In this document: piece by piece, positions 1 to 4,546 of the stretch | Position numbering within the stretch: position 1 is the first letter of the stretch | Layout: every line of letters begins with the position of its first letter | Virus record (IMG/VR): IMGVR_UViG_2684622582_000010 | Span: 1 to 4,546 of that record | From: a virus | Lineage: Duplodnaviria; Heunggongvirae; Uroviricota; Caudoviricetes | DNA length: 4,546 nucleotides | Reading direction: 5' to 3' (one strand) | Program-made: the position numbers and the translations under genes | The notes under the pieces: generated by a model | Databases searched by the model: none | What the model was told of the DNA's origin: nothing | Seen by the model: only the letters and a program-made list of their open reading frames with translations

Positions 1-1074
1 TCATTTGTCGATTTCAATTTTGTCCCATTCCCGTCCACGGCTGTCCCTATACCGCGCCGCCATTGAATCTGATTTATGCCCGAGAAGACGTTGAGCAAAC
101 TTATCGCCAATCTGGTTCCGGTATAGCCTCGCTGACAGGCTACGCAGTTCATGGAATGTTGGCGGGTTTCCATCAAATGAGAGGCCAGATGCATTTCTCG
201 CCTTTGTAAAATACTTTGATACTGTTTTCGGGGAAAGCGGCTCGTGATGCTTTGATGCGATTATAGTTTCACTGCTGCTGGCCTCCCTGCATTTCTGTAG
301 TGTATCAGCCAATGAGATATTGAGCGCGTCAATCGTTAGCGTTAGCGGAATGGCGAGTTTAGCCCCTGTTTTACTCTGTTTAATGTGAAGATGGTTGTCG
401 TTTATGTCTGACCATTTCATTCTGCACAAATCGCCGACTCTCTGCCCTGTAACGACGGCCAAATCCATCGCCAGCCTTAGCCAGATAGGGAGAGGTTCGG
501 CTGCATGGTAAATCTCGACATACTCATTAGCTGTCAGCCTTGAGCGCCTTACTTCTGACTTTGCTGTACGGGTTGCTGTTACCGGATTCGTTGCCACATG
601 CCCCTCGGCTATTGCTTCACGAAAAACGTCAACAAGGGTTGACCTGATTAATTTTGCGGAAGCTGCTTTACCTTCTGCTACGTAGGTGTTTAGCATTGCT
701 GCCACTTCTTTCGTTGATATGTCAGTGAGCGGTTTGTCCGGCAATTTTCTTCGGATTGCCCTGATTTTGCTGGCGTAGTCGAGTAGAGTTTTCGGCCTGA
801 TCCCCCTTTCGGTGAGGATTGTTTCATATCGGTCAAGCCACACATGAAGAGTGATTGCGTCACCGCCTTTAATTCTGTCTATTAGTGATTTGCGTCCGCT
901 GTCTGAGAGTAACTCAATATTGGCCTGTATTGCTTCAGTAATTGCTATCCTCCTGTCTCTGCCTAATCCGAACTCTTTACCCGTCCTTGGGTCCCTGTAG
1001 CAGTAATATCCATTGTTTCTTATATAAAGGTTAGGGGGTAAATCCCGGCGCTCATGACTTCGCCTTCTTCCCAT
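1..1074 (-). CDS. int: Site-specific tyrosine recombinase, phage lambda Int-family integrase (complete, 357 aa)
   Basis: Complete minus-strand ORF with ATG at 1074-1072 and stop at 3-1. N-terminus MGRRRSHERRDLPPNLYIRNNGYYCYRDPRTGKEFGLG... matches lambda Int as I recall it. C-terminal catalytic region is present (FHELRSL with His/Arg, LLGHKSD...AARY with the tyrosine nucleophile). Start overlaps xis by 23 nt, as in lambda. Confidence 0.95.
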   Translation of the reverse strand: MGRRRSHERRDLPPNLYIRNNGYYCYRDPRTGKEFGLGRDRRIAITEAIQANIELLSDSGRKSLIDRIKGGDAITLHVWLDRYETILTERGIRPKTLLDYASKIRAIRRKLPDKPLTDISTKEVAAMLNTYVAEGKAASAKLIRSTLVDVFREAIAEGHVATNPVTATRTAKSEVRRSRLTANEYVEIYHAAEPLPIWLRLAMDLAVVTGQRVGDLCRMKWSDINDNHLHIKQSKTGAKLAIPLTLTIDALNISLADTLQKCREASSSETIIASKHHEPLSPKTVSKYFTKARNASGLSFDGNPPTFHELRSLSARLYRNQIGDKFAQRLLGHKSDSMAARYRDSRGREWDKIEIDK

Positions 1075-1270
1075 TTCTGATCCTCTTCAAAAGGCTACCT
1101 GTTACTGGTCGATTTAAGTCAACCTTTACCGCTGATTCGTGGAACAGATACTCTCTTCCATCCTTAACCGGAGGAGGGAATATCCTGCATTCGCGCACCC
1201 ATCGACGAACTGTTTCAAGACTTCTTGGACGTCGCTGGCGAGCGTTCCACTCCTGAAGTGTCAAGTACAT
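1052..1270 (-). CDS. xis: Excisionase Xis (72 aa), lambda Xis-like
   Basis: ORF MYLTLQEWNARQRRPRSLETVRRWVRECRIFPPPVKDGREYLFHESAVKVDLNRPVTG...KRIRNGKKAKS is near-identical to lambda Xis as recalled. GGAG lies 8 nt upstream of the ATG. The 3' end overlaps the int start, the canonical lambda arrangement. Confidence 0.93.
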   Translation of the reverse strand: MYLTLQEWNARQRRPRSLETVRRWVRECRIFPPPVKDGREYLFHESAVKVDLNRPVTGSLLKRIRNGKKAKS

Positions 1271-1282
1271 CGCAAAGTCTCC

Positions 1283-1296
1283 GCAATTACACGCAA
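1283..1296 (-). promoter_or_regulatory. CII-box-like direct repeat TTGC-N6-TTGC (pI-like, CII-activated int promoter element)
   Basis: Minus-strand sequence TTGCGTGTAATTGC (reverse complement of plus 1283-1296) lies 13-26 nt upstream of the xis ATG. TTGC-N6-TTGC is the established lambda CII recognition motif at pRE, pI and paQ. Its position would place a transcript start just inside xis, as for lambda pI. No good -10 hexamer is visible, which is typical of activator-dependent promoters. Confidence 0.5.
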
Positions 1297-1317
1297 GAAA
1301 AAACCGCCATCAGGCGG
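1295..1317 (-). terminator. Intrinsic-terminator-like hairpin (minus strand) between the zinc-ribbon gene and xis
   Basis: GC stem CCGCC (1304-1308) / GGCGG (1313-1317) with a 4-nt loop. On the minus-strand transcript it is followed immediately by UUUUUUCUU (reverse complement of plus 1295-1303). On the plus strand the stem is preceded, not followed, by the A/T run, so the signal is minus-strand specific. Confidence 0.4.
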
Positions 1318-1360
1318 CTTGGTGTTCTTTCAGTTATTCAATTCGAATATTGGTTACGTC

Positions 1361-1672
1361 TTATTCGATGCGCACTCCTGGTATTTCGCCTTTTGATATT
1401 GCTAAGTCATAAATTTGCGCAGCACTATACCCATCTCGCATCCATGAATCTAAGGCGCTAACAGCCTCGATACGCTTTTTATCTTCTCTCTCATTTTTGA
1501 TATCAACGAGGACATCAACGCAATTAAGGCATATGTGGATTTTGTCCTTACATTCGATCATGGCGGCTTTACCATGATTTCCGCCACACAGTGAGCATAA
1601 ATCTTCAGGGTCTGGCTGGTATTTCTGTAACGTTAAAGGGTTGAATGTTGAACAGGCCATAATCATCTCCAT
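1361..1672 (-). CDS. Small Cys4 zinc-ribbon protein, positional equivalent of lambda Ea8.5 (99-103 aa, start uncertain)
   Basis: ORF with CxxC-(11)-C-(6)-CxxC (CSLCGG...C...CLNC). It sits where lambda carries ea8.5, which is reported to have a homeodomain/zinc-finger fold. Three in-frame ATGs at 1672, 1666 and 1660; only the ATG at 1660 has an SD-like GGAG 6 nt upstream. The ATG at 1672 sits in the U-tract of the upstream terminator hairpin. Confidence 0.6.
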   Translation of the reverse strand: MEMIMACSTFNPLTLQKYQPDPEDLCSLCGGNHGKAAMIECKDKIHICLNCVDVLVDIKNEREDKKRIEAVSALDSWMRDGYSAAQIYDLAISKGEIPGVRIE

Positions 1673-1697
1673 AAAACAAAACTCGCCGTAGCGAGTT
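1671..1697 (-). terminator. Intrinsic-terminator-like hairpin B (minus strand)
   Basis: Perfect 7-bp inverted repeat AACTCGC (1680-1686) / GCGAGTT (1691-1697) with loop CGTA. On the minus-strand RNA it is followed by UUGUUUUAU (reverse complement of 1671-1679). Confidence 0.45.
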
Positions 1698-1700
1698 CAG

Positions 1701-1727
1701 ATAAAAGAAATCCCCGCGAGTGCGAGG
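1701..1727 (-). terminator. Intrinsic-terminator-like hairpin A (minus strand), directly after the ASCH gene stop
   Basis: On the minus-strand RNA: stem CCUCGC / GCGGGG (plus 1712-1717 and 1722-1727) with one G.U wobble that pairs only in the minus-strand transcript, loop ACUC, then AUUUCUUUUAU (reverse complement of 1701-1711). It lies 5 nt after the stop of the 1732-2016 gene and forms a tandem pair with hairpin B. Confidence 0.4.
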
Positions 1728-1731
1728 ATTG

Positions 1732-2016
1732 TTATTCATTGTCGATATTTACCTTTATCGCGAACACCTTTACCGGTTTATCGCCGAAGTGCGGGTGTGT
1801 GATTATCTTAATTTCATAGCCGTCATACGGAACATCAATTCTGCGGCTGGAATCGTCGCGCTTCGGATATCCCTTTGTGATAATCAGGCGGTCATGCTTA
1901 CGGTTAACGAGGCGCTTTTTCCAGTAGTCATTACACAGGCGATACTCTTCCGTTTTCTCGCCTGACTTCATCTGGTCGAAATATTCACCTTTGACGGCAA
2001 GTTGCAGGTTAGCCAC
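1732..2016 (-). CDS. ASCH / PUA-like domain protein (94 aa)
   Basis: GTG start at 2016-2014 with strong SD AGGAGG 6 nt upstream. N-terminal motif SGEKTEEYR fits the ASCH signature GxKxxExR. Size and the beta-rich C-terminus fit ASCH/DUF3850-type PUA-like proteins common in phages. Start overlaps the upstream gene by 8 nt. Confidence 0.75.
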   Translation of the reverse strand: MANLQLAVKGEYFDQMKSGEKTEEYRLCNDYWKKRLVNRKHDRLIITKGYPKRDDSSRRIDVPYDGYEIKIITHPHFGDKPVKVFAIKVNIDNE

Positions 2017-2293
2017 GACCTTCCTCCTTTGGCTTGTGAATTTGTATCGTCATGCCGCTTTGAGTGGTGACTACAATGACAGAACCAGGCTGAAGGCTGT
2101 TAAGATTGAATGCTTCGTAAAACGAATCCAGGGCCAGCGCTTTTTTATTCTTTCGGTTCCACCAACGCCATCCCTTGCTACAGGCTATACTGACAATCCA
2201 CTGTCCACTCCTGTAAGCCATATAAAACCAGATGAGCAAAACCTGAAGGAATGCTATCCAGTCAATAATCGTATATTTCGCGAAGGAGTCCAT
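2009..2293 (-). CDS. Small membrane protein (94 aa), one N-terminal transmembrane helix, unknown function
   Basis: ATG at 2293-2291 is preceded by AGGAGG with 8-nt spacing and overlaps the upstream stop (TGATG). N-terminal hydrophobic segment YTIIDWIAFLQVLLIWFYMAY is followed by a basic stretch (RWWNRKNKK). The longer track ORF 2009-2347 adds 18 residues without an RBS, so the internal start is preferred. Confidence 0.7.
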   Translation of the reverse strand: MDSFAKYTIIDWIAFLQVLLIWFYMAYRSGQWIVSIACSKGWRWWNRKNKKALALDSFYEAFNLNSLQPGSVIVVTTQSGMTIQIHKPKEEGRG

Positions 2294-2832
2294 CACTTCA
2301 CCTCCTGCGGCGGTTCTGGTAGTGGCATCCAATTGATTACATCGCATTCAGGGATGCTGATATCATCACCAAGCCACCCTTGACCTTCAGACCAGCATTG
2401 CGCGTAATACCCGTATTCTGTGTTCACTACGCACCACTGCGCGTCGTTCGGCATTCGCTCACTACAGCTTATCCAACCATCCGGAGTTACCGGATAGTTG
2501 TCATTCACAAGGTCAGCTCGAACATATAGCGTGTCATCATGGTGCTGATTGTGGCTGCACCACGTTAATTCGCTTAACTCGCCATCTTCTGGCCATACTC
2601 CAGCCGTTTGCAGCCAGATATGGACTGGCGCATCTTGGCAAGGTGTATTAACTGGCAACTTGTAAGTTTGGCTTACAGGTTCTGCACTATCAGCTTCGCG
2701 CCGCTTCTGTAGCTCTGCTGCCATCGCTCTCACGACTTCAACTGGTGCCCTTGCAGCAAACTCCATGTTGGTGATCAGCTCATTAAGATATTGCTCGCTG
2801 GGATACTGTTTCTTATCGGTTATAGTGGTCAT
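2293..2832 (-). CDS. Phage protein with C-terminal DUF551-like domain (179 aa)
   Basis: ATG at 2832-2830 with SD AAGGAG 6 nt upstream, one nucleotide after the upstream stop (TGA-G-ATG). C-terminal ...DGWISCSERMPNDAQWCVV...INWMPLPEPP resembles the DUF551 family as I recall it (conserved Trp residues and a terminal WMPLPEPP). The track's N-terminal extension to 2874 lacks an RBS and lies inside the upstream gene. Confidence 0.72.
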   Translation of the reverse strand: MTTITDKKQYPSEQYLNELITNMEFAARAPVEVVRAMAAELQKRREADSAEPVSQTYKLPVNTPCQDAPVHIWLQTAGVWPEDGELSELTWCSHNQHHDDTLYVRADLVNDNYPVTPDGWISCSERMPNDAQWCVVNTEYGYYAQCWSEGQGWLGDDISIPECDVINWMPLPEPPQEVK

Positions 2833-2833
2833 C

Positions 2834-3409
2834 TCACTCTCCTTTGATGCGAATGCCAGCGGCGCGGGAATCATTCCATCGCTTTACTTCTTCACGAATT
2901 ACGTCAATGCATTCTTTCGAATCCATTAGGTAATCTTCATCAAAAAGACGTTCCTGTTCGTTTTCTATCGCAACAATGATTGCTTCAACTAACTTTTGTG
3001 CCTGAGAATCACTTTCTAACTCTGCTATGCGCTTACTCCCATCCGAGATAACACCTTCGTAATATTCACGCTGTTCGTTGAGTTTTGATTTTGTCTCTTC
3101 AAGCTCAGCAACCAGTTTTCGAAGCCCTTCAATCTCACCATTGCGAGCAATGAGGTCGCGGCACATGCTTTCGTTCTCATCCAGTAGTGCCTGCACTACT
3201 TCTGGGTTGAAAGCTGCGATATAACGAGCGTTGTTCTCTGCGTTTTTCTGTCCATCAAAGCCGGTCCATTTGATAACGTCTTCACATCGTTTATCACCGG
3301 GCGTATGCACCGCATACGTACCAGTACCCGGCGAAATAAATGCGACCCATTCGCCTTGTGTTGCCTGTTTTGCTATCTCACGCAGTGCCTGATAGTTAAT
3401 CTCGCTCAC
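2834..3409 (-). CDS. Ea22/Ead-like protein with central coiled coil (191 aa)
   Basis: GTG start at 3409-3407 overlapping the upstream stop (GTGA), with GAGAGG upstream. N-terminus MSEINYQALREIAKQATQGEW resembles the conserved N-terminus of lambdoid Ea22-family proteins as recalled. Residues ~90-150 are Leu/Glu/Lys-rich with heptad character (IEGLRKLVAELEETKSKLNEQ...). It occupies the ea22 position of a lambda-like early-left operon. Confidence 0.7.
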   Translation of the reverse strand: MSEINYQALREIAKQATQGEWVAFISPGTGTYAVHTPGDKRCEDVIKWTGFDGQKNAENNARYIAAFNPEVVQALLDENESMCRDLIARNGEIEGLRKLVAELEETKSKLNEQREYYEGVISDGSKRIAELESDSQAQKLVEAIIVAIENEQERLFDEDYLMDSKECIDVIREEVKRWNDSRAAGIRIKGE

Positions 3410-3627
3410 TTCGAACCTCTCTGTTTACTGATAAGCTCCAGATCCTCTTGGCAACTTGCACAAGTCCGACAACCCTGAACGACCAGGCGTCTTCGTTCAT
3501 CTATGGGATCGCCACACTCACAACAATGAGTGGCGGATATAGTCTGGTAGTTCAGACGACGCATTTTTATTGCTGTGTTGCGCTGTAATTCTTCAATTTC
3601 TGATGCTGAATCAATGATGTCTGCCAT
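3406..3627 (-). CDS. TraR/DksA-family C4-type zinc-finger protein (73 aa)
   Basis: CxxC-(17)-CxxC in ...THCCECGDPIDERRRLVVQGCRTCASCQE..., matching the TraR/DksA C4 zinc-finger pattern (compare F-plasmid TraR C.ACGNPIPE.RR...C..CQ). Size is typical of phage TraR-like proteins. Confidence 0.82.
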   Translation of the reverse strand: MADIIDSASEIEELQRNTAIKMRRLNYQTISATHCCECGDPIDERRRLVVQGCRTCASCQEDLELISKQRGSK

Positions 3628-3682
3628 CTTTCATTAATCCCTGAATTGTTGGTTAATACGCTTGAGGGTGAATGCGAATAAT

Positions 3683-3703
3683 AAAAAAGGAGCCTGTAGC
3701 TCC
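3683..3703 (-). terminator. Intrinsic-terminator-like hairpin (minus strand) between the hypothetical ORF and the TraR-like gene
   Basis: Stem GGAGC (3689-3693) / GCTCC (3699-3703) with a 5-nt loop. On the minus-strand RNA it is followed by UUUUUU (reverse complement of 3683-3688) and then AUUAUU. It lies 23 nt after the stop at 3726. The stem is short, so this is a weaker call. Confidence 0.35.
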
Positions 3704-3725
3704 ATGATGATTTTGTTTTTCATGC

Positions 3726-4007
3726 TCACCGTTCCTTAAAGACGCCGTTTAACATGCCGATCGCCTGGCTTAAATGAGTCGGTGTGAATCCCATCAGCGT
3801 TACCGTTTCGCGGTGCTTCTTCAGTACGCTACGGCAAATGTCATCGACGTTTTTATCCGGAAACTGCTGTCTGGCTTTTTTGATTTCAGAATTAGCCTGA
3901 CGGGCAATGCTGCGAAGGGCGTTTTCCTGCTGAGGTGTCACTGAACAAGCCCCATGTCGGCAAGCATAAGCACACAGAATATGAAGCCCGCAGCCAGAAA
4001 AATGCAT
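3726..4007 (-). CDS. Hypothetical protein, start uncertain (93 aa from ATG 4007, or 71 aa from GTG 3941)
   Basis: Open frame ending at TGA 3728-3726. The ATG at 4007 directly follows an in-frame TGA and has no SD. The in-frame GTG at 3941-3939 has GGGG 8 nt upstream and overlaps the stop of the 27-aa ORF (GTGA). The Cys/His-rich N-terminal 22 residues look like a frame artefact. No family recognised. Confidence 0.5.
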   Translation of the reverse strand: MHFSGCGLHILCAYACRHGACSVTPQQENALRSIARQANSEIKKARQQFPDKNVDDICRSVLKKHRETVTLMGFTPTHLSQAIGMLNGVFKER

Positions 4008-4021
4008 TCAGTGGTTGTCAT
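3938..4021 (-). CDS. Candidate small hydrophobic peptide (27 aa), not in the ORF track
   Basis: ATG at 4021-4019 overlaps the orf63-like stop (ATGA); stop TGA at 3940-3938 overlaps the downstream GTG (GTGA). My hand translation is MTTTECIFLAAGFIFCVLMLADMGLVQ, a single transmembrane-helix-like peptide. No SD of its own; it would depend on translational coupling. Confidence 0.3.
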   Translation of the reverse strand: MTTTECIFLAAGFIFCVLMLADMGLVQ

Positions 4022-4209
4022 ACCTGGTCTCTCTCATCTGCTTCTGCTTTCGCCACCATCATTTCCAGTTTTTGTGAAAGGGATGTGGCTAACGTATGAA
4101 ATTCTTCGTCTGTTTCTACTGGTATTGGCACAAACCTGACTCCAATTTGAGCAAGGCTATGTGCCATCTCAATGCTCGTTCTTAACTCAACAGGAGATGC
4201 TTTGTGCAT
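4018..4209 (-). CDS. Small protein equivalent to lambda orf63 (63 aa), unknown function
   Basis: ATG at 4209-4207 with GAGGGG upstream. Length (63 aa), position (second gene downstream of exo) and the 28-nt overlap with the preceding 60-aa gene match lambda orf63 as I recall it. Sequence identity is not verified. Confidence 0.65.
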   Translation of the reverse strand: MHKASPVELRTSIEMAHSLAQIGVRFVPIPVETDEEFHTLATSLSQKLEMMVAKAEADERDQV

Positions 4210-4364
4210 ACAGCCCCTCGTTTATTATTTATCTCCTCAGCCAGCCGCTGTGCTTTCAGTGGATTTTGGATAACAGAAAGGCCGGGAAATACCCAGCCTC
4301 GCTTTGTAACGGAGTAGACGAAAGTGATCGCACCTACCCGGATATTATCGTGAGGATGCTTCAT
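4182..4364 (-). CDS. Small protein equivalent to lambda orf60a (60 aa), unknown function
   Basis: ATG at 4364-4362 overlaps the exo stop (ATGA) and has GGGGAG 8 nt upstream. The track's ATG at 4370 gives 62 aa but has only a 2-nt spacer. Length and position immediately downstream of exo match lambda orf60a as recalled. Confidence 0.65.
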
Positions 4365-4546
4365 CGCCATTGCTCCCCAAATACAAAACCAATTTCAGCC
4401 AGTGCCTCGTCCATTTTTTCGATGAACTCCGGCACCATCTCGTCAAAACCCGCCATGTACTTTTCATCCCGCTCAACCACGACATAATGCAGGCCTTCAC
4501 GCTTCATACGCGGGTCATAGTTGGCAAAGTACCAGGCATCTTTTCG
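4361..4546 (-). CDS. exo: Lambda-type exonuclease (Red-alpha, Exo), C-terminal 61 codons; gene continues beyond the window edge
   Basis: Not in the track because it has no start in the window. My translation of the minus strand from 4546 to 4364 is [61 protein letters not shown], then TGA at 4363-4361. This matches the C-terminus of lambda Exo (...[21 protein letters not shown]) as I recall it. Confidence 0.88.

Follow-up and report, generated by a model that had tools for sequence, protein, structure and literature searches.

Two consecutive hairpins, H1 and H2, in the minus-strand transcript of a lambdoid prophage segment are likely to be tandem Rho-independent terminators of the distal early-left operon, which antiterminated polymerase reads through, and the short module that contains them also forms a mosaic junction. 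They lie in a 4,546-nt stretch of Caudoviricetes DNA (IMG/VR record IMGVR_UViG_2684622582_000010, positions 1 to 4,546), which we analysed as a whole and call the window. Signals of this kind are ordinary, and the element itself is essentially already known, in the form of predicted terminators in phage lambda. What is new is the comparative picture of a widely shared and structurally maintained terminator/ribosome-binding-site junction between interchangeable accessory genes.

Results

All convincing genes of the window are on the minus strand (Table 1); besides those tabulated, they encode DUF4752, DUF551, Ead/Ea22, DksA/TraR zinc-finger and DUF1382 proteins. The window matches lambdoid and Shiga-toxin phages by megablast, with about 59% of its length alignable to lambda 27.8-31.5 kb, and this identifies it as the int-xis-'ea' (exo-xis) end of a lambdoid prophage early-left operon. 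The sequence TTGC-N6-TTGC at 1296-1283 reads as a lambda cII-type pI box. Together with the Ea22-like, DksA/TraR, DUF1382 and Exc proteins, it bears out the lambda-type early-left setting that the first-pass annotation had assumed. The first-pass annotation proposed that genes below 1671 would depend on antiterminated transcripts or on a pI-like promoter; the start of a pI-type transcript would fall inside xis, and the zinc-ribbon gene would not be covered by it. No N gene or nut site was found in the window, which stops short of exo/bet/N, and a simple scan of the window returned no minus-strand promoters. In lambda, 6.2 kb separate pL/nutL from the homologous segment further downstream in one leftward unit, and the relatives P22 and Sf6 have the same layout as the lambda early-left unit. 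In annotated relatives, the genes flanking the hairpins are all codirectional with them, except in phage 434, whose annotation puts the neighbouring genes on the other strand.

The hairpins follow a gene for a 94-aa protein that had been called an ASCH gene. This name is carried by RefSeq homologues of the protein, but an ASCH domain was not recovered with Pfam or NCBIfam at E <= 0.01, and PHROGs places the protein in phrog_625, a family of unknown function.

Table 1 Features of the window discussed in the text, with terminator discriminants where computed.
Feature	Position	Strand	Description	Discriminant, minus strand	Discriminant, plus strand
Lambda-type integrase	1..1074	-	ORF and domain search
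Excisionase	1052..1270	-	Pfam Exc, E = 4e-41
t5-type hairpin, in front of xis	1301..1320	-	exact match to lambda 29,109-29,128; directly upstream of pI box and xis	+20 to +41
Zinc-ribbon protein, 99-103 aa	1361..1672	-	ORF
Candidate zinc-ribbon start ATG	1660-1658	-	6 nt after GGAG
Conserved 70-nt module	1666..1735	-	stop codon, H1, U tract, H2, U tract, Shine-Dalgarno
Shine-Dalgarno GGAG	1670-1667	-	3' edge of module
H2 U-rich tract	1678-1671	-	UGUUUUAU; 6-7 U in first 8 nt
H2	1698-1679	-	GAACTCGC-TACG-GCGAGTTT; 8 pairs, 4 G-C; tail TGTTTTATGG; consensus scan	+7 to +29	-43
H1 U-rich tract, also inter-hairpin spacer	1708-1699	-	UCUUUUAUCU; 6 U in first 8 nt
H1	1730-1709	-	AATCCTCGC-ACTC-GCGGGGATT; 9 pairs, 5 G-C; tail TCTTTTATCT; consensus scan	+8.5	-26
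Stop codon TAA of 94-aa gene	1732..1734	-	1 nt before H1 stem
94-aa protein	1732..2016	-	ORF; ASCH in RefSeq homologues; stop TAA 1734-1732
tL3-like hairpin	4300-4278		matches lambda 31,265-31,287	+6.3

H1 has the loop ACUC, a stem that includes the wobble pair U1725.G1714 and a folding energy of -12.5 kcal/mol. H2 is closed by a UACG tetraloop of the UNCG type, has an outer wobble G1698.U1679 and folds at -11.4 kcal/mol. When the minus-sense RNA 1745-1650 is folded, H1 and H2 are precisely the hairpins that form (MFE -27.3 kcal/mol, z = -2.71), and only 1 of 200 shuffles folded as well. In the plus sense, the same segment reaches -19.7 kcal/mol (z = -1.68) and contains a mismatch inside H1. 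The consensus scan and the fold thus agree on the two minus-strand hairpins, each followed by a U-rich tract, that the first-pass annotation had described. The G.U pair that it had placed in the minus-sense RNA only is U1725.G1714, an A-C mismatch on the plus strand, and the 59-nt gap that it gave between the ASCH stop and the zinc-ribbon gene is correct when counted to the first ATG (1673-1731).

Both stems are G+C-rich and fall within the range of intrinsic terminators (about 5-14 bp, loop of 3-8 nt), and the U tracts give tail scores of 3.8-5.2 with discriminants d above 0. A discriminant in the style of d'Aubenton-Carafa, computed with current energy parameters, gives both hairpins positive values on the minus strand, comparable to that of the tL3-like hairpin of the same window, and strongly negative ones on the plus strand. 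The plus-strand tails are A-rich. Both hairpins thus show strand-specific structure in sense orientation downstream of a coding region. Over the window, the consensus scan found 12 terminator-like sites, as against 4.8 +/- 2.1 in shuffles. Termination efficiency could be low, as a single C or G breaks each U tract (UUUCUUUU, UUUUGUUUU) and stem stability is modest, at -11 to -13 kcal/mol.

Ninety-one bases around the hairpins match more than 300 phage records at 90-100% identity, often as an isolated block of about 70 nt. In lambda the block is about 97% identical to 29,288-29,361, between ea8.5 and lambdap35, and H1 matches 29,335-29,356 exactly. The lambda exo-xis region has been analysed with ARNold, using the two predictors Erpin and RNAmotif (Bloch et al. 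2014, PMC4195576, PLoS One 9:e108233, Table 4). The predicted terminators of that study include t3, TTACATAACAATCCTCGCA CT CGCGGGGATTTATTTTATCTG, and t4, TTTTATCTGAACTCGC TACG GCGGGTTTTGTTTTATG, and the hairpin in front of xis is its predicted t5. By sequence, H1 and H2 are the homologues of predicted t3 and t4, and represent the same element. Lambda t3 and t4 also have the same orientation and lie, like the module, upstream of the t5 hairpin, pI and xis. The flanking genes differ, being the ASCH-annotated and zinc-ribbon genes here and ea8.5 and lambdap35 in lambda. Within the module, H2 has a U-A pair here where lambda has U.G, and the spacer has C here and A in lambda. The lambda t3 and t4 are in silico predictions; in the literature on lambda and its relatives we found in silico prediction only, and no experimental 3' ends, readthrough, N-dependence or named terminator at this site. 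Term-seq data exist for E. coli O157 Sakai (Sy et al. 2020; GEO accession GSE143631), some of whose prophages carry the module, among them VT2-Sakai near position 2,056-2,146 of its record. In the HK140 record, the site equivalent to the t5-type hairpin is annotated as a rho-independent terminator, and this hairpin belongs to the same terminator set in front of xis-int as H1 and H2.

The module is distinct from lambda tL3. It maps to lambda 29.29-29.36 kb, and the tL3-like hairpin at 4300-4278 is a separate site. Lambda tL3 lies within orf60a just beyond exo, at ~31.2-31.3 kb, and in the 31,088-33,241 segment used in recombineering plasmids; the identity was rejected because of the latter placement. 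The tL3 terminator and the tL2 cluster are experimentally characterised Rho-independent terminators in the pL operon that are overridden by N-modified polymerase. H1 and H2 share with them the kind of signal, the operon and the expected relation to antitermination, and the tL2 cluster, like the tandem pair, is a run of several sites. They differ from tL3 and tL2 in sequence and lie ~2-4 kb further from pL.

Copies of the module were collected from IMG/VR with a spacer-anchored pattern, which by itself accounts for part of the conservation of the first U tract. A covariance model derived from related copies scores 104.7 bits at 1666-1735 (E ~1e-27). Across 83 distinct copies, column conservation is 0.3-0.5 upstream and exceeds 0.9 from the TAA before H1 through GGAGA, as expected of a conserved block between non-homologous flanks. 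Conservation is at background 5' of ~1735, and 3' of GGAGA it tracks whichever gene follows. At the upstream edge, the TAA serves in related phages as the stop codon of several unrelated ORFs or of a mini-ORF scar. At the downstream edge, GGAG is common to six downstream gene types, whose sequences diverge right after it and each of which has its own ATG 5-9 nt further on.

This arrangement bears on the start of the zinc-ribbon gene. The U tract of H2 contains the AU (1672-1671) of the first ATG (1672-1670), which is the start used in database records of zinc-ribbon homologues. In lambda, the module-internal ATG is out of frame with the annotated lambdap35. From its Shine-Dalgarno spacing, and by comparison with the other downstream genes, the zinc-ribbon gene most likely starts at the ATG at 1660-1658 and not at 1672. 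The overlap between the second U tract and a downstream ATG, pointed out in the first-pass annotation, is therefore real, but that ATG is probably not the start codon.

In close copies alone, 95.8% of stem cells are paired, two-sided changes are absent and the values equal those of shuffles; there is too little variation among these copies for covariation to be informative. It became informative only when diverged forms were added by means of a second spacer pattern and the covariance model. Once 60 distinct copies were aligned under the model, 96.0% of stem cells were paired and six pairs (31 cells) had changed on both sides, counts that overstate the independent evidence, as the alignment is fitted to the structure and the independent events are few. 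None of 500 shuffles reached the observed pairing or covariation values, and slid controls gave at most 3 pairs and 7 cells. The stems thus show compensatory change of the kind expected of a terminator. G.U pairs make up 140 of 976 cells (~14%) in this alignment. They would be A-C mismatches in plus-sense RNA, which supports function in the minus-sense RNA. The discriminants, the kept stems and the G.U pairs uphold the tandem intrinsic-terminator anatomy in the coding sense that had been proposed.

The same observations weigh on a plus-strand or DNA-level element, such as a rightward terminator, a protein-binding palindrome or a cruciform. Every hairpin corresponds to a palindrome in the DNA, and the opposite-strand annotation of the phage 434 neighbours could be read in this direction. 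We consider such an element scarcely credible in view of the negative plus-strand discriminants with their A-rich tails, a plus-sense fold that is indistinguishable from shuffles and the one stem cell in seven or so that is mismatched in plus-sense RNA.

Variation is unevenly distributed between the hairpins. In H2, pair 4/15 is split near 50:50 between U-A (21 distinct variants) and U.G (17), with C-G also seen across copies; the hairpin is otherwise nearly invariant. In H1, pair 6/17 is U.G, U-A or C-G, and the hairpin as a whole occurs in at least five sequence forms, all with folding energies of -7 to -15 kcal/mol and with the stem running right up to the U tract. They include AAUCCUCGC[ACUC]GCGGGGAUU, AUCCCCGC[CCUC]GCGGGGAU, GAACCCGC[CGAGU]GCGGGUUU, AAACCUCG[CACAGU]CGAGGUUU and AUCCUCG[CACUGA]CGAGGAU, with CCGC[UUAAU]GCGG as a weaker form. 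H1 is absent altogether from some copies (L044, L161, L186 and L206). The tandem pair of Gifsy-2 has diverged, with C-G at H2 pair 4/15 and a UGCG loop. It is flanked by a gene and by the LexA-box promoter region of dinI, a setting suited to a terminator and unsuited to a ribosome-binding site.

Compared with the third codon positions of the adjacent lambdap35-type gene, diversity in H2, its loop and its tail is lower by a factor of 4-6 (pi ~0.01-0.016 versus 0.065). A run of at least four U after H2 is kept in most alternative downstream junction types, including those of Gifsy-2, L150 and L254. In the GER2 junction type, H2 is kept and the U tract is absent, with divergence right after the H2 stem.

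The U runs are relevant to the idea that the hairpins act on finished mRNA, as intercistronic barriers to 3'-to-5' exonucleases or as processing sites, and so give the parts of the antiterminated polycistronic transcript before and after them different stabilities. Stable GC-rich hairpins at a cistron boundary, one of them with a UNCG-type loop, would suit such a role, and transcripts that read through would fold into them as well; unequal mRNA levels have also been reported across the exo-xis region (Bloch et al. 2014, PMC4195576). A stabiliser does not need U tracts, yet they are present in most junction types. The architecture passes two independent terminator predictors in lambda, and it lacks an extended duplex of the RNase III type. 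We therefore hold a role in mRNA stability to be improbable.

The stop codon 1 nt from H1 raises the further possibility of a translation-sensed attenuator. A ribosome at the stop would block H1, the 3' arm of H1 (GCGGG), which is complementary to the 5' arm of H2 (CUCGC), would pair with it, and readthrough would occur only when the upstream gene is translated. A faint Rfam match to the Leu leader could be taken to point the same way. The complementarity of the arms follows from the CGC/GCG core of both hairpins, and mutually exclusive structures of comparable stability were not found: the alternative pairing is worth -5.6 kcal/mol against -11.4 kcal/mol for H2, and in constrained folding the MFE structure keeps H2 when the 5' arm of H1 is blocked. 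In lambda, the real upstream stop codon is 17 nt further away. Rfam 15, searched over the whole window at a permissive threshold, returned no family match at gathering score; the only hit, Leu_leader, reached 20.8 bits where 50 is the gathering score (E = 0.61), and did so on the plus strand, which is the wrong one. An attenuator of this type is very improbable.

Among 99 copies with enough flanking sequence, we distinguished 23 upstream and 7 downstream sequence clusters, which occur in 37 combinations. Two polymorphisms within the module, 24 nt apart, are found in all four combinations (C-A 17, C-G 13, A-G 9 and A-A 5). Cassettes are frequently inserted or replaced at the U tract of H1, the spacer between the hairpins. 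In Stx2a_F451 and Lyz12581Vzw, H1 and its U tract lead directly into the ribosome-binding site of an antirepressor gene. In contig L049 and three similar contigs, an inserted gene separates H1 from H2 exactly; it encodes a 266-aa DpdA/queuine-transferase-like protein of a phrog_887 'moron' family. The insert comes with a hairpin of its own, in whose loop the stop codon lies, and has the repeat GGATTTCTTTTAT on either side. As in Stx2a_F451 and Lyz12581Vzw, H1 and its U tract are alone in L049 before the Shine-Dalgarno of another gene. One Gifsy-like contig has three hairpin units in tandem.

The module is present in 2,507 of 5,426 complete E. coli genomes (46%), with up to 6 copies per genome. 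In species-representative genomes, a stricter 21-base pattern matched five contigs, so that the element appears taxonomically narrow; three are from Enterobacteriaceae (Escherichia sp., Pseudocitrobacter and Shimwellia) and two are probably misbinned MAG contigs. The ea region of P22 is without the module, which is carried by Sf6, SPN9CC, Kapi1 and other P22-like phages. Neither the wide sharing and earlier prediction of the module nor its place at a mosaic junction had figured in the first-pass annotation.

The pattern across phages gives good support to the module as a linker in cassette exchange, in which recombination would resolve at the module. Being the same between many genes, it offers ~70 bp of homology for such exchange. 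One could go further and see in it a mosaic boundary or linker only, conserved through recombination or recent spread, with the hairpins incidental. The many flank combinations, the reassorted polymorphisms, the cassettes inserted or replaced exactly at the module edges and spacer, and the presence in close to half of complete E. coli genomes would all be explained. A pure homology linker needs no hairpin, yet at least five different H1 sequences fold against the U tract. Stems have changed on both sides, polymorphisms favour G.U and so preserve pairing in one RNA sense, and the diverged Gifsy-2 version keeps the structure with little of the sequence. A linker without terminator function thus seems unlikely to us. 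The two roles are compatible, and the linker role is probably additional to that of a terminator.

Discussion

Polymerase modified at nutL reads through the early-left terminators, and unmodified polymerase stops. By analogy with this established lambda biology, unmodified polymerase reaching the module would pause on a U tract as H1 or H2 forms in the nascent RNA, and would be released. Unmodified polymerase of this kind could have started at weak or constitutive promoters within the accessory genes, or have escaped terminators further upstream. Termination at the module would keep stray transcription out of the zinc-ribbon gene, xis and int, and the module and the t5-type hairpin together would shield xis and int from accessory-gene transcription. 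Polymerase modified at nutL, by N or an equivalent, would read through both hairpins, so that the genes downstream would behave as delayed-early and the gene directly after the module would be strictly dependent on antitermination. Transcripts from pL should, without N, already stop at tL1, and the need for H1 and H2 would thus depend on internal promoters. The interpretation in the first-pass annotation is reasonable, and supported in part.

The tandem arrangement may itself have a rationale. As H1 begins 1 nt after the stop codon, a terminating ribosome should cover its 5' arm. H2, ~30 nt further on and outside the ribosome footprint, would then act as a backup terminator, in keeping with its formation in constrained folding when the H1 5' arm is blocked.

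The conservation of H2, its loop and its tail, well in excess of what a terminator needs, invites a broader proposal, which we offer as possible but doubtful. Standardised junctions of 30-70 nt, made up of stop codon, terminator, U tract and ribosome-binding site and near-identical across phages of E. coli, Shigella and Salmonella, may serve both as homology arms for recombinases and as terminators. Red, RecT and Erf would need arms of about the length of a junction, and genes would be swapped, inserted and deleted precisely at the junctions, each of which would also terminate unmodified polymerase. The conservation would then reflect selection for exchangeability on top of terminator function.

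Two other kinds of lambdoid element resemble the module in part. The boundary sequences (bsq) of HK620 and Sf6, and the linker idea itself, reportedly go back to Clark and co-workers in 2001, Casjens and co-workers in 2004 and Susskind and Botstein in 1978. Like these, the module is short, highly conserved and located at a gene boundary, with unrelated flanks on both sides across phages; what sets it apart is a clear RNA structure in which variation is compensatory. In the Sf6 record, bsq2 and bsq3 are annotated close by but the module is not, and the HK140 record is likewise without an annotated module. Moron-type lambdoid cassettes, in which a gene carries its own terminator, were reportedly described by Juhala and co-workers in 2000. 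Individual accessory genes considered here similarly end in their own hairpin and U tract, and the DpdA-like gene inserted between H1 and H2 is an example. They differ from morons in that the cassettes have no detected promoter, follow the orientation of the operon and share ribosome-binding-site junctions.

If the hairpins terminate as predicted, they would determine what part of the accessory gene content of lambda-like and Shiga-toxin prophages is open to expression in the absence of antitermination. By keeping stray transcription in the lysogen out of xis and int, they would also bear on prophage stability. Terminator function would be a modest refinement of the well-known regulation of lambda. 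In practice, the module marks the exact junctions of exo-xis cassettes in nearly half of complete E. coli genomes, and it helps to trace mosaic exchange and to annotate gene starts, the first ATG being probably non-initiating.

Genes missing or inserted around the tandem hairpins

The ASCH-annotated gene immediately upstream of the module, the conserved junction that carries the tandem terminator-like hairpins H1 and H2, is absent from Lyz12581Vzw, HK140 and Sf6, and comparison of the sequences at the module's 5′ side shows that its absence is exact. In all three, the first 10 codons of the gene (ATG/GTG GCT AAC CTG CAA CTT GCC GTC AAA GG) are joined directly to its last codons (TGAATAA), leaving as a remnant the mini-ORF MANLQLAVKGE*, which terminates at the same TAA before H1 as the full gene. 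The short repeat TGAATA is present at both ends of the ASCH-annotated gene, and the junction falls within it.

A gene is also found inside the module. In four records, H1 is separated from H2 by the precise insertion of a DpdA/queuine tRNA-ribosyltransferase-like gene. The insert is flanked on both sides by the 13-nt repeat GGATTTCTTTTAT, and the gene's stop codon lies within the loop of a small hairpin of its own.

Coordinates of the genes, junctions and hairpins compared
Feature	Record	Position	Strand	Remarks
ASCH-annotated gene	window	1732-2016	minus	set against L130 1500-1600, L005 1240-1340, L003 1250-1350
DpdA/queuine tRNA-ribosyltransferase-like gene	L049; also L062, L080, L245	6409-7306 (L049)		266 aa; phrog_887, E = 1e-102
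Zinc-ribbon gene	window	1361-1672	minus	phrog_3680, function not known
Sequence 5′ of module, phage 434	L004	1201-1279 and 1267-2043		two genes
GER2-type junction	L008, L119	around 1188-1257
Diverged tandem hairpin pair, Salmonella Gifsy-type phages	L131 (Gifsy-2); L218	1490-1556; 4730-4796
cII-type box TTGC-N6-TTGC of pI-like promoter	window	1283-1296	minus	at xis start
Strong terminator-like hairpin (lambda's predicted t5)	window	1301-1320	minus	exact match, lambda 29,109-29,128
Terminator-like hairpin (predicted t2 of Bloch et al. 2014, PMC4195576)	window	3689-3703	minus	identical to lambda 30,675-30,689
Terminator-like hairpin	window	4278-4300	minus	inside orf60a-like gene; identical to lambda 31,265-31,287

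Downstream of the module, the annotated start of the zinc-ribbon gene, its first ATG, is probably wrong, and the ATG at 1660 is a better fit to the shared Shine-Dalgarno sequence. Residues 19–64 of the encoded protein resemble the ClpX N-terminal zinc-binding domain, a weak match that falls far below the cut-off (E = 0.003, NCBIfam).

Variant and additional hairpins

The GER2-type junction retains H2, followed by the post-stem sequence CTTGAGAGG, which lacks a U tract, and then by a different ribosome-binding site; this H2 cannot be a canonical intrinsic terminator. Phage 434 carries a distinct form of H1 with a 6-nt loop and a U–A pair where the wobble stands elsewhere, and both genes 5′ of its module are annotated on the opposite strand as putative membrane proteins.

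The two stems of the diverged Gifsy-type pair are near-identical to one another (GAACCCGC...GCGGGTTTT), which suggests that a single terminator unit was duplicated in tandem to give the pair. Three hairpin units are present in one Gifsy-type contig, and in Gifsy-2 the pair lies immediately upstream of the dinI LexA-box promoter region.

Further terminator-like hairpins occur elsewhere in the window. The t5-type hairpin directly adjoins the cII-type box, the t2 hairpin is located between the orf61-like and DksA/TraR-type genes, and the hairpin within the orf60a-like gene is consistent with tL3.

Doubtful host assignments

A record named Campylobacter phage CJLB-4 (MW057783.1, 48,361 bp) matches the window over the same span and with the same identity as the lambda records. 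Since query span (1–4546), coverage (59%) and identity (86.6%) all equal those of lambda, this record looks like lambda itself. The enterobacterial phage module is also present in two metagenome-assembled genome (MAG) contigs, L252 and L256, whose assigned taxa are Segatella copri and Candidatus Nanosynbacter. Contamination or misbinning probably accounts for the CJLB-4 record and both MAG contigs.

Follow-up and report, generated by a model that had tools for sequence, protein, structure and literature searches.

A five-gene chain in a lambda-type prophage is a mosaic version of the exo-xis region

Gene content and layout

We analysed a 4546-nt stretch of DNA (the whole of which is referred to here as the window) in which all genes lie on the minus strand. 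A block of five ORFs lies within the interval between the 3′ end of exo (4363-4546) and xis (1052-1270). The block encodes, in order, a TraR/DksA-family C4 zinc-finger protein (3406..3627), an Ea22-like protein (2834..3409), a DUF551 protein (2293..2832), a DUF4752 protein (2009..2293), and an ASCH-like (PUA-superfamily) protein (1732..2016). These ORFs have the same coordinates as the gene calls of GCA_001268365.1 (contig CXYT01000009.1), and all five match catalogued phage families (Pfam, phrog; the ASCH-like ORF is below the Pfam ASCH cut-off). Plus-strand ORFs (e.g. 1991-2383) were considered as genes and rejected; the minus-strand ORFs all have a strong family match and fill the space.

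A script check reproduced the coordinates, the strand, and the chain of start/stop overlaps that a first-pass annotation of this DNA had described. The TraR-like gene and the Ea22 gene overlap by 4 nt (GTGA, 3406-3409; gap of -4), a 1-nt gap separates the Ea22 and DUF551 genes (TGA-G-ATG, 2830-2836; +1), and overlaps of 1 nt and 8 nt join DUF551 to DUF4752 (TGATG, 2291-2295; -1) and DUF4752 to the ASCH-like gene (2009-2016; -8). At every downstream start, a strong Shine-Dalgarno sequence (AAGGAG, AGGAGG, AAGGAGG) lies within the 3′ end of the preceding gene. Outside the block, the same window contains overlaps between exo and orf60a (8 nt), orf60a and orf63 (28 nt), and xis and int (23 nt). 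Close gene packing is not peculiar to the five-gene block and is usual in the exo-xis operon.

Upstream of the block, the window contains the 3′ part of exo (lambda exonuclease, 4363..4546, cut by the window and contig end), an orf60a homologue (DUF1317, 4182..4370, Pfam E=6e-40) with 97% amino acid identity to lambda, and an orf63 homologue (DUF1382, 4018..4209, Pfam E=8e-31) with 94% identity. These are followed by a 93-aa form of an orf61-like gene (3726..4007), which matches phrog_303 over its full length (E=8e-42). Its match to lambda falls in two different frames, and VT2-Sakai orf10 is 95% identical. Downstream of the block lies a gene for a zinc-ribbon protein (1361..1672; phrog_3680, E=1e-67, 99/103 aa) that occupies the lambda orf55 position and is 98% identical to VT2-Sakai orf3. 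This protein resembles the N-terminal zinc-binding domain of ClpX, with weak matches to the ClpX zinc finger. The window ends with xis (1052..1270; Pfam Exc, E=4e-41; 98.6% amino acid identity to lambda Xis) and the tyrosine integrase gene int (1..1074), whose product is 75% identical to lambda Int and 99% identical to that of an E. coli prophage at torS. The prophage is of lambda type and is integrated next to torS.

The block has exo on one side and xis on the other and sits on the strand read from pL, in line with the definition of the exo-xis region (PMC8614690; PMC4195576). In such regions, variable genes come after a conserved set (PMC8614690). The conserved block orf60a-orf63-orf61-orf73-ea22 is complete and in order in the window, with 96% nucleotide identity to lambda up to the ea22 start (window 4546..3346 against lambda 31533..30332, exo through orf73 into ea22). 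The earlier placement of these genes in a lambda-like early-left operon is right, and the idea of a mosaic hotspot holds as well. About 0.8 kb had been estimated as extra relative to lambda; the window, at 4546 nt, exceeds the collinear lambda interval (3725 nt) by 821 nt.

Proteins encoded by the block

The TraR-like gene product matches zf-dskA_traR (Pfam accession PF01258, E=8e-9, 35.7 bits against a cut-off of 24.9) and phrog_54 (E=1.5e-24), in agreement with the family first assigned to it. It contains the C4 zinc finger (CxxC-17-CxxC), and residues 3-8 (DIIDSA) fit the N-terminal DxxDxA motif, which contacts the RNA polymerase active-site region (PMC9239242). The product is 97% identical (71/73 residues) to the translation of lambda 30395-30613 and its gene has the same GTGA overlap with ea22. 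Because the window is so similar to lambda from exo into ea22, sequence comparison identifies the TraR-like gene as lambda orf73, not extra cargo. The first-pass annotation had placed only ea8.5 and ea22 between xis and orf61/orf63 in lambda, which overlooks orf73, and had counted four genes as extra cargo. That count stands for the DUF551, membrane, and ASCH genes, which differ from lambda, but not for the TraR-like gene.

Lambda Orf73, expressed from pL in the early lytic phase, is an RNA-polymerase-binding inhibitor of rRNA promoters (PMC9239242). Work cited in PMC9239242 connects the lambda cluster orf73-ea22-ea8.5-orf55 with the inhibition of replication initiation in the host. Because of the 97% identity to lambda Orf73, the window protein would by analogy bind the secondary channel of RNA polymerase, dampen the promoters for rRNA and ribosomal proteins, and increase the phage yield. 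The correction gained is that the TraR-like gene corresponds to a characterised RNA-polymerase regulator of lambda.

The Ea22-like gene has a GTG start and encodes a 191-aa protein. This protein matches Ead_Ea22 (Pfam accession PF13935, E=5e-32, 111.7 bits) over residues 2-132, with the N-terminal and coiled-coil signature present, and its Ea22-like label is sound. The N-terminal 134 residues are 42% identical to lambda Ea22. Searches against all solved structures, including the C-terminal domain of lambda Ea22, gave no sequence match, and the C-terminal 60 residues of the window Ea22 therefore represent a different module. Ea22 has been described as pro-lysogenic (PMC7093339) and as mosaic, with DUF551 a portable domain (PMC7093339; PMC10834534). 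By analogy, the window Ea22 would be a modular protein that favours lysogeny. The earlier statement that no function is established for this combination overlooks published work on Orf73 (PMC9239242) and Ea22 (PMC7093339).

Ea22 proteins carry a C-terminal K/RGE tripeptide (PMC7093339). The window Ea22 ends in IRIKGE, encoded by AAAGGAGAG and followed by TGA-G-ATG. The coding sequence of the K/RGE tail, otherwise unexplained, doubles as the Shine-Dalgarno site for the gene behind it. This conserved end gains a simple explanation as the ribosome-binding site for the following gene.

The DUF551 protein (179 aa) consists of an N-terminal module (residues 1-61), a linker (AEPVSQTYKL), and a DUF551 domain (residues 119-176; Pfam accession PF04448, E=1e-11, 45.5 bits against a gathering threshold of 22), which confirms its first-pass label. 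It also matches phrog_6847 and phrog_60. The exact protein was found on one contig only, and an allele with at least 80% coverage is present in 1 of 5426 E. coli genomes. Domain context suggests that DUF551 is a portable C-terminal domain that is also fused to Ea22 and to other effectors. The next gene, initially described as encoding a membrane protein, encodes a 94-aa DUF4752 protein (Pfam accession PF15944, E=3e-36; residues 8-91, 123.9 bits against a gathering threshold of 27; phrog_667). Hydropathy alone gives a single N-terminal hydrophobic stretch (residues 8-26, Kyte-Doolittle 19-residue maximum 1.78), consistent with the membrane label as a predicted transmembrane segment, and on this basis the protein is most likely small and membrane-anchored.

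The ASCH-like protein (94 aa, GTG start) is a homologue of 933W L0064. It scores below the cut-off for ASCH (Pfam accession PF04266; 14.8 vs 21.2 bits, E=0.047). None of 65 diverse relatives matches Pfam at E≤0.001, so transitive membership fails; at E≤1, ASCH appears as a weak match in 31 of the 65 and DUF3850 in 6. Residues G19, K21, E24, and R26 are invariant or nearly so across the family alignments (A1-A3) and form the GxKxxExR motif, which we take to be the ASCH signature. Sequence and profile searches of PDB chains returned nothing meaningful for the family, the top matches being a xylosidase and ribosomal proteins. An AF2 model from the shallow alignment A1 (at least 73% identity) had a pLDDT of 51 and was discarded; the deeper alignment A3 was needed. 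Structure modelling gives the window protein an ASCH/PUA-like β-barrel fold and confirms, at the level of a model, that phrog_625 (933W L0064), a widespread phage family, has the ASCH fold. Compared with the ASCH domain proteins 3IUW (E. faecalis), 2Z0T (P. horikoshii PH0355), 9KYF (the E. coli ac4C amidohydrolase YqfB), and 5GUS (Z. mobilis ZmASCH), the window protein has only 94 aa and sequence similarity below Pfam's cut-off. Judging by the modelled fold, it is most likely a small PUA-fold protein that binds RNA or nucleotides or modifies nucleotides. NCBIfam holds no model for Ea22, DUF551, DUF4752, or ASCH. The three cassette proteins (DUF551, DUF4752, and ASCH-like) most likely act separately on host physiology.

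Terminator-like hairpins and transcription

We identified 12 terminator-like sites in the whole window, against 4.8 ± 2.1 in shuffled sequences. Minus-strand hairpins, each followed by a T-tract, lie at 3703-3689, 1730-1709, and 1698-1679, and another lies at 1320-1301; stem energies range from -8.6 to -13.9 kcal/mol. The terminator-like hairpins noted earlier as bracketing the block are present and match sites previously predicted in lambda (PMC4195576, Table 4). Upstream, the hairpin and T-tract at 3679..3703 (-8.6 kcal/mol) correspond to t2, with one base off in the upstream flank, and overlap p1, a promoter predicted in the literature ahead of orf73. Downstream, tandem hairpins (1679..1730) correspond to t3 (1730-1709, -13.1 kcal/mol) and t4 (1698-1679, -11.9 kcal/mol). 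The scan also recovered a hairpin inside orf60a (4300-4278) that matches t1 in the same table, and t5 (1320-1301), which precedes xis. Rfam, searched at a permissive E-value, returned only a chance Leu_leader match antisense to the t3/t4 hairpins (20.8 vs 50 bits).

We considered these terminators as operon boundaries and rejected this as a firm conclusion, since N-antiterminated pL transcription passes such sites in lambda, where N-modified polymerase reads through intrinsic terminators. By analogy with lambda, the block would be transcribed from N-antiterminated pL, possibly aided by the predicted p1, and transcription would end or be attenuated at t3/t4. We infer co-transcription, terminator function, and translational coupling from the sequence and from lambda and phi24B. 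The last codons of every gene contain the ribosome-binding site for its successor, and this accounts for the start/stop overlaps. Every downstream gene has its own strong Shine-Dalgarno sequence, and independent initiation is therefore as likely as true coupling.

Mosaic origin and relation to known prophages

The junction at the ea22 end, GCTGGCATTCGCATCAAAGGAGAGTGAGAT (2831..2861), comprises the last 31 nt of the window ea22 and shows 100% identity with the lambda ea22 terminus (29874-29844), with unrelated flanks; it forms the left boundary of the swapped segment. The t3/t4 region (1735-1662) is 97% identical to lambda 29361-29288. Judged by sequence, the DUF551, DUF4752, and ASCH-like genes are the sole genes of the block that are unlike lambda, and they stand in for ea8.5. 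The cassette of these three genes would have been exchanged by recombination at short conserved junctions, namely the 31-nt end of ea22 and the 74 nt that contain the t3/t4 terminators.

The five families are seldom found together in 241 related viral loci. These loci derive from sets of the 80 closest IMG/VR relatives per seed, which are phylogenetically redundant, and the frequencies are descriptive. Among the 64 TraR-seeded loci obtained from the 80 closest relatives, Ea22 occurs in 58, DUF551 in 52, DUF4752 in 4, and ASCH in 2. TraR lies at most 2.6 kb upstream in 1 of 68 ASCH-seeded and 1 of 66 DUF4752-seeded loci, and all five families are present in 1/64 TraR-seeded and 1/66 DUF4752-seeded loci. 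In an unlabelled-gene view, the 68 ASCH-seeded loci have 57 distinct gene orders. Neither the window nor the block is matched over 80% or more of its length by any phage record or complete E. coli genome. The gap between TraR and Ea22 genes is -4 in all 64 scorable pairs, that between DUF4752 and ASCH is -8 in 66 of 71, and that between DUF551 and DUF4752 is -4 or -1 in 60 of 69. Junction geometry is inherited along with the modules.

This synteny bears on whether the five genes form a single dedicated system (for exclusion or anti-defence, for example) with mutually needed parts, and on the earlier question of whether they travel as a unit. Tight overlap chaining and flanking hairpins are consistent with such a system, as is the recurrence of this gene order, with every junction unchanged, in E. 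coli 95NR1 and in one IMG/VR locus (L112). However, overlaps are the norm across the whole operon, and the families occur independently in related loci, as the rarity of TraR beside ASCH or DUF4752 attests. Lambda has orf73-ea22 without DUF551, DUF4752, or ASCH, Salmonella phage ST104 has Ea22-DUF4752-ASCH with no TraR gene annotated, and in Kluyvera, Scandinavium, Dryocola, Rhizobium, and others, ASCH relatives occur without any of the partners. PADLOC, whose library is without anti-defence genes, returned no defence-system matches for seven proteins at E≤0.01. A travelling unit is not what we found, which is the outcome that the first-pass annotation itself had named as evidence against a functional unit, and a single dedicated five-gene system is already largely refuted by synteny and highly improbable. 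The hairpins could also bound a separate transcription unit, in which t2 would stop most pL transcription and p1 would drive orf73 through the ASCH-like gene, for example under oxidative stress. Both the t2 hairpin and the p1 elements (-35 TCATCA, -10 TTTTATTAT) are retained in the window; in lambda, mRNA levels are lower for genes downstream of t2 than for those upstream, and in phi24B orf73 and ea22 mRNA is high, above all after H2O2 (PMC4195576). Such a unit is nonetheless unlikely: p1 is a BPROM prediction, a consensus scan of the minus strand at orf73/t2 found no sigma-70-like promoter, N-modified polymerase is expected to pass intrinsic terminators, and lambda Orf73 is reported from pL in the early lytic phase (PMC9239242).

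A narrower functional link would exclude TraR and join Ea22, DUF551, ASCH, and optionally DUF4752 in a system centred on Ea22. The Ea22 N-domain and coiled coil would serve as a common scaffold, with DUF551 and ASCH as interchangeable ‘cargo’ modules delivered as fusions (Ea22~DUF551, Ea22~ASCH, DUF551~ASCH) or as tightly coupled separate ORFs. DUF551 and the ASCH-like PUA fold would then act as effectors, or as readers that recognise host RNA or modified nucleotides, for instance. DUF551 occurs in 66/68 ASCH-seeded, 65/66 DUF4752-seeded, and 52/64 TraR-seeded loci, and the Ea22 N-domain in 77-91%. Single ORFs join the Ea22 N-domain to DUF551 in 28 loci, including a 354-aa fusion (L005) whose N-terminus is nearly identical to the window Ea22; VT2-Sakai orf4 is a 299-aa DUF551~ASCH fusion, and P0122 encodes an Ea22-N~ASCH fusion. 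The literature already assigns DUF551 to one Stx Ea22 variant as its C-terminal domain, and the 933W ea22 is split, with L0065 encoding the last domain. The natural fusions and the presence of DUF551 in ~97% of ASCH- and DUF4752-seeded loci speak against the cassette genes being wholly independent. However, co-occurrence may be no more than a matter of genes sitting at one genomic position in prophages that are closely related and redundant, and fusions can come from trivial stop-codon loss in overlapping genes and need not be functional. Moreover, lambda Ea22 works without DUF551 or ASCH, and ASCH relatives outside Enterobacteriaceae are without Ea22 and mostly without a nearby DUF551. We regard an Ea22-centred system as doubtful. 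If true, it would offer a specific entry point for studying how Ea22 tips the balance between lysis and lysogeny, and testable Ea22 partners in Shiga-toxin phages, where lysis timing controls toxin release.

Very probably, the block makes up the distal half of the exo-xis region, which is the dispensable accessory portion of the pL early-left operon; here conserved orf73 and ea22 are followed by swapped-in DUF551-DUF4752-ASCH. The five-gene chain is a routine mosaic version of this studied region, not a new five-gene unit. The finding by itself has little weight, being another mosaic variant of gene families that are all catalogued; part of its modest value is that the swap junctions are now located relative to lambda.

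The window shares position, strand, and gene order with the lambda exo-xis region (orf60a-orf63-orf61-orf73-ea22-ea8.5-orf55), and the predicted t1-t5 match. It differs from lambda in that DUF551-DUF4752-ASCH takes the place of ea8.5 with its upstream spacer, and the ClpX-zinc-finger-like gene that of orf55. The Ea22 allele is divergent, orf61 has the 93-aa form, Int is 75% identical, and the attachment site lies next to torS. RefSeq already annotates the same chain in an E. coli 95NR1 prophage (NZ_CP021339.1, 5169099-5171396), under the names TraR/DksA, ead/Ea22-like, DUF551, DUF4752, and ASCH, in the same order and with the same gaps (-4, +1, -1, -8). The Ea22 and DUF551 alleles of 95NR1 are longer (256 and 248 aa, respectively), the downstream genes differ, and the two blocks are ~94% identical at the nucleotide level across only 50% of the window block.

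In VT2-Sakai/933W, proteins of the orf60a-orf63-orf61-TraR-Ea22 series are 94-97% identical to those of the window, Ea22 excepted. The ASCH-like domain (933W L0064) is 86% identical, and the zinc-ribbon gene before xis is shared as well (orf3, 98%). VT2-Sakai has four additional ORFs between Ea22 and the DUF551 gene, a DUF4752 match was not found there, and DUF551 and ASCH are combined in one ORF (orf4), whereas they are separate genes in the window. Salmonella phage ST104 (P22-like) has the order Ea22-like orf8, DUF4752 orf7, ASCH orf6, xis, and int, with the same -1 and -8 overlaps. It has no annotated TraR/orf73 or lambda-type exo, orf60a, orf63, or orf61, and carries a P22-type recombination module (erf, abc) instead. 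A DUF551 gene is not separately annotated in ST104, and its 263-aa Ea22-like orf8 may contain a DUF551 domain.

Layout of the gene chain and its junctions

All recognisable genes in the window lie on the minus strand. In minus-strand order, these are the 3' end of exo, orf60a (DUF1317), orf63 (DUF1382), an orf61-like gene (93 aa, 3726-4007), a TraR-like gene (3406-3627), an Ea22-like gene (2834-3409), a DUF551 gene (2293-2832), a DUF4752 gene (2009-2293), an ASCH-like gene (94 aa, 1732-2016), a zinc-ribbon gene (99/103 aa, 1361-1672), xis and int. A hairpin separates the orf61-like gene from the TraR-like gene, two hairpins follow the ASCH-like gene, and another lies between the zinc-ribbon gene and xis. 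The window lies at the end of contig CXYT01000009.1 (assembly GCA_001268365.1), and the prophage adjoins torS. The interval carries an established name, the "exo-xis region".

A first-pass annotation had proposed that the five genes from TraR-like to ASCH-like (1732-3627) form a chained accessory block bracketed by terminator-like hairpins. The chain is real: the assembly gene calls match its coordinates exactly, and a scripted check recovered each junction. TraR/Ea22 is a GTGA overlap of 4 nt (3406-3409), Ea22/DUF551 a TGA-G-ATG with a 1-nt gap (2830-2836), DUF551/DUF4752 a TGATG with a 1-nt overlap (2291-2295), and DUF4752/ASCH an 8-nt overlap (2009-2016). The hairpins were also found, by a consensus scan that placed minus-strand terminator-like sites at 3703-3689, 1730-1709, 1698-1679 and 1320-1301 (stem energies -8.6 to -13.9 kcal/mol) and counted 12 sites in the whole window versus 4.8 +/- 2.1 in shuffles. 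In lambda, Bloch et al. predicted five terminators here (t1-t5) and a promoter, p1, that overlaps t2 (PMC4195576, Table 4), and the window hairpins differ from those sequences by at most single bases. At a permissive threshold Rfam gave a single match, a sub-threshold Leu_leader (1677-1735, plus strand; 20.8 vs 50 bits, E=0.61). It lies antisense to the tandem hairpins t3/t4 and is almost certainly a chance product of the two stem-loops.

Start/stop overlaps are no peculiarity of the five block genes, as exo/orf60a (-8), orf60a/orf63 (-28) and xis/int (-23) also overlap. Among related loci, spacing was -4 in 64 of 64 scorable TraR-Ea22 pairs and -8 in 66 of 71 DUF4752-ASCH pairs. DUF551-DUF4752 spacing was -4 in 50 pairs and -1 in 10, while directly adjacent DUF551-ASCH genes were spaced at -8 (15 pairs). 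Each adjacent pair thus keeps its own geometry, and junctions are inherited with the modules. Ahead of every downstream start in the block, the final codons of the preceding gene contain a strong Shine-Dalgarno sequence. The overlaps therefore belong to the cassettes and to conserved gene ends bearing the next gene's ribosome-binding site, and do not point to any special five-gene arrangement. With a strong Shine-Dalgarno sequence of its own, each gene may be translated either by true coupling or by independent initiation.

The Ea22 end illustrates this arrangement. A K/RGE end is reported for all Ea22 variants, as a motif of "unknown significance" (PMC7093339). We compared 125 distinct 3' contexts of Ea22-family ORFs (IMG/VR loci L003-L241; window 2830-2845) and identified 55 that end in KGE. 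The exact AAAGGAGAGTGA is present in 51 of these 55, and an ATG follows one base past the stop in 54. The KGE codons, AAAGGAGAG, constitute a Shine-Dalgarno site, and the other common Ea22 endings (GGAGGTGAG) are SD-like too. The K/RGE tail is thus most simply read as the Shine-Dalgarno sequence for the downstream gene, and is probably also a recombination junction for that gene. Lambda ea22 keeps the motif with no ATG following, consistent with loss of a downstream cassette from lambda.

A cassette exchange on a lambda backbone

A blastn comparison of the window with lambda 27700-32100 gave four informative matches. Window 4546..3346 corresponds to lambda 31533..30332 (96%), spanning exo to about 60 nt into ea22. 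A 31-nt match (100%; window 2861-2831, lambda 29874-29844) lies at the extreme end of ea22, a 74-nt match (97%; window 1735-1662, lambda 29361-29288) covers both downstream hairpins, and int and xis match at 77%. The Ea22 allele of the window is divergent from that of lambda (42% amino acid identity, N-terminal part). The lambda spacer and ea8.5 (~0.48 kb) are replaced in the window by DUF551-DUF4752-ASCH (~1.1 kb), and lambda orf55 is replaced by the zinc-ribbon gene. The window is a lambda exo-xis backbone with a cassette swapped in at conserved junctions.

The first-pass annotation had described lambda as carrying only ea8.5 and ea22 in this interval and had counted the TraR-like gene as extra cargo. 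This description was wrong, since lambda 30392-30613 encodes a 73-aa protein that differs from the window TraR-like protein at two positions and has the same GTGA overlap with ea22. The gene, named orf73 in the literature, is unannotated in NC_001416 and annotated in other lambda records. TraR and Ea22 belong to the conserved lambda backbone. The estimate that about 0.8 kb is added relative to lambda holds (net difference +821 nt).

The backbone genes have been studied in lambda. Orf73, a TraR homologue, is expressed early from pL, binds RNA polymerase and inhibits rRNA and r-protein promoters; under its action the host grows more slowly and phage yield is roughly four times higher (PMC9239242). 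Older work, as cited in that paper, jointly ties orf73, ea22, ea8.5 and orf55 to inhibition of host replication initiation. Ea22 is pro-lysogenic and highly diverse (PMC7093339). Lambda genes downstream of t2 have lower mRNA, and orf73/ea22 mRNA is high in phi24B after H2O2 (PMC4195576).

The genes flanking the block have features of their own. The zinc-ribbon gene between the block and xis (1361-1672, minus strand) belongs to phrog_3680 and is 98% identical to VT2-Sakai orf3. Its product has four cysteines that align, with their spacing, to the ClpX N-terminal zinc-binding domain (ZBD), with weak but consistent matches (Pfam zf-C4_ClpX E=0.026; NCBIfam ClpX E=0.004; PDB 2DS7/1OVX/2DS5, weak, E=0.05-0.2). 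A phage-encoded mimic of the ClpX ZBD might disturb the recognition of substrates or adaptors by ClpXP. The 93-aa orf61-like form (3726-4007, minus strand) is common to VT2-Sakai orf10 and phrog_303. Residues 1-46 and 43-93 match two different lambda frames (lambda 30715-30994), so the 61-aa orf61 annotated in lambda looks frameshifted relative to the common form. This protein has a weak Pfam ZapA match (E=0.013), and the VT2-Sakai copy is labelled "cell division protein ZapA" in RefSeq.

Protein families and fluid ORF boundaries

The ASCH-like protein scores 14.8 bits against Pfam ASCH, under the 21.2 cut-off, and has no NCBIfam match and nothing relevant in PDB by sequence or profile search. 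An exhaustive HMMER search recovered 1138 representatives of the family. None of 65 diverse members has a Pfam match at E<=0.001; at E<=1, 31 have a weak ASCH match and 6 a DUF3850 match. A shallow alignment gave an unusable AF2 model (pLDDT 51); an alignment deepened by another round of homologue searching gave pLDDT 86.7 and pTM 0.72. The best Foldseek matches of this model are PH0355, 3IUW (an E. faecalis "activating signal cointegrator"), PF0470, ZmASCH and YqfB, with probability up to 0.98. A G19-x-K21-x-x-E24-x-R26 pattern is conserved across the family and fits GxKxxExR, which we take to be the ASCH motif. Modelling thus supports an ASCH fold for the 94-aa protein, which by its Pfam score is not a formal member of the family.

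The ASCH-like family is present in 332 phage records in all, including HK022, ST104, VT2-Sakai, many Stx2 phages, Jersey-like Salmonella phages and Ralstonia phages. The ST104 protein is a homologue of 933W L0064. In one 267-aa relative (P0121), a cysteine-rich module precedes the ASCH-like domain. A 364-aa protein from the representative search (P0179) has a distant ASCH-like relative at its C-terminus, implying that the domain is reused outside the lambdoid context; its N-terminal 280 residues have no Pfam match at E<=0.001.

DUF551, a catalogued domain, also occurs in YfdS and a phage dATP/dGTP pyrophosphohydrolase (PMC10834534), and a sister prophage at torS has a pyrophosphohydrolase-domain gene at the equivalent position. 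The DUF4752 protein has one hydrophobic segment (residues 8-26, Kyte-Doolittle mean 1.78), which is compatible with its "membrane protein" label and not proof of it. PADLOC defence models matched none of the proteins.

ORF boundaries among these families are fluid. Ea22 has a mosaic structure, and in one Stx variant its C-terminal domain is DUF551, described as portable (PMC10834534). We identified Ea22~DUF551 fusions in 28 loci; in one (L005), a 354-aa ORF starts with the N-terminal ~130 residues of the window Ea22, almost unchanged, and ends with a DUF551 domain. The N-terminal module of the window DUF551 protein instead forms the C-terminus of an Ea22 protein in 90 ORFs. VT2-Sakai orf4 (NC_000902.1, L260 2133-3032) is a 299-aa, single-frame DUF551~ASCH fusion, and a 201-aa protein (P0122) joins the Ea22 N-domain directly to an ASCH-like domain. 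These fusions extend the published picture of mosaic Ea22 variants. They could also suggest that Ea22 is a scaffold with interchangeable cargo domains. We consider this unlikely, because a shared address, sample redundancy and trivial stop-codon loss offer a simpler account.

Exchange also appears to reach inside genes. A single one of 5426 complete E. coli genomes reaches 80% coverage of the window DUF551 allele, yet 2569 genomes carry pieces of the allele (at 95% identity or more in most records). Together these counts point to an intragenic mosaic (2293-2832). The exact protein is found in one public contig only. Recurrent linker motifs, for example AEPVSQTYKL and MPLPEPPQE, appear to mark module boundaries.

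Co-occurrence of the five families

The first-pass annotation had suggested that the five genes might form a functional unit. For each of three seeds, the ASCH-like, DUF4752 and TraR proteins, we gathered up to 80 IMG/VR loci encoding its closest relatives. The ORFs of these loci were labelled by HMMs of the window proteins and their sub-domains, built iteratively, and only loci with sufficient flanking sequence were counted. The 68 ASCH-seeded loci include TraR in 1, the Ea22 N-domain in 59, DUF551 in 66 and DUF4752 in 16. The corresponding counts are TraR 1, Ea22 N-domain 51, DUF551 65 and ASCH 42 for 66 DUF4752-seeded loci, and Ea22 N-domain 58, DUF551 52, DUF4752 4 and ASCH 2 for 64 TraR-seeded loci. 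L112 is the one counted locus with all five families, and the ASCH-seeded loci display 57 different gene orders when unlabelled ORFs are included.

Of 5426 E. coli genomes, 266 have DUF4752 and ASCH as a contiguous pair. No phage record or complete E. coli genome reaches 80% coverage of the window or of the block. In one-genome-per-species data, DUF551 lies just upstream of ASCH relatives in five enterobacterial or Brenneria loci; ASCH relatives in Kluyvera, Scandinavium, Dryocola, Rhizobium, Polaromonas and an alphaproteobacterium have no block partners upstream. Independent occurrence in related prophages was the first-pass annotation's own criterion against a functional unit, and by it the idea is refuted.

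The block is a mosaic member of a well-known region: the initial observation is confirmed and its interpretation partly supported. We propose that early transcription of the region would start at N-antiterminated pL and be attenuated at t2 and t3/t4 under limiting N, and that its tightly packed ORFs would be translated from Shine-Dalgarno sequences embedded in upstream gene ends. Orf73 would reprogramme host RNA polymerase and Ea22 would tilt the decision to lysogeny, while DUF551, DUF4752 and the ASCH-like protein may be individually exchangeable, host-directed accessory factors.

The five-gene architecture is not unique. E. coli 95NR1 contains TraR/Ea22/DUF551/DUF4752/ASCH with gaps of -4, +1, -1 and -8, as in the window, and its RefSeq annotation uses exactly these five family names. 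Strain MB10 lacks only DUF4752 relative to the window chain, whereas the P22-like phage ST104 has the order Ea22-DUF4752-ASCH-xis-int, with no annotated TraR gene.

What the first reader, a model, noticed from the sequence alone, without database searches (positions are those of the whole stretch)
3938..4021. Untracked 27-aa hydrophobic ORF wedged between orf63-like and the next gene
A short frame (MTTTECIFLAAGFIFCVLMLADMGLVQ by my hand translation) starts with an ATG overlapping the orf63-like stop (ATGA) and ends with a TGA overlapping an in-frame GTG of the downstream ORF (GTGA). Such perfect 4-nt overlaps at both ends are the signature of translational coupling and are unlikely by chance. 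The peptide is essentially a single transmembrane helix, like small membrane-active phage and prophage peptides. It is too short to appear in the ORF track.
Basis: seen in the sequence. Interest (0 to 1): 0.5.

Follow-up and report, generated by a model that had tools for sequence, protein, structure and literature searches.

The report
Unannotated 27-residue membrane peptide gene
Between two small early genes of lambda-like phages (orf63 and orf61) sits a conserved 27-codon gene for a tiny, greasy, probably membrane-embedded peptide; reference annotations omit it, and the literature has instead read this DNA in the wrong frame as the start of orf61.

Summary
A 27-codon ATG ORF (MTTTECIFLAAGFIFCVLMLADMGLVQ) lies at 3938-4021 on the minus strand. 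Its ATG overlaps the orf63 stop (ATGA). Its TGA overlaps the GTG that NCBI's PGAP pipeline uses as the start of the 71-aa orf61-like gene (GTGA).

Comparative evidence favours a real coding gene:
- Lambda encodes the identical peptide, and all four nucleotide differences from the window are synonymous.
- Across about 300 loci, substitutions are 13 synonymous to 9 non-synonymous in this frame (27% synonymous expected, p=0.0018). No other frame shows a comparable excess.
- There are no indels, and the only stop found removes the last codon in one locus.
- The ATGA junction is kept when orf63 is replaced by an unrelated methyltransferase gene.
- Distant orf61 homologues start at the 71-aa position and lack the "93-aa" extension, which is therefore a wrong-frame reading of this ORF.
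- The RNA is not unusually structured, and it matches no RNA or protein family.

The peptide is strongly hydrophobic (one transmembrane-length segment) and has no Lys or Arg. Its function is unknown. The most likely role is a small inner-membrane peptide made early from the pL operon, whose translation also relays ribosomes to orf61.

The sequence already exists as a "hypothetical protein" in some GenBank and UniProt records, so this is a new member of a known kind. Translation itself was not tested.

The parts
3938..4021 (-). 27-codon small ORF (plus stop) encoding MTTTECIFLAAGFIFCVLMLADMGLVQ, a predicted single-transmembrane peptide
   Evidence: ORF list. Identical peptide in lambda with 4 of 4 synonymous differences. 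13 synonymous to 9 non-synonymous across about 300 loci, p=0.0018, no indels. Hydropathy.
4018..4021 (-). ATGA overlap: small-ORF start codon (4021-4019) overlapping the orf63 stop TGA (4020-4018); proposed termination-reinitiation site
   Evidence: Sequence. ATG kept in 307 of 307 loci. The last orf63 codon varies (GTA or GCA) but always ends in A. The same ATGA junction occurs with an unrelated methyltransferase gene upstream.
3938..3941 (-). GTGA overlap: small-ORF stop TGA (3940-3938) overlapping the GTG start (3941-3939) of the 71-aa orf61-like gene
   Evidence: Sequence. PGAP and phage 21 annotations start the gene here. Base 3941 varies only between A and G, giving ATG or GTG for orf61 and CAA or CAG (Gln27) for the small ORF.
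4018..4209 (-). orf63 (DUF1382), the upstream gene to which the small ORF is coupled
   Evidence: Pfam DUF1382, E=7.7e-31. Annotations.
3726..3941 (-). True orf61-like gene, 71 aa, GTG start; the downstream gene coupled to the small ORF
   Evidence: PGAP WP_000188870.1. Distant homologues in Klebsiella, Yersinia and Enterobacter phages are 72-74 aa, and their CDS starts coincide with residue 1 of the 71-aa form. 21 synonymous to 24 non-synonymous in this frame, p=0.01.
3942..4007 (-). The '22-residue N-terminal extension' of the 93-aa Orf61 annotation (ATG at 4007); rejected as coding in that frame because it is the small ORF read out of frame
   Evidence: 4 synonymous to 18 non-synonymous in that frame. 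No Shine-Dalgarno sequence before the ATG at 4007. Absent from distant homologues. A published review notes that residues 1-23 of the Phi24B Orf61 model do not fit (PMC8614690).
3950..3953 (-). GGGG, a weak Shine-Dalgarno-like element for orf61 lying inside codons 23-24 of the small ORF, 8 nt upstream of the GTG
   Evidence: Sequence. Phage 21 annotators placed the orf61 ribosome-binding site at the equivalent position. The third base of codon 24 varies (GGA, GGG, GGT), so the element is not strictly fixed.

Best explanation
This is a genuine but generally unannotated protein-coding gene of the early leftward (pL) operon of lambda-type phages. It encodes a 27-residue, very hydrophobic peptide that most likely inserts into the host inner membrane as a single helix.

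Proposed mechanism, step by step:
1. Shown from sequence: the ORF lies on the same strand as exo, orf60a, orf63, orf61, orf73, xis and int. It fills the only sizeable gap in a chain of genes that otherwise overlap by about 4 nt.
2. Inferred: ribosomes terminating at the orf63 UGA reinitiate at the overlapping AUG (AUGA). The nearest AGG is too close to the AUG to act as a normal Shine-Dalgarno sequence. In the alternative module, a methyltransferase gene supplies the same AUGA junction plus a GGGAGG.
3. Inferred from hydropathy: residues about 6-26 form a transmembrane segment. The peptide has no Lys or Arg and two acidic residues.
4. Inferred: termination at its UGA, which overlaps the weak (G/A)UG start of orf61, passes ribosomes on to orf61. 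The small gene is thus both a product and a translational relay.
5. Speculative: in the membrane, the peptide modulates a host or phage membrane protein and contributes to the mild 'pro-lytic' phenotypes so far credited to orf61.
For: - ORF and overlaps are confirmed.
- Lambda has the identical peptide, and all 4 nucleotide differences in the 84 nt are synonymous.
- Across 300 loci (25 nucleotide haplotypes, 10 peptide variants, 268 loci with the identical peptide) there are 13 synonymous and 9 non-synonymous events against 27% synonymous expected (p=0.0018). 13 of 22 events fall at codon position 3 (p=0.012). The common polymorphisms are synonymous, and the non-synonymous ones are rare and mostly conservative (T3A, F8L, A21V, V26I, D22N).
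- There are no indels. All pattern matches have a constant length.
- Internal control: the neighbouring 31-aa ORF, tested on the same loci, shows no synonymous excess (7 to 17, p=0.55).
- The ATG is kept in 307 of 307 loci. The mosaic joint with the methyltransferase module falls exactly at the ATG and recreates ATGA.
- The most divergent E. coli copy (91% nucleotide identity) keeps the ORF intact.
- The RNA is less structured than shuffled sequence (z=+2.0) and matches no Rfam family. No minus-strand promoter or terminator is predicted inside it.
- The peptide is strongly hydrophobic.
- Some gene callers have already predicted the exact peptide (981 contigs; UniRef A0A0A2SGE8_ECOLX).
Against: - There is no direct evidence of translation. 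The lambda ribosome-profiling paper (Liu et al. 2013) is not in the held library. A review that summarises it lists only a 7-aa and a 31-aa extra ORF in this region, not a 27-aa one.
- The family is narrow. All homologues are at least 92% identical and occur in E. coli lambdoid phages only. Distant orf63 and orf61 homologues have no such ORF. The selection test therefore rests on only 22 substitution events.
- No canonical Shine-Dalgarno sequence precedes the ATG in the orf63 context.
- The peptide lacks the positive charges that usually flank transmembrane helices.
- It matches no known protein family.
Confidence: 0.7

Rival explanations
1. The ORF is translated, but only the act of translation matters. 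It is a relay that carries ribosomes from orf63 to the weak start of orf61, and the peptide itself has no function.
For: - Both ends have 4-nt overlaps.
- orf61 has a GTG or ATG start with only a weak GGGR Shine-Dalgarno-like element.
- The ORF is absent from distant relatives, where orf61 is coupled directly to a methyltransferase gene.
- The peptide matches no family and has an odd charge pattern.
Against: - A pure relay would need only an open frame, not a conserved amino-acid sequence.
- Yet synonymous changes are enriched (13 to 9, p=0.0018) and 268 of 300 loci encode the identical peptide despite 25 nucleotide haplotypes.
- The neighbouring 31-aa ORF shows what an unconstrained small frame looks like in the same data.
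Confidence: 0.13
2. The ORF is a chance open frame in a non-coding 77-nt spacer or leader between orf63 and orf61. Its conservation reflects recent common ancestry or an RNA or DNA regulatory element.
For: - Half of the shuffles of the inner 76 nt stay open in this frame.
- The whole block is 95-99% identical among E. coli phages, so conservation alone says little.
- RefSeq PGAP does not call the ORF in any listed genome.
Against: - The substitution pattern is frame-specific, with a third-position excess (p=0.012) and a synonymous excess (p=0.0018).
- There are no indels in about 300 loci.
- The RNA folds less well than shuffled sequence (z=+2.0) and has no Rfam match.
- No promoter or terminator is predicted on this strand.
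- The mosaic joint falls exactly at the start codon.
Confidence: 0.08
3. The DNA encodes the N-terminus of a longer Orf61: 93 aa from the ATG at 4007, as annotated in 933W and Phi24B, or the 61-aa lambda orf61 starting at 31024. On this reading the 27-aa frame is irrelevant.
For: - Many GenBank records and PHROG 303 use the 93-aa form.
- The exo-xis literature treats it this way.
Against: - That frame shows no constraint (4 synonymous to 18 non-synonymous, p=0.91).
- Its upstream start differs between phages: ATG at 4007 here, ATG 30 nt further upstream in lambda, TTG in the methyltransferase context.
- Distant homologues are 72-74 aa and begin at the 71-aa start, directly overlapping the upstream gene.
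- PGAP picks the 71-aa form.
- Published models could not place residues 1-23.
Confidence: 0.03
4. It is a small hydrophobic toxin of the type I toxin-antitoxin kind (as in Hok, Ibs, TisB), kept in check by an antisense RNA.
For: Its size and hydrophobicity resemble those toxins (the comparison is from general knowledge).
Against: - No promoter-like site is found on the opposite strand near the ORF.
- There is no stable fold or Rfam match.
- The ORF has no leader of its own. It is embedded in an operon through 4-nt overlaps at both ends.
- It carries no positive charges, unlike most such toxins.
Confidence: 0.03

Closest known systems
Small (<50 aa) single-transmembrane proteins of enterobacteria (such as KdpF, CydX, AcrZ, MgtS, YohP), found by conservation and ribosome-binding-site models (Hemm et al. 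2008, cited in PMC4195576)
   Same: It is 27 aa, is dominated by one hydrophobic helix-length segment, was missed by standard annotation, and is recognisable only through frame-specific conservation. Like kdpF and cydX, it sits inside an operon with overlapping start and stop codons.
   Different: It is phage-encoded. It has no sequence similarity to any of them (no Pfam, NCBIfam or PDB hit). It has no flanking Lys or Arg. Its operon neighbours Orf63 and Orf61 are small soluble proteins rather than a membrane complex. Its partner and function are unknown.
Lambda 'orf61' (NP_040613, 61 aa) and Stx-phage 'Orf61' (93 aa; 933W L0070, Phi24B)
   Same: They occupy the same DNA. The annotated N-termini of these proteins cover 66-84 nt of the small ORF.
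   Different: They use a different reading frame. Their N-terminal residues (MHFSGCGLHILCAYACRHGACS...) are the small ORF read out of frame and show no constraint. The real Orf61 is the 71-aa protein starting at 3941. Lambda's own copy also carries a +1 A insertion in an A-run that truncates it.
The 31-aa ORF between orf61 and orf73. This is probably 'orf2313' of the lambda ribosome-profiling study as cited in PMC8614690; the identification is inferred from its length and position only.
   Same: It is another unannotated small ORF in the same operon, joined to the preceding gene by a 4-nt overlap (window 3634-3729; lambda 30620-30715).
   Different: That ORF contains an intrinsic-terminator-like hairpin and shows no synonymous excess in the same loci (7 to 17). 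The 27-aa ORF does show a synonymous excess, and the review does not list it.
Type I toxins (Hok, Ibs, ShoB, TisB, DinQ)
   Same: They are short hydrophobic peptides of similar length.
   Different: There is no antisense RNA or promoter, no leader of its own, no basic residues and no homology. It is operon-embedded and translationally coupled.

Membership tests
Bacterial/phage small membrane proteins (a functional class, not a homology family) | Length of 50 aa or less, with one predicted transmembrane helix | tested here: met
   27 aa. The best 21-residue window has mean Kyte-Doolittle 2.42 and a summed Hessa-scale energy near 0.
Bacterial/phage small membrane proteins (a functional class, not a homology family) | Frame-specific evolutionary conservation (purifying selection on the peptide) | tested here: met
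   13 synonymous to 9 non-synonymous, p=0.0018. Third-position excess p=0.012. No indels. Only within a narrow clade of at least 91% nucleotide identity.
Bacterial/phage small membrane proteins (a functional class, not a homology family) | Demonstrated translation and membrane localisation | not testable with these tools
   No ribosome-profiling or proteomic data were accessible. Liu et al. 2013 is not held. The peptide was not found in the O157 Sakai small-gene supplements or in full-text searches.
Translationally coupled operon gene | Start codon overlapping the upstream stop, and stop codon overlapping the downstream start, both conserved | tested here: met
   ATGA is kept in 307 of 307 loci and with two unrelated upstream genes. 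(A/G)TGA is kept at the downstream end. The coupling itself is inferred, not measured.
Orf61 protein family (PHROG 303), as an N-terminal extension | Constraint in the Orf61 reading frame across 3942-4007 | tested here: not met
   4 synonymous to 18 non-synonymous in that frame, p=0.91.
Orf61 protein family (PHROG 303), as an N-terminal extension | The extension is present in distant family members | tested here: not met
   Klebsiella, Yersinia and Enterobacter phage homologues are 72-74 aa. Their CDS starts align with residue 1 of the 71-aa form and overlap the upstream methylase gene.
Type I toxin-antitoxin toxins | A cis-encoded antisense RNA with its own promoter, and a structured mRNA leader | tested here: not met
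   No plus-strand promoter-like site lies within or next to 3938-4021. The fold z-score is +2.0. There is no Rfam hit. Consensus scans are weak evidence.
Type I toxin-antitoxin toxins | Toxicity on over-expression | not testable with these tools
   This needs an experiment.
Known RNA families (Rfam 15) | A covariance-model match at or near the gathering score | tested here: not met
   The only hit in the window is a sub-threshold Leu_leader match at 1677-1735, elsewhere in the window.

The most novel reading that the evidence does not exclude
The 27-residue membrane peptide is a young, lineage-specific gene of E. coli lambdoid phages. It, rather than Orf61, may account for at least part of the lysis-versus-lysogeny and prophage-induction phenotypes published for 'delta-orf61' mutants. 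In lambda itself the real orf61 is already broken by a frameshift, yet deleting the annotated orf61 (which removes the small ORF) still had effects (PMC6213356). A speculative route would be action on a host inner-membrane factor such as the FtsH/HflKC system that controls CII.
Probability: 0.12. Interest if true: 0.65.

Novelty: new member of a known kind. Interest (0 to 1): 0.42.

Why it matters
Lambda is the most studied temperate phage. The exo-xis block is also under active study in Shiga-toxin phages, because it shifts the balance between lysogeny and toxin-releasing induction.

If this ORF is a gene, three things follow:
- The lambda and Stx-phage reference annotations lack a conserved gene that is present in 58% of complete E. 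coli genomes.
- 'Orf61' has been studied with the wrong N-terminus. This applies to the structure models, the yeast two-hybrid clones, and the 61-aa and 93-aa forms.
- The published delta-orf61 alleles deleted two genes at once, so their phenotypes need to be re-assigned.

This is a correction and an addition to a well-known system, not a new kind of biology.

Tried and rejected
- Lambda ribosome-profiling paper (Liu et al. 2013) and the Casjens & Hendrix lambda review: neither is held in the library, so direct translation evidence could not be checked.
- Full-text search for the peptide sequence or its UniProt accession: no papers.
- Supplements of the O157 Sakai small-gene ribosome-profiling paper: no occurrence.
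Structure prediction was not attempted, because the peptide is below the tool's 30-aa minimum.
- Genome-collection scan with Orf63: it returned almost only lambda DNA contaminating unrelated assemblies and added no diversity.
- Distant orf63 and orf61 homologues (Klebsiella, Enterobacter, Yersinia phages): they carry no small ORF at the junctions. They could not extend the conservation test, but they fixed the true orf61 start.
- Phage phi458 and PhiR63_2, with intermediate-identity hits: these are degraded copies and were uninformative.
- Structured RNA, leader or attenuator: rejected. The fold z-score is +2.0 and there is no Rfam hit.
- Lipoprotein: rejected by inspection. No lipobox precedes either Cys.
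- Remnant of a deleted gene: no support. tblastn of the peptide against 50,697 phage records found nothing below 92% identity except one chance hit.

Full report
**Setting.** The window is the int-to-exo ("exo-xis") segment of a lambdoid prophage, and every gene is on the minus strand. In transcription order the genes are:
- the end of exo;
- orf60a (Pfam DUF1317);
- orf63 (DUF1382, 4018-4209);
- an orf61-like gene;
- a 31-aa ORF;
- orf73 (TraR/DksA zinc finger, 3406-3627);
- Ea22-like and other accessory genes;
- xis (1052-1270) and int (1-1074).

The 551 bases around the finding are 95-99% identical to 180 phage records (lambda, 21, 434, 933W, VT2-Sakai, Phi24B and others) and to 4,792 places in 3,334 of 5,426 complete E. 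coli genomes.

**The observation.** The ORF list reports 3938..4021 on the minus strand, 27 aa, ATG start, MTTTECIFLAAGFIFCVLMLADMGLVQ. The minus strand reads ATGA at 4021-4018, so the start codon overlaps the orf63 stop. It reads GTGA at 3941-3938, so the stop codon overlaps a GTG that is in frame with the long ORF 3726-4007. That GTG is the start used by PGAP for WP_000188870.1 (71 aa) and by the curated phage 21 record. Both leave a 77-nt unannotated gap, which the small ORF fills exactly. Other records start the downstream gene at the ATG at 4007 instead (93 aa, '933W L0070'), which overlaps the small ORF in another frame. Shuffling shows that the open frame by itself is unremarkable: 51% of shuffles stay open. 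The full arrangement has a rough post-hoc probability of about 1.6%.

**Which frame is under selection.**
- Lambda carries the same ORF (NC_001416 30925-31008 including the stop, minus strand) with an identical peptide. The four nucleotide differences from the window (ACT/ACG, GCT/GCA, GGG/GGA, CAG/CAA) are all synonymous in the 27-aa frame. Three of them are non-synonymous in the '93-aa' frame (C6S, A20T and V23M in the extension).
- I collected about 300 loci from IMG/VR, metagenomes, phage records and E. coli genomes. The selection anchors lay in the flanking genes, not in the ORF.
- The 84 nt occur as 25 nucleotide haplotypes but only 10 peptide variants, and 268 of 300 loci encode the identical peptide.
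- Counting each site-and-allele combination once and excluding the overlapped ends gives 13 synonymous and 9 non-synonymous events. With 27% synonymous expected at the observed transition bias, p=0.0018. In addition, 13 of 22 events fall at codon position 3 (p=0.012).
- The other two sense frames give 6 to 16 and 4 to 18. One antisense frame gives the weak echo (p=0.025) that is usual for the frame sharing third positions. The same echo is seen for orf61.
- The frequent polymorphisms are synonymous. The non-synonymous ones are rare and mostly conservative (T3A, E5K, C6S, I7T, F8L, A21V, D22N, V26I).
- There are no indels. Every pattern match had the same length. The single stop found is Q27*, in one locus.
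- The signal is at least as strong as for the accepted neighbours: orf61 is 21 to 24 (p=0.01), and orf63 was 16 to 26 (p=0.095) in the first sample.
- As a control, the adjacent 31-aa ORF, examined on the same loci, shows no synonymous excess (7 to 17, p=0.55).
- The most divergent E. coli copy found (91% identity) still has an intact ORF, with three synonymous changes plus A21S and D22G.

**The junctions.**
- The ATG is present in 307 of 307 loci across nine upstream sequence variants. When the last orf63 codon changes (GTA to GCA) its third base stays A, which preserves the ATG.
- In a second, common version of the block (65 of the 307 collected loci), orf63 is replaced by an unrelated N6-adenine methyltransferase gene. 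Homology to the window begins exactly at the small ORF's ATG. The methyltransferase stop again overlaps it (GCATGACAACC), and a GGGAGG lies 4 nt upstream.
- A mosaic joint that falls precisely at a start codon and recreates the overlap is what is expected if the small ORF is the first gene of a 'small ORF + orf61' module.
- At the other end, base 3941 varies only between A and G. This keeps Gln27 (CAA or CAG) and keeps a start codon (ATG or GTG) for orf61.

**The true orf61.** Distant homologues of the 71-aa protein (29-47% identity; Klebsiella, Yersinia, Enterobacter, Vibrio and Erwinia phages) are annotated at 72-74 aa. Their CDS starts coincide with residue 1 of the 71-aa form and overlap the upstream methylase gene by 4 nt. 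They have no N-terminal extension and no small ORF. Distant orf63 homologues are likewise followed directly by the next gene. Two conclusions follow. First, the 93-aa 'Orf61' extension is not part of the family. Second, the 27-aa ORF is restricted to the E. coli lambdoid block: tblastn finds 175 phage records that are all at least 92.6% identical, and nothing more distant.

The review of exo-xis proteins notes that lambda Orf61 'appears to be truncated' and that residues 1-23 of the Phi24B model had to be left out (PMC8614690). The alignment explains both points. Lambda has one extra A in an A-run (A7 versus A6), which frameshifts the real orf61. This insertion occurs in 21 of 300 loci, and at least 13 of those 21 are lambda DNA contaminating unrelated assemblies. 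The annotated lambda orf61 (30839-31024) is therefore a composite: an out-of-frame reading of the small ORF, then 22 real codons, then a shifted tail.

**Non-coding alternatives.**
- As RNA, the region folds less well than 195 of 200 shuffles (z=+2.0).
- No Rfam family matches it.
- No promoter-like site or terminator-like hairpin is predicted on the minus strand within it. No plus-strand promoter-like site that could drive an antisense RNA lies nearby.

These results argue against a riboswitch, leader or attenuator, and against a type I toxin-antitoxin arrangement.

**The product.** The peptide has GRAVY 1.62. Its residues 6-26 (CIFLAAGFIFCVLMLADMGLV) average Kyte-Doolittle 2.42. There is no Lys or Arg, and there are two acidic residues, E5 and D22. 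D22 is not invariant, since D22N and D22G both occur. No Pfam, PHROG, NCBIfam or PDB match was found beyond noise from hydrophobic segments. No lipobox precedes either cysteine (by inspection).

**Prior knowledge.**
- The exact sequence exists in the large protein collection (981 contigs; 'hypothetical protein BE964_26140'; UniRef A0A0A2SGE8_ECOLX), together with single-residue variants. Some gene callers have therefore predicted it.
- It is not annotated in the lambda RefSeq record, in phage 21 or in phi345. No separate feature for it is listed under the matches in 933W or in any RefSeq E. coli genome row returned.
- The exo-xis literature does not mention it. The review cites ribosome profiling as adding only a 7-aa and a 31-aa ORF in this region. 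The 31-aa one fits lambda 30620-30715; that identification is mine, based on length and position.
- The Gdansk delta-orf61 mutants replaced 'the nucleotide sequence of orf61' with an 87-nt scar. This removes the small ORF as well. The effects were stronger in Phi24B than in lambda (PMC6213356).

**Most likely mechanism.** Shown: a conserved, frame-constrained, indel-free 27-codon ORF inside the pL operon, joined to both neighbours by 4-nt overlaps. Inferred:
- Translation starts by termination-reinitiation at AUGA. The AGG just upstream is too close to the AUG to be a normal Shine-Dalgarno sequence in the orf63 context.
- The hydrophobic product inserts into the inner membrane.
- Termination at UGA hands ribosomes to the weak (G/A)UG start of orf61, whose only Shine-Dalgarno-like element (GGGR) lies inside codons 23-24 of the small ORF.

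Speculative: the peptide modulates a membrane protein and contributes to the phenotypes assigned to orf61.

My probabilities are:
- about 0.7 that it is a translated gene whose peptide sequence matters;
- about 0.13 that only the act of translation matters;
- about 0.08 that it is a non-coding coincidence;
- a few per cent each for the Orf61 N-terminus reading and for a type I toxin.

**Verdict.** This is a new, uncharacterised member of a familiar class: small membrane proteins missed by annotation. Its useful side effect is a correction of the orf61 gene model in lambda and Stx phages. Interest is moderate.

Noticed in passing
window 3726-4007; lambda NC_001416 30839-31024 (L004 540-725): The lambda reference 'orf61' (61 aa) looks like an annotation artefact. 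Lambda has one extra A in an A-run (A7 versus A6 in the window and in 279 of 300 loci), which frameshifts the real 71-aa gene. The annotated ORF begins upstream in the wrong frame across the small ORF. The 93-aa 'Orf61' of Stx phages has a spurious 22-residue N-terminus for the same reason.
   Followed up: partly
window 3634-3729 (minus strand); lambda 30620-30715; L108 2427-2528: A 31-aa ORF (GTG or ATG start, overlapping the orf61 stop by 4 nt) lies between orf61 and orf73. It contains an intrinsic-terminator-like hairpin (GGAGC-TACA-GGCTCC followed by a T-run, 3703-3689). It is probably the 'orf2313' of the lambda ribosome-profiling study. In about 296 loci it shows no synonymous excess (7 to 17). 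Yet Enterobacter phage CobraSix has a similar peptide tail (PFLLLAFTFNRINRLFEE). The similarity may reflect the terminator rather than a protein.
   Followed up: partly
L104-L108 (Klebsiella, Yersinia, Enterobacter phages): Distant homologues of the 71-aa Orf61 usually sit immediately after a DNA methyltransferase gene, overlapping it by 4 nt in four of the five phages examined (Klebsiella and Enterobacter). In the two Klebsiella phages with a TraR/DksA-like gene, Orf61 sits just before it. In E. coli, a variant of the block also has a methyltransferase in place of orf63 (L229, L230). This suggests an older 'methyltransferase, orf61, traR' arrangement.
   Followed up: partly
L005-L023 (genome-contig scan): Lambda DNA (94% Orf63 identity, i.e. 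lambda itself) turns up in assemblies labelled Nanosynbacter, Shewanella, Bradyrhizobium, Pseudomonas, Kitasatospora, Paenibacillus and others. 'Campylobacter phage CJLB-4' (MW057783.1, 48,361 bp) also carries the lambda block. These are almost certainly spike-in or cloning-vector contamination.
   Followed up: no
L322 501-680 (E. coli O111:H8 strain 7-15 45A): One prophage has a recombination joint inside the small ORF, after about codon 11. From there unrelated sequence follows, orf61 is lost, and PGAP marks a pseudogene fragment. This is a decayed or mosaic variant, not a case of a disrupted small ORF with both neighbours intact.
   Followed up: partly
window 3729-3941: RefSeq names the orf61-like protein 'cell division protein ZapA' in some records (such as 933W). 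The Pfam ZapA match is below threshold (E=0.013; 16.2 bits against a 23.8-bit cutoff), so that name is probably over-annotation.
   Followed up: partly
cluster 1 (P0006, P0007): Two 428-aa glycosyltransferase-like proteins are listed as members of the same 90% cluster as the 27-aa peptide. This is evidently a clustering artefact of the protein collection.
   Followed up: no
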